NCBI GenBank assembly: GCA_038128265.1
Contig: JAYPJE010000041.1
Span: forward strand, 1 to 38,466
DNA: 38,466 nt
From: Gemmatimonadota bacterium
GTDB taxonomy: Bacteria; Latescibacterota; UBA2968; UBA8231
Reading direction: 5' to 3'
Part shown: positions 1 to 38,466 of the stretch, piece after piece
Numbering within the stretch: position 1 is the first letter of the stretch
Layout: every line of letters begins with the position of its first letter
Notes under the pieces: model-generated
What the model saw: the letters and a program-made list of their open reading frames with translations, nothing else
Databases searched by the model: none
Told to the model about the DNA's origin: nothing
Program-made: the position numbers and the translations under genes

Positions 1-15
1 CTCTAATCTACTCCG

Positions 16-999
16 CTAATCCCACTCTAAAAACCAGCGCAGCTCCTCTAAGGTCGTCGCCTGTTGATAGGTCGGGTCGCTCAGCTCGAGCTGAAAGCGC
101 TCGGCAGCGACGGCATCTCCGGCGCGGCGAAACTCGGCCCAGTCGCGGTAGCTCAGCGCCTTGATATTGCTCGTTTGTCGCAAGAATTGAAAAAGGGGAT
201 CAAACCACTGGCGCCATAGCTCGTCGCCGCTCTTGGGTGTTCTGCTCATGGGGGTCGCCGTTTCCAATAGAACGGGATAGCTGCGTTCGGCCGCTTCGGC
301 GACAAAGGAATGCGCCGTGCGCTGGTTCAACTCAGCCGGCGTGTAGACGTCGATCGACCACCAGTCGACGTATTCGTCCCCCGGGTAGAGTGCCATATAC
401 TTGCGGTGTCCATCGGCGGCTATCGACCACACCAAGGCAACGTGCTGCAGATTCCAGCGGTCCCGCAGCGTCTGGGCTAGGCGCTGCCAGGCCCGCTGAT
501 AGGATTCGGGATCGTAGTCGTTCCACGGGTTGTTGCACTCGGGGCCAACGCGCAAAAAGGCAGGGCGGCCCAGCTGAGTTAGACCGAAGCACAGCGCGTC
601 AATGGCCTCGTCGAGCCGGCCATCGCTCACGGCCTGTGCATAGGACTGACCGGCGCTGGCCATGCCTACGTCAATTTGCAGTAAAAGGTAGTGTTCGTGG
701 CGAGCGAGCAGGTCGCGCAGGGGCAAATACCAGTCATAGGGCAGGGTTGCCAAGTCATACGCTACTTCGTAGTAAGCCGGCTGTGTGCGCTCCAAGCTAC
801 TGCGGTCGGTAAATGGATCAAAGTCTATGCCGGATCCAAACAGAATTCGATCGCCGCGCGGCTCTAACCGCTGTAAGAAATCGCTGCGCGAAGCAAAGGA
901 AGGGAGCCGGTCGGACGAAGAGGACTCGTCGGTTGCAATGTAGGTGGGAGCACAGCCCAGATAAGATAGCAGCAAAAGAGAGAGATATACCGTTCGCAT
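16..999 (-). CDS. Glycoside hydrolase family 26-like lipoprotein
   Basis: Lipobox-like N-terminus (LLLLSYLG-C); GH26-like motifs RPAFLRVGPECNNPWN, VWS, YPGDEYVDWWSIDVY and PVLLET. Confidence 0.7.
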   Translation of the reverse strand: MRTVYLSLLLLSYLGCAPTYIATDESSSSDRLPSFASRSDFLQRLEPRGDRILFGSGIDFDPFTDRSSLERTQPAYYEVAYDLATLPYDWYLPLRDLLARHEHYLLLQIDVGMASAGQSYAQAVSDGRLDEAIDALCFGLTQLGRPAFLRVGPECNNPWNDYDPESYQRAWQRLAQTLRDRWNLQHVALVWSIAADGHRKYMALYPGDEYVDWWSIDVYTPAELNQRTAHSFVAEAAERSYPVLLETATPMSRTPKSGDELWRQWFDPLFQFLRQTSNIKALSYRDWAEFRRAGDAVAAERFQLELSDPTYQQATTLEELRWFLEWD

Positions 1000-1041
1000 A
1001 CGCTAAAGCTATGCCGTTGAAGCTGCTCGATCCAGTGCTGC

Positions 1042-1965
1042 TCAGAAGGGCTCGCCGGCCGCGCGCAGGGCGCCGAGCGCATCCAGGGTGACAAAGATAT
1101 TGCCGCGCGTCCGATGCGTGCCGCCCCAGTTTACCAGCGAGTCGCCCTCCCTGTCCGAGCGACCGGGCCGGTAGTATTTGCGTTCGGCGGGAAACGTGCC
1201 GTCGGCCAACTGCTTGCCCTTTAGCAGCTGGACAGCTGGCTGACAGCGCGGGTCGGTCGCGCAACCCACTTCGCCTAGCACCTTGACGGCAAAGAGCACG
1301 TCGGCGTGTTCGTAGCACGGGTAGTGCAGCGAGATAAAGTCTGCGCTCAGTGGGGTCGAGCAATCGGATTTGCAGAATGCGCTGCGCGCTAGCAGGCGCT
1401 CTACGAGGTGCTCGACCGCTGCGTGCGATGCTGCACAATCGCGCTGCTGGCCGTGCATATAGAGGCCGCGGATGGCGCTCAGTGCCTGCGCAAAAGAAGC
1501 GGGTGTTTCGCGGGGCTGCCACCCTTCGGCCCAGGAAATTAAACGCGCAGCCAGCGCGTCGGCGCGCTCGTCGGCTAGCTGCAGAAAGTGGAGGTAGTGG
1601 AGTGCGTGGCCCTCTACGCTGCCGCACGTAGGCTCTTCGCGCTGTGGACTGAGCAGCCACGCGCAGACCTGTTCGCGCAGTGAAGGCAGGCGTGCGTCGC
1701 TATCGGCGCAGCCTAAATCGGCGAGCAGGTATAACACCCAGTGGGCGCCGCGCCAGCGTGCATGAGGCGGCACGACGATGCGGCCATCGCGCCATTCGGC
1801 CAGCAGCGTCGAGACCAGCGGCGATGCGGCCACGTCGTCGCGGACGATGCGTATTTCGCGCGATGCGAGCGGTCGTTGGTAGACGTGGCGTAAGATTTTG
1901 AAGCGCACGTGCGGCTCTTCCGACTCGGCCAACTGCCGCGCAATGTGCTTGATCGAATCGAGCAT
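1042..1965 (-). CDS. Hypothetical protein, prenyltransferase/terpenoid-cyclase-like alpha-alpha toroid
   Basis: 307-aa ORF with WRGAHWVLYLLADLG, LHYPCY, DPRCQPAVQLLKGKQLADGTFP (QxxDG-like repeat) and C-terminal VTLDAL. Confidence 0.5.
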   Translation of the reverse strand: MLDSIKHIARQLAESEEPHVRFKILRHVYQRPLASREIRIVRDDVAASPLVSTLLAEWRDGRIVVPPHARWRGAHWVLYLLADLGCADSDARLPSLREQVCAWLLSPQREEPTCGSVEGHALHYLHFLQLADERADALAARLISWAEGWQPRETPASFAQALSAIRGLYMHGQQRDCAASHAAVEHLVERLLARSAFCKSDCSTPLSADFISLHYPCYEHADVLFAVKVLGEVGCATDPRCQPAVQLLKGKQLADGTFPAERKYYRPGRSDREGDSLVNWGGTHRTRGNIFVTLDALGALRAAGEPF

Positions 1966-2080
1966 GGTCTATTCGGAATAGAAGGGCCGACAGGGCTTCT
2001 ACAAGACTGCAAGCGCCCCGAAGCTATAAAGGGGGTGCACGCTCGGTCTGGATCAGTGACTTGGCGTGGAAGGATTGCTG

Positions 2081-4423
2081 CTAAGCTGTGTCTGGATGGA
2101 GGGCATTGTAGACCGCCCCTTGAATATCTTCTACCGTGTATGGCTTATCTAAAAAGACGTTTATTTTGCCTTCTTCCATATACTGTTCGACGCGTTCGAC
2201 GCGGTATCCAGTGCAGAGAACAACCGCAATATCTGAGCGCAGTGCGCGCATGCTATCAATGAGCTGTATGCCGGTTAGATTAGGCATTGTGTAGTCGGTT
2301 ACAAGCACATCAAAGCGCTCGGGGTCTTTGGTAAATTCGTCTAGCGCTTCCTGAGGGTCGTTAAAGGTGACCACCGTATAGCCCGCATGCTCTAACATAT
2401 GCTGTCCGAGCATGGTTAAGTTGGTCTCGTCATCGACGACCATCACGGTGCCTTTATCGTGATAAAACGTCGGGCCGCTCTCGGCTACTTCTTTGCTCTC
2501 AGTCTTAATCGCCGGTACGTAAATGCGGAATTCCGTGCCCTTGCCCAATTCGCTGTCGACCTCAATAACGGCGTTCCACTGATGGATGATTCCATGCACT
2601 ACGGCTAGGCCCAAACCGGTGCCTTTGTCGGAGTCTTTAGTAGTAAAGTATGGCTCGAAAAGGCGCTGCCTTGTTTCTTCATCCATCCCCGTTCCGGTAT
2701 CGCGAACGATCAGAGCGATACCGTCGGGCCCGTTGAGCTTTTGCAGGGCTACGTCGCTGGAAAGTTGCTCGACTAGTACGGTGAGCTCGCCGCCATGGTC
2801 TTCCATGGCGTGCGAGGCGTTGGTGCACAGGTTCATAATAAGCTGGTGGATGTGTGAGGCGTTGGCGACGATACTGCTCGCGTTGTCGTCAATGTGCTGA
2901 TGGATATCTATCGTGCTGGGTAGCGATGAGCGCACCAGCTTGAGTGCCTCTTTGACAATGGGAACGATGTGCAGCGGCTCTGTCTCTTGCGACTGCGTGC
3001 GGCTGAACGTGAGAATTTGCTGCACGAGCTGGCGCGCCTGCTCGCCGGCTTTGAGCGAGGTCTGTAGCGCCTCTTTGGTTTTCTCTGGGTTGTCGACAAA
3101 GAGCGTGGCGAGCTCCGCATAGCCCAGAATGACGGTTAACAGGTTGTTAAAGTCGTGGGCGATACCGCCGGCCAGCGTACCCATCGCCTCCATTTTTTGT
3201 GCCTGAATAAACATTTTCTCTAGTTGGGCGGTTTCCGCCTCTAGTTGGGCGGTTTCCTCGACCTGTCGCTGAAGGTTGAGGTTGCTCTGCTCCAGGTCGG
3301 CCGTGCGCTGTGCAACGCGCGATTCGAGCTCATGGTTTATTCTTTGCAGCTCTGCTTCTTTGTTCTCCGTTGAAGATTTATAGGCCAACAGCTTCCACAG
3401 GCCGTATCCGGTGAGCAAAAGAAAAAAGAGGGCGCCTGCGACAAGGCGCGTTTCAGTGGGCGCATCGATTAGCATGCGATGTGACACCAGGTAGTAATGG
3501 TCTCGTGGGATCGGGCCGCCGTTTTCAGTTGTGGAGAAGCTAGCTGATCTATTGTCCGCGTGTAGGTTTTCCCATGGAGTAAAGCGCTGAAAGGACCAGA
3601 CAAAGTTGTCTTGAACTAGCTGTTCGCTGTCGGACAGCTTCGCTGTGTTCCAAGCGTCGGGGTGTTTCGTGGAGAAATTTAGTTCGGTTAATGCGGCCGG
3701 ATTTCCCCCAAATATGACGTACGTGTCGATGCCGTTGGCATCGACAAGCATGTAGTACTTGGGGTCGATGACGTCGGCTACGTGTGAAGTTGGCACCAGG
3801 TCATTGAGCGCATAATCCAGGACCAACAAGCCGTGTGGGTCCGAGGCATCATGGTCATATAATGGCGAAGCGATACTCAACACGGGTTCGTTTATGCGAT
3901 TGGTTGGCGAAAACGGAACGTTGGTGATGAGCGGCGAAATATACACGGACCGGTTGGGCAGGTTTATGCCCTTTTCGAAAAGTTCGCTTTGCGATATGTT
4001 TTCCAGTTCATTGTCGGGAGAAACGACAATGTCACCGTCGGTGCGCTGCACGCGTAGCAGCTCCAGACCATCGCTGTCAACAAGGCGAACCTGGTAAAAA
4101 GCGAGCGTCTGCAGAGCAGAAGAAATTTCTCCAAATGCTGCCGATTCGGTCAGCGATGGGTCATCTACAAAGCTGAGGTCTGCAAATTCATGGTGTGTCG
4201 CAAGAAGAACTGTTTCCCGGGGTAAGGGATCGAGAATATGCTTGATGGAGGCAGATCGCTCTTTGATTTGCCGGGCATGAGCACGCATCTGATCTGCCTG
4301 ATCTTCGGTTGACCGAAGATGCCAGATGTACCAGGTTACGGCATAAAACGCCAGGCAAAAAAGGGCAAAAATAACTATAAATTGCCCCAAGAAACCATGC
4401 GTTTTTAATGTCTTGTTAACCAT
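2081..4423 (-). CDS. Hybrid sensor histidine kinase/response regulator (periplasmic Cache-like sensor, HisKA, HATPase, REC)
   Basis: Two TM segments; H-box GIAHDFNNLL; N-box QLIMNLCTNA; DTGTGM; FEPYFTTK; GTGLGL; receiver VVDDE...TDYTMP...KPY. Confidence 0.95.
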   Translation of the reverse strand: MVNKTLKTHGFLGQFIVIFALFCLAFYAVTWYIWHLRSTEDQADQMRAHARQIKERSASIKHILDPLPRETVLLATHHEFADLSFVDDPSLTESAAFGEISSALQTLAFYQVRLVDSDGLELLRVQRTDGDIVVSPDNELENISQSELFEKGINLPNRSVYISPLITNVPFSPTNRINEPVLSIASPLYDHDASDPHGLLVLDYALNDLVPTSHVADVIDPKYYMLVDANGIDTYVIFGGNPAALTELNFSTKHPDAWNTAKLSDSEQLVQDNFVWSFQRFTPWENLHADNRSASFSTTENGGPIPRDHYYLVSHRMLIDAPTETRLVAGALFFLLLTGYGLWKLLAYKSSTENKEAELQRINHELESRVAQRTADLEQSNLNLQRQVEETAQLEAETAQLEKMFIQAQKMEAMGTLAGGIAHDFNNLLTVILGYAELATLFVDNPEKTKEALQTSLKAGEQARQLVQQILTFSRTQSQETEPLHIVPIVKEALKLVRSSLPSTIDIHQHIDDNASSIVANASHIHQLIMNLCTNASHAMEDHGGELTVLVEQLSSDVALQKLNGPDGIALIVRDTGTGMDEETRQRLFEPYFTTKDSDKGTGLGLAVVHGIIHQWNAVIEVDSELGKGTEFRIYVPAIKTESKEVAESGPTFYHDKGTVMVVDDETNLTMLGQHMLEHAGYTVVTFNDPQEALDEFTKDPERFDVLVTDYTMPNLTGIQLIDSMRALRSDIAVVLCTGYRVERVEQYMEEGKINVFLDKPYTVEDIQGAVYNALHPDTA
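3218..3257. repeat. 21-bp-period tandem duplication inside the kinase (ETAQLEA/ETAQLEK)
   Basis: CTCTAGTTGGGCGGTTTCC occurs identically at 3218-3236 and 3239-3257. Confidence 0.9.
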
Positions 4424-4548
4424 TGGGCTCCGATTGAGTAGGCAAACGATTTACATATAATGTATTTACCCGTTGGAATAGTCAAGTAGTTACGCAGGTG
4501 GTATGCGATACGCGACCATCTATATTGGCCGCGTAGAGAGGTTGTGCC

Positions 4549-5838
4549 ATGGAATATGACATTCAAGTTCAGGTAGAAGAAGCAATCTATTCGTTTGAGC
4601 TGGCCGATAACGGTGCTGGACCGCTGTGGTGCCACGGTTCGACCATTGTTGCGCGCTGGCGTGAACGCGTGTACGTCGTCGCGCTGGAAACGCTGGATGG
4701 GCAGGTGCCGCTCAACAACTGTCGCTGGGTGCTCTACTGCCGCGACGAGAGCGGTTGGCAGCGCATCCATGCCGACGAGAGTGGCCGCACTCGAGAGCCG
4801 TCGCCGCTGGCATTGTTGGACGATGGTCAACTCGTCGTATCGGCCAATCCTACGCTGACCGAAGAGGGCGCCTACAGCGGGCCTGCCCGGCCGACGGCCT
4901 TTGTTTTTGATGCGGCCAATCCGCTGTCTGGCCAGCGCGTTGAGCAGCCGCTTTGGCAGGGCGAGCCGGCCTTTAGCGAGCATTCCTATCGAACGGTGGT
5001 GGCTGATGGGCAGGCAGGTCAGGTGCTCTACATGCAGAATGTCGGCTACGATTCAGCGCATATGTCGCTGCGCGATCGGGCGGGTCACTGGCGTGGTATT
5101 GGCCAGATCTTCTGGCCGCGCGGCGACGAGTACGAGACGCCGCAGCCGCTGCGCCTGTGCTATCCCAACGTCATGTTGCGCCGCGGCCAGGCGCACTTTT
5201 TGGGCGTGGGCGATATCGTCGAACCAGTCGCGGCCTGGCGCGAGGAGAAATTTCGCCAGAGCGGCCGGCAGTGGGACTACGTATTTCGCCGCCTGTTCTA
5301 TGCGATGACGCCAGATATTGCCCATGCACCCTTTGGCCAGTGGGTCGAATTGGTCAATCTCGATGCGACGGCCGGGGCCGTTCGCAGCGGCGACCTCTTC
5401 GTCGATGACTCTGGATTAGTGCACGTGCTGTGGAGCCAGACCAATGCCGATGCGCGCCTGCGCGCGGCGTTTTTTCCCGACGTCGAAATAGAGCACGCGC
5501 TCTACTACGCAACGCTGCGCGATGGGCGGGTTGTCGACAAGGTTGCGCTGTGCCGTGCGCTAGCGGGCGAGGGCCCCGTGCCCCAGGTTGCGCGTTTCCA
5601 CCAGACGCCGCAGGGTCGACTGCTGGTGTTGGCCTCATTTGCCGAGCAAATGCGCCTAGCCGAGTTGGGTGGGGAAGAGGTGGTATGGCATGACGTGCCC
5701 CTCGGCGCACCCTTCGTAGGCACGTTTCTAACGGCAACCGGACGCGCTGGCAGTGTGCCGTCCGCATACATCGATATCGTCGGCCACCGATCTGGACAGG
5801 GCCAGACGCTCAGCTATGCGCGCGTGCGGGTAGAGTAA
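4549..5838 (+). CDS. Hypothetical protein (beta-rich, possibly BNR/propeller-like)
   Basis: 429-aa ORF with AGAGAGG RBS; protein-like composition; no family recognised with certainty. Confidence 0.65.
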   Translation: MEYDIQVQVEEAIYSFELADNGAGPLWCHGSTIVARWRERVYVVALETLDGQVPLNNCRWVLYCRDESGWQRIHADESGRTREPSPLALLDDGQLVVSANPTLTEEGAYSGPARPTAFVFDAANPLSGQRVEQPLWQGEPAFSEHSYRTVVADGQAGQVLYMQNVGYDSAHMSLRDRAGHWRGIGQIFWPRGDEYETPQPLRLCYPNVMLRRGQAHFLGVGDIVEPVAAWREEKFRQSGRQWDYVFRRLFYAMTPDIAHAPFGQWVELVNLDATAGAVRSGDLFVDDSGLVHVLWSQTNADARLRAAFFPDVEIEHALYYATLRDGRVVDKVALCRALAGEGPVPQVARFHQTPQGRLLVLASFAEQMRLAELGGEEVVWHDVPLGAPFVGTFLTATGRAGSVPSAYIDIVGHRSGQGQTLSYARVRVE

Positions 5839-5850
5839 ATCGGTTGCCGA

Positions 5851-5866
5851 GTCCGGCGCGCCGGAC
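5851..5866. terminator. Perfect 16-bp palindrome between convergent genes; possible terminator hairpin
   Basis: GTCCGGCGCGCCGGAC is self-complementary and lies between stops at 5838 (+) and 5868 (-); no clear U-tract. Confidence 0.35.
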
Positions 5867-5867
5867 G

Positions 5868-6932
5868 TTAGGTCCAGCGCGCTGCCTTGTAGACGGCGTG
5901 TAGGATATCGAGGTTTTTCGCCTCTAGTTCCAGCGGCATGGGCACCGGCCCCTTGCCCTGCAAGGCCTTGATAATGGCCTGCCCTACTGGATGCATATCG
6001 CCCTTGTCGTGGCGCGCCATATTGACGGTATAGACGCGCTTTTTTGGGGCGCCCTTGCCGCTATTGCCCGTATAAAAATGTTCGATTTCATGCACGTCGC
6101 CAAAAGAGGTATAGGTGAAGCGCAGGCCGCCGTTGGTTCCGTAGATGCTGGTCTGGTTCGGCACTTCGTGGTGGGCATTGCTGGCGCGTTCCCAGAAATA
6201 CTTCAGTCCATTCTCAAAAGACAGCAGGGCGCCGCCGTGCTCTTCGACGGTGAAGTTCTTGGTGCCGGCTGGTACCCTATCTAACCCATTGACGCAAAAC
6301 GCCTCGCAGCGCTCAAATGTGGGTTCGCCGAGCACGCCCAAGTGAAACGATAGATCGTAGACGCCCCAGTCGTAAAGCGGTCCACCGCCGGCTATATCGC
6401 GGTCCAAAAACCACTTGGCCGACGGGTGGTATTCGATGCCGGGGCGCCCTTGGCGCGATACGGCGCGGTGATGCACGAAGTATACCTGGCCGATTTTGCC
6501 CGAGTCGATCAGTTTTTTCACATAGGGAAACTTGGGCTGCAGCCGCGCGTGGCGGCAGGAGCAGCCGGTGACCATTAGTTCGGGGTGCTTGTTGGCCTCT
6601 TTGAGCAGACGGCGGGCTTCGGCCGGCGTGCGCGTCAGCGGTTTTTCCATAATCAGGTGCTTTTTGGCGCGCAGGACGTCGATGCCGATCTGGCAGTGCA
6701 GGCCGGGCGGGGTGCACACGACGACGGCATCGAGTTCGGGGTCTTTAAGTAGCTCTTTGTAGTTGGTCGTCAACTGCGCGATGCCGTACTCGGTGCCCAG
6801 CGCCTGCAGCGCCTGCTTGTTTACATCGGCCAGCGCGCGGATTTCGGTGCGCCGATCGGCGTCGAAGTTGCGCATATGAGCGCTGGCAATCATGCCGCCG
6901 CCGATAAAACCAATCTGAATTTTCCGTGCCAT
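5868..6932 (-). CDS. Gfo/Idh/MocA family oxidoreductase
   Basis: IGFIGGGMIA Rossmann motif; DAVVVCTPPGLH; HLIMEKPL; GGGPLYDWGVYDL. Confidence 0.93.
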   Translation of the reverse strand: MARKIQIGFIGGGMIASAHMRNFDADRRTEIRALADVNKQALQALGTEYGIAQLTTNYKELLKDPELDAVVVCTPPGLHCQIGIDVLRAKKHLIMEKPLTRTPAEARRLLKEANKHPELMVTGCSCRHARLQPKFPYVKKLIDSGKIGQVYFVHHRAVSRQGRPGIEYHPSAKWFLDRDIAGGGPLYDWGVYDLSFHLGVLGEPTFERCEAFCVNGLDRVPAGTKNFTVEEHGGALLSFENGLKYFWERASNAHHEVPNQTSIYGTNGGLRFTYTSFGDVHEIEHFYTGNSGKGAPKKRVYTVNMARHDKGDMHPVGQAIIKALQGKGPVPMPLELEAKNLDILHAVYKAARWT

Positions 6933-6946
6933 ATCGTTGGATTCCT

Positions 6947-7933
6947 TTAGCTGAGGTTGAGCTCGCTCAAATAGATGGCAGAAGGCGGTAGCCCCGAACC
7001 GCTGCCTTCGTGACTGGAGTAGTACGACAGCAGTGCATGTCCATCGTCGAGGGCGACAAAGCCGGGATAGGAGGTGTCGCCGCCGCTGGGCAAGGTGCCA
7101 ATGGGGTGCAACTGCTCGTCAACTAACCAGTATAGTGCGGTATGCGGTCGCTGCGGGTCGACGCTGTTGCGACCGCCGATTAAGTAGTGTGCGCCCCACT
7201 TGACCAGCAGCGGGCCACCGACGTTGCGGTCGAGGTCGCTGCGCGTCCATTCGGCATAGGGTGGGCGCGACCGGCAAATGCGTGCCGGCTGTGCGTCGGC
7301 TCCGCGCGCCAGCGCTACGCACTGCCCGTCTTCCTCAAAAATAAAGGCGGTCTCGTCGCCGTATTCTTCCGTAAACAGAGAGCAGTAGCTCCACACTAGG
7401 CCGTCTGCGCTCTCCAGCATGGCTCCTTCGATCTGCGTGCGATCGGTGCGTTCTTCCTCGCCGTCGGCATAGCCTTTGCGGCGCCGGCCGCATAGATAGG
7501 CTCGGTCTCCGTGCGCGGCCGCGCGCCAGATATAGTGGCCGTAGGTTCCCTCTAGGTGAACCGGTCCGTGCCAGCGGATACCATCGTCGCTATAGGCGGC
7601 AAAGCCGAGATGGTCGTTTATCGTGCGCGCTTGGCCCTCGGGCGGAATGGCCCACGTGCCGCTGTAGACGAATAGCCGTTTTTTAAAAACGAGGAAGTGA
7701 GGGTCGCGCACGTCGCGCGGTGCGGCGTCAAAGACAAAGGATTCGGTCCATGTTGCGCCGCTGTCTTCGCTGCGCAGAACGACGATTTGCGAGCTGGAAA
7801 AGAGCATGTGGCCTTCGGGGCAGCGGCGGTAGGTCAGGTAGAGCGCACCGTTAAAGGCGCACAGATCGGTGAAGGCGTTGTGGTTGCCGTCGTCGACTAC
7901 GGCGCGTGGGGTGCCGATGTGTAGCGTGGACAA
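6947..7933 (-). CDS. BNR/Asp-box (exo-alpha-sialidase-like) beta-propeller protein
   Basis: Asp-boxes SEDSGATW, SDDGIRW, SADGLVW; HNAFTDL; DVRDP; GGDTSYPG; TTG start with AGGAG RBS. Confidence 0.75.
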   Translation of the reverse strand: MSTLHIGTPRAVVDDGNHNAFTDLCAFNGALYLTYRRCPEGHMLFSSSQIVVLRSEDSGATWTESFVFDAAPRDVRDPHFLVFKKRLFVYSGTWAIPPEGQARTINDHLGFAAYSDDGIRWHGPVHLEGTYGHYIWRAAAHGDRAYLCGRRRKGYADGEEERTDRTQIEGAMLESADGLVWSYCSLFTEEYGDETAFIFEEDGQCVALARGADAQPARICRSRPPYAEWTRSDLDRNVGGPLLVKWGAHYLIGGRNSVDPQRPHTALYWLVDEQLHPIGTLPSGGDTSYPGFVALDDGHALLSYYSSHEGSGSGLPPSAIYLSELNLS

Positions 7934-7969
7934 AGTGAACTCCTTGGCAGGGGGCCTGTATGGAACGCT

Positions 7970-8311
7970 CTACATGTATTTCTTGCGTTCGGCCAGCACG
8001 CCGATAGCCATAAACGAGGCCACTACGACGACCGCGACGTACTGGTCGCCAAAGTAGCGCAACAGCTGCGCGACCGAGGGCGTGATTAGCACGGTTAGCA
8101 TGCCGTAGCCAAACGAGCAGAGCAGCACAAAAATAAGCGTGCGCACGACAAAGGGATAGGGACGAATGCGGCGCTTGACGGCGGCGTTGATCTCGTCGCC
8201 GTAGATGACTAGCAGCGCTGTGGTAAAGGCCGTGGCAATGGCCAGCACGTGTGCGCGCACCCAGCCAGCCGGCATGAGGGCGAGTTCTTTGAGAAAGGCG
8301 ATGGGATCCAT
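7970..8311 (-). CDS. DUF3392-like small membrane protein
   Basis: LLVIYGDEIN...RTLIFVLLCSFGYG...IGVLAER signature; start moved to ATG at 8311. Confidence 0.75.
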   Translation of the reverse strand: MDPIAFLKELALMPAGWVRAHVLAIATAFTTALLVIYGDEINAAVKRRIRPYPFVVRTLIFVLLCSFGYGMLTVLITPSVAQLLRYFGDQYVAVVVVASFMAIGVLAERKKYM

Positions 8312-8406
8312 GCAGTTTCCGCGTGGTAAAGCAAGGGGAGGGGATGAGTCCAAAACTAAGGGGGCGGTGGGAGAAATGCCAGCGCGTTATGGGACTCCAG
8401 TGTTGG

Positions 8407-10110
8407 TCAGATGCGGCGGAAGGCTGCCAGCACGTCGTTTTGGCTGAGGATGCCCAACAGGTGGCCGTGGTCCGCCTCATCGAGGACCGGCAGATAGCTG
8501 GCGTCGGGGTGTTGGCGAAACATTTCGAGCACGTCGGAGAGCGTCTGCTGCGGAAAGGCGACTAGCTTGAGCGGGCGCACTAAGTCGGCGGCGATAACCA
8601 GGTTGGACAGGTGGGGGTCGACGAGAATATCGCGCACGTCGTCGTAGGCGATAACGCCCTCGAAGCGCCCCTCTTCATCGACGACGGGAAAGCGGTCGTA
8701 GCGGCTGTGAGCGATCAGGCGCAGCAGTTCGTTGAAATGCGTCGTAGTATGAACGGTATCAACGCTTTTGCGCATGACGTGCTCAACGAGTATATCACCA
8801 GCGTGGTCTAATTGGTGCCCCTGCGGCACACCCAGGGATTGGCGAAAATGGGTGACGACGTGGTGCAAACTCTCAAAAGCGCCGGTCGGGGCACGGCGCG
8901 CCAGCAGGGTCAATACGGGCACCTCGCCGGCCTGCACTAAGCCAAAGCGCACGGCGACCGGTCCGCCCAACTCGAAGATAACGACGGCCCCTAGTACTAC
9001 CGTTTGCAGCATCTGCCCCGGTCCTGGCCAGACTTCGGCTAGCGCCGAGGACAGGCCAATGGCCACGCCGGCCTGGGCTAGCATAGTGGGACCGGTCCAC
9101 TGTTCGTGGCGTTCGCTAAAGTGACCCCAGCGTGCGCCCAGGCGACAGCCCAGCAGCTTGCCGGCCGTGCGCATTAGCACGTAGGCCACCCCCACCAGGC
9201 CAATATGGCCGAGCATTTCAATGTGCAGATTGGCGCCTGCCAGCGCGAAAAACAGCACGTAGAGTGGGTAGTCCAACTGACGGATGGCTGCCAGCAGCTC
9301 GCCGTCTCGAGTCGAGGCGTTGGCCAGCACGGCGCCGCAGGTAAAGGTGCCGAGCATGGCATCAACCGCCATCATGTCGCACAGGGCCGTCACGCCGATG
9401 GCACCGCCGAGAATGAGCAGTTGCTGCTCGCTTGTCGTGCGCAGGCGCTCAGCCCAAATGCTCATAAAGAACCCGCTCAGAATACCAATCGCCGGCGGCA
9501 ATAGCAGGCTATAAGCCAGCGAACTCATACCGCTGTCTGGGGTTAGGAGAGCGAAGACCGCTACGTTGAACAGCAGTACACAGACGAGGTTGTCTAGGCC
9601 AATAAGCGTGCGCACGACATCGGTTAATGGGCCAGCTGATTCGTATTCGCGTATCACGAGCAGCGTTGCTGCAGGGGCCGTGGCCATGGCGATGATACCC
9701 AAAAACAGGCCTGTGCGCAGTGGGTCGATCTGCGCCAGGTCGCCAAAGAAGAAATGCACCGCAGCGGTAGATGCAAAGACCAGAAAAAAGGTTGCGCCAA
9801 ATTCGCAGAGCGAGAGAACGGCGATGCGGTGGTGCCAACGCCGCAGGTTCTCGCCTTGAAAGTGCATGCCGATGGCCAGCATAATCAGCGTGAGGGCGAT
9901 ATGTGATACGGGCTGCAGACGCTCGAGGTCTCTGTAGTCGAGCAGCGATGGATAGCCGAGCAGGTGCGATAGCGAGGGGCCGGCCAGCAGGCCGACTAGC
10001 AGGTAGCCGGTGACACGTGGCAGGTGCCATTGGAATACCTGGCGCCCGGCCAGCAGGGCCAGCCAAAACAGAATGGCTGCTGCTGCAAACGTGTATACAG
10101 AAGCATTCAT
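8407..10110 (-). CDS. Cation:proton antiporter with C-terminal CBS pair
   Basis: LPRVTGYLLVGLLAGPS, ATAPAATLLVIRE, LFFALAGANL, QAGVAIGL; CBS repeats (RFPVVDEEGRFEGVI, LPVLDE...LLGILSQNDVL); start MNASV at 10110 avoids overlap with the SDR gene. Confidence 0.9.
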   Translation of the reverse strand: MNASVYTFAAAAILFWLALLAGRQVFQWHLPRVTGYLLVGLLAGPSLSHLLGYPSLLDYRDLERLQPVSHIALTLIMLAIGMHFQGENLRRWHHRIAVLSLCEFGATFFLVFASTAAVHFFFGDLAQIDPLRTGLFLGIIAMATAPAATLLVIREYESAGPLTDVVRTLIGLDNLVCVLLFNVAVFALLTPDSGMSSLAYSLLLPPAIGILSGFFMSIWAERLRTTSEQQLLILGGAIGVTALCDMMAVDAMLGTFTCGAVLANASTRDGELLAAIRQLDYPLYVLFFALAGANLHIEMLGHIGLVGVAYVLMRTAGKLLGCRLGARWGHFSERHEQWTGPTMLAQAGVAIGLSSALAEVWPGPGQMLQTVVLGAVVIFELGGPVAVRFGLVQAGEVPVLTLLARRAPTGAFESLHHVVTHFRQSLGVPQGHQLDHAGDILVEHVMRKSVDTVHTTTHFNELLRLIAHSRYDRFPVVDEEGRFEGVIAYDDVRDILVDPHLSNLVIAADLVRPLKLVAFPQQTLSDVLEMFRQHPDASYLPVLDEADHGHLLGILSQNDVLAAFRRI

Positions 10111-10123
10111 GTGCGTGCGCTCG

Positions 10124-10900
10124 TCAATCCATCGGATAGAGGCTACAGCCGCCGTCCACGACCAGCGTCGTGCCGGTGGCATAGGCAGCCATGTCCGAGC
10201 AGAGGTAGAGGAAGGCGTTTGCAACGGTTTCGGGGGGCTGCATATAGCCGAGAGGAATGGCCTTCTGAGCGCGTGCTTTGTAGGACGGGTCAGTGTCCCA
10301 CTGGCGCTTGGCCAGGCCCACGGCGACGATGCCGGGCGCTACGGCATTGGCGCGAATGCCGTGCGTTACCAACTCGCGCGCATAGCCGCGCATCATTGCC
10401 TTTACACCCGCTTTACTCGTTGTATAGGGCGTAATTTCCGGCCAGGGTACGTCCTGCACCCACGAAGTCGTGAAGATGAGATGTCCGCCGCGCTGCGCAT
10501 CAATCCAGCGCCTGCTAGCCGCTTGGGCTAGAACAAACGATGCGCGAAGGTTCACGTCGATGAGCTGGTCAAATTGGTCCAGTGGGTATTGGTCTACCGG
10601 GTGGGCGTCGACCATGCCGGCGTGGCAGCACACTACGTCGGGTTGGCCCCACAGCGCAGCGAGTGCATCGAGGGCGCGCGCCACCTCCGCCGGGTCGGAG
10701 GCATTGGCGCGAAAATAGGCGGCGCGCTGACCGGTGGGGTCAATCTCGGCCAGAACGGGCTGTGCCTGCGTTTCGTCGACGACGTCGTTAACGGCTACGC
10801 GCGCGTTGTGCGCTACCAGTTGGCGGGCTATGATGCGACCAATGGCACCGCACCCACCGCTGATAAACACGATGCGTTCTTGCAGGTCGAGCAGGTCCAT
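10124..10900 (-). CDS. SDR family NAD(P)-dependent oxidoreductase
   Basis: SGGCGAIG cofactor motif; YTTSK catalytic YxxxK; IRANAVAPG; VVDGG. Confidence 0.93.
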   Translation of the reverse strand: MDLLDLQERIVFISGGCGAIGRIIARQLVAHNARVAVNDVVDETQAQPVLAEIDPTGQRAAYFRANASDPAEVARALDALAALWGQPDVVCCHAGMVDAHPVDQYPLDQFDQLIDVNLRASFVLAQAASRRWIDAQRGGHLIFTTSWVQDVPWPEITPYTTSKAGVKAMMRGYARELVTHGIRANAVAPGIVAVGLAKRQWDTDPSYKARAQKAIPLGYMQPPETVANAFLYLCSDMAAYATGTTLVVDGGCSLYPMD

Positions 10901-10902
10901 TT

Positions 10903-11676
10903 TCAATCCTCTTTAAACGCGAAGGGGTACTGGGCGTATTCGGGTTGGCTCTTGCGCCACTCGAGGTAGGCCGTGCGCATGGGGCCACGCGGTGGATAGG
11001 TTTCGAGCAGCGAGTGGCCCTGTTCTACCTTGATGCGGGTAAAGCGTTCGCACACCTCGTGTTCGATTCCATATGCGGCCAGATTCTCTACTTCGGAGAG
11101 AGGGACGACGACGATGCCGTCGGCATCGCCAAGCAGCACGTCGCCGGGCAGCACTGGCACGCCGCCGACGTGAATGGGCACCTGGTAGTCGACCGACATC
11201 AGGGCGCGGCTAACGCCCGCACCGTGTATACCACGGCAAAACAGCGGTAGGCCGATCTGGCGAATGGTGCTCAGGTCGCGCGCGCAGCCGTCGATAACAA
11301 TGCCTTTTCCACCCAGTTCGAGGACGCGGCGCGTGTACATATCGCCGACCACTCCGGCTCCGTAGCTGCTGCAGGCGTCGACGACGAGAACCTCGCCTGG
11401 ACGGATGCTCTCAACGGCGTCGAGGTGCGGCCGCTGGCCGCTGTTTTCTTCGGCATACTGTTGTTTGATGAGGTCCTCACGCAGCGGTAAAAAGCGCAGC
11501 GTGCGCGCGCGCCCAACCATGACCTGGCCATCGCTAAGCGCCTGCGCTGGAATATCGATCATGTATGCGTTTTTATAGCCGCGGGTTAGCAGGTAATGCG
11601 TAGCTGTAGGCGTGCTGACCAGATGGAGCCCTTCCAGAATTTCGGGTGCAAACGCTACGTCGGGGTTTTTAAACAT
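10903..11676 (-). CDS. RraA-like / HMG-CHA aldolase family protein
   Basis: GRARTLRFLP, PGEVLVVDA, GVVGD, GIVIDGCARD, GGVPVLPGDVLLGDADGIVVVP. Confidence 0.88.
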   Translation of the reverse strand: MFKNPDVAFAPEILEGLHLVSTPTATHYLLTRGYKNAYMIDIPAQALSDGQVMVGRARTLRFLPLREDLIKQQYAEENSGQRPHLDAVESIRPGEVLVVDACSSYGAGVVGDMYTRRVLELGGKGIVIDGCARDLSTIRQIGLPLFCRGIHGAGVSRALMSVDYQVPIHVGGVPVLPGDVLLGDADGIVVVPLSEVENLAAYGIEHEVCERFTRIKVEQGHSLLETYPPRGPMRTAYLEWRKSQPEYAQYPFAFKED

Positions 11677-11760
11677 CGCGCACCTCTAGACGGGGAAAGG
11701 GCTGTTCGCGTGGCGCCTTAGATAGGCACAAATATTGGATTTGTCAATTGAGGTGCGCCG

Positions 11761-12666
11761 CTAGCGCAGGCCGAGCCAGTAGAGGACGGCCAGGAGGCTG
11801 ATCGGGCTCCATAGCGTTGAGCCAATGAGGATGCCGCCTAGGAGGTCGGGACGCGCATCAAAGCGCGTTGTCAGCACCAGCGCGTTGATCGCCGTGGGTA
11901 AACAGGAGCAAATAAGCAGCACTTCGCGCACCGCACCTTGAGCTCCAGTGGCCCAAGTAAGGGCAATTCCCAGGAGCGGACCGAGGACTATTTTGGCGGC
12001 GACGGCACCGCCTAAGACGGCCGTCTGTCTACGATCTACCTGTATGCGGCCGACCTGCACGCCGAGCAGCACGATGGCGAGAATGGGTCCTGCTTTGCCG
12101 ATCAGATCGGCCGTCGCGAGAACGGATTGGGGAATGGCAATACCCTGTGCGTTAATGGCTATGGCTATCGCGGCCGTGTAAATCAGTGGCAGCTTAAATA
12201 CGCTGGTAAATGCCTGCATAGGGCGTTGGCGGCCGCCGGCGGCGATGTATACGCCGAGCGAAGAGGCGAATACATTGCCGTAGACAAAGAGCAGCATGAC
12301 GATGGCCAGCGCTTCGTCGCCCAGCGCAAAGAGCACGACGGGCACGCCATAGGAGGCTACGTTAACCGTGGGTAGCGAGAGCGTGACGGCGCTGCGCGTG
12401 GCTCCGTCCCAGTCCAGCGTGCGGGCCAGCAGCCAGATAATGGGTATGCTGCACGCGTACATGCCCCCCTGCCAGGCAAATACTTGAACGGCGGCTACGC
12501 CCGTGACCGGATGGCGGACCAGGGCCGAAAAGAGCAGAAAGGGCAGGCATATGTAGATGGCGACATCGGCCAGCGATTCGGCGTCTACCCGTCGTCGTCG
12601 CCCTAGCAGGTAGCCGCAGCCGATCAGCGTGAAGAGCGGGGCAATGACATCGAGCAAGAATACCAT
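11761..12666 (-). CDS. AEC family transporter
   Basis: Multi-TM protein with IYICLPFLLF, NVASYGVPV, KLPLIY, LPTAINA; true start MVFLL at 12666 overlaps the upstream stop (TAATG coupling). Confidence 0.9.
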   Translation of the reverse strand: MVFLLDVIAPLFTLIGCGYLLGRRRRVDAESLADVAIYICLPFLLFSALVRHPVTGVAAVQVFAWQGGMYACSIPIIWLLARTLDWDGATRSAVTLSLPTVNVASYGVPVVLFALGDEALAIVMLLFVYGNVFASSLGVYIAAGGRQRPMQAFTSVFKLPLIYTAAIAIAINAQGIAIPQSVLATADLIGKAGPILAIVLLGVQVGRIQVDRRQTAVLGGAVAAKIVLGPLLGIALTWATGAQGAVREVLLICSCLPTAINALVLTTRFDARPDLLGGILIGSTLWSPISLLAVLYWLGLR

Positions 12667-13334
12667 TAGGGTAGCAGGTCGTCCATAGCGCCTTCGATGG
12701 CGATCGCGCGCACGGGCGTGCCGTCGCCGCCTTCTACTTTCAGCGGCAGCGCGGTGAAGAATACGCGCTCTGCGCGTATGGCATCGAGGTTGGTCAGTCC
12801 TTCGACAATGACAATGCCGGCTTCGAGCAACGTCTGGTGCACGGCGGTGATTTCCTCCAGGTCGTCGATGGCGGCTACTGAAGGCGGTTCGACGCCGACC
12901 AGCGCGATAAGGCGCTCGGCAAAAAACCGCGCCAGTTCGAGACTGATGCGCGGTAGCTCGTCGCGATAGGCCGGTTCTTCGACGCGTGCACTCCACCCCG
13001 ACCGCAACAGCACGCGATCGCCCGTTTCGATGCGCTGGGCAAACTCGCCGAGGTGTTCCAATGTGATGAGTTCGCGCGGCTGCAGTCGCCCCACGTCGAC
13101 TACCCACGCTGGCCCCACGCATTTGGATAGGTCGAGGTGATCAATGGTCAAGCCTTGTTCAAAGAAGTGGCGCGGCGCGTCCATGTGGGTGGTAGCATGT
13201 GAATAGAGATGCAGCGTGCGGGCATTCCAGCCGTCGCTGGCAATGGTATTGGCCGTGTCCCAGGCAATGCCGCGCATGTGCGGGCGCATGGTTAGTGAGA
13301 GATCGATAATGTTCAATTTTATCCTTTCCAGCAT
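12666..13334 (-). CDS. Cyclase family metal-dependent hydrolase (kynurenine formamidase-like)
   Basis: IIDLS, HATTHMDAPRH, HQTLLEAGIVIVEGL, LPLKVEGGDGTPVRAIA; start may be TTG at 13316. Confidence 0.92.
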   Translation of the reverse strand: MLERIKLNIIDLSLTMRPHMRGIAWDTANTIASDGWNARTLHLYSHATTHMDAPRHFFEQGLTIDHLDLSKCVGPAWVVDVGRLQPRELITLEHLGEFAQRIETGDRVLLRSGWSARVEEPAYRDELPRISLELARFFAERLIALVGVEPPSVAAIDDLEEITAVHQTLLEAGIVIVEGLTNLDAIRAERVFFTALPLKVEGGDGTPVRAIAIEGAMDDLLP

Positions 13335-13537
13335 TTAAGCTGGTCGCTAGTATAGTGCGAATACATAGTGAAAAAGTCAGTCGATTCCGATCAACCTAGG
13401 CGAAAAATGGAAGCCGCATACGGCGCAACGACCCATGCCGAGGCAGGAGTCCCCATAAACTACGCATTGGCAACGTAGATTTATAGGGCATACCTAGGTC
13501 AAACACAAACGCGCGTATCTATCGGGGAGATCTCACT

Positions 13538-15892
13538 GTGAAATTCATAATGGCCGTGGCATCATGGGCGCTGGTATCGGGCTGCGTGGCCGCCGATGCC
13601 AAAGAGAGTGCACGCACTAGTGAAGTGCGTGCAGGAGCGCAGGCTGTGGGAACGCACCAGGCAGCGACTAGCCGTACTATTCGATATCTGATGTGGTTAG
13701 CTGCTCTGAGTTCAGGCCTATGCGTAGCAGCTGTATTTGCGCAGGACGTACAGCGCATCGGACCGCCCACCCAGTTCTTTGTCGATAGCGAGCGGTATCG
13801 CTTTGCTTCGCCCAATGTAAACGATCGGAACTTTTATCCGATTCCCAGCGACCGCGTCTCGCGGGCTACCTATATGCGCTACTTGGAATCGCGCAATTTG
13901 GAGGCCCTTGCGGCAAATTTGAATCACGGCGAAGGTGGCCCTAGGGCATTCTTACCCATCTTAGCCAAATATGTCGAAAGCGGTGAGGCGCGCTGGGCCG
14001 ATGCGTGTGTTGCCATGCTAAAGCGCTACCGCATTGCCCTAGAGGAGCGCGTCGAGCGAGATGGGTGGGTTTCTGATTTTGAGATGCCCGCCGTGGTGCT
14101 TCCCATCTACAGAAAATATCTGATAGAAGGGGGGGCGATCGACGAGGATACAGAGTGGTTCAAAGACCTAGTTCTCTACTACAGCCGCAATTTGCACGTG
14201 TGGTCTTCAGAGCCGACCGAGTGGCGCGGCGGCTGTCACCGATCGATGCCCGAGGGCACCATCAAATGGCTAGCGGCTCAGTGGTACCCAGACATTCCGG
14301 AAGCGGCGCATTGGGCGGCGTACGGACAGCTTGTTTTTAACGACTTCTGGAAGGTAAAAGACGTGCCGCAAAACGACACGGGCTATATGATGGGACCGCT
14401 CGTTATGCTAGTGTATAACGGCGACCTAATAACGGGAGACAACCGCATCTACCGTGATCCCGGCATGCAGCGGCTCTGGCAGCGCCTTATGCTGGAGGTT
14501 AGCAGCGATGGGGCCGTAAATCCCTACGGTCCAAATGGAGGGTACAATAGCACGGCCGACTACCGCCTGTCGATGTTGGAGCGCATTGCGGCCCAGACGG
14601 GCGATGGTCGCTTTCGCTTTGTCGCGCACAAGCTGATGAACTATATGCGCTATCAGGGGCGTGCACATATCGAAGACGACTATCTGCTCGATCCGCTGCA
14701 CGCGGCGCTGGCCTATCTATTCGCCGACGACTCGATTGAGCCCACCGCCCCCGATAGCGCTTCGCTCCATACGGTGCGCAATGAGGCCATGCGCGTAGCG
14801 CACACGGACAAGGCGCTGACCGAAGAGCTGTTGGGCAATGCCGACCCGCGAGAAAACAAGGGGCACATCTGCTGTAGTTGGGTGATGAACGAACAGCAGT
14901 GGCCCGATAAATTTGTCTTTCGCAGCGGGTGGGACCCCGGCGACTTGTTCTGCTTGGTCGAACTTCACCCGACGAGCTTTCCCGCCAATCCCGGCGGTAT
15001 CATGGGCATGAATCGCTATGGGGCGCCGTTTACGCAAATCGTGACGAGTAAGGGCAGCTCGCAGGAAAACCGCCTGCTTATTGAAGAGGTGAATGGCGAA
15101 GTAGCGCGGCGCTATCACCCCGAATCCATGCGCATTGATGAAGACTGGAGTCGGGGGACGATGCCCGATATTCGATCTGAGGTGATGCACTTTGACGATA
15201 CGCCTGAAGCTACTTATGCCAGCGTGCGCGTATACAACCCGGATGGACTGCCCGTCGTCTATGATCGCGAATTTATTTTTGTGAAAAATCGCTTTTTGGT
15301 AACGCGCGAGATTGTGACCTTTGAAGAATCGTTTAACGCACGCATTTCACCCCTGTGGAATACGCAGAACATTGGACCGCAGTTGGGTAGTCACTGGGCC
15401 AATACGTTTATGAGCGCACCCGTTGCCGACAACGGCGGAGCGAGTATGAAAACGCCGCCAGTCGACCTGCTTGTCTGGTTTGCTCCGCAAGCGGATTGTC
15501 AACTGCAGGTTGTGGATCGCATGACCTTCGACCTGCGCACGACCGACTGCCCGGCGCAGCTACGCTACGCGTGGGAAGGCGTTGTCGAGCAAGGTGAGCA
15601 GAAGGTGTTCACCCAAGTGTACTATCCGCATACGCCCTATCGAATTCGCACGTTCAACAACAACCCCGGCGGCAGCAATGAGCGCGATCAACCGCCGCTG
15701 CAGGCCACCGCGCACGCCAGTGGAATTGAGGTAGTGCGCGACGATGTCGCGGCGACGATACTCAAGCTCGAATTGGAAGAGGGGCGCGTAGAGTACGTCG
15801 CGTTTAATCCTCTAAGGGAGAAGCTCGACGTCGGCGGTCGTACTCTGCAACAACCCTTTGTCTACAGGAATGGAGTAGTCGATGGCATGTAG
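13538..15892 (+). CDS. Large secreted hypothetical protein, divergent heparinase II/III-like architecture
   Basis: 784-aa ORF with N-terminal hydrophobic segment(s); helical N-half, FVFRSGWD motif, beta-rich C-half; start uncertain. Confidence 0.55.
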   Translation: MKFIMAVASWALVSGCVAADAKESARTSEVRAGAQAVGTHQAATSRTIRYLMWLAALSSGLCVAAVFAQDVQRIGPPTQFFVDSERYRFASPNVNDRNFYPIPSDRVSRATYMRYLESRNLEALAANLNHGEGGPRAFLPILAKYVESGEARWADACVAMLKRYRIALEERVERDGWVSDFEMPAVVLPIYRKYLIEGGAIDEDTEWFKDLVLYYSRNLHVWSSEPTEWRGGCHRSMPEGTIKWLAAQWYPDIPEAAHWAAYGQLVFNDFWKVKDVPQNDTGYMMGPLVMLVYNGDLITGDNRIYRDPGMQRLWQRLMLEVSSDGAVNPYGPNGGYNSTADYRLSMLERIAAQTGDGRFRFVAHKLMNYMRYQGRAHIEDDYLLDPLHAALAYLFADDSIEPTAPDSASLHTVRNEAMRVAHTDKALTEELLGNADPRENKGHICCSWVMNEQQWPDKFVFRSGWDPGDLFCLVELHPTSFPANPGGIMGMNRYGAPFTQIVTSKGSSQENRLLIEEVNGEVARRYHPESMRIDEDWSRGTMPDIRSEVMHFDDTPEATYASVRVYNPDGLPVVYDREFIFVKNRFLVTREIVTFEESFNARISPLWNTQNIGPQLGSHWANTFMSAPVADNGGASMKTPPVDLLVWFAPQADCQLQVVDRMTFDLRTTDCPAQLRYAWEGVVEQGEQKVFTQVYYPHTPYRIRTFNNNPGGSNERDQPPLQATAHASGIEVVRDDVAATILKLELEEGRVEYVAFNPLREKLDVGGRTLQQPFVYRNGVVDGM

Positions 15893-15948
15893 GAACTGCC
15901 GCGTTGATACCAAGTGCCCATCGTCCGCTGGTCCACCAGTGATGTGCG

Positions 15949-17739
15949 CTAGTCCCGACGCTTTTTCCCCTTGCGATGGCGACTCTTTTTCTCCGCTTTT
16001 TTCGACTGTTTACCTTTTGCCACTTTGATTCGGCGCGGTTTCTCCTGGTCGCTGAGCCTAGCGATGTGCAGCTGCTGGCCACAGACCCACACCTTCTTTA
16101 GCGTGCGAAAGAGGTCGCGCGGCATACCTTCCGGCAAGTCGACCGTGCTGTAGCTATCGTATATTTCGATGCGGCCGATGTATTGGCTGTCTAGCATCAC
16201 CTCGTTGGCAATCGCGCCGACGAGGTTGCCCGGTTTGAGTCCGTGTGCGTGGCCTACTTCAACGCGAAAGCGCTCCATACCCTCGGCCAGTTGAGGGGCA
16301 AGCGTGGCTTGTGTTCCTGCGCCAGTAGACTTTTCTTGCTCGCCTCTTTGCGCTGCGGTGGATTCGTAGGGCGCCTTGGTAGCCGCCGCCGGCATCCCGC
16401 GCCGACGGTCGAGATCTGCCGCTAGCAATAGGGGTTCGTCTCCCTGTACAGTCTTGGCCAAGGCCGATGCGATGTCGAGCATGGCTACGTTGTGTTCTTG
16501 CCGGTACTGCTCGAGAATCATGCGAAAAACGCCGAGGTCTTCCGTGGACAGGACGTCGGTAATGCCCTGTTTGAAATGGGCAATTCGCTGGTCGTTTATC
16601 ATCTCCGTTGAAGGCAGCTCCAACAGCGGAATTTTTTGCTGCGTAGCGCGTTCAATCGCGTAGAGTAACCGCCTCTCGCGCGGCGCGACAAACAGCACGG
16701 CTTCGCCGCTGCGACCGGCGCGTCCAGTGCGTCCGATCCGGTGAATATAGGCCTCGACGTCGGAGGGAATATCGAAGTTGATGACGTGGCTAATGCGGTC
16801 GATATCGAGGCCGCGGGCGGCGACGTCGGTGGCGACGAGGATATCCAAGCGTCCCTTTTTGAGAAGGGCTACGGTTTTTTCGCGCTGTCGCTGTGCCATA
16901 TCGCCGCTCAGTGCTGCGCTGGCGTAGCCGCGCGCCTCCAGCTTTTCGGCCAGTTCGGTGGTCATAGTGCGGGTGCGGACAAAAACAAGCACGCCGTCAA
17001 ACGGTTCTGCTTCGAGAATGCGCGTCAACGCGTCGATTTTGTGGTCTTTGCCGCTGACCATCCAGTGCCTCTGGCGAATAGTCTCGGCAGCCGTAGTGCG
17101 CTCTTTTATGGAAATGTGTTCGGGGTCGCGCAGGTGGCGTTCGGCGATGCGTCGAATGGGGTCGGGCATAGTCGCCGAAAAAAGCGCCGTTTGTCGCTGG
17201 GCCGGCGTCTGCTGCAGTATCCACTCCACGTCTTCAATGAAGCCCATTCTCAGCATCTCGTCGGCTTCGTCGAGAACCAGACAGCGAAGTCCGTCGAGTC
17301 GCAGCGTATTGCGCCGCATGTGGTCCATCACGCGCCCAGGCGTGCCGACTACTACGTGCACGCCGCGCTTAAGTGCGCGCAGCTGGCCGTCGTAGGACTG
17401 ACCGCCGTAGATAGGAAGCACGTGAAAGTCCTTTATATGGGTTGCGTAGCGCTGGAATGCTTCGGCAACCTGTATGGCTAGTTCGCGCGTTGGCGTTAGG
17501 ACCAGCACTTGCACGGTGCGGGACGCGATCTCGATATGGGTTAGGAGGGGTAGGGCAAAGGCCGCGGTTTTGCCGGTGCCAGTTTGCGCTTGGCCGAGCA
17601 CGTCGCGGTGTTCGAGCATCAGAGGGATGGTCTGCGCCTGAATCGGTGTTGGAATTTCGTAGCCGACTTCGGTCAGCGCTTTGAGAACGGGTTTGGCCAG
17701 CGACAAATGGTGAAACGTCGCACCGCTATTATCGGACAT
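15949..17739 (-). CDS. deaD: DEAD-box RNA helicase DeaD/CsdA
   Basis: Q motif PTPIQ; AQTGTGKT; PTRELA; DEAD; SAT; ARGLD; HRIGRTGRAG; C-terminal DbpA RNA-binding domain and basic tail. Confidence 0.93.
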   Translation of the reverse strand: MSDNSGATFHHLSLAKPVLKALTEVGYEIPTPIQAQTIPLMLEHRDVLGQAQTGTGKTAAFALPLLTHIEIASRTVQVLVLTPTRELAIQVAEAFQRYATHIKDFHVLPIYGGQSYDGQLRALKRGVHVVVGTPGRVMDHMRRNTLRLDGLRCLVLDEADEMLRMGFIEDVEWILQQTPAQRQTALFSATMPDPIRRIAERHLRDPEHISIKERTTAAETIRQRHWMVSGKDHKIDALTRILEAEPFDGVLVFVRTRTMTTELAEKLEARGYASAALSGDMAQRQREKTVALLKKGRLDILVATDVAARGLDIDRISHVINFDIPSDVEAYIHRIGRTGRAGRSGEAVLFVAPRERRLLYAIERATQQKIPLLELPSTEMINDQRIAHFKQGITDVLSTEDLGVFRMILEQYRQEHNVAMLDIASALAKTVQGDEPLLLAADLDRRRGMPAAATKAPYESTAAQRGEQEKSTGAGTQATLAPQLAEGMERFRVEVGHAHGLKPGNLVGAIANEVMLDSQYIGRIEIYDSYSTVDLPEGMPRDLFRTLKKVWVCGQQLHIARLSDQEKPRRIKVAKGKQSKKAEKKSRHRKGKKRRD

Positions 17740-17938
17740 ATGGTGTTGGTCTTTCTACGGATAATCAGAACGGGGAGGGGGCCGCGCGGTCCGTCTGTGC
17801 GCAGCCCCCAGAGTAACGGCTCCGTCTAATATAGAGACGAGGTCGCCGTTTTCCAACGGGCCCTTGACCGGCTTGGGTGAGAAGAACATATTGCGTCGAT
17901 CAGAGTGTGACGGACCATAGTGTGATGAAAGGTATGCA

Positions 17939-19570
17939 ATGAGTGAACCCATTTTACTGAGCGATGAGCAGGTGCGTCAGTTTATCGTCAACGGCTATTT
18001 GGTATTTGAACCTACGGTGCCGGACGGCACGCACGAGGCCTGCTATCGCAAGCTCAACGAGATTGTCGAGGCGGAGGCCAATCCAGGGAACAATATCTTG
18101 CCGCGCGTGCCTGAGATGCGCCACATCCTCAACAGCCCCGAGGTGCGCGGTGCGCTGCTGAGCGTGTTGGGTCCGGGCTATCTCGAACATCCACATCGCT
18201 ATTGTCACCCGCTGGGTCCGGTCGAGAGCCCCCCTTCGGAGGCCGAGGCGGAGGATCGTCTCAGGAACAACTGTCACCAGGATGGCTATACGCCGATGGG
18301 GCATCCGCGCCAGCACTATCTGCGCTATGCGCGGATTATGTACTACCCGCAGGACTCGCCCGTTGAATTGGGGCCGACGCACGTCATCCCCGGTACGCAG
18401 TACAATCGGGGTCTCAGCGACGAAGACCGAGCCAGCACCCTACCTGTCGCGGGACGCGCCGGCACGGTGTCGCTAACGCATTTTGACGTGGGGCATGCCG
18501 CTGGAGTCTCGCTGCTGCCGCGCCATCGCCACATGATCAAATTTATTTACATGCGGGCATCAGAGCCGCGCGAGCCCACTTGGAAGTGCCAGAGTACAGG
18601 CTGGGAAAACCCGGCGGATATTACCGCACCGCACGATCTTGAGCTGACCTGGTCACACCAGTGGGATTGGCTGTGTGGCAAGCGCGACCGCTACGCCTCA
18701 TGGGCGCAGCAGCCGGACGGAGATGTCGGCGCTGTAGATGGTCTAATTGCCCAATTGGATGGCCAGGTAGAGCTGCCCAAGCGACTCGAAGCTGCGCGCG
18801 CGCTGGCTTCGCTTGGCGCGGCGGCGGCGGCGGCCGTACCCACTCTGGTTTCGCTGCTGGGCGTCGACCATCAGGCCATGCGCGTTGAAGCCACGTATGC
18901 GCTGGGCCGCATTGGTCAACCGGCTGTTGCGCCGTTAGTCGCTGCCCTGCGCCAGGCGGGTGAGCGGGCTGACGAACACGATGCGCCTCCGGCCTGGAAC
19001 GAAAATGCGACCAATATGGAAGACGCCGCTCAGGCGCTGACAGCCGTCGGCGAGCCGGCGGTCGAAGCCCTTGTGGACCTGCTGAGCTCTCCGAGCGAAT
19101 GGACGCGCATCAACGCGGCGTTTGCGCTGGGAGAGATGGATTCGCATGCCGCTCCCGCCGTGCAGGCGCTGGCCGCAGCGCTGGGCGATTCCTCGCACCG
19201 CGTGGTGCGCACGGCTATCGACGCGCTGGGCAATATCGTCTCTCACGATCCGCAATCCGCTTGGGTCGAGGCCTTGGGAAACATGCTGGAAGCCGATCAC
19301 CCCGATTGGCACCAGGAGGCGTCGCGTCGCTGGGTGCCGCGCGATCAGGTGCGCATCAACGCCGCTACGGTGTGCGCGCGCCTGGGGCCGGCGGCTGCGC
19401 CGCTCGAAGCGCATCTCTTTAGGGCGCTCGACGACCCGTGCGGTCACGTGGGCTCCTTTGCGCTCAATGCGCTGCAGCGCTTAGGTACGCCGACGGCTAC
19501 GCAGGCGGCCATGGACTATCTGTGGTCGCAGCGTTGGGATGCTTCGATTGACGGTGCGCGCCAGTTCTGA
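17939..19570 (+). CDS. Phytanoyl-CoA dioxygenase-like domain fused to HEAT repeats
   Basis: QFIVNGY, HQD, YYPQD, GPTHVIPGTQ and distal H (HFDVGH); C-terminal HEAT repeats (AAFALGEM, AIDALGNI). Confidence 0.85.
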   Translation: MSEPILLSDEQVRQFIVNGYLVFEPTVPDGTHEACYRKLNEIVEAEANPGNNILPRVPEMRHILNSPEVRGALLSVLGPGYLEHPHRYCHPLGPVESPPSEAEAEDRLRNNCHQDGYTPMGHPRQHYLRYARIMYYPQDSPVELGPTHVIPGTQYNRGLSDEDRASTLPVAGRAGTVSLTHFDVGHAAGVSLLPRHRHMIKFIYMRASEPREPTWKCQSTGWENPADITAPHDLELTWSHQWDWLCGKRDRYASWAQQPDGDVGAVDGLIAQLDGQVELPKRLEAARALASLGAAAAAAVPTLVSLLGVDHQAMRVEATYALGRIGQPAVAPLVAALRQAGERADEHDAPPAWNENATNMEDAAQALTAVGEPAVEALVDLLSSPSEWTRINAAFALGEMDSHAAPAVQALAAALGDSSHRVVRTAIDALGNIVSHDPQSAWVEALGNMLEADHPDWHQEASRRWVPRDQVRINAATVCARLGPAAAPLEAHLFRALDDPCGHVGSFALNALQRLGTPTATQAAMDYLWSQRWDASIDGARQF

Positions 19571-19619
19571 TGGTATGCGCCCATGCTGGTGCTGATACCC
19601 GTCGTATAGGAGCTGTCTT

Positions 19620-20630
19620 TTGACCTTAGCCATAGACCAGACAAGAGCGGCCGCATGGGCTGAACCCATTGTTGGCCGGCCGATCGTCGCCGATGGGCGT
19701 CACAATGCCTTTGCCGCTTTTATCGAATGGCAGGGCCGCTATTGGCTTGCGCATCGCCGTGGCAGTGGCCACATCGCGCGCGATGGCGTGCTCGTCGTCC
19801 GCGTTTCAAAGGACCTGCTCACGTGGCAAGAGGTAGCGGTCTTCGATACGGGGGCCGATGATCGCGATGCGCAGTGGGTTGTTTTCGGCGGCCGGCTGTG
19901 GCTCTACTTCAACAGTTTGGCAGACGGTCTCTTCGCCATCTACGCCAGTTGCACAGAAGATGGCTCCGAATGGAGCGACCCGCAGCGAGTCTATCAGGAC
20001 GGCTTTATCCTGTGGAAGCCCATCGAGCACGAAGAGCGGCTCTATGCGAGTGCGCACCGTCCGGGCACCGACGCGGAGCGCTGTGCGCGGCTGGTCTGTT
20101 CCGACGACGGAATCCATTGGGAAACGATAAGCACCATCCGCGCCGGCCGCGGCGAGAGCGAGACGGCCCTACTCTTTGCACCGGGAGGGCATCTGACCGC
20201 CTTTTTACGCGACCAGATGCACATAGGGGGAGCCATCTTAGAGGCCGCACCTCCGTATACGCAGTGGCAGGAGAGGGCCGCCGGCGTTCATTTATCGGGT
20301 CACGCCGTCTATGAATTTGCCGGTGTCACATACGTATTTTCGCGCGTGTTCGCCTGTGAAACGCCGCTAGATGCCTCGGCCCCGCGCGCAGCCTTGCCGC
20401 AAGCGGTGCACCAGGGCACGATCGCCTATACGTATGAAAACGGCACGCTGGTGCCCTATCGTTTGCTCGGTCCACTCCAGGGAAACCACGATGCATCGTA
20501 TGCTACTGCCATTGTGCGGGATGGTGCCCTATGGGCCGTTTTTCACCGCGCCCGTCACGAATATGCCGGTCCCTTTCGCCTCGAGGATGCGGCGGACCTG
20601 CTGCTGGCCCGTGTGCCGCTCAAGCGCTAG
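19620..20630 (+). CDS. BNR/Asp-box (exo-alpha-sialidase-like) beta-propeller protein
   Basis: DGRHNAF, DDRDA, Asp-boxes TEDGSEW and SDDGIHW, ETALLF, DASYA; start uncertain. Confidence 0.7.
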   Translation: MTLAIDQTRAAAWAEPIVGRPIVADGRHNAFAAFIEWQGRYWLAHRRGSGHIARDGVLVVRVSKDLLTWQEVAVFDTGADDRDAQWVVFGGRLWLYFNSLADGLFAIYASCTEDGSEWSDPQRVYQDGFILWKPIEHEERLYASAHRPGTDAERCARLVCSDDGIHWETISTIRAGRGESETALLFAPGGHLTAFLRDQMHIGGAILEAAPPYTQWQERAAGVHLSGHAVYEFAGVTYVFSRVFACETPLDASAPRAALPQAVHQGTIAYTYENGTLVPYRLLGPLQGNHDASYATAIVRDGALWAVFHRARHEYAGPFRLEDAADLLLARVPLKR

Positions 20631-20862
20631 CGGTCGATGGCAAGCACTCCCAGTTGCTGCGAGTCAGATGGCTCGAAAAGCGATGGGAAAAAGCGATGCG
20701 GATCGCCCGGGGCAGCCAGCAGTTGCGCCGGGCGCGGCGTCCGTTCGAAATCGGATGGGGGCTGCACGTACGCGTTGATCCAGACCAGGTTAACAACGCT
20801 GTATTTGTAGAGCAGGACTCGGCGCCGGTGCACCAATTTCTAAGCCGCGAACCAGACGGCGA

Positions 20863-22149
20863 TCAGCTCCGATCGTAGGGGCGCACCAATCCCAGCGCTT
20901 CGCGGTTTAGCTCGAGCCCGAAGCCCGGCGTATCGGGCAGGGTGATATAGCCGTTTTCTGGCAGCGGTTCGTTGGTGAACACGGCGCCGAAGTTGGGCTC
21001 GATCGAATCGCCCTGCTCGCTCATCATCATAAATTCGGCTAGGTTGATCGACTCAAAGGCCATGGCCATATAGTAGCCGTAGACGCCGCAGCCGTGCGGC
21101 ACGACGGCCACGCCCTGCGCATTGGCCTGCGCGACGATGCGCGAAAATTCGGTTGGTCCGCCCATCCACATAACGTCAGGTTGGAGCAGGCCGACGCCGG
21201 CCTCGATAAGCTGCTGGTAGCCGTAGCGCGTGTATTCGTGCTCGCCGGTGGCAAAGTACGTCGTCGTGCCCAAGCCTTCAAAGCGGTCGGCGAGCTTGGC
21301 GTGGGACGCGTAGTCGTCGGGCATAAACGGTTCCTCGATCCACTTTAGATTAAACGGCATCAGCACGCGCGCTAGTTCGGCAGCATACTGCAGGTCGAGC
21401 GCCATATAGCAGTCGAGCATCAGCGGAAAGTCAGGGCCGACCTTTTCGCGCCAGTCGCCGATAAATTCTACGTTTTTGCGCATGCCCCGCGGCCCGTCAG
21501 CCGGTCCGTAGGGCAGGGGAATCTTAGCTCCCGGGAAGCCGAGGTCTTGGGCCAGATCGGGTCGCGATGTGGTTGCGTAGACCGGTATGCGCTGCTTGGT
21601 TCTGCCGCCCATTAGGTTGTATACTGGCTCGCCGAGCGTGCGGCCGCACAGGTCCCACAGGGCCAAGTCGATGGCGGAAATGGCGTGCACGCCCAAGCCT
21701 TTCCTACTGTAGTGAATGGAAGCGCGCCACATCTGCTCCCATATAAGGGAGCGCTCCAGCGCGCTGCGTCCTTCGACAAACATCGACAGGTGCTGTTCGA
21801 TGATATAGGCCGCCGCTTCGCCTCCCGTGCTAGCGCCGATACCTATGTGGCCGGCCTCATCTTCGATTTCGACGATCACCGTCGGCACGCGCGCTACGCC
21901 CCAGGAGGCGCGCGAGCCTGCATATTGGGGATAGCGGGACATCGGGTTGGTAATGGGCGGGTGCGTCGTCACGTGGTCCCAGCCGCCGTCGGCATCGGTC
22001 AAACCGAGAATCCAATGCGTATCGGACGTATCGTGCACGTCGCTGGCACCGTAGTCTTCGCTGCGCGATACGTAGGCACGCACCGCGCGGATCTTTGGAT
22101 GGCGTGGGTTGGGCATTACATCTTCGTTGGGTGCGATATACAGGGACAT
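20863..22149 (-). CDS. rhmD: L-rhamnonate dehydratase-like enolase superfamily enzyme
   Basis: ITNPMSRYPQYAGSRASWG, KIPLPYGPADG, LMLDCYM, WIEEP, TGEHEYT, QPDVMW, VPHG. Confidence 0.85.
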   Translation of the reverse strand: MSLYIAPNEDVMPNPRHPKIRAVRAYVSRSEDYGASDVHDTSDTHWILGLTDADGGWDHVTTHPPITNPMSRYPQYAGSRASWGVARVPTVIVEIEDEAGHIGIGASTGGEAAAYIIEQHLSMFVEGRSALERSLIWEQMWRASIHYSRKGLGVHAISAIDLALWDLCGRTLGEPVYNLMGGRTKQRIPVYATTSRPDLAQDLGFPGAKIPLPYGPADGPRGMRKNVEFIGDWREKVGPDFPLMLDCYMALDLQYAAELARVLMPFNLKWIEEPFMPDDYASHAKLADRFEGLGTTTYFATGEHEYTRYGYQQLIEAGVGLLQPDVMWMGGPTEFSRIVAQANAQGVAVVPHGCGVYGYYMAMAFESINLAEFMMMSEQGDSIEPNFGAVFTNEPLPENGYITLPDTPGFGLELNREALGLVRPYDRS

Positions 22150-22203
22150 AGACGTTTTCCTCTGTTGAGTTCAAGGGGACCAACGGCGAGCCGTAGTCAT
22201 CGA

Positions 22204-23772
22204 TTAGAAAAAGCGGTTGTGCAGTCGGACTTCTATGCCTTCGAATCCCAATATTTCGTAGCAGGTGCCCGACGTACAGGCCAGTCCCGCGCGCCGCTGG
22301 CCTGCAAACAGGTTTAGATTGTGGTCGGTTCCCAAATCGGCATTGAGGGTTAAACCGCGCCACCACGTGGTACCAGAGGGGTCGGCACCGGTGGCCAATA
22401 TGTCTGTGCTGCGTTCGAGCTGTACGGCGGCGGAAATACCCGAAGATCGGTGCGCAGCCACGTTAAAGTAGAGATTGTTGTAGGGATATTTCGAGGAGCC
22501 GAAACGCCGGTCGACCTTTTGGAACTGCACATCGAACTCGAGCGTATACTGCGGATTAGCGGACCAGGTCCACAGCGTTCCAAGGATGCGGTGTCGCTGG
22601 TCGTCGAGAATCTGGTTGCGATTAAAGTCGACGAAAAACTGGGCCTCGACGAACTCGCCCAGAGGTGAGTTGAGCTGCAGAAAGAGTTCGCGCAGACTTC
22701 TGTCGTCCGCCGTGCCGGGCATCAGTTGGCGCACGGCACGCGTCCAGTTGACGGTGAGAATGTGCCCGCCGTTGGACGTATAGCTCAATTCGCCTTGGAA
22801 ACCGCGTTCGTCGTCGGCCAGCAGGTCGTGCGTAATGCGATTGAGCAGGTAGGCGGCGTGTTCGCGAATCAGCGGGGGTGGGTTATTAATCTGAGTGAGG
22901 GCGAAGTCGCGGTAATCCTTGAACTCGAAGCTGAGTCCCCACGGTCCACTCGCCACGGTCGTAGATAAATAGAGCGCGCGACCTAAATCGCGGTCGAGCG
23001 AGAAAAAGCGCGCGGCTTCGGGATCGCGCTGTGCGTATTCACCATAGACATCGGCATCGATTTTGGGCAGGCCGAGGTCGGCCAGCAAGCGCGCGAGGCG
23101 CAGGCGAACGCTGAGGGCCGCCCCCACTTCGCGCCGATTGCCGACGTCGTAGTGCAGCAGGCTCAAGCCGGTATCCAAGTATCGACGGGGCCGCAGCGTG
23201 AGCGAGCCGCCCTGGATGGTGCCCTGGCGGCGGTCAACTGCCTTGAGCCCGGGCGGCAGGTCGGAATTGACCGGCGTGCCGCGCAGGAGCTGTAGGTGGC
23301 CCCATGGCTTGTTATAGCGCACGTGGAATCCGTCGAGGTCACTGACGATTTGATAGCGTTGCCGCCTGCTGCGCTCTTCGGTAAGGACGCCAGGTAATTC
23401 GAATGCGTGTGCGAGCAGGCCGCTGCCGACAATGGTATAGAAATGGCCCAACGTCGCCTGCAAGGGACCGCGGCGGTAGGATGCGAAGCGCTGGAGAATT
23501 TCGCCGTAGTGGCGGCCGGGTTCGCTCGAGCCAAAGGTTTCAGCGCGGATACCCACGCGGACGTCGTTCAGCGCATAGCCGAAGTTGAGCTGGTAATACA
23601 GAGTGCGAAGGTCGTTCGGTTCTTCGCCGGGCAGGTTGCCGATCTGTAATTCGTTCAGGCTCGAAAGCTGCAATTGAGCCTGAAGAGGAGTGGCTAGCAG
23701 CGCGGCGATAAGGAGCAGAATGGATGAGCTGAGAGAGCGCCTTGGGTGCGTCTCGTTGGATGGGTCGCGCAT
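22204..23772 (-). CDS. DUF6029-like outer-membrane beta-barrel protein with C-terminal CxxGxC motif
   Basis: Signal peptide ending LQA; amphipathic beta-strands; GHFYTIVGSGLL, EFKDY, NNPPPLIREH, ERGFQGEL; C-terminal GLACTSGTC...FEG and terminal Phe. Confidence 0.75.
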   Translation of the reverse strand: MRDPSNETHPRRSLSSSILLLIAALLATPLQAQLQLSSLNELQIGNLPGEEPNDLRTLYYQLNFGYALNDVRVGIRAETFGSSEPGRHYGEILQRFASYRRGPLQATLGHFYTIVGSGLLAHAFELPGVLTEERSRRQRYQIVSDLDGFHVRYNKPWGHLQLLRGTPVNSDLPPGLKAVDRRQGTIQGGSLTLRPRRYLDTGLSLLHYDVGNRREVGAALSVRLRLARLLADLGLPKIDADVYGEYAQRDPEAARFFSLDRDLGRALYLSTTVASGPWGLSFEFKDYRDFALTQINNPPPLIREHAAYLLNRITHDLLADDERGFQGELSYTSNGGHILTVNWTRAVRQLMPGTADDRSLRELFLQLNSPLGEFVEAQFFVDFNRNQILDDQRHRILGTLWTWSANPQYTLEFDVQFQKVDRRFGSSKYPYNNLYFNVAAHRSSGISAAVQLERSTDILATGADPSGTTWWRGLTLNADLGTDHNLNLFAGQRRAGLACTSGTCYEILGFEGIEVRLHNRFF

Positions 23773-23818
23773 TGCGACAATATATAGAACGGGATCTCTT
23801 CGGCAAAGCGCCGATTTT

Positions 23819-23838
23819 TTCGCGGTTTAAACCGCGAA
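23819..23838. promoter_or_regulatory. Perfect 20-bp palindrome, candidate operator in divergent promoter region
   Basis: TTCGCGGTTTAAACCGCGAA is its own reverse complement; TATACT (-10-like) at 23846-23851. Confidence 0.55.
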
Positions 23839-23896
23839 GTACGCGTATACTTAGGGGACGATCGAACACCGTATGCTGGGAGTTGAATACGCTGCT

Positions 23897-24388
23897 ATGA
23901 GAAGGGTTGCTATCATTGCGCTGTGCTTGTTGATAGGCAGTATCGCCAGAGCGGAGAAAGCACCGCAGCTGGTGCTGGAAAATATAGACGGATCGACGTT
24001 CTCGCTGGCCGAGGCGCTACAAGCGGGGCCGGTCGTCTTTGATTTCTGGGCGACTTGGTGCAAGCCATGTATCAAGGGGCTGCCCAAGATGCAAGCGGTA
24101 GCCAGCGCCTATGAGAAGCGGGGCGTGCAGGTGCTGACGATCAACGTCGATGGTCCGCGCAACCGACCCAAGGTGCGCCCTTTTATGCAGCGCTACAAAA
24201 TCGACCTGCCCGTTTTGCTCGACGATACAAACGAGGTATTGCCATTGTTTCACCTGGCGGGGGTGCCGGCTTCGTTGATCATAGCATCCGATGGAACGGT
24301 GTTTTACAAGCACGAGGGCTATCGGCCTGGAGACGCGGATAAGCTCAGGGAAAAGCTGGACGAATTGTTGATTCTTGAGGAGAAGTAA
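23897..24388 (+). CDS. TlpA/ResA-family thiol-disulfide oxidoreductase, exported
   Basis: Signal peptide ending ARA; DFWATWCKPC; GVP cis-Pro loop; start MRRVA at 23897 (alternative 23873). Confidence 0.93.
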   Translation: MRRVAIIALCLLIGSIARAEKAPQLVLENIDGSTFSLAEALQAGPVVFDFWATWCKPCIKGLPKMQAVASAYEKRGVQVLTINVDGPRNRPKVRPFMQRYKIDLPVLLDDTNEVLPLFHLAGVPASLIIASDGTVFYKHEGYRPGDADKLREKLDELLILEEK

Positions 24389-24391
24389 ACC

Positions 24392-25222
24392 ATGCGCATA
24401 ATACGAGTTATTCTAGCCTCGGTTCTAGTGTCCACGCTGGCTGTTGCCCAGTCGCGGGTGGGCGAACCGGCGGCTGATTTCACGCTGCAGTCGTTGGAAG
24501 GGGATGCGGTTTCCCTAAGCGATTTTAAAGGCCAGGTGGTGTTCATTAACTTCTTTGGCTTTAACTGACCCTTCTGTATCGCGGAGGCCGCGAAAGTAGA
24601 AAATATCTGGCGTGAGTTTGCCTCAGATCACTTCCAAACCATCGGCTTGGACATGTATGATGGTCGGGTCGATCAGGTGCGGATTCAGTTTAAAGAGAAT
24701 ACCGGAACGACGTATCCCCTGCTATTAGAAGCCAGCTCGGTTGGGCCGCTATATGGTCTTGGGCGCGACTTTTATATGGTGATCGACCACCGTGGAATCG
24801 TGCGCTACCGCACCACTGACGGCGTCGGTCTGGGCGCGCGCTTTGATGAGGCCAGCATTCGCGCGGCGATTGCAGAGGCGTTAGACGAACTGGCCCAGGA
24901 GCAAGCGGCCGCTACGGCCGTAGCGGAAGAAGAGGGCGTGCCGGATGCCTTTGGATGGATGATCAACTATCCCAACCCGTTCAACGCCAGCACGGCCATT
25001 CACTTTAACTTGGCACAGGCCAAACCAGTTACGCTGGACATCTACGATGTGCGGGGCCAATGGGTCCGGCGCCTGTGGCATGGACCGCTGGAAGCTGGAG
25101 AGCACCAAATGCACTGGGATGGACGCGATGATCGGGGATTTGCGGCAGCGACCGGTACCTATCTGGGCTGGCTCCGATCCGCCGAAGAGACCCAAGTGCA
25201 GAAAATGCTGCTTCTGCGCTGA
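24392..25222 (+). CDS. Selenocysteine-containing TlpA/peroxiredoxin-like redoxin (UPFC) with signal peptide and C-terminal FlgD-Ig/T9SS-type-A-like domain, 276 aa
   Basis: GAGGAG RBS at 24377-24382; ATG 24392; MRIIRVILASVLVSTLAVAQSRVGEPAADFTLQSLEGDAVSLSDFKGQVVFINFFGFN-(TGA 24566-24568)-PFCIAE continues in frame into the 24647..25222 ORF; C-terminus NYPNPFN...WDGRDDRG...GTY...KMLLLR. Confidence 0.88.
24572..24601 (+). promoter_or_regulatory. Putative bacterial SECIS element
   Basis: Upper stem TCGCGG(24579-84)/CCGCGA(24588-93) with AGG loop beginning 16 nt after the UGA; lower stem TTCTGT(24572-77)/GTAGAA(24596-601). Confidence 0.75.
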
Positions 25223-25273
25223 GCGAACGCCTGATCATATTGTTTAACTTCACGAGATCGAAGTGAGTAGACC

Positions 25274-26086
25274 ATGGAAAAGTTGCCCATTAGCGCAGCC
25301 GTACGACGCCTTACACAAGCGGAAGTAGAACAATTTGACGAATGGGGCTATGTGCAGGGCTTGCCGGTGTTCGATGCCGCAGCCGTTCCCCATTTGCAGA
25401 AGCGGCTGCACGAACTCGAAGCAGGCATGCCAGACGACGTGCCGATCAGCTCGGTCAATATGTGGCATAAAGCCAATCGCTGGATTTACGACCTCGCCCG
25501 CACTCCGGCCATCTTGGACTATGTAGAAGATCTGATTGGCCCCGATTTTTTTCAGTGGGGTGGCGGTTTCTTTGTCAAGTATCCCGGCGAGGGTAACTTT
25601 GTTCCCTGGCATCAAGACTCACAGTATTGGCCGCTGTCGCCGCGTAAAACCATTACCGCGTCGCTGGCATTTTACGACGGCACGCGCGAAAACGGCGCCA
25701 TGCAGGTCCTGCGCGGTAGCCATCGTTTAGGGCAGATTCCCCACCACGACGTAGCCGGCGAGGAGTATATGCTGGGCCAGGAGATAGATGCCGATCGAAT
25801 CGACGAGAGCCAGGCCGTTGCCATCGAGCTCAAAGCAGGCGAAATCTCGCTGCACGACGAAGCGCTGGCGCACGGCTCTGGGCCCAATGGCGGCGCCGCG
25901 CCCCGCGCCGTGCTAACCATGCGTTTCAGCCCAACCGAAGTCAAAGCAGATCTCGGCGTGTGGCCTACGTTCGAAAGTTCGATGGCGCGTGGAGTGGATC
26001 GCTATCGGCACAATCCGGAGGCAAAAATCCCCACCGGCGATAACTGTCCCGTGCGCAGTTTTCAGCTCTCTGCCGAATTTGCCTGA
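25274..26086 (+). CDS. Phytanoyl-CoA dioxygenase (PhyH) family Fe(II)/2OG oxygenase
   Basis: QFDEWGY, VPWHQDSQYW, ENGAMQVLRGSH, LKAGEISLHD..LAHGSGPN..R. Confidence 0.92.
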   Translation: MEKLPISAAVRRLTQAEVEQFDEWGYVQGLPVFDAAAVPHLQKRLHELEAGMPDDVPISSVNMWHKANRWIYDLARTPAILDYVEDLIGPDFFQWGGGFFVKYPGEGNFVPWHQDSQYWPLSPRKTITASLAFYDGTRENGAMQVLRGSHRLGQIPHHDVAGEEYMLGQEIDADRIDESQAVAIELKAGEISLHDEALAHGSGPNGGAAPRAVLTMRFSPTEVKADLGVWPTFESSMARGVDRYRHNPEAKIPTGDNCPVRSFQLSAEFA

Positions 26087-26179
26087 GCGGTTTAAGTAGA
26101 CCGGGCTTGGTGCCAATAGGACAGGTTTGATGCCGCGGATTGACGAACGCACGCATTATTTTTCGCCAGAGCGACCTCT

Positions 26180-27211
26180 GTGATGGACGACGCGATTAAC
26201 AGCGCGCGCAGTGAATGGGACGATCGCGTCGATTGGCCTACGGTCACGGTAATCATCGTTACCCGCGATCGCCACGAAGCGGCCGAAAAGGCCGTCGCTT
26301 CGGTTTTGGGGGTCGACTACCCGGCCGAAAAACTGGAAGTCGTCGTGGTCGAAGAGACGGATCAGCCGCAGCCCATTGCCGGTGACCGCATCCGCTATGT
26401 AGCGATTCCGATGCGCAACCTCGGTCTGGGTTTTGCGCGCAACCAGGGCGTCAAGCACGCGGGTGGAGCGGTGTTGGCCTTTACGGACGACGACTGTTTG
26501 GTGCATCGCAACTGGCTGCGCGAATTGGTGGGGCCGCTGTTTGCGGAAGGCGTTGCGGCAACGGCCGGTGCCGTGTTGGTGCCCGCCTGCGGTCCGGTGG
26601 GAGAGTGCGAGAATATTCTCGGTTTTCCGGGAGGGGGCGTGAAGTTTGTAGAGCAGGCGAGAGGCAAGACTGTGCCGCGCGAGACCTTTTCCACCTGCAA
26701 CTGTGCGGTATACCGCTGGGCTGTAGAAGAGGTGGGTGGTTTTCGCGAGTTTAATAGGTCGAGCGGTGAAGACGAACTGCTCAGTCGACAGATATCATCT
26801 CGTCATACGCTGCTGTATACGCCGCATGCCATCGTCTGGCACGAGCCTCGCGACCGCATCGGTAAAGTGTTCCACTGGCTCGTCCGCCGCGGCCACAGTC
26901 GCGTAGAAATGGCTCAGAACGTTTCCAACAAAAGACAGCTCTATGGCAAAATGGTCGTCCAATCGCCCACCGTGCGGTTGGCCCTGGGCACGCTGGCAGG
27001 CGCCGCGGTCGGTGTGCCGCTGGTTGCCATGCCCGTAGCGCTAGTTTTCCTCTACTATGCCAGCGTTCTCCATCGCTATCGCTGGAGCCGGCGCCATCAC
27101 CGCTCGTGGAAGACCTTTCTGCTCTTGCCTTGGGTGAAGGCGGTGATGGATGTAGCTATGGATATCGGCACGGTGGAGAAATTGCTAGCGCGCCAGAAAT
27201 CGAAGGAGTAG
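26180..27211 (+). CDS. Glycosyltransferase family 2
   Basis: PTVTVIIVTRDR, ARNQGV, AFTDDDC (DxD), VGGF, GED; C-terminal TM segments. Confidence 0.92.
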   Translation: MMDDAINSARSEWDDRVDWPTVTVIIVTRDRHEAAEKAVASVLGVDYPAEKLEVVVVEETDQPQPIAGDRIRYVAIPMRNLGLGFARNQGVKHAGGAVLAFTDDDCLVHRNWLRELVGPLFAEGVAATAGAVLVPACGPVGECENILGFPGGGVKFVEQARGKTVPRETFSTCNCAVYRWAVEEVGGFREFNRSSGEDELLSRQISSRHTLLYTPHAIVWHEPRDRIGKVFHWLVRRGHSRVEMAQNVSNKRQLYGKMVVQSPTVRLALGTLAGAAVGVPLVAMPVALVFLYYASVLHRYRWSRRHHRSWKTFLLLPWVKAVMDVAMDIGTVEKLLARQKSKE

Positions 27212-27214
27212 GCC

Positions 27215-28021
27215 GTGATCTCCAGTGAACAGTTCGACCAATACGATCGCGACGGGTATATCATTTTGGAAGATCTGATTAAGCCCGACCAGTTGGACGA
27301 AGTCAGGAAGAGCTACGAGGAGACGATCGCGGCCGCCCTAGCGCTGGGACGAGCGGAGCGCGACGAGAGCACCCAAGCTCTGAAAGGTCATCGGTTTCAG
27401 AATCCGCATCATCCGACCTTGGCTCGCAGGCCTCTGATGGAGGCCATGGGGTCTCCGAATCTAATCGAATTTGCAGACCACATCTGCGGCGGGGATCTGG
27501 CGATGCTGGGTATTGCGGCGTTCGCCATGGATGAGTCATACGACTACGTGCCCCATTGGCATCGAGATTCGTATGCGGCGTGGGGTAAGGATTCGCCCGA
27601 GGAGCTGCGGGTGCGGCATATGGAGAGCATGCCGGCGACTCAGGTGCTGCTGGCCCTGGAAGACGATCCCTCTTTCTGGTTTGTCCCCGGTTCGCACAAC
27701 CGGGCGAATACTGCCCTTGAGGAAGCGCGTTTTGAAGAGGGTCGAACGGGGTGGCAGGAGCTGTTCGAAGGCGCCGTGCAGCTCGGCGTTCGGGCGGGCA
27801 GTGCGGTGCCCTTTGACGCGCGGGGAATCCACCGTGGACTGAAGCGCCCAGGGGTCAGGCGGCGCTCGCTCTTTATCGTGTACGGCACGCCGGAAGAGGC
27901 GAGACATTCGACCATTACTGGATGGGCACGCGAGGCGGACTATGCGGAGGCAGCGTACCTCAACGCACTGCCAGATGGTTTTCGCCGCGCGGTGGAAAAA
28001 ACGATTGCGGCCGTCAGGTAG
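27215..28021 (+). CDS. Phytanoyl-CoA dioxygenase (PhyH) family protein
   Basis: YDRDGYII, WHRD, FVPGSH, AGSAVPFD..GIHRG, RRSL. Confidence 0.88.
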   Translation: MISSEQFDQYDRDGYIILEDLIKPDQLDEVRKSYEETIAAALALGRAERDESTQALKGHRFQNPHHPTLARRPLMEAMGSPNLIEFADHICGGDLAMLGIAAFAMDESYDYVPHWHRDSYAAWGKDSPEELRVRHMESMPATQVLLALEDDPSFWFVPGSHNRANTALEEARFEEGRTGWQELFEGAVQLGVRAGSAVPFDARGIHRGLKRPGVRRRSLFIVYGTPEEARHSTITGWAREADYAEAAYLNALPDGFRRAVEKTIAAVR

Positions 28022-28160
28022 GTTGTTGTGTTGCTGCGGTCAGGCGCAGATGGTCGCTAAATGAATGGGCGCTGGCTTTGCGCACAAAAGCTGTAAATGT
28101 CAGGCGCGATAGCCACCAAGCCGTCCCGACTAGTGCGGCTGCGCCCGTGCCATATGGGGT

Positions 28161-31100
28161 TTACTTTCTGTCCCCGCCCGTGACCAACGCCTCCAACGTC
28201 CACTCCAGCGGTATCCGCATGCGGCCTTCGTTTTTGCGGTCAAAGAGCAGGTAGCTGTGCTCTAAGGCGTAGTAGAACAGGTCGCGCGTCAGTTCGACGT
28301 CCTTGCGGCAGTACTCCTCTATTAGATCCATGCGCCCTTCCTTAAACCACTTAAGCGCCATCAGGCCATCGGCGCTCTTGGCCGCGTCGAGCGTAGCCTT
28401 GCCCACCGAGTCGAGGCTGACGCGGTAGCGCAGGCGTTCGTGAATTTCGCGCAGGATGTCGAGCGTGTTGAGCTGGCGAAAGTCGAATGGGCTGTAGCCG
28501 CGCAGCACGGTGTAGTCAAAGCCGATGATATTGAATCCGACGACGAGATCGGCCTTTTTTAGGTGTTCGATTAGTCCATCGACATTTTCTTCAAAGTAGG
28601 AAGTGCACTGCTGCTCGTGGCTGTCCCAGACGATGCCCACCGACATGCCCATCATATGCGCCTTGTTCCAGCCGCCCACTTCGGCCGCCGAGCGCTGGGT
28701 CTCCAAATCAAAGACGACGATGCGTGGGCCGGCATCGGCTTCTGGCGGCGTTTCGCTTTCTTCCCTGTCTTCCCAATCGGCGTAGAGCGGTGGCTCGTCG
28801 TCTTCGATTTCTTCACTGGCCGGTAGCGTGGCCAGATCGAGCTTTTTGCGCCCCGTCAGGATGTTGAGCAGGTGTGTGCAGCCGGCCTTGTCCAGCGGCA
28901 CGTTGCCCGCTCCACAGGTGGGAAAGTGGATGCACGACGGGCAGCCCAACTCGCAGTCGCAGCCTTCGACCATATCGAGCGTCATTTCGAGCAGGCGCTG
29001 CAGCTTGGCAAAGCCCTTTTCCGCCAGGCCGATGCCGCCGGGGTGGTAGTCGTAGACGAAGATCGCGCCCTTTTTGAGCTGCGGGTGCAGCGGGTAACAG
29101 ATGCCGCCCACGTCCGTGCGGTTGCTCAAGGCCAGCAGGGGAAAGAGCGACTTCATGGCGTGTTCGATGGCGTGTATTGAGCCCATGTAGTGGAAGTTGT
29201 TTCGGCGCAGGTCCTTTTTAAAATGCGCGTCCAGCTCGATCCAAAAGCCCACCGTTTCGATATGCTGCACGGGCGATTCGAGCGGATGCTGGCTGAGGAT
29301 GACCTGGTCGCCGACGCGCACTTTCTCGTAGGCGACGACCTGCGAAGAGACTTTCAGGCGGCCTAGCTTGGCCATAAAGCCGTCCATCGGCTTGGAGCGC
29401 AGCTCTTCGAGAATCTCCGTGTCCTTTTCCGACTTGGCGCGCGTGAAGTAGGGCACGTCGACCTCTTTGGCATAGATCTGGCCCTTTTCGGGGTTGCGCT
29501 TGCCAATGAGGTATTGCCGACCGCGATGCAGGTAAACGGCTCCCTCGTAGCACTCGCCGTAGACTTGGCCGCCGCTAACGGTGCCGATCAGGCCGTTGCG
29601 CCCGTCCTCTATGATGTTATACGACTCGCCGATGGTGCGCATATTGACGAGGCGGTGCGGCTGCTTGCGCGCGGCGTACCAGGCATCGCCGTCGGCTCCC
29701 TGTAGCAGCGATCCTTCCATGACCAATTCGTCGACCGCCTCGCGCCAGTTGGGCATTTCGTATTCGGGCTCTTGCGCCGTCAGGGGGAATTCGCGCGCTG
29801 CGCAGACCAGGTGGTTTTTCAGGATGTACTTATTGGTCGGATCGACGACGGCGTCTTCAACTCCGCGCCCAAAAAACTGCACCGGATGCTTCATGAAGTA
29901 CTGGTCGAGCGCATCCTTAGAAGCGATGAGAATAATGAGCGACTCGCGGCCGCCGCGCCCCACGCGTCCGGCGCGCTGCCAGGTGTTGATAATGGAGCCC
30001 GGATAGCCGACCAGCACGCAGACGTCCAGGCCGCCGATGTCGATGCCCAGCTCGAGAGCCGAAGTCGACACGACGCCAAGCAGATCGCCGCTGTTGAGCG
30101 CGTGCTCGATCTGACGGCGCTCCTCGGGCAGATAGCCGGCCCGGTAGGACGAGATTTTTGCGCGCAGGTCGGGGCGGCTCTGCGTCGCCCAGCGGTAGAC
30201 CAGCTCGGTGATGACGCGGGCGCGCGTGAAGACGATCGTGCGATAGTCCTTCTGCACGCTCAGGCGCAGCAGGTTGGCCGCCAGCGTGTTGGGACTCTCC
30301 GGCGGGTTGAGAAAGACAAAGTGGCGTGCTGCTGCCGGCGCACCGTTTTCGGTGATGGCGTGAAACGGCCGGTTGATAAGCGATGCGGCCAGCTCTTGCG
30401 GGTTGCCCATCGTCGCCGAAGAGGTGATGTAGGTCGGATCGGACCCATAGTAGGAACAGATGCGGTTGAGTCGGCGAAACAGGTGCAGCACATGCGTGCC
30501 AAACACGCCGCTGTAGGTGTGCAGCTCGTCGATGACGACAAAGTGCAGGTGCGAAAAGAAATCGGCCCAGGCCTCGTGAAAGGCGAGGATACCCGAATGC
30601 AGCATATCGGGCGTAGTAAAGAGCACGTGCGGTGGGTTGGAGCGAATTTTTTTGCGCTGATAGTCCGATGTATCGCCGTCGTAAATACCGACCGTTAATT
30701 CGGGATCGAGCCCGCTCATCAGACCCTTTATTTCGTCAAACTGATCCTGCTCAAGCGCTTTTAGTGGAAAGATATAAAGCGCCCGCGCTTTTTTATTTTC
30801 CAGCAGCGTGCTCAGTACGGGCACGTTGTAGACCATGGTCTTACCGGAGGCCGTCGGCGTCGCGACGGCCACGTGCTGGCCCTGCAGCACCTTTTCAATG
30901 CCTTCGGCCTGGTGCGTGTAGAGCGCGGGTATATCGGCGACCCGGAGGATGTCCGGTACGGATGCCGGCAGGTGCGATAGGTCGTGTACGAGCTTCTCTG
31001 GGCGGGCGGCAATGGTCTCGTGGTGGATCAGGTAATTGCCCAGCACGCGCCGCTTGAGATAGGCCAGGTACTCGAGGATGGATTCAGACGAGGAGGGTTC

Positions 31101-31193
31101 GGGGGCATAGCCTGCATCGGGGGTGGCATCGCGGATCACGGCGCAGTCCTGTCGGTCGAATAGGCTGGGGCAGATGGTAGAAGTGTAGCGCAT
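28161..31193 (-). CDS. MrfA/SftH-type DEAD/DEAH helicase with DUF1998 Zn domain fused to C-terminal RNase H-like DEDD exonuclease
   Basis: LYTHQ, TPTASGKT, DELH, SAT, TSALELGIDIG, QRAGRVGR; DUF1998 CDCELGCPSC; C-terminal FDLETQ...GFNIIGFD...YCRKDV; start may be GTG 31139. Confidence 0.9.
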   Translation of the reverse strand: MRYTSTICPSLFDRQDCAVIRDATPDAGYAPEPSSSESILEYLAYLKRRVLGNYLIHHETIAARPEKLVHDLSHLPASVPDILRVADIPALYTHQAEGIEKVLQGQHVAVATPTASGKTMVYNVPVLSTLLENKKARALYIFPLKALEQDQFDEIKGLMSGLDPELTVGIYDGDTSDYQRKKIRSNPPHVLFTTPDMLHSGILAFHEAWADFFSHLHFVVIDELHTYSGVFGTHVLHLFRRLNRICSYYGSDPTYITSSATMGNPQELAASLINRPFHAITENGAPAAARHFVFLNPPESPNTLAANLLRLSVQKDYRTIVFTRARVITELVYRWATQSRPDLRAKISSYRAGYLPEERRQIEHALNSGDLLGVVSTSALELGIDIGGLDVCVLVGYPGSIINTWQRAGRVGRGGRESLIILIASKDALDQYFMKHPVQFFGRGVEDAVVDPTNKYILKNHLVCAAREFPLTAQEPEYEMPNWREAVDELVMEGSLLQGADGDAWYAARKQPHRLVNMRTIGESYNIIEDGRNGLIGTVSGGQVYGECYEGAVYLHRGRQYLIGKRNPEKGQIYAKEVDVPYFTRAKSEKDTEILEELRSKPMDGFMAKLGRLKVSSQVVAYEKVRVGDQVILSQHPLESPVQHIETVGFWIELDAHFKKDLRRNNFHYMGSIHAIEHAMKSLFPLLALSNRTDVGGICYPLHPQLKKGAIFVYDYHPGGIGLAEKGFAKLQRLLEMTLDMVEGCDCELGCPSCIHFPTCGAGNVPLDKAGCTHLLNILTGRKKLDLATLPASEEIEDDEPPLYADWEDREESETPPEADAGPRIVVFDLETQRSAAEVGGWNKAHMMGMSVGIVWDSHEQQCTSYFEENVDGLIEHLKKADLVVGFNIIGFDYTVLRGYSPFDFRQLNTLDILREIHERLRYRVSLDSVGKATLDAAKSADGLMALKWFKEGRMDLIEEYCRKDVELTRDLFYYALEHSYLLFDRKNEGRMRIPLEWTLEALVTGGDRK

Positions 31194-31293
31194 GGCTACA
31201 GTGCTGGCAATATATCACGCGCAATTGTCTGCGTTGGGTTATTGCTGCTGCGAGAGAGCGACCCTACTTTAGCAGCGAAAAATGGGAGAGCGC

Positions 31294-32997
31294 ATGAACG
31301 ATACGGGGCCACGCGGAATCGACCGCAATCTGACCAACTACGCCGACGAAGGCTTTAGCCGCTACCTGCGCCGCGCCTTTCTCGCGTCGGCCGGCTACGA
31401 CGGCGAGGATCTAGAGCGACCGGTTATAGGCATCACCAATACGGCATCCGATTTCAATACTTGTCATCGGGAAGTGCCCCAGCTCATCGAGGCGATCCGC
31501 CGCGGCGTGTTGGAAGCGGGGGGTCTGCCGATGGTATTCCCGACCATTTCGCTGGGCGAGATTCTGCTGTCGCCCACGTCGATGCTCTATCGCAACCTGA
31601 TGGCGATGGAGACCGAGGAAATGGTGCGGGCCCAGCCGATGGACGCCGTCGTGCTGGTGGGGGGGTGCGATAAGACGACGCCGGCGCAGATGATGGCCGC
31701 CGCTTCGCTCGACGTGCCGGCGATCGTCGCCGTAGCGGGGGCGATGCTGACGGGCGACTGGCGCGGCGAACGCCTGGGCGCCTGCACGGACTGCCGCCGC
31801 TACTGGGGACAGCACCGAGCCGGCGCGCTGGACGAGCGCGAAATCGTCGAAGTGCGCGAGAGCCTGTGCCCGACGGCCGGCACCTGTATGGTAATGGGCA
31901 CGGCATCGACGATGGCCTGCATGGCCGAAGTGCTGGGCATGATGATTCCGGGCAGCGCCTCGCCGCCGGCTACGACCGGCGCGCGGTTGAAAGTAGGCGT
32001 GGAAACGGGGCGGCAGGCCGTCGCACTGGCCGCTGGAGGGCGCGTTGCGCGCGAGATACTGACGCGGCCGGCATTTGAAAACGCGCTGCGCGTGCTGGCC
32101 GCCCTCAGCGGTTCGACCAATGCGGTGGTCCACCTGCTGGCCCTGGCCGGGCGCGCCGGTGTGCCGCTGAGTTTAGACGATTTTGATCGGATTGCGCGCC
32201 AGGTGCCGCTGCTGGTAGACTGCAAGCCGGCGGGCAGCGGCTATATGGAGGATTTTCACCGCGCCGGGGGCGTGCCAGCGCTGCTCAAAGCGCTGGAAGC
32301 GCAGCTCGACCCAGACACCGTGGGCGTTACGGGACAGCGCCTGGGCGATTTGCTGGATGCGACCGAGCCGCCGGGTGCCTGGCAGACGACGATCCGCTCG
32401 CTGGCCGAGCCGCTGGGGCCGCCCGCCTCGCTGGTGGTGCTCAAGGGGTCGCTAGCGCCCGACGGCGCCGTTCTAAAGCGGGCGGCCGCTTCGCCCGACC
32501 TGCATCGACACCGCGGCCGTGCCGTTGTATTTGAGGGGCCTGAAGACGTCGCCGCGCGCATCGACGATCCCGCGCTGGGCATCGAGCCTGATGACGTGCT
32601 GGTGCTGCGCGGCGTCGGGCCAGTGGCCATGGGCATGCCGGAAGCCGGATCGATGCCCATTCCCAAGTATCTGGCTGAGCGCGGTGTGAAGGATATGGTG
32701 CGCATTTCCGACGGGCGTATGAGCGGAACGGCCTATGGCGCCGTCGTCCTACACGTGGCGCCGGAAGCGGCTATTGGTGGACCGCTGGCGCTGGTCCGCG
32801 ACGGCGACGAAATAGAGCTCGACGCCGAGGCGGGGCGCATTGAGCTCTTGGTTGCAGAGGATGAACTGGCGCGTCGCCGCGCCGAGTGGCAGTCGCCCGC
32901 GCTGCCGCCGCGCGGATGGCGTCGGCTCTACGCCGAGTGCGTGCAGCAGGCCGATCGCGGCGTAGACTTGGACTTTCTAACGGAATCGGGGGAGTGA
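31294..32997 (+). CDS. IlvD/Edd family dehydratase (sugar-acid dehydratase type)
   Basis: FNTCH, RNLMAM, GGCDKT, GTCMVMGTASTM, GSTNA, GMPE, SDGRMSGT, HVAPE. Confidence 0.93.
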   Translation: MNDTGPRGIDRNLTNYADEGFSRYLRRAFLASAGYDGEDLERPVIGITNTASDFNTCHREVPQLIEAIRRGVLEAGGLPMVFPTISLGEILLSPTSMLYRNLMAMETEEMVRAQPMDAVVLVGGCDKTTPAQMMAAASLDVPAIVAVAGAMLTGDWRGERLGACTDCRRYWGQHRAGALDEREIVEVRESLCPTAGTCMVMGTASTMACMAEVLGMMIPGSASPPATTGARLKVGVETGRQAVALAAGGRVAREILTRPAFENALRVLAALSGSTNAVVHLLALAGRAGVPLSLDDFDRIARQVPLLVDCKPAGSGYMEDFHRAGGVPALLKALEAQLDPDTVGVTGQRLGDLLDATEPPGAWQTTIRSLAEPLGPPASLVVLKGSLAPDGAVLKRAAASPDLHRHRGRAVVFEGPEDVAARIDDPALGIEPDDVLVLRGVGPVAMGMPEAGSMPIPKYLAERGVKDMVRISDGRMSGTAYGAVVLHVAPEAAIGGPLALVRDGDEIELDAEAGRIELLVAEDELARRRAEWQSPALPPRGWRRLYAECVQQADRGVDLDFLTESGE

Positions 32998-33000
32998 GCT

Positions 33001-34350
33001 ATGTTGAGTAGAGCACTGGCTGAGCGCGATGCGCAGGGAAAGCCCATTCGCGTCGGGATTATCGGCACGGGCAAGTTTGGTGGTGGCCTGGTTGCGCAGA
33101 TAGCGGGCATGCGCGGCATGGAGGTGGTGGCCATTGCCGACATCAGGACTGAAAATGCGCGCTATGCCTATGAGACGAGCTACGGCGCGGAAGATATCGT
33201 CGCCGTCGATAGCGTGCGGGCGCTGAGTGATGCGGCGTTGGCCGGCAAGCGCGCCGTGCTGGAAGACGGCCAGCTGCTGGCGGCGGCCGATGGCATTGAC
33301 GTGGTGGTCGAGGCGACGGGTCGGACGGAAGTTGGTGCGAGCATGGCCGCGGCCGCTCTGGAAGGCGGCAAGCATTTGGTCATGGTCAACGTCGAGACAG
33401 ACGTGACGATCGGTGCGCTGCTGCGGCGCAAGGCCGACAGCGCCGGTGTCGTCTACTCGCTGGTCGACGGTGATCAGCCCGGCGTGACAATGAACATCAT
33501 CGACTGGGCGTGGGCGCTGGGTTTTGAGGTGGTGGCTGCCGGCCGCGGCACGATGCTCTTTGCCGACGATCCGGCCGGCACGCCCGATAATACGGCCGAG
33601 CGCTACGGCTTTGACGGGGAGACGATTGCGCGGCGACGCATCAATCTCAAGATGTACAACTCGTTTCGCGACGGCACGAAGGCGCAGGTTGAGGCGACGG
33701 CCATCGCCAATATGGCCGGTCTGGTGCCCGACGTGCGCGGCATGCACGAGCCCTCGTGCAATTTGGCCGATATTCCGCGCCTGTGCGCGCTGCGCGAAGA
33801 GGGCGGTTTGCTCTCGCAGCACGGGGTGATTGAATTGGCCAACAGCGTGGCCGAAGACGGCCGGACCGTTTTGGACGATCCGCTCAATATGGGCGTCTTT
33901 GTCGTCGTGCGCACCGACCATCCGTTTATTCGCGAAGATCTCGGCGCCTACTTTCTGCACGGTGGCGGCGACGGGAAAAACTTTCTGCTCTACAGGCCTT
34001 ATCACCTGGTGGCCGTCGAAGCGCCCATTACCATCGCTCGGGCGGCGCTCTACGGACAGCCGACCGGCGCGCCGCGCCCCGTGCCTTCGGCCGATGTAGT
34101 GGCCACGGCCAAGCGCGCTCTGTGCGCTGGCGAGACCCTCGATGGCGGGGGGGGCTATACAGTGATCGGTCAGAGCGAGAAGGCGACGGTGGCGCGCGAC
34201 CAGGGACTGCTGCCGCTGGGCCTGAGCGAGGGGGCTGTTCTCAAGCGCGACGTTGCTGCCGGGCAAACGCTAGCCTATACCGACGTCGAAATGAAGGAAG
34301 ATTCGCTCGTGCTGCGGATGCGCCGCGAGCAGGATGCGCTGGTGTGGTGA
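33001..34350 (+). CDS. Homoserine-dehydrogenase-like NAD(P)-dependent oxidoreductase with C-terminal SAF domain
   Basis: IIGTGKFG, EATG, NVETDVTIG, DGDQPG, NSFRDGTK, YRPYHL, ATAKRAL..GETLDGGGGY. Confidence 0.88.
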   Translation: MLSRALAERDAQGKPIRVGIIGTGKFGGGLVAQIAGMRGMEVVAIADIRTENARYAYETSYGAEDIVAVDSVRALSDAALAGKRAVLEDGQLLAAADGIDVVVEATGRTEVGASMAAAALEGGKHLVMVNVETDVTIGALLRRKADSAGVVYSLVDGDQPGVTMNIIDWAWALGFEVVAAGRGTMLFADDPAGTPDNTAERYGFDGETIARRRINLKMYNSFRDGTKAQVEATAIANMAGLVPDVRGMHEPSCNLADIPRLCALREEGGLLSQHGVIELANSVAEDGRTVLDDPLNMGVFVVVRTDHPFIREDLGAYFLHGGGDGKNFLLYRPYHLVAVEAPITIARAALYGQPTGAPRPVPSADVVATAKRALCAGETLDGGGGYTVIGQSEKATVARDQGLLPLGLSEGAVLKRDVAAGQTLAYTDVEMKEDSLVLRMRREQDALVW

Positions 34351-34408
34351 TGCGCTCTATACACGTGACGCCGCTGTCGAGTGTGCAACCGCTCTTTCGA
34401 GGTGTGCT

Positions 34409-35752
34409 ATGATTGACTGGGACGTCGTGCGCGACGAAGTAACGCAGCACCTGCAGGCCCTCATTCGCATTGATACGACGAATCCGCCCGGCAACGAGAC
34501 AGAGGCGGCCCGCTATATAGAAGGCGTACTAGCGCGCGAAGGGCTGTCTTCGGTCTTTGTCGAATCGGCGCCGGGACGCGGCAACGTATTGTCTACGCTC
34601 AAGGGGGGAGACGGCGACCCGCTTATGCTGCTTGGACACACCGATGTGGTGGCCGTTGAGCCCGAGCACTGGACGCACCCGCCTTTTTCCGGTGCGCTGG
34701 TCGACGGCTATGTGTGGGGTCGCGGTGCGCTGGATATGAAGAATATGGTCGCCGCTGAGCTCATGGTATTTTTGTTGCTCAAGCGCGAGGGAATTGCGCT
34801 GCGCCGCGACGTGATTTTTGCCGCTACCGCCGATGAGGAGGCGGGCAAGGGCAACCACGGTCCGGGGTGGATTATCGACCATCGGCCCGAGCTGTGGCGT
34901 GCCCGTTATATCATCACGGAAGGCGGCGGTCACGATCTCGAGATCGGCGGTCGGCGCTTCTACACGGTTCAAACGGGGCAGAAGGGCCTGTGCCGGCTGC
35001 GCCTGATTGCGCGCGGCACGCCGGGGCACGGCTCGATGCCGCACGGCGATAATGCGATCGTTCGATTGGCCAAGGCCGTGGCGGGGCTGCAGGATGCCGA
35101 ACTGCCCATGCATATATCCCAGAGCGTGCGCCGCATGGTTGGAGAGATTGCGCAATCCCTGCCCGAAGCAGAGGCGGCCGTCTGGCTGGGCCTGCTCGAC
35201 GAGGAGACGAGCGCGGCTGCGCTGGCTGCGCTGCCTATTGACGAGGAGTTCCGCCGCGAGTTGGGCGCCATGCTGCGCAATACGGCCTCGCTGACCATGC
35301 TAGGGGCCGGCAGCAAGATTAACGTTATTCCCGGCGAGGCGACGGCGTGGGTCGACGGGCGGCTGGCGCCTGGGCAAAGCCAGGAAGGCTTTGTCCACGA
35401 ACTGCGCGCGTTTATCGGCGATGAGGTCGAGGTGATAGTGGATCAATACACGCCGCCGTTAGAGGCCGATGCCGACTCGCCGCTCTACGCCGCCATTGCC
35501 GAGGTCATGCAGTCGAGCGAAGAGGGCGTGGGGCTGCTGCCCTACCTGCTGCCGGCCGGCACCGACGCCAAGCACATTGTCCCGCGGCGACCCGAAACGC
35601 AGATCTACGGCTTTATGCCCTACAGACAAAAAGTTGGCGAAGAGGAAATGAAGCTGATTCACGGACACGACGAGCGCACGTCGGTAGAGGAATTGCTCTT
35701 TGCAACGCAGAAGCTATACGAGATCGTCTGCCGTTTTGCCGGCGTTCAATAG
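34409..35752 (+). CDS. M20/M25/M40 family metallo-hydrolase
   Basis: DTTNPPGNE, GHTDVV, GRGALDMK, DEE, EGGG, GHGS, GTDAK, HGHDER; start MIDW at 34409 after GAGG. Confidence 0.93.
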   Translation: MIDWDVVRDEVTQHLQALIRIDTTNPPGNETEAARYIEGVLAREGLSSVFVESAPGRGNVLSTLKGGDGDPLMLLGHTDVVAVEPEHWTHPPFSGALVDGYVWGRGALDMKNMVAAELMVFLLLKREGIALRRDVIFAATADEEAGKGNHGPGWIIDHRPELWRARYIITEGGGHDLEIGGRRFYTVQTGQKGLCRLRLIARGTPGHGSMPHGDNAIVRLAKAVAGLQDAELPMHISQSVRRMVGEIAQSLPEAEAAVWLGLLDEETSAAALAALPIDEEFRRELGAMLRNTASLTMLGAGSKINVIPGEATAWVDGRLAPGQSQEGFVHELRAFIGDEVEVIVDQYTPPLEADADSPLYAAIAEVMQSSEEGVGLLPYLLPAGTDAKHIVPRRPETQIYGFMPYRQKVGEEEMKLIHGHDERTSVEELLFATQKLYEIVCRFAGVQ

Positions 35753-35773
35753 AATGATGAGAAAGGGAGCAAC

Positions 35774-36850
35774 ATGGGTGCGATACGCTTTGGCATAGTG
35801 GGCGCGGGTTGGCGCGCGGAGTTTTTTACGCGCATCGCGGCGGCCGCGCCCGATGTATTCGAGGTGCCGCCGGTCGTTGCACGAAGACCGGAGAAAGTGG
35901 CGCTATTTACCGACGCGTGGGGTTGTCGCATATACGGCAGCATGGACGAGATGTTGGAGGGAGAGTCTTTAGACTTTGTCGTTACGTCGCTGCCGTGGGA
36001 GACTAATCCGGAGTTGATCAAGGTGCTGGTAGAGCGCGGCGTGCCCGTGCTGTCGGAGACGCCTCCCGCACCCGACGTGCCGGCGCTAATCGACCTGTGG
36101 GAATTCGTCGAGCGAAAAGCCGGCCAAGTCTGCGTAGCTGAGCAGTACTTTTTGCAGCCTTACTATGCCGCGCTGCGGGCGGTTATCGCCGCCGGCCAAT
36201 TGGGCACCGTAACGCAGGCACAGGTCTCGGCGGCGCACGGCTATCACGGTATGAGCCTGATGCGCAAGCTGCTCGGCATCGGCTACGAGGATGCGACCAT
36301 TGAGGCGCGCTCCTTTACCGCGCCGCTGGTGCAGGGGCCGGGGCGCGATGGGCCGCCGGCGGACGAAGAAATTAGGGATTGCACGCAGACCTTTTACTGG
36401 CTCGACTTTGACGGCAAGCTGGGCTTTATGGACTTCTGCGGCGAGCAGTACTTCAACTGGGTGCGCAACAACCGCGTGCTCGTGCGCGGCGAACGCGGCG
36501 AAGTAGTCAACGAGCGGGTGTCCATATTGAAAGATTTCCGCACGCCGCTCTACCTAGACCTGCTGCGCCACGTCGCCGGCGGGCCGGGCAACTTGGAAGG
36601 CAATCACCTCAAGGGCATTCAGCTGGGCGGCGAATGGGTGTATGAAAATCCGCTGGCGCCGGCCAGCCTGAGCGATGACGAAATTGCTATCGGTCAACTG
36701 CTGCTGGGCATGGCTGCCTATGTTGGGGGGGGCGCACCGCCCTACCCGCTGGCCGAAGCGTGCCAGGACCACTACCTGAGCATTATCTGCGCTCAGGCGC
36801 TGAAAGAGGGACGATCGCTGCGCACGCAGCGACAGCCGTGGGCCGCATAG
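35774..36850 (+). CDS. Gfo/Idh/MocA family oxidoreductase
   Basis: FGIVGAGWRA, VLSETPPA, VAEQY, AHGYHG. Confidence 0.88.
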   Translation: MGAIRFGIVGAGWRAEFFTRIAAAAPDVFEVPPVVARRPEKVALFTDAWGCRIYGSMDEMLEGESLDFVVTSLPWETNPELIKVLVERGVPVLSETPPAPDVPALIDLWEFVERKAGQVCVAEQYFLQPYYAALRAVIAAGQLGTVTQAQVSAAHGYHGMSLMRKLLGIGYEDATIEARSFTAPLVQGPGRDGPPADEEIRDCTQTFYWLDFDGKLGFMDFCGEQYFNWVRNNRVLVRGERGEVVNERVSILKDFRTPLYLDLLRHVAGGPGNLEGNHLKGIQLGGEWVYENPLAPASLSDDEIAIGQLLLGMAAYVGGGAPPYPLAEACQDHYLSIICAQALKEGRSLRTQRQPWAA

Positions 36851-36932
36851 CTCGGAGAGCCTAGTGGCACTGTCGCGCGCTAGGGCGCCTCGCCGCGGAT
36901 CAGCGCGGGGTATCCCATATTAGCGGACTGGC

Positions 36933-37601
36933 TTAGGCGCGCGCTTGATATTCGGCGCGGATGCGCTTGGCTTCGCCCGGCGGCAGCGGGAAAATCCAGC
37001 CGCGGTTTTGAATAATCGCTCTGCACAGGTCCGGGGGAATGGCGACGATGAGCTCGGGTTCGATGGAGAAGCGACCGGTGAAGCCGCCGATGGCACTGCG
37101 CGCGTGCACGCCTGAATAGCTACTGTCTTCGCCGTCGACTGCAAAGGCGCCCACACCGCCGCCAAAAACCGACTGCCAGCGGCTGGAAAAGCCGTTCATA
37201 ACGGACGGTGCGCCGTGAAAGGCAACGTCGGTCGACACGACCATGCCAAGTCCTTTGACGGTGTAGAGCACGTCGTTTAGATCGCCGCCTTCGCCGCCGC
37301 ATACCAGCGCCCAGTGCAGGCGGCCAATCATCGAATCGGCGATAAACTGCGCAGCGTCTTGGCCCTCCTTGATGCGCTCGGGATCGTCGTACATTTGCCC
37401 GGGCCCGTAGCCGTAGCCGGATAAGTATACCAGACCCGACTCGTGAAAGATGACGGAGCAGATATTGGCGCCCTTGAGGTCGCGTCCCATCCAGCCGTCA
37501 AAGGTGCCCAGGTCGAGGTCGAGTTTTTCGATGCGTTCGTAGACGTCGAAGTCGCGCCTGAGGTGCTGTGGAACAATTGAGTTTTCGTAAAAATGGCCCA
37601 T
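36933..37601 (-). CDS. Extended RidA/YjgF-like protein
   Basis: GLVYLSG, VMNGFS, VFG, GVHARSAIG, SIEPEL; ATG at 37601 preceded by AAAAAGGAG RBS. Confidence 0.7.
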   Translation of the reverse strand: MGHFYENSIVPQHLRRDFDVYERIEKLDLDLGTFDGWMGRDLKGANICSVIFHESGLVYLSGYGYGPGQMYDDPERIKEGQDAAQFIADSMIGRLHWALVCGGEGGDLNDVLYTVKGLGMVVSTDVAFHGAPSVMNGFSSRWQSVFGGGVGAFAVDGEDSSYSGVHARSAIGGFTGRFSIEPELIVAIPPDLCRAIIQNRGWIFPLPPGEAKRIRAEYQARA

Positions 37602-37750
37602 ATACAGTCTCCTTTTTGGGCGCGGCTGCGCGTTGTGGCCGACTGAGTATTGCACGATAGATAGGCTGTGTCAAACGCGCTGGACCGCTGCCGGTAGGCG
37701 GTTTATGTTTCGTCCGTTGCGCACACTCTTAACACAGAGAAAGGGAATCG

Positions 37751-38395
37751 ATGAGCTCTTTTTGGGTAGAAGATGGTCAGACGCTGCTGTTTATTGGTGA
37801 TAGCATAACCGACTGCGGTCGCCGCGGTGCGGAAATGCCGCTGGGCAGCGGCTATGTGCGCCTGTTTACCGAGCTCGCTACGGCGCGCTTTCCGGATCGC
37901 GACATCCGCTATATAAACAAGGGCATTGGCGGCCATCGCGTGACGCACCTCAAAGATCGCTGGCGCGATGACGTGCTCTACCACAAGCCGGATCGCCTAT
38001 CGGTGAAAATTGGCATCAACGATCTGCACAGCCATTTGCGCGGTGCCGAAGACGGCGTCTCGCCAGAGTTATTTGCCAGTGTCTACGACGAAATATTGGG
38101 TTGGACAAGAGACGAGTTGGGCTGTCCGCTGGTGCTGATCACGCCGTTCTACATTTCGACCGACCGGGCGGGCCATACCTTTCGCTCGCAGGTGTTGGAG
38201 CTGCTGCCGCGCTATATCGAAACGGTGGAACAGATGGCGGATACATACGATGCAATCTTGGTCAATCTTCACGATATATTTCAGGAGCACTTGCAGTACC
38301 GCGACGCCGATACGTTCTGCCCGGAGCCGGTGCATCCCAATCACGCCGGCCATATCGTTATTGCCGAGGCGCTTATGCAGGCGCTTACTCGCTAG
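37751..38395 (+). CDS. SGNH/GDSL hydrolase family protein
   Basis: FIGDSITD, NKGIGG, IGIND, EPVHPN. Confidence 0.92.
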   Translation: MSSFWVEDGQTLLFIGDSITDCGRRGAEMPLGSGYVRLFTELATARFPDRDIRYINKGIGGHRVTHLKDRWRDDVLYHKPDRLSVKIGINDLHSHLRGAEDGVSPELFASVYDEILGWTRDELGCPLVLITPFYISTDRAGHTFRSQVLELLPRYIETVEQMADTYDAILVNLHDIFQEHLQYRDADTFCPEPVHPNHAGHIVIAEALMQALTR

Positions 38396-38466
38396 CTTTC
38401 AGGTTTGCTAGCGAGCAGGGCTGTGCGCTGGGAATTCACTGCGGCCATATTAGGAGAAGGGCCGAG

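Follow-up and report, generated by a model that had tools for sequence, protein, structure and literature searches.

Thioredoxin-fold proteins of the TlpA, ResA and CcmG type are reduced by DsbD or CcdA, and their known clients (cytochrome c, ScoI, CoxB) are periplasmic. To our knowledge, the thiol-reducing pathways described so far end in the periplasm. Soluble periplasmic proteins can also be found inside very large barrels, as is the case for MtrA in MtrB (6r2q) and for LptE in LptD. Bacterial UxxC selenoproteins, which are Prx-like or thiol:disulfide oxidoreductase-like (WAxxUGC, PrxU, Omp28-related), carry selenocysteine at the nucleophile position of the CxxC motif.

Here we describe a locus in a 38,466-nucleotide stretch of DNA (the window) from a Candidatus Latescibacterota MAG, in which genes for a DUF6029 outer-membrane barrel, a TlpA-like protein and a selenocysteine-containing redoxin (Sec-redoxin) sit together. 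Unlike the known TlpA, ResA and CcmG proteins, the TlpA-like protein has an outer-membrane barrel as its constant partner. No published description of the three-gene module was found in the literature. The features are as follows, with positions counted from the first letter of the window:

22204-23772, minus strand: DUF6029 barrel ORF, 522 aa
22261-22278, minus strand: codons for C499-T-S-G-T-C504, the sole Cys pair of the barrel
23773-23872, no strand: 100-nt spacer (ORF coordinates) from which the barrel gene and the tlpA-redoxin pair diverge
23873-24388, plus strand: TlpA-like ORF, 171 aa
24392-25222, plus strand: Sec-redoxin ORF, 276 aa with the TGA at 24566-24568 read as Sec
24566-24568, plus strand: in-frame TGA read as selenocysteine (U59), with TGA for 60/60 in-frame stops of related loci
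24572-24601, plus strand: SECIS-like hairpin, from folding and conserved pairing

Gene layout and synteny

The layout described in the initial annotation, with three genes, three Cys/Sec pairs, a 3-nt gap and a 100-nt divergent spacer, was verified on the sequence in each of its parts. The gap separates the TlpA stop codon (24386-24388) from the redoxin ATG (24392). Orthologs suggest that the true TlpA start is an alternative ATG at 23897, which would lengthen the spacer to 124 nt. A promoter scan finds a single weak sigma-70-like site in the spacer, on the minus strand (23806-23779); sites from the promoter and terminator scans are no more numerous than in shuffled sequence. All three proteins start with what reads by eye as a Sec-type signal peptide.

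The gene context was compared in 78 related loci, all from Latescibacterota. A TlpA-like gene adjoins the barrel gene in 76 of the 78, and in the other two the contig ends there. The Sec-redoxin gene adjoins the barrel gene in 56/78. The loci show 14 gene-order patterns, and the first 28 fetched have the same synteny pattern. No conserved flanking genes were found among 48 proteins from 7 loci. The neighbours seen in these flanks include tilS-ftsH, a GFO/IDH oxidoreductase and an SDF symporter.

The three genes are a unit kept together across Latescibacterota, with the Sec-redoxin as an accessory member. TlpA and barrel genes occur without any redoxin in 17 loci, with complete flanks in all, so the Sec-redoxin cannot be a universal acceptor. 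The selA gene was found in 5/5 tested genomes whose locus has no redoxin. Sec-redoxin paralogs also occur apart from barrels, in four places in genome G015 as well as in G026 and G030; no DUF6029 match was found in the latter two. Gene-neighbourhood analysis had been named as a refutation test for a functional link, and its outcome is strongly conserved synteny. The association of DUF6029 with TlpA genes named in the initial annotation holds for this phylum, while the Omp28-like neighbour named along with it is absent at this locus. No porA-like gene is present here either.

The redoxin, its UGA codon and its export tail

The redoxin begins with a signal peptide, followed by an AhpC/TSA-type thioredoxin fold, a linker rich in Ala and Glu and, at the C-terminus, a FlgD_ig / T9SS type A domain. 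It belongs by family match to AhpC-TSA/Redoxin and contains the motif FNUPFC (U59, C62), with no further Cys. The U aligns with the first Cys of the TlpA CxxC motif. An identity as a peroxiredoxin (AhpC/BCP/PrxU) was rejected, as Gly and Ile are found at positions -3 and -7 from U59, where the active-site motif P-x3-T/S-x2-C(U) has T/S and Pro; the corresponding models score far under their cut-offs (PrxU 16.2 bits vs 270, BCP 24.1 vs 140). The Omp28-related selenoprotein model NF045500 gives no redoxin match at E up to 0.01, and neither does Omp28 in Pfam.

Standard gene calling splits the redoxin into ORFs of 58 and 191 aa, as expected of a broken gene in a neighbourhood due to chance, with nothing functional about it. 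Such a reading is hardly credible. The in-frame stops of related redoxin loci are TGA in 60/60 cases, always at the UxxC position, and the sequence on both sides of the codon is conserved. In a set of 24 redoxin ORFs, the stop lies at UxxC in 23, and the other one has Cys at this position; further Cys-form paralogs are found at loci L156 and L162. No difference at the TGA is listed in the covering contigs of 4 runs from 4 other studies, while two divergent contigs from these runs differ at sites flanking it. The synteny (76/78 for TlpA, 56/78 for the Sec-redoxin) also argues against chance. The pseudogene interpretation was rejected based on the recurrence of the TGA and the unchanged codon in the contigs of other studies.

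The TGA is followed by a SECIS-like hairpin, in which the upper stem pairs 24579-24584 with 24588-24593 around an AGG loop and the lower stem is weaker. Across relatives, the stem lies at +13 to +29, with 93% of cells paired, compared to 22-50% in slid controls. The pair 16-26 is compensatory, being U-A in 18 and G-C in 17 of 35 sequences. In a third clade the hairpin is shifted and 91% paired. The window's own hairpin is no stabler than shuffled sequence (z -0.64). The source genome encodes selB (356 bits), selA (553 bits) and selD (355 bits), all above cut-offs. No tRNA-Sec was detected in the source assembly, which is 84% complete: the best Rfam hit reaches 43.2 bits vs 47, and aragorn lists 20 tRNAs, none of them Sec; in related genomes it scores above the cut-off in 4/5. 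Judged from these sequence features, the redoxin is a genuine UxxC selenoprotein and its UGA a real selenocysteine codon.

The C-terminal tail (residues about 193-276, 24968-25219) matches FlgD_ig with 47.5 bits vs 27 and the T9SS type A sorting domain TIGR04183 with 27.9 bits vs 23. The Pfam model Por_Secre_tail remains under its cut-off (22.5 bits vs 27). Parts of the T9SS are present in the source genome, with SprA (593 bits) and PorU (657 bits) above their cut-offs and a PorV-like gene under its own (172 bits vs 250). The redoxin has the sorting domain of T9SS type A cargo and its genome has parts of the machinery; its export is predicted. Among 60 Sec-redoxins, 35 have a T9SS-like tail, 17 have a dockerin-like tail, and a few are tailless; the dockerin-like tails occur in one clade. 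A literature search on selenoproteins or selenocysteine with the T9SS gave no link between the two among the matches listed.

The barrel and its predicted complex with TlpA

The TlpA-like protein has a thioredoxin fold of the AhpC-TSA/Redoxin type with WCxxC and a cis-Pro (PF00578 AhpC-TSA, E 3.8e-21; PF08534 Redoxin, E 1.9e-16). Its active site is WCKPC, with C63 at 24059-24061 and C66 at 24068-24070, and the only further Cys lies inside the signal peptide. Residues C63, K64, P65, C66 and P132 are invariant in 77/77 sequences. The closest solved chain is 2m72_A (E 4e-19), with ResA and TlpA chains among the closest solved relatives. The NCBIfam cut-offs for TlpA (NF047696, 46.9 bits vs 230) and ResA (NF002854, 94.3 bits vs 170) are missed. 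By these scores the product is TlpA-like and no equivalog of TlpA or ResA.

The barrel matches DUF6029 (Pfam PF19494) with 50.7 bits vs a cut-off of 27 (E 1.5e-13), over profile positions 60-336 of 538 only, and has no NCBIfam family match. NCBI names its relatives 'DUF6029 family protein'; a word-based homolog search reached only relatives of at least 48% identity. The barrel protein starts with a signal peptide, spans the membrane with about 24 strands and ends in an aromatic residue. The AF2 model, built with 75 sequences, has a pLDDT of 83.1 and a pTM of 0.77; three long, highly conserved loops are predicted at low confidence. The only two Cys of the protein, C499 and C504 in the motif CTSGTC, are placed at the tip of a short β-hairpin (residues 496-507) right before the last strand. 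Model confidence is lower in this hairpin than elsewhere (pLDDT 67-78 by block). The C-terminal C-x-x-G-x-C hairpin is a signature proposed in this analysis and is not one of Pfam's.

The complex prediction for TlpA and the barrel scores 0.89 (0.88, 0.90 and 0.89 in three runs), while the best of 3 controls scores 0.00. The mark used for the score is reached by 116/157 solved complexes and 2/215 mismatched pairs, counts that apply roughly, the alignments used here being those made in this analysis. We know of no comparable solved complex, so it is unlikely that the score comes from model memory. The runs have at least 95% of contacts in common, with a partner pLDDT of at least 87. The 166-175 contacts are spread over almost every strand and alternate along the strands (33/35/37/39 and 518/520/522). 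The touching barrel residues Q33, Q35, S37, H518 and R520 are polar, and the alternating pattern is read as the lumen face in the model. The interface includes TlpA residues 60-64 (ATWCK) and 127-130, as well as S501/G502 of the barrel. TlpA is therefore predicted to sit in the lumen of the ~24-strand barrel, with its active-site segment and the tip of the Cys-hairpin in the interface. The expected contact between the TlpA CxxC and the Cys loop is borne out in part: the modelled TlpA occupies the lumen and touches the hairpin tip, while C499 and C504 themselves are not named in the interface list.

Residues A498, C499, G502, C504 and Y505 are invariant in 75/75 barrels. Of the best 150 representatives, 127 have the C-x4-C motif, and 22 of the 23 without it stop short of the C-terminus. 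In the remaining full-length representative (P0181), both Cys are lost together, with Tyr and Phe in their place; at the sequence level, this agrees with a role as a structural staple. Hairpins are commonly stapled by a C-x4-C that spans a tight turn. TlpA could accordingly be a folding or isomerisation factor of the barrel, with DsbC-LptD as a known parallel, and the Sec-redoxin, dispensable in 17 loci, an unrelated neighbour with its own clients. We consider this improbable. It is unusual for a whole phylum to keep a one-to-one reductase dedicated to a single disulfide; with 166-175 contacts, the predicted interface is very large, and it lies on a folded lumen rather than an unfolded substrate; and the redoxin remains linked despite many rearrangements.

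A Foldseek comparison of the first barrel model with the PDB gave generic large barrels only. The best structural matches are the usher pores FimD and PapC (Z 18.9 and 18.0), which pass folded Ig-like domains. This resemblance suggests that the barrel could be an outer-membrane translocon or anchor for neighbouring thioredoxin-fold or Ig-tailed proteins. TlpA would then act as a plug, gatekeeper or chaperone that keeps the cargo Cys/Sec reduced, and the lumen model would represent a resting or transit state. The dockerin-tailed (17/60) and the few tailless Sec-redoxins would need an exit other than the T9SS, in keeping with this role. However, the redoxin of the window already has a T9SS tail, in a genome with SprA and PorU; 17 loci lack a candidate cargo gene beside TlpA and barrel; and a plain pore needs neither an invariant TlpA CxxC nor a Cys pair in the barrel. 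A translocon or anchor is an unlikely role for these reasons.

Further structural matches are MtrB (Z 15.0, rmsd 4.7, 372 aligned), LptD, which is weak (Z 10.1), and the 18-strand barrel Wzi (2ynk_A, Z 14.1, residues 33-404 only). Polysaccharide export is the topic found in the literature under the term DUF6029: according to the accessible part of PMC9603273, homologs of the Wzi barrel resemble DUF6029 by HHpred, and a role in polysaccharide handling is put forward there. The barrel might in this case be a solute or polymer channel, gated by TlpA docking or by reduction of the hairpin disulfide, in which the redoxins process the passing substrate. Candidate functions are the uptake of disulfide, sulfur or selenium compounds or, given the likeness to Wzi, polysaccharide handling. 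The three conserved low-confidence loops could form a gate. Wzi, however, ranks below the ushers, Occ porins and MtrB, no polysaccharide-export gene was found among the 48 flanking proteins of 7 loci, and the module is not accompanied by any transporter or substrate-binding gene. A channel function appears quite unlikely on balance.

A possible redox module and its relation to known systems

We tentatively favour, with rather less than even confidence, a thiol/selenol redox module of the envelope that is conserved and has a plug-and-barrel complex at its core. TlpA is predicted to enter the DUF6029 barrel from the periplasm and to dock in its lumen. The catalytic face of TlpA, which includes the CKPC segment and the residues that precede the cis-Pro, would lie against the most conserved in-folded loops of the barrel, as well as against the tip of the Cys-stapled hairpin, which projects into the lumen. 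A DsbD-type protein may reduce TlpA at the inner membrane, and one DsbD_TM gene in the source genome is a candidate electron source. TlpA would then give reducing equivalents to C499/C504, or pass them through the lumen, to reach redoxins displayed outside the outer membrane. Since the lumen-facing active site of the plug cannot also face DsbD, the model needs docking and undocking. In the source genome, the outside acceptor would be the Sec-redoxin, for whose export the Sec pathway and, via the C-terminal domain, the T9SS would act in succession. Selenocysteine could provide fast exchange and resistance to irreversible over-oxidation in the oxidising exterior. The module would be likely to act on the disulfides of extracellular substrates or on cysteines in surface enzymes.

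The initial annotation had proposed a trans-envelope relay through these three proteins. Synteny, the invariant pairs, a selenoprotein with an export tail and the model of TlpA in the lumen are consistent with it, while the accessory nature of the redoxin, its paralogs apart from barrels and the Cys-less P0181 speak against the full relay. The more specific version, a thiol/selenol counterpart of MtrCAB that runs from a barrel-inserted thioredoxin-fold protein via a luminal Cys hairpin to surface selenoprotein redoxins, is possible but in our view doubtful. If true, it would be the first route that carries disulfide-reducing power across a bacterial outer membrane. It would then bear on the question of what keeps cysteine enzymes and thioredoxin-like proteins in the reduced state once they are at the surface or secreted, beyond the outer membrane. 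This question can be tested here, with a phylum-wide reductase-barrel unit, a lumen model with clean controls and a frequent secretion-tagged selenoprotein. The locus adds a family of predicted exported UxxC selenoproteins, T9SS- or dockerin-tagged, which gene calling breaks in two, and DUF6029 gains a concrete partner.

The barrel has about 24 strands in common with the chaperone-usher pores FimD and PapC, but it lacks the usher plug and the N- or C-terminal domains and has ~10% identity to them; no chaperone or pilin genes are found nearby (48 flanking proteins, 7 loci). Like the known bacterial UxxC selenoproteins, the redoxin has Cys-form homologs and a hairpin within the coding sequence. 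In contrast to them, it reaches no curated NCBIfam selenoprotein model, has the motif F-G-x-x-U-x-x-C, carries a T9SS or dockerin-like tail in its family and is tied to a barrel gene.

A thioredoxin fold with a T9SS C-terminal domain, as in the Sec-redoxin, is also found in HBP35 of Porphyromonas gingivalis, a protein of the cell surface. In the same organism, PG2175 ('thioredoxin domain-containing protein') and PG_2174 appear in vesicle proteomes, according to the accessible parts of PMC13744359 and PMC4335976. The accessible literature on PG2174/PG2175 consists of proteome lists, and the accessible parts of the PorA literature are silent on the operon and these neighbours. Should the module be linked to these P. 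gingivalis genes, it would bear on how the surface cysteine proteases of this organism are kept active. The third partner at the present locus is an AhpC/TSA-type selenoprotein and not an Omp28-like lipoprotein.

With the DsbD/CcdA-dependent TlpA, ResA and CcmG proteins, the TlpA-like protein has in common the fold, the signal peptide, the WCxPC motif, the cis-Pro and a DsbD_TM gene in the genome. A parallel to the proposed complex is provided by MtrA in MtrB and LptE in LptD, with a soluble periplasmic protein predicted here, too, inside a very large barrel. There is no sequence relationship to these systems, the complex at this locus is a prediction, and thiol/selenol chemistry would take the place of hemes. 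The logic proposed for TlpA and the barrel is that of Mtr, whose inserted protein delivers electrons to a partner at the surface.

The barrel, TlpA and redoxin genes and their linkage

The initial annotation had pointed to three neighbouring genes, each encoding a thiol/selenol pair, and to a 3-nt gap between the TlpA and redoxin ORFs. Each of these elements is present, and a 100-nt spacer separates the barrel and TlpA ORFs.

22204-23772, minus strand: barrel ORF, DUF6029-family outer-membrane beta-barrel, 522 aa
23873-24388, plus strand: TlpA ORF, 171 aa
24392-25222, plus strand: redoxin ORF, 276 codons, open only with TGA readthrough
24566-24568, plus strand: in-frame TGA of the redoxin ORF

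The barrel ORF matches DUF6029 with 50.7 bits (cut-off 27) over profile positions 60-336 of 538, and an NCBIfam scan returned no model match for it. Its two cysteines, the only ones in the protein, lie in the motif CTSGTC (residues 499-504). The TlpA ORF adopts the AhpC-TSA/Redoxin thioredoxin fold with the motif WCKPC; in the NCBIfam scan it is nearest to the ResA and TlpA models, yet falls under both curated cut-offs, and its closest solved chain is 2m72_A (E 4e-19). The redoxin ORF shares this fold, carries the motif F-N-U-P-F-C and contains no Cys or Sec besides U59 and C62. Its fold domain is followed by an Ala/Glu-rich linker and a C-terminal sorting domain of the FlgD_ig / T9SS type A kind (27.9 bits to TIGR04183, cut-off 23). 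Judged by eye, all three proteins begin with a Sec-type signal peptide. The redoxin gives no match to either the Omp28 or the Omp28-related selenoprotein model. The stretch is also found in estuary, marine and biofilm metagenomes.

DUF6029 matches occur in 27 of 41 related genomes, at coordinates coinciding with those of Sec-redoxin matches. A first look at these genomes gave 14 loci that combine barrel, TlpA and redoxin in four arrangements, and 14 more, including some in a sister family and in the related genome G015, where TlpA adjoins the barrel without a redoxin. The neighbourhood recurs in a phylum-wide scan of Latescibacterota, in which 191 stretches with a pattern match yielded 125 encoding relatives, 80 kept and finally 78 loci. 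A TlpA-like gene adjoins the barrel in 76 of the 78, both exceptions (L119 and L129) being loci interrupted by a contig end. Redoxins containing an in-frame TGA are present at 56 loci, and Cys-form copies occur additionally at two. The genes follow 14 different order patterns, of which the five commonest are listed below.

Gene orders among the 78 loci (T, TlpA; B, barrel; U, Sec-redoxin; +/-, strand)
T-B+U-: 23 loci
T+B+: 17 loci
T+B+U+: 11 loci
U-T-B+: 8 loci (arrangement in the window)
B+U-T-: 7 loci

No conserved genes flank the trio among 48 proteins from 7 loci. Because the linkage persists despite many rearrangements, gene order provides strong evidence that the trio forms a functional unit. 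Its core, on the same comparison, is TlpA plus the barrel, with the Sec-redoxin as a frequent third member. Seventeen complete loci lack the redoxin, and selA was found in all five such genomes tested. Redoxin paralogs distant from the barrel occur at four places in G015, and others in the related genomes G026 and G030, both of which gave no DUF6029 match.

Several loci have additional neighbours. At L117:8100-10814, a TlpA/barrel locus of G015 without a Sec-redoxin, the gene adjoining TlpA codes for a protein of 905 aa in which a cohesin-like domain is combined with the FlgD_ig tail type of the redoxin. A 1070-aa protein near the module at L091:10247-13456 combines LDL-receptor class B and NHL/SGL propeller repeats with an N-terminal dockerin. 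At L144:2276-2551, about 3 kb from the module, a 92-aa ORF matches a Thoeris ThsB TIR-like domain (E 2.7e-18) and is probably unrelated to the module.

Selenocysteine and predicted export of the redoxin

Comparative sequence evidence indicates that the redoxin UGA encodes selenocysteine. Among the redoxin-domain matches listed for the 41 related genomes, a single in-frame TGA is found at 25 places in 18 genomes and is absent at one place. When the redoxin ORFs were rebuilt, the stop aligned at UxxC in 23 of 24, and the remaining one has Cys there. Redoxin matches at the 78 loci of the wider set contain 60 in-frame stops, every one TGA and none TAA or TAG. The codon shows no listed difference in contigs from four runs of four other studies; two divergent contigs vary nearby, for example at 24553 and 24571.

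A hairpin lies 3' of the TGA at a constant distance across relatives. Over 35 distinct sequences from two clades, 93% of its cells are paired, versus 22-50% with a slid partner. One pair is U-A in 18 of the sequences and G-C in 17, which approximates a single compensatory event and carries modest weight. A third clade has a distinct stem, shifted by one register and 91% paired. The window's own hairpin does not surpass shuffled sequence in stability (z -0.64).

In the source genome, selB, selA and selD exceed their cut-offs. Its selD gene (G000:C18:70299-71222, beyond the window) bears one in-frame TGA, which probably makes the selenophosphate synthetase of this organism a selenoprotein too. 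The draft assembly, 84% complete, yielded no tRNA-Sec, which scores above the cut-off in four of five related genomes searched. In the assembly (4.29 Mb, 102 contigs), Aragorn detected just 20 tRNA genes; RNA genes are under-represented there, so that the absence of one says little. A barrel-distant redoxin paralog in G015 (L061, G015:C1:4136420-4137229) has a TAG two codons upstream of the TGA and may be a decaying copy.

The source genome encodes SprA (593 bits) and PorU (657 bits); next to PorU lies a PorV-like gene, and about 50 open frames of the genome share the T9SS-type tail of the redoxin. The 78 loci yielded 60 rebuilt Sec-redoxins: 35 have a T9SS-like tail and 17 a dockerin-like tail, the latter placed behind DUF1573/HYDIN-type Ig domains; the other 8 are short, cut or masked. 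Since most carry one of these tails, export past the periplasm would be the usual design, by more than one route. In two Sec-redoxins a beta-lactamase-family hydrolase domain is inserted before the tail. These 639-aa fusions of redoxin, PF00144 hydrolase and T9SS tail come from two congeners (L088:3124-5040 and L089:3422-5338) and tie the redoxin to an extracellular hydrolase. In a second clade (L132-L164; for example L135:7640-8620), the Sec-redoxin gene lies after the barrel gene in the same orientation; its product has one or two Ig domains of the DUF1573/HYDIN type, and its tail resembles a dockerin or EF-hand and is not of the T9SS type. Several of these loci contain the Sec gene twice in tandem, or a Cys-form copy.

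Predicted structure of the barrel and its complex with TlpA

The AlphaFold model of the barrel (75-sequence alignment; pLDDT 83.1, pTM 0.77) has the same secondary structure as an 8-sequence model. It contains about 24 long strands, with turns of 2-5 residues on one side and longer loops opposite. Between strands 484-493 and 510-520, the latter being the last of the barrel, lies a short hairpin (496-500 and 503-507). In such a barrel the C-terminus is periplasmic, so the Cys hairpin would be held at the extracellular rim and directed downward. Strand parity and loop lengths suggest that its tip, which bears both cysteines, sits part-way down the lumen or wall.

Structure searches return generic large barrels: the FimD pore (Z 18.9, rmsd 4.8, 360 aligned), the PapC pore (Z 18.0), MtrB (Z 15.0, rmsd 4.7, 372 aligned), Wzi (Z 14.1) and LptD (Z 10.1). 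The barrel could alternatively be a dedicated translocon or anchor. Its usher-like size fits this role, as do the redoxin tails other than T9SS and the arrival of PorA at the surface independently of the T9SS machinery, as described in PMC7712824. It could also be a redox-gated solute or polysaccharide channel, a reading that follows PMC9603273.

Across 75 barrels, C499, G502, C504, A498 and Y505 are invariant together with a preceding RR-x-G, and blocks in three long loops (112-145, 168-184 and 289-321) are likewise invariant. The three most conserved stretches (window 22810-23439, minus strand) are these long loops, and AlphaFold is least confident of them in the model of the barrel without TlpA. 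The 77 TlpA sequences all share D57, W59, T61, C63, K64, P65, C66 and P132. Searching 1.84 billion representatives with the barrel profile gave 1,031 clusters at E up to 0.001. C-x4-C is present within the last 45 residues in 127 of the best 150, and 22 of the 23 without it stop short of the C-terminal part of the profile. P0181, the sole full-length barrel without the pair among these 150, carries Tyr and Phe where the two cysteines would be. With exceptions that are mostly incomplete, the Cys pair is a family-wide feature whose two residues disappear together on loss. A third rival account takes the pair as a structural staple and TlpA as a folding factor for the barrel.

Barrel residues 33-522 (75-row alignment) were folded together with TlpA residues 28-171 (77 rows). 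As a measure of model confidence, the complex scores 0.88, 0.90 and 0.89, and the highest of three controls 0.00. Of 157 solved complexes, 116 attain this score mark, as do 2 of 215 mismatched pairs; both rates are approximate here because custom alignments were used. Solved complexes of this type are not known to us; memorisation of a known structure therefore seems an unlikely source of the high score. At least 95% of contacts are common to the runs, with partner pLDDT of at least 87.

The predicted interface comprises 166-175 residue pairs and spans nearly all strands of the barrel. Contacts frequently alternate along the strands (33/35/37/39; 518/520/522), and it is the polar residues that make contact there (Q33, Q35, S37, H518 and R520). 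Short turns assigned to the periplasmic rim and the conserved loops 112-128 and 297-306 also take part. The hairpin tip residues S501 and G502 are in the interface; C499 and C504 are absent from the residue list. TlpA contributes residues 60-64 (A-T-W-C63-K) and 127-130, immediately ahead of the cis-Pro. We read this model as TlpA entering the barrel lumen from the periplasm, its catalytic face towards the in-folded loops and the hairpin.

A possible thiol/selenol relay and known systems

A plug-and-barrel thiol/selenol module is the best-supported account. An inner-membrane DsbD-type protein would reduce TlpA; one DsbD_TM gene is present in the source genome. TlpA would dock in the barrel and donate reducing equivalents either to the Cys pair of the hairpin or by way of the lumen. 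The acceptors would be redoxins at the surface, in the source genome the selenoprotein. Given the general chemistry of selenium, selenocysteine would be suited to an oxidising exterior.

The initial annotation had proposed electron transfer from TlpA through the barrel Cys pair to a surface or secreted Sec-redoxin. The TlpA/barrel linkage and the predicted position of TlpA in the lumen near the hairpin tip lend this proposal partial support. Against it stand the 17 complete loci without a redoxin, though selA is found in the five such genomes tested, the redoxin paralogs without a barrel (G015, G026, G030) and the Cys-less barrel P0181. In addition, if TlpA stayed fixed in the barrel, there would be no way to reduce it again.

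Our literature search, which covered papers without their supplements, found none on a TlpA/barrel/Sec-redoxin module, and the locus tags PG2175 and PG_2174 appeared in vesicle proteome lists only. By itself, the Sec-redoxin is a further member of a known selenoprotein class. The predicted reductase-in-barrel unit would be a variant of thiol relay systems, previously undescribed in the literature found, and would be categorically new if reducing power proves to cross the outer membrane.

Follow-up and report, generated by a model that had tools for sequence, protein, structure and literature searches.

Thioredoxin-fold selenoproteins in which selenocysteine (Sec, U) replaces the first cysteine of a CxxC motif have long been known. 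They include a Prx-like thiol:disulfide oxidoreductase, thiol-disulfide isomerase-like proteins and redoxin-family proteins (Table 1 of PMC13188914; PMC1088965), with the families PF00578, cd02966 and PF08534. In the Sargasso Sea data, as described in PMC1088965, the Prx-like family with a UXXC instead of a TXXU motif was represented by 22 Sec forms versus 4 Cys forms. The words 'secret', 'periplasm' and 'signal peptide' are absent from the text of the review PMC13188914.

Two further groups of proteins are relevant for comparison. The ResA/TlpA/CcmG proteins (B. subtilis ResA, 1st9 and 1su9; a Geobacter protein, 3kcm) are exported, and their helix 1 begins with a CxxC-type motif. [quoted passage not shown]

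Here we describe a gene of a Gemmatimonadota bacterium, found in a window (the whole stretch of DNA that was analysed) of 38,466 nucleotides, that very probably encodes a secreted ResA/TlpA-like thiol-disulfide oxidoreductase, delivered by the T9SS and with selenocysteine as attacking residue (U59-P-F-C62); we put the probability of this reading at about 0.88. The protein adds one member to the UxxC selenoproteins, with which it shares a thioredoxin fold recognized through PF00578 and PF08534 and the replacement of the first Cys by Sec. It differs from the known UxxC families, as compared by description and not by sequence, in that its family members are equipped with surface modules, among them the T9SS sorting domain, and it scores below the cut-off with every Sec-specific NCBIfam model. 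The closest matches in both sequence and fold are the ResA/TlpA/CcmG proteins (E 1e-19 with 3kcm), but unlike these it has Sec in place of the first Cys, a T9SS tail and an extra helical linker. HBP35, likened to it by description and not by sequence, differs in having Cys, in its link to haem use and in belonging to a host-associated anaerobe, whereas the genes neighbouring that of the Sec redoxin encode a DUF6029 barrel and a TlpA-like redoxin. Within the available literature on selenocysteine combined with type IX secretion, and on selenoproteins in Latescibacteria/Gemmatimonad, no earlier T9SS-tailed selenoprotein was found, and to judge from its sequence this would be the first selenoprotein with a T9SS sorting signal.

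Gene structure

A first-pass annotation had proposed that ORF calling missed an exported redoxin gene, interrupted by an in-frame TGA at codon 59 that is recoded as Sec to give a protein of 276 residues. When the sequence was re-read, the ribosome-binding site, the ATG, the TGA codon and the otherwise intact frame were all found as described, and so were the quoted peptides FFGFN-TGA-PFC and, in the upstream gene, FWATWCKPC. The 276-codon frame runs from the ATG at 24392 to a TGA at 25220-25222, with the TGA of codon 59 as its sole internal stop (Table 1). The start codon is preceded by GAGGAG at 24377-24382, and the TAA of the upstream gene ends 3 nt before it. A plain ORF listing indeed splits the frame at the internal TGA into pieces of 58 residues (24392-24568) and 191 residues (24647-25222). 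Since the Pfam AhpC-TSA match (E 1.3e-15) runs across the TGA, both pieces are parts of one domain, and full-length orthologues with 82% and 76% identity share the same single TGA. All 15 close database proteins are fragments of 153-214 residues covering only the part after the TGA, from which it follows that gene callers truncate the whole family. The redox domain is thereby invisible to annotation, being cut off throughout the family in public protein sets.

Table 1. Features of the Sec redoxin gene and its neighbours
Feature	Position	Strand	Basis or remark
DUF6029 gene, predicted outer-membrane beta-barrel	22204..23772	-	Pfam DUF6029, 50.7 bits; divergent
Cys-type TlpA/ResA-like redoxin (WCKPC), signal peptide	23873..24388	+	Upstream, co-directional
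Predicted selenoprotein CDS, complete	24392..25222	+	276 residues including Sec59, plus terminal TGA stop
Putative signal peptide, residues 1-19	24392..24448	+	Sequence inspection
Thioredoxin-fold redoxin domain, ResA/TlpA-like	24458..24808	+	Pfam, residues 23-139
Predicted Sec codon UGA, residue 59, first position of U-P-F-C	24566..24568	+	Homologue alignment
SECIS-like hairpin	24572..24601	+	Centroid structure
Codon TGT of the putative resolving Cys62	24575..24577	+	Invariant column in homologue alignment
T9SS type A sorting domain, residues 193-272, beta-sandwich	24968..25207	+	NCBIfam TIGR04183

Domain composition and cellular location

The assignment to the TlpA/AhpC-type redoxins is borne out by Pfam matches to AhpC-TSA (57.9 bits) and Redoxin (44 bits), both above cut-off, and by structure comparison. 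In the AlphaFold2 (AF2) model (mean pLDDT 84.8) the thioredoxin fold extends to about residue 150, with pLDDT values of 91-96 across most of the redoxin domain, and the extra helical linker and the tail are seen as well. The top Foldseek matches are ResA structures, with target-normalised TM-scores of 0.81-0.88 and rmsd values of 1.8-2.2 A. U59 is located immediately N-terminal to a helix of residues 60-75, and the TGA column aligns with the first Cys of the CxxC motif in the solved TlpA-like proteins 3kcm and 2ls5, in agreement with the position that the first-pass annotation had assigned to Sec.

A putative signal peptide can be recognized by eye from the start MRIIR, a hydrophobic run and the residues AVA before QS; the N-termini of homologues are similar, and this region is disordered or helical in the AF2 model (pLDDT 50-54). 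At the extreme C-terminus of the 276 residues, a T9SS type A sorting domain is recognized by TIGR04183 with 28 bits against a cut-off of 23. It is modelled with seven strands (pLDDT 87-95), and the protein ends in KMLLLR. This sorting domain was absent from the first-pass annotation.

A possible alternative, though a rather improbable one, is that the protein is a genuine selenoprotein acting in the periplasm, either because the beta-sandwich has a structural or binding role or because the protein acts before export. It would then be an ordinary TlpA-like reductase, recycled by CcdA/DsbD and serving for example in cytochrome or copper-protein maturation. Such a location fits the presence of periplasmic reducing power, as a DsbD_TM protein is encoded in the genome and the Cys-type TlpA partner is adjacent. 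It also fits the scores of the tail with Pfam models, which are higher for FlgD_ig (47.5 bits) than for Por_Secre_tail (22.5 bits, below its cut-off of 27). However, TIGR04183 is above its cut-off, the same C-terminal domain terminates 77 other matches in the genome, and the T9SS components PorU (656.9 bits, cut-off 420) and SprA (592.8 bits, cut-off 200) are present. Moreover, other family members bear other extracytoplasmic modules, the tail being replaced by other surface modules and not lost in other lineages, and with HBP35 a T9SS cargo with a thioredoxin motif is already described (PMC2907840, PMC3120885). Delivery to the cell surface by the T9SS is consequently the reading that we prefer.

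Active site and expected chemistry

The Sec redoxin stays well below the NCBIfam cut-offs for ResA (49.6 versus 170 bits), TlpA (26.9 versus 230) and DsbE (24.6 versus 123). Opposite its active site a proline is missing as well: the residue aligned with the Pro of GVPET in 3kcm, a position which we take to be the cis-Pro loop of TlpA-like proteins, is D126, and Pro occurs at this position in none of the 19 family members. The missing Pro and the ResA score far below cut-off imply that its chemistry may differ from that of ResA.

These properties have to be weighed against a second alternative, namely that the protein is a genuine selenoprotein of the peroxiredoxin-like peroxidase type, detoxifying peroxides at the cell surface. 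In its favour, AhpC/TSA gives the best Pfam match, peroxiredoxins and Bcp are among the fold matches, the Pro opposite the active site is absent as in peroxiredoxins, and R125 adjoins that position; in addition, Sec resists over-oxidation, as stated in PMC13188914. We nevertheless regard this as a doubtful candidate, somewhat less probable than a periplasmic location. The peroxiredoxin active-site motif PxxxTxxC/U (given in PMC13188914) is absent, the sequence being FFGFN-U with an invariant Gly56 three residues before U and no Thr. Furthermore, the position of R125 varies (R, K, Q, N, T and others are found), all peroxiredoxins are outranked by ResA/TlpA structures, and the UxxC spacing is thioredoxin-like.

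Conservation of the in-frame TGA

Homologues were inspected at the predicted Sec position, at which TGA was found almost without exception. In an alignment of 20 homologues from relatives (37-83% identity), the U column holds TGA in 19, and the remaining sequence is a Cys paralogue (in genome G026) with TGC in the same column. A scan with the single protein gave only 4 close relatives; when 168 genomes of the phylum were searched with a threshold of E<=1e-25, exactly one TGA was found in 75 of 76 matches, from 54 genomes. The matches are concentrated in one family (51/75 genomes) and a second one (2/3 genomes), with none in the other 12 families among the 168 genomes, so that the UxxC redoxin selenoproteins gain a subfamily confined to one clade. 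Judging by the sequences, members of this redoxin family would almost always use Sec (75/76 copies), a predominance that resembles that of the Prx-like UXXC family as described in PMC1088965.

Comparison with two congeners (G001 and G002; pS 0.38-0.63) gave dN/dS values for codons 1-58 of 0.22 and 0.13, respectively, and for codons 60-170 of 0.076 and 0.074, so that signs of decay are seen neither before nor after the TGA. A pseudogene, or an assembly or sequencing error by which a Cys codon was mutated into or misread as TGA, is therefore effectively refuted. The sequence does come from a draft metagenome-assembled genome (84.5% complete, 5.15% contamination), and a paralogue in genome G015 has a TAG besides the TGA, hence some copies may decay; nonetheless, the same TGA recurs in independently assembled genomes, and here the frame has no other lesions and is under purifying selection downstream of the TGA.

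One other gene in the same genome was scored as a redoxin match with one TGA (contig C21, 27197-27667). It was rejected as an ordinary TlpA-like gene with a WCGPC motif, in which the TGA is the real stop.

Selenocysteine machinery

The genome encodes SelA (553 bits), SelB (356 bits) and SelD (355 bits), all above the curated cut-offs, and selD itself carries a Sec-TGA (CG-U-AAK). Like the redoxin gene, selD has an in-frame UGA and a hairpin, with a stem that starts 13 nt after the U of the UGA; unlike the redoxin gene, it encodes a different protein family and has a 7-bp stem and an apical loop GGUC (versus AGG).

Of the Sec genes that the first-pass annotation had suggested looking for, selA, selB and selD were thus found, while tRNA-Sec (selC) was not found in the 84%-complete assembly: the best Rfam match scores 43.2 against a cut-off of 47 and its site is a tRNA-Ser. 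Aragorn identified only 19 tRNA genes in this assembly. In relatives, tRNA-Sec was found above cut-off (64-72 bits) in four of the five genomes tested, two of them congeners; the congener G001 (93% complete) has no tRNA-Sec above cut-off. In one set of relatives, selA is present in all 18 genomes that carry the TGA redoxin, but it is also present in 37 of 41 relatives, and its co-occurrence with the redoxin gene therefore discriminates little.

That TGA is a general sense codon for Trp or Gly (NCBI tables 4 or 25) would likewise open the frame but has no specific support, and is refuted by the gene's own TGA stop, by the TGA stops of 9 of the 27 long ORFs in the window, by the absence of internal TGA from the open frames of selA (477 aa), selB (648 aa), PorU (1250 aa) and SprA (2163 aa), and by the Cys that occupies the TGA column in the lone non-TGA homologue and in the solved relatives. 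Together, the conserved TGA, the dN/dS values and the presence of selA, selB and selD support the proposed reading of UGA as Sec.

SECIS-like hairpin

Downstream of the TGA a hairpin is predicted, with a lower stem (24572-24576 paired with 24597-24601) and a 6-bp upper stem (24579-24584 paired with 24588-24593) closed by a 3-nt apical loop AGG (24585-24587) that has a G at position 2; its spacing is 16 nt and its energy -11.4 kcal/mol. Criteria for bacterial SECIS elements are given in PMC13188914 as a loop of 3-9 nt, a stem of 4-16 bp, an MFE of at most -7.5 kcal/mol, a G in the first two loop positions and a distance of 16-37 nt from the UGA, and the hairpin of the redoxin gene lies within all of these ranges.

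When 60-nt segments were folded, the MFE structure contained the same hairpin for 17 of the 19 Sec homologues and was a different one for the other two. Its upper helix is 87.7% paired across homologues, with two pairs changed on both sides. Distant homologues retain the hairpin with differing stem sequences, three of them in a register shifted by 1-2 nt, and a similar hairpin is also retained in the Cys paralogue. With RNAalifold on the 19 aligned SECIS regions the hairpin was not recovered, and an unrelated, very weak consensus (-1.22 kcal/mol) was obtained.

Hairpins of this kind occur widely in these G+C-rich genes, and the specificity of the hairpin as a SECIS element is weak. A fold at least as good is found for 0-40% (median about 14%) of the other 28-nt segments of the same genes, and the upstream TlpA gene of the window reaches -11.4 kcal/mol at the same offset. 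The median energy at this offset is -8.9 kcal/mol in the Sec genes versus -8.0 kcal/mol in Cys-type neighbour genes (one-sided Mann-Whitney p 0.008, the sequences being non-independent). As this difference is modest, we do not lean on the stability of the hairpin as evidence.

Genomic context and proposed mechanism

The Cys-type TlpA-like gene is likely to be the operon partner of the Sec gene, which it adjoins in 11 of the 17 loci compared in relatives. In 13 of these loci the DUF6029 gene is no more than 1.5 kb away from the Sec gene. The DUF6029 product has a signal peptide and a C-terminus ending in ...NRFF, with a CxxxxC pair near the C-terminus that is conserved in seven of seven sequences. 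No NCBIfam family was found for the DUF6029 protein; Wzi-like barrels are described as resembling DUF6029 by HHpred (PMC9603273).

We propose the following mechanism. The hairpin 16 nt downstream of the UGA (24566-24568) would recruit SelB with Sec-tRNA(Sec), resulting in insertion of Sec without termination, and translation would be stopped by the terminal TGA (25220), which is outside a hairpin context. The N-terminal signal peptide would export the preprotein, which would subsequently be passed to the T9SS by the type A sorting domain, and because of this handover the redoxin domain should come to lie on the outer membrane or outside it. At this site, the selenolate would attack a substrate disulfide or another oxidised sulfur species, and Cys62 would resolve the mixed Se-S bond, giving an internal selenylsulfide. 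As to the direction of electron flow, we infer that reducing power most likely comes from, or is relayed by, the periplasmic Cys-type TlpA-like neighbour, which would itself be supplied by a CcdA/DsbD-type membrane protein; to our knowledge no recycling route has been described for a redoxin beyond the outer membrane. The Sec redoxin probably has the conserved DUF6029 barrel as a partner or client.

A more far-reaching and decidedly tentative idea, which we ourselves consider unlikely, is that the near-obligate Sec redoxin, delivered to the surface by the T9SS, forms the outer end of a redox module of the envelope, encoded by a conserved set of three genes. This module would consist of the periplasmic Cys-type TlpA-like redoxin, the DUF6029 barrel with its CxxxxC pair and the surface Sec redoxin, and, in Gemmatimonadota-like bacteria, might carry out thiol-disulfide chemistry at the outer membrane or across it. 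The choice of Sec would then be explained by its lasting reactivity and its resistance to irreversible oxidation in the extracellular space. If the Sec redoxin is truly surface-exposed, it would offer a tractable system for studying the preference for Sec over Cys in an oxidising extracellular setting, as well as a first functional handle on the DUF6029 barrels.

Gene structure and the in-frame TGA

The redoxin gene starting at 24392 is a new, unannotated selenoprotein gene of the UxxC thioredoxin-fold type, and we put the probability that it encodes a genuine selenoprotein at about 0.9. The first-pass annotation had claimed, from sequence alone, a hidden exported selenoprotein redoxin. On re-reading the sequence, its ATG, the TGA at codon 59, the single frame to 25222 and the 276-residue read-through product were all correct, as was each other checkable detail, including the WCKPC redoxin upstream; the observation is thus confirmed and the selenoprotein interpretation supported. 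The ATG lies 3 bases past the TAA that ends the gene before it and 9 bases past GAGGAG. Mechanical ORF listing breaks the gene into pieces of 58 and 191 residues, while the Pfam models AhpC-TSA (residues 23-139, E 1.3e-15) and Redoxin both score over cut-off and bridge the TGA.

Features of the redoxin locus and of related loci (window positions unless a contig or locus is named)
Feature	Position	Strand	Remarks
Sec redoxin ORF	ATG 24392 to TGA 25220-25222	+	single frame, one internal stop
Internal stop	TGA 24566-24568	+	codon 59, first position of U-P-F-C
SECIS-like hairpin, upper stem UCGCGG/CCGCGA	24579-24584 with 24588-24593	+	loop AGG
SECIS-like hairpin, lower stem	24572-24576 with 24597-24601	+	same centroid structure
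Cys-type TlpA/ResA-like redoxin	23873-24388		WCKPC; upstream of Sec redoxin gene
DUF6029 outer-membrane-barrel-like protein	22204-23772	-	signal peptide, ends in NRFF
selD, same genome	C18:70299-71222 (locus L008)	-	CG-U-AAK, downstream hairpin
639-aa Sec-redoxin fusion	L027:1501-3417 (G006); L026 (G004)		PF00144 between redoxin and tail
f3-type redoxins (G026, G030)	L039:88-1413; L039:1471-2151; L040:1447-2781		Ig-like, EF-hand/dockerin-like

Conservation and selection at the TGA

A six-frame search of 41 related genomes with the Sec redoxin protein gave matches which, where they span the redoxin N-terminus, contain exactly one internal TGA each, with a single exception. In an alignment of 20 such sequences (loci L023-L040) the TGA occupies one column, G-[FY]-x-U-x-x-C, in 19; the remaining sequence, a tandem paralogue in the relative G026, has TGC. 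The first-pass annotation had proposed a search for homologues with Cys or TGA at this position, and phylum-wide (168 genomes) one TGA was found in 75 of the 76 matches at E<=1e-25, which are spread over 54 genomes; one of the 75 has an extra TAG, and one match has no TGA. The matches occur in two families, f1 (51/75 genomes) and f3 (2/3), with none in the other 12 families of this search at the same threshold. The copy with both TAG and TGA (G015:C1:4136420-4137229), one of four paralogues in a closed genome, is possibly decaying.

Relatives with Cys codons only and a decaying copy here, the situation named in the first-pass annotation as speaking against selenocysteine, were not what was found. 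Codons 1-58, signal peptide included, have dN/dS values of 0.22 and 0.13 relative to the two closest congeners, and codons 60-170 have values of 0.076 and 0.074 (synonymous divergences 0.38-0.63). Selection thus preserves the protein sequence of both halves in a single frame, which rules out a pseudogene, two separate genes or an assembly error. In a collection of 5.8 billion proteins each of the 15 close relatives is a fragment (153-214 residues) comprising the post-TGA part only, and no full-length form at >38% identity was found there; the whole family has therefore been mis-called. The nearest public relatives come from metagenome-assembled genomes titled Gemmatimonadota, and one 56%-identical fragment in the collection is titled Candidatus Latescibacteria.

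Use of TGA as a general sense codon is ruled out: it stops 9 of the 27 long ORFs in the window as well as the redoxin gene itself, whose terminal TGA is a real stop as first proposed, and no internal TGA occurs in the long reading frames of selA, selB, PorU and SprA in this genome.

Selenocysteine machinery and SECIS-like hairpin

The search for selA, selB, selC and selD suggested in the first-pass annotation was positive for three of the four. The draft assembly (102 contigs, 4.29 Mb, 84.5% complete) encodes selD (354.6 bits), selA (553.4 bits) and selB (356.2 bits), each over its NCBIfam cut-off. SelD is itself a selenoprotein: it has an in-frame TGA in CG-U-AAK, followed by a hairpin that has a GGUC apical loop and begins 13 nt downstream of the U of the UGA. 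No tRNA-Sec (selC) over cut-off was found in this assembly, the best Rfam match (43.2 bits versus 47) being a tRNA-Ser; the Aragorn count for the entire assembly is just 19 tRNA genes, a complement so badly under-assembled that any tRNA absence is uninformative. A tRNA-Sec over cut-off is present in four of the five relatives searched, congeners G002 and G006 (64.2 bits) among them, and absent from the fifth, congener G001. SelA is found in all 18 TGA-redoxin genomes among 41 relatives, a co-occurrence that discriminates little because 37 of the 41 have it over its cut-off.

The hairpin, 16 bases past the UGA with a centroid energy of -11.4 kcal/mol, satisfies all four criteria of the bacterial SECIS model in the legend to Fig. 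2 of PMC13188914. Of 19 Sec homologues, 17 form the same hairpin in their 60-nt MFE fold, and distant homologues make it from other sequences (CUCUCG...CGAGAG, GGCGG...CCGCC, GGACG...CGUCC) that also encode different peptides. Pairing in the upper helix reaches 87.7% across the alignment, with two pairs altered on both sides, versus 35-49% when the partner is slid. The hairpin is thus SECIS-compatible and conserved in position, but several results lower its weight: RNAalifold did not recover it, 0-40% of other windows within the genes fold equally well, the median at the same offset is -8.0 kcal/mol in Cys-type neighbour genes versus -8.9 in Sec genes (-11.4 in the window's own TlpA gene), and the Cys paralogue in G026 retains a hairpin like that of its Sec copy. 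The case for selenocysteine therefore rests mainly on TGA conservation and the Sec machinery.

Fold and family of the redoxin domain

An AlphaFold2 model from the 19-sequence alignment (mean pLDDT 84.8) has a thioredoxin-fold domain with U59 just ahead of helix 60-75, then a long helix (153-180) and, at 188-274, a beta-sandwich of seven strands. ResA structures head the Foldseek matches (rmsd about 2 A; TM 0.81-0.88 to the target), with other TlpA-like proteins next and peroxiredoxins below these, in agreement with a profile search of PDB sequences (3kcm at 1e-19, then 2ls5, then ResA). The family is not a peroxiredoxin, since an invariant Gly56 stands where PxxxTxxC/U has its T. Nor is it typical of TlpA: D126 of the window protein takes the place of the proline in the loop facing the active site, and Pro is found there in none of the 19 family members. 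Specific NCBIfam models, Sec-specific redoxin ones included, all score far under cut-off on this protein.

Predicted UxxC families are established, among them Prx-like thiol:disulfide oxidoreductase, thiol-disulfide isomerase-like and redoxin-family selenoproteins (described in PMC1088965 and Table 1 of PMC13188914). The present family may coincide with one of those listed; its own marks are near-exclusive Sec use, a T9SS tail and a conserved three-gene module.

Predicted export and domain variants

The N-terminus reads by eye as a standard signal peptide, as first predicted. The C-terminal domain matches TIGR04183 (T9SS type A sorting domain, 28 bits versus cut-off 23), which also ends 77 other matches in this genome, and PorU (656.9 bits) and SprA (592.8 bits) are encoded. 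At the same syntenic site, congeners G004 and G006 have a fusion in which a beta-lactamase-family serine-hydrolase domain (PF00144, 216.6 bits) precedes the same tail. In family f3 the tail gives way to Ig-like (ASH/HYDIN-type) domains and EF-hand/dockerin-like repeats after the redoxin, and G026 has a tandem pair of one Cys and one Sec copy. All variants thus appear, from their sequences, to be built as exported, surface-directed proteins. The thioredoxin-motif T9SS cargo HBP35 (PMC2907840, PMC3120885) is Cys-based, whereas the present protein is Sec-based and a predicted cargo of that type.

Gene neighbourhood and proposed mechanism

Among 17 loci of relatives, 11 have the Cys TlpA-like gene next to the Sec redoxin gene, and 13 have a DUF6029 gene, in varying orientation, in their 1.5-kb flanks. 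PMC9603273 describes an HHpred resemblance of DUF6029 to Wzi-like outer-membrane barrels. The only two cysteines of the DUF6029 protein, C499 and C504, lie in the motif GLACTxGxCYE[VI]LGFEG, conserved in all seven relatives reaching the C-terminus. Another part of the genome encodes a membrane domain of the DsbD/CcdA type.

We infer a mechanism in which SelB would insert Sec at UGA59 and the preprotein would be exported by the Sec pathway and sorted to the surface by the T9SS. There the U59 selenolate would attack a substrate disulfide, with C62 resolving the mixed bond. Reducing power may arrive via CcdA/DsbD and the neighbouring TlpA-like protein, possibly ahead of export, and the DUF6029 barrel, through its Cys pair, could be a client of both redoxins.

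Directly downstream (25274-28021, + strand), a family-2 glycosyltransferase gene sits between two PhyH-family dioxygenase genes; these are not kept beside the redoxin genes in most of the 17 loci. Further on (28161-31193, - strand) a gene encodes a DEAD/DEAH helicase of 1010 aa that carries an MrfA Zn-binding domain and, towards its C-terminus, a weak RNase H-like region.
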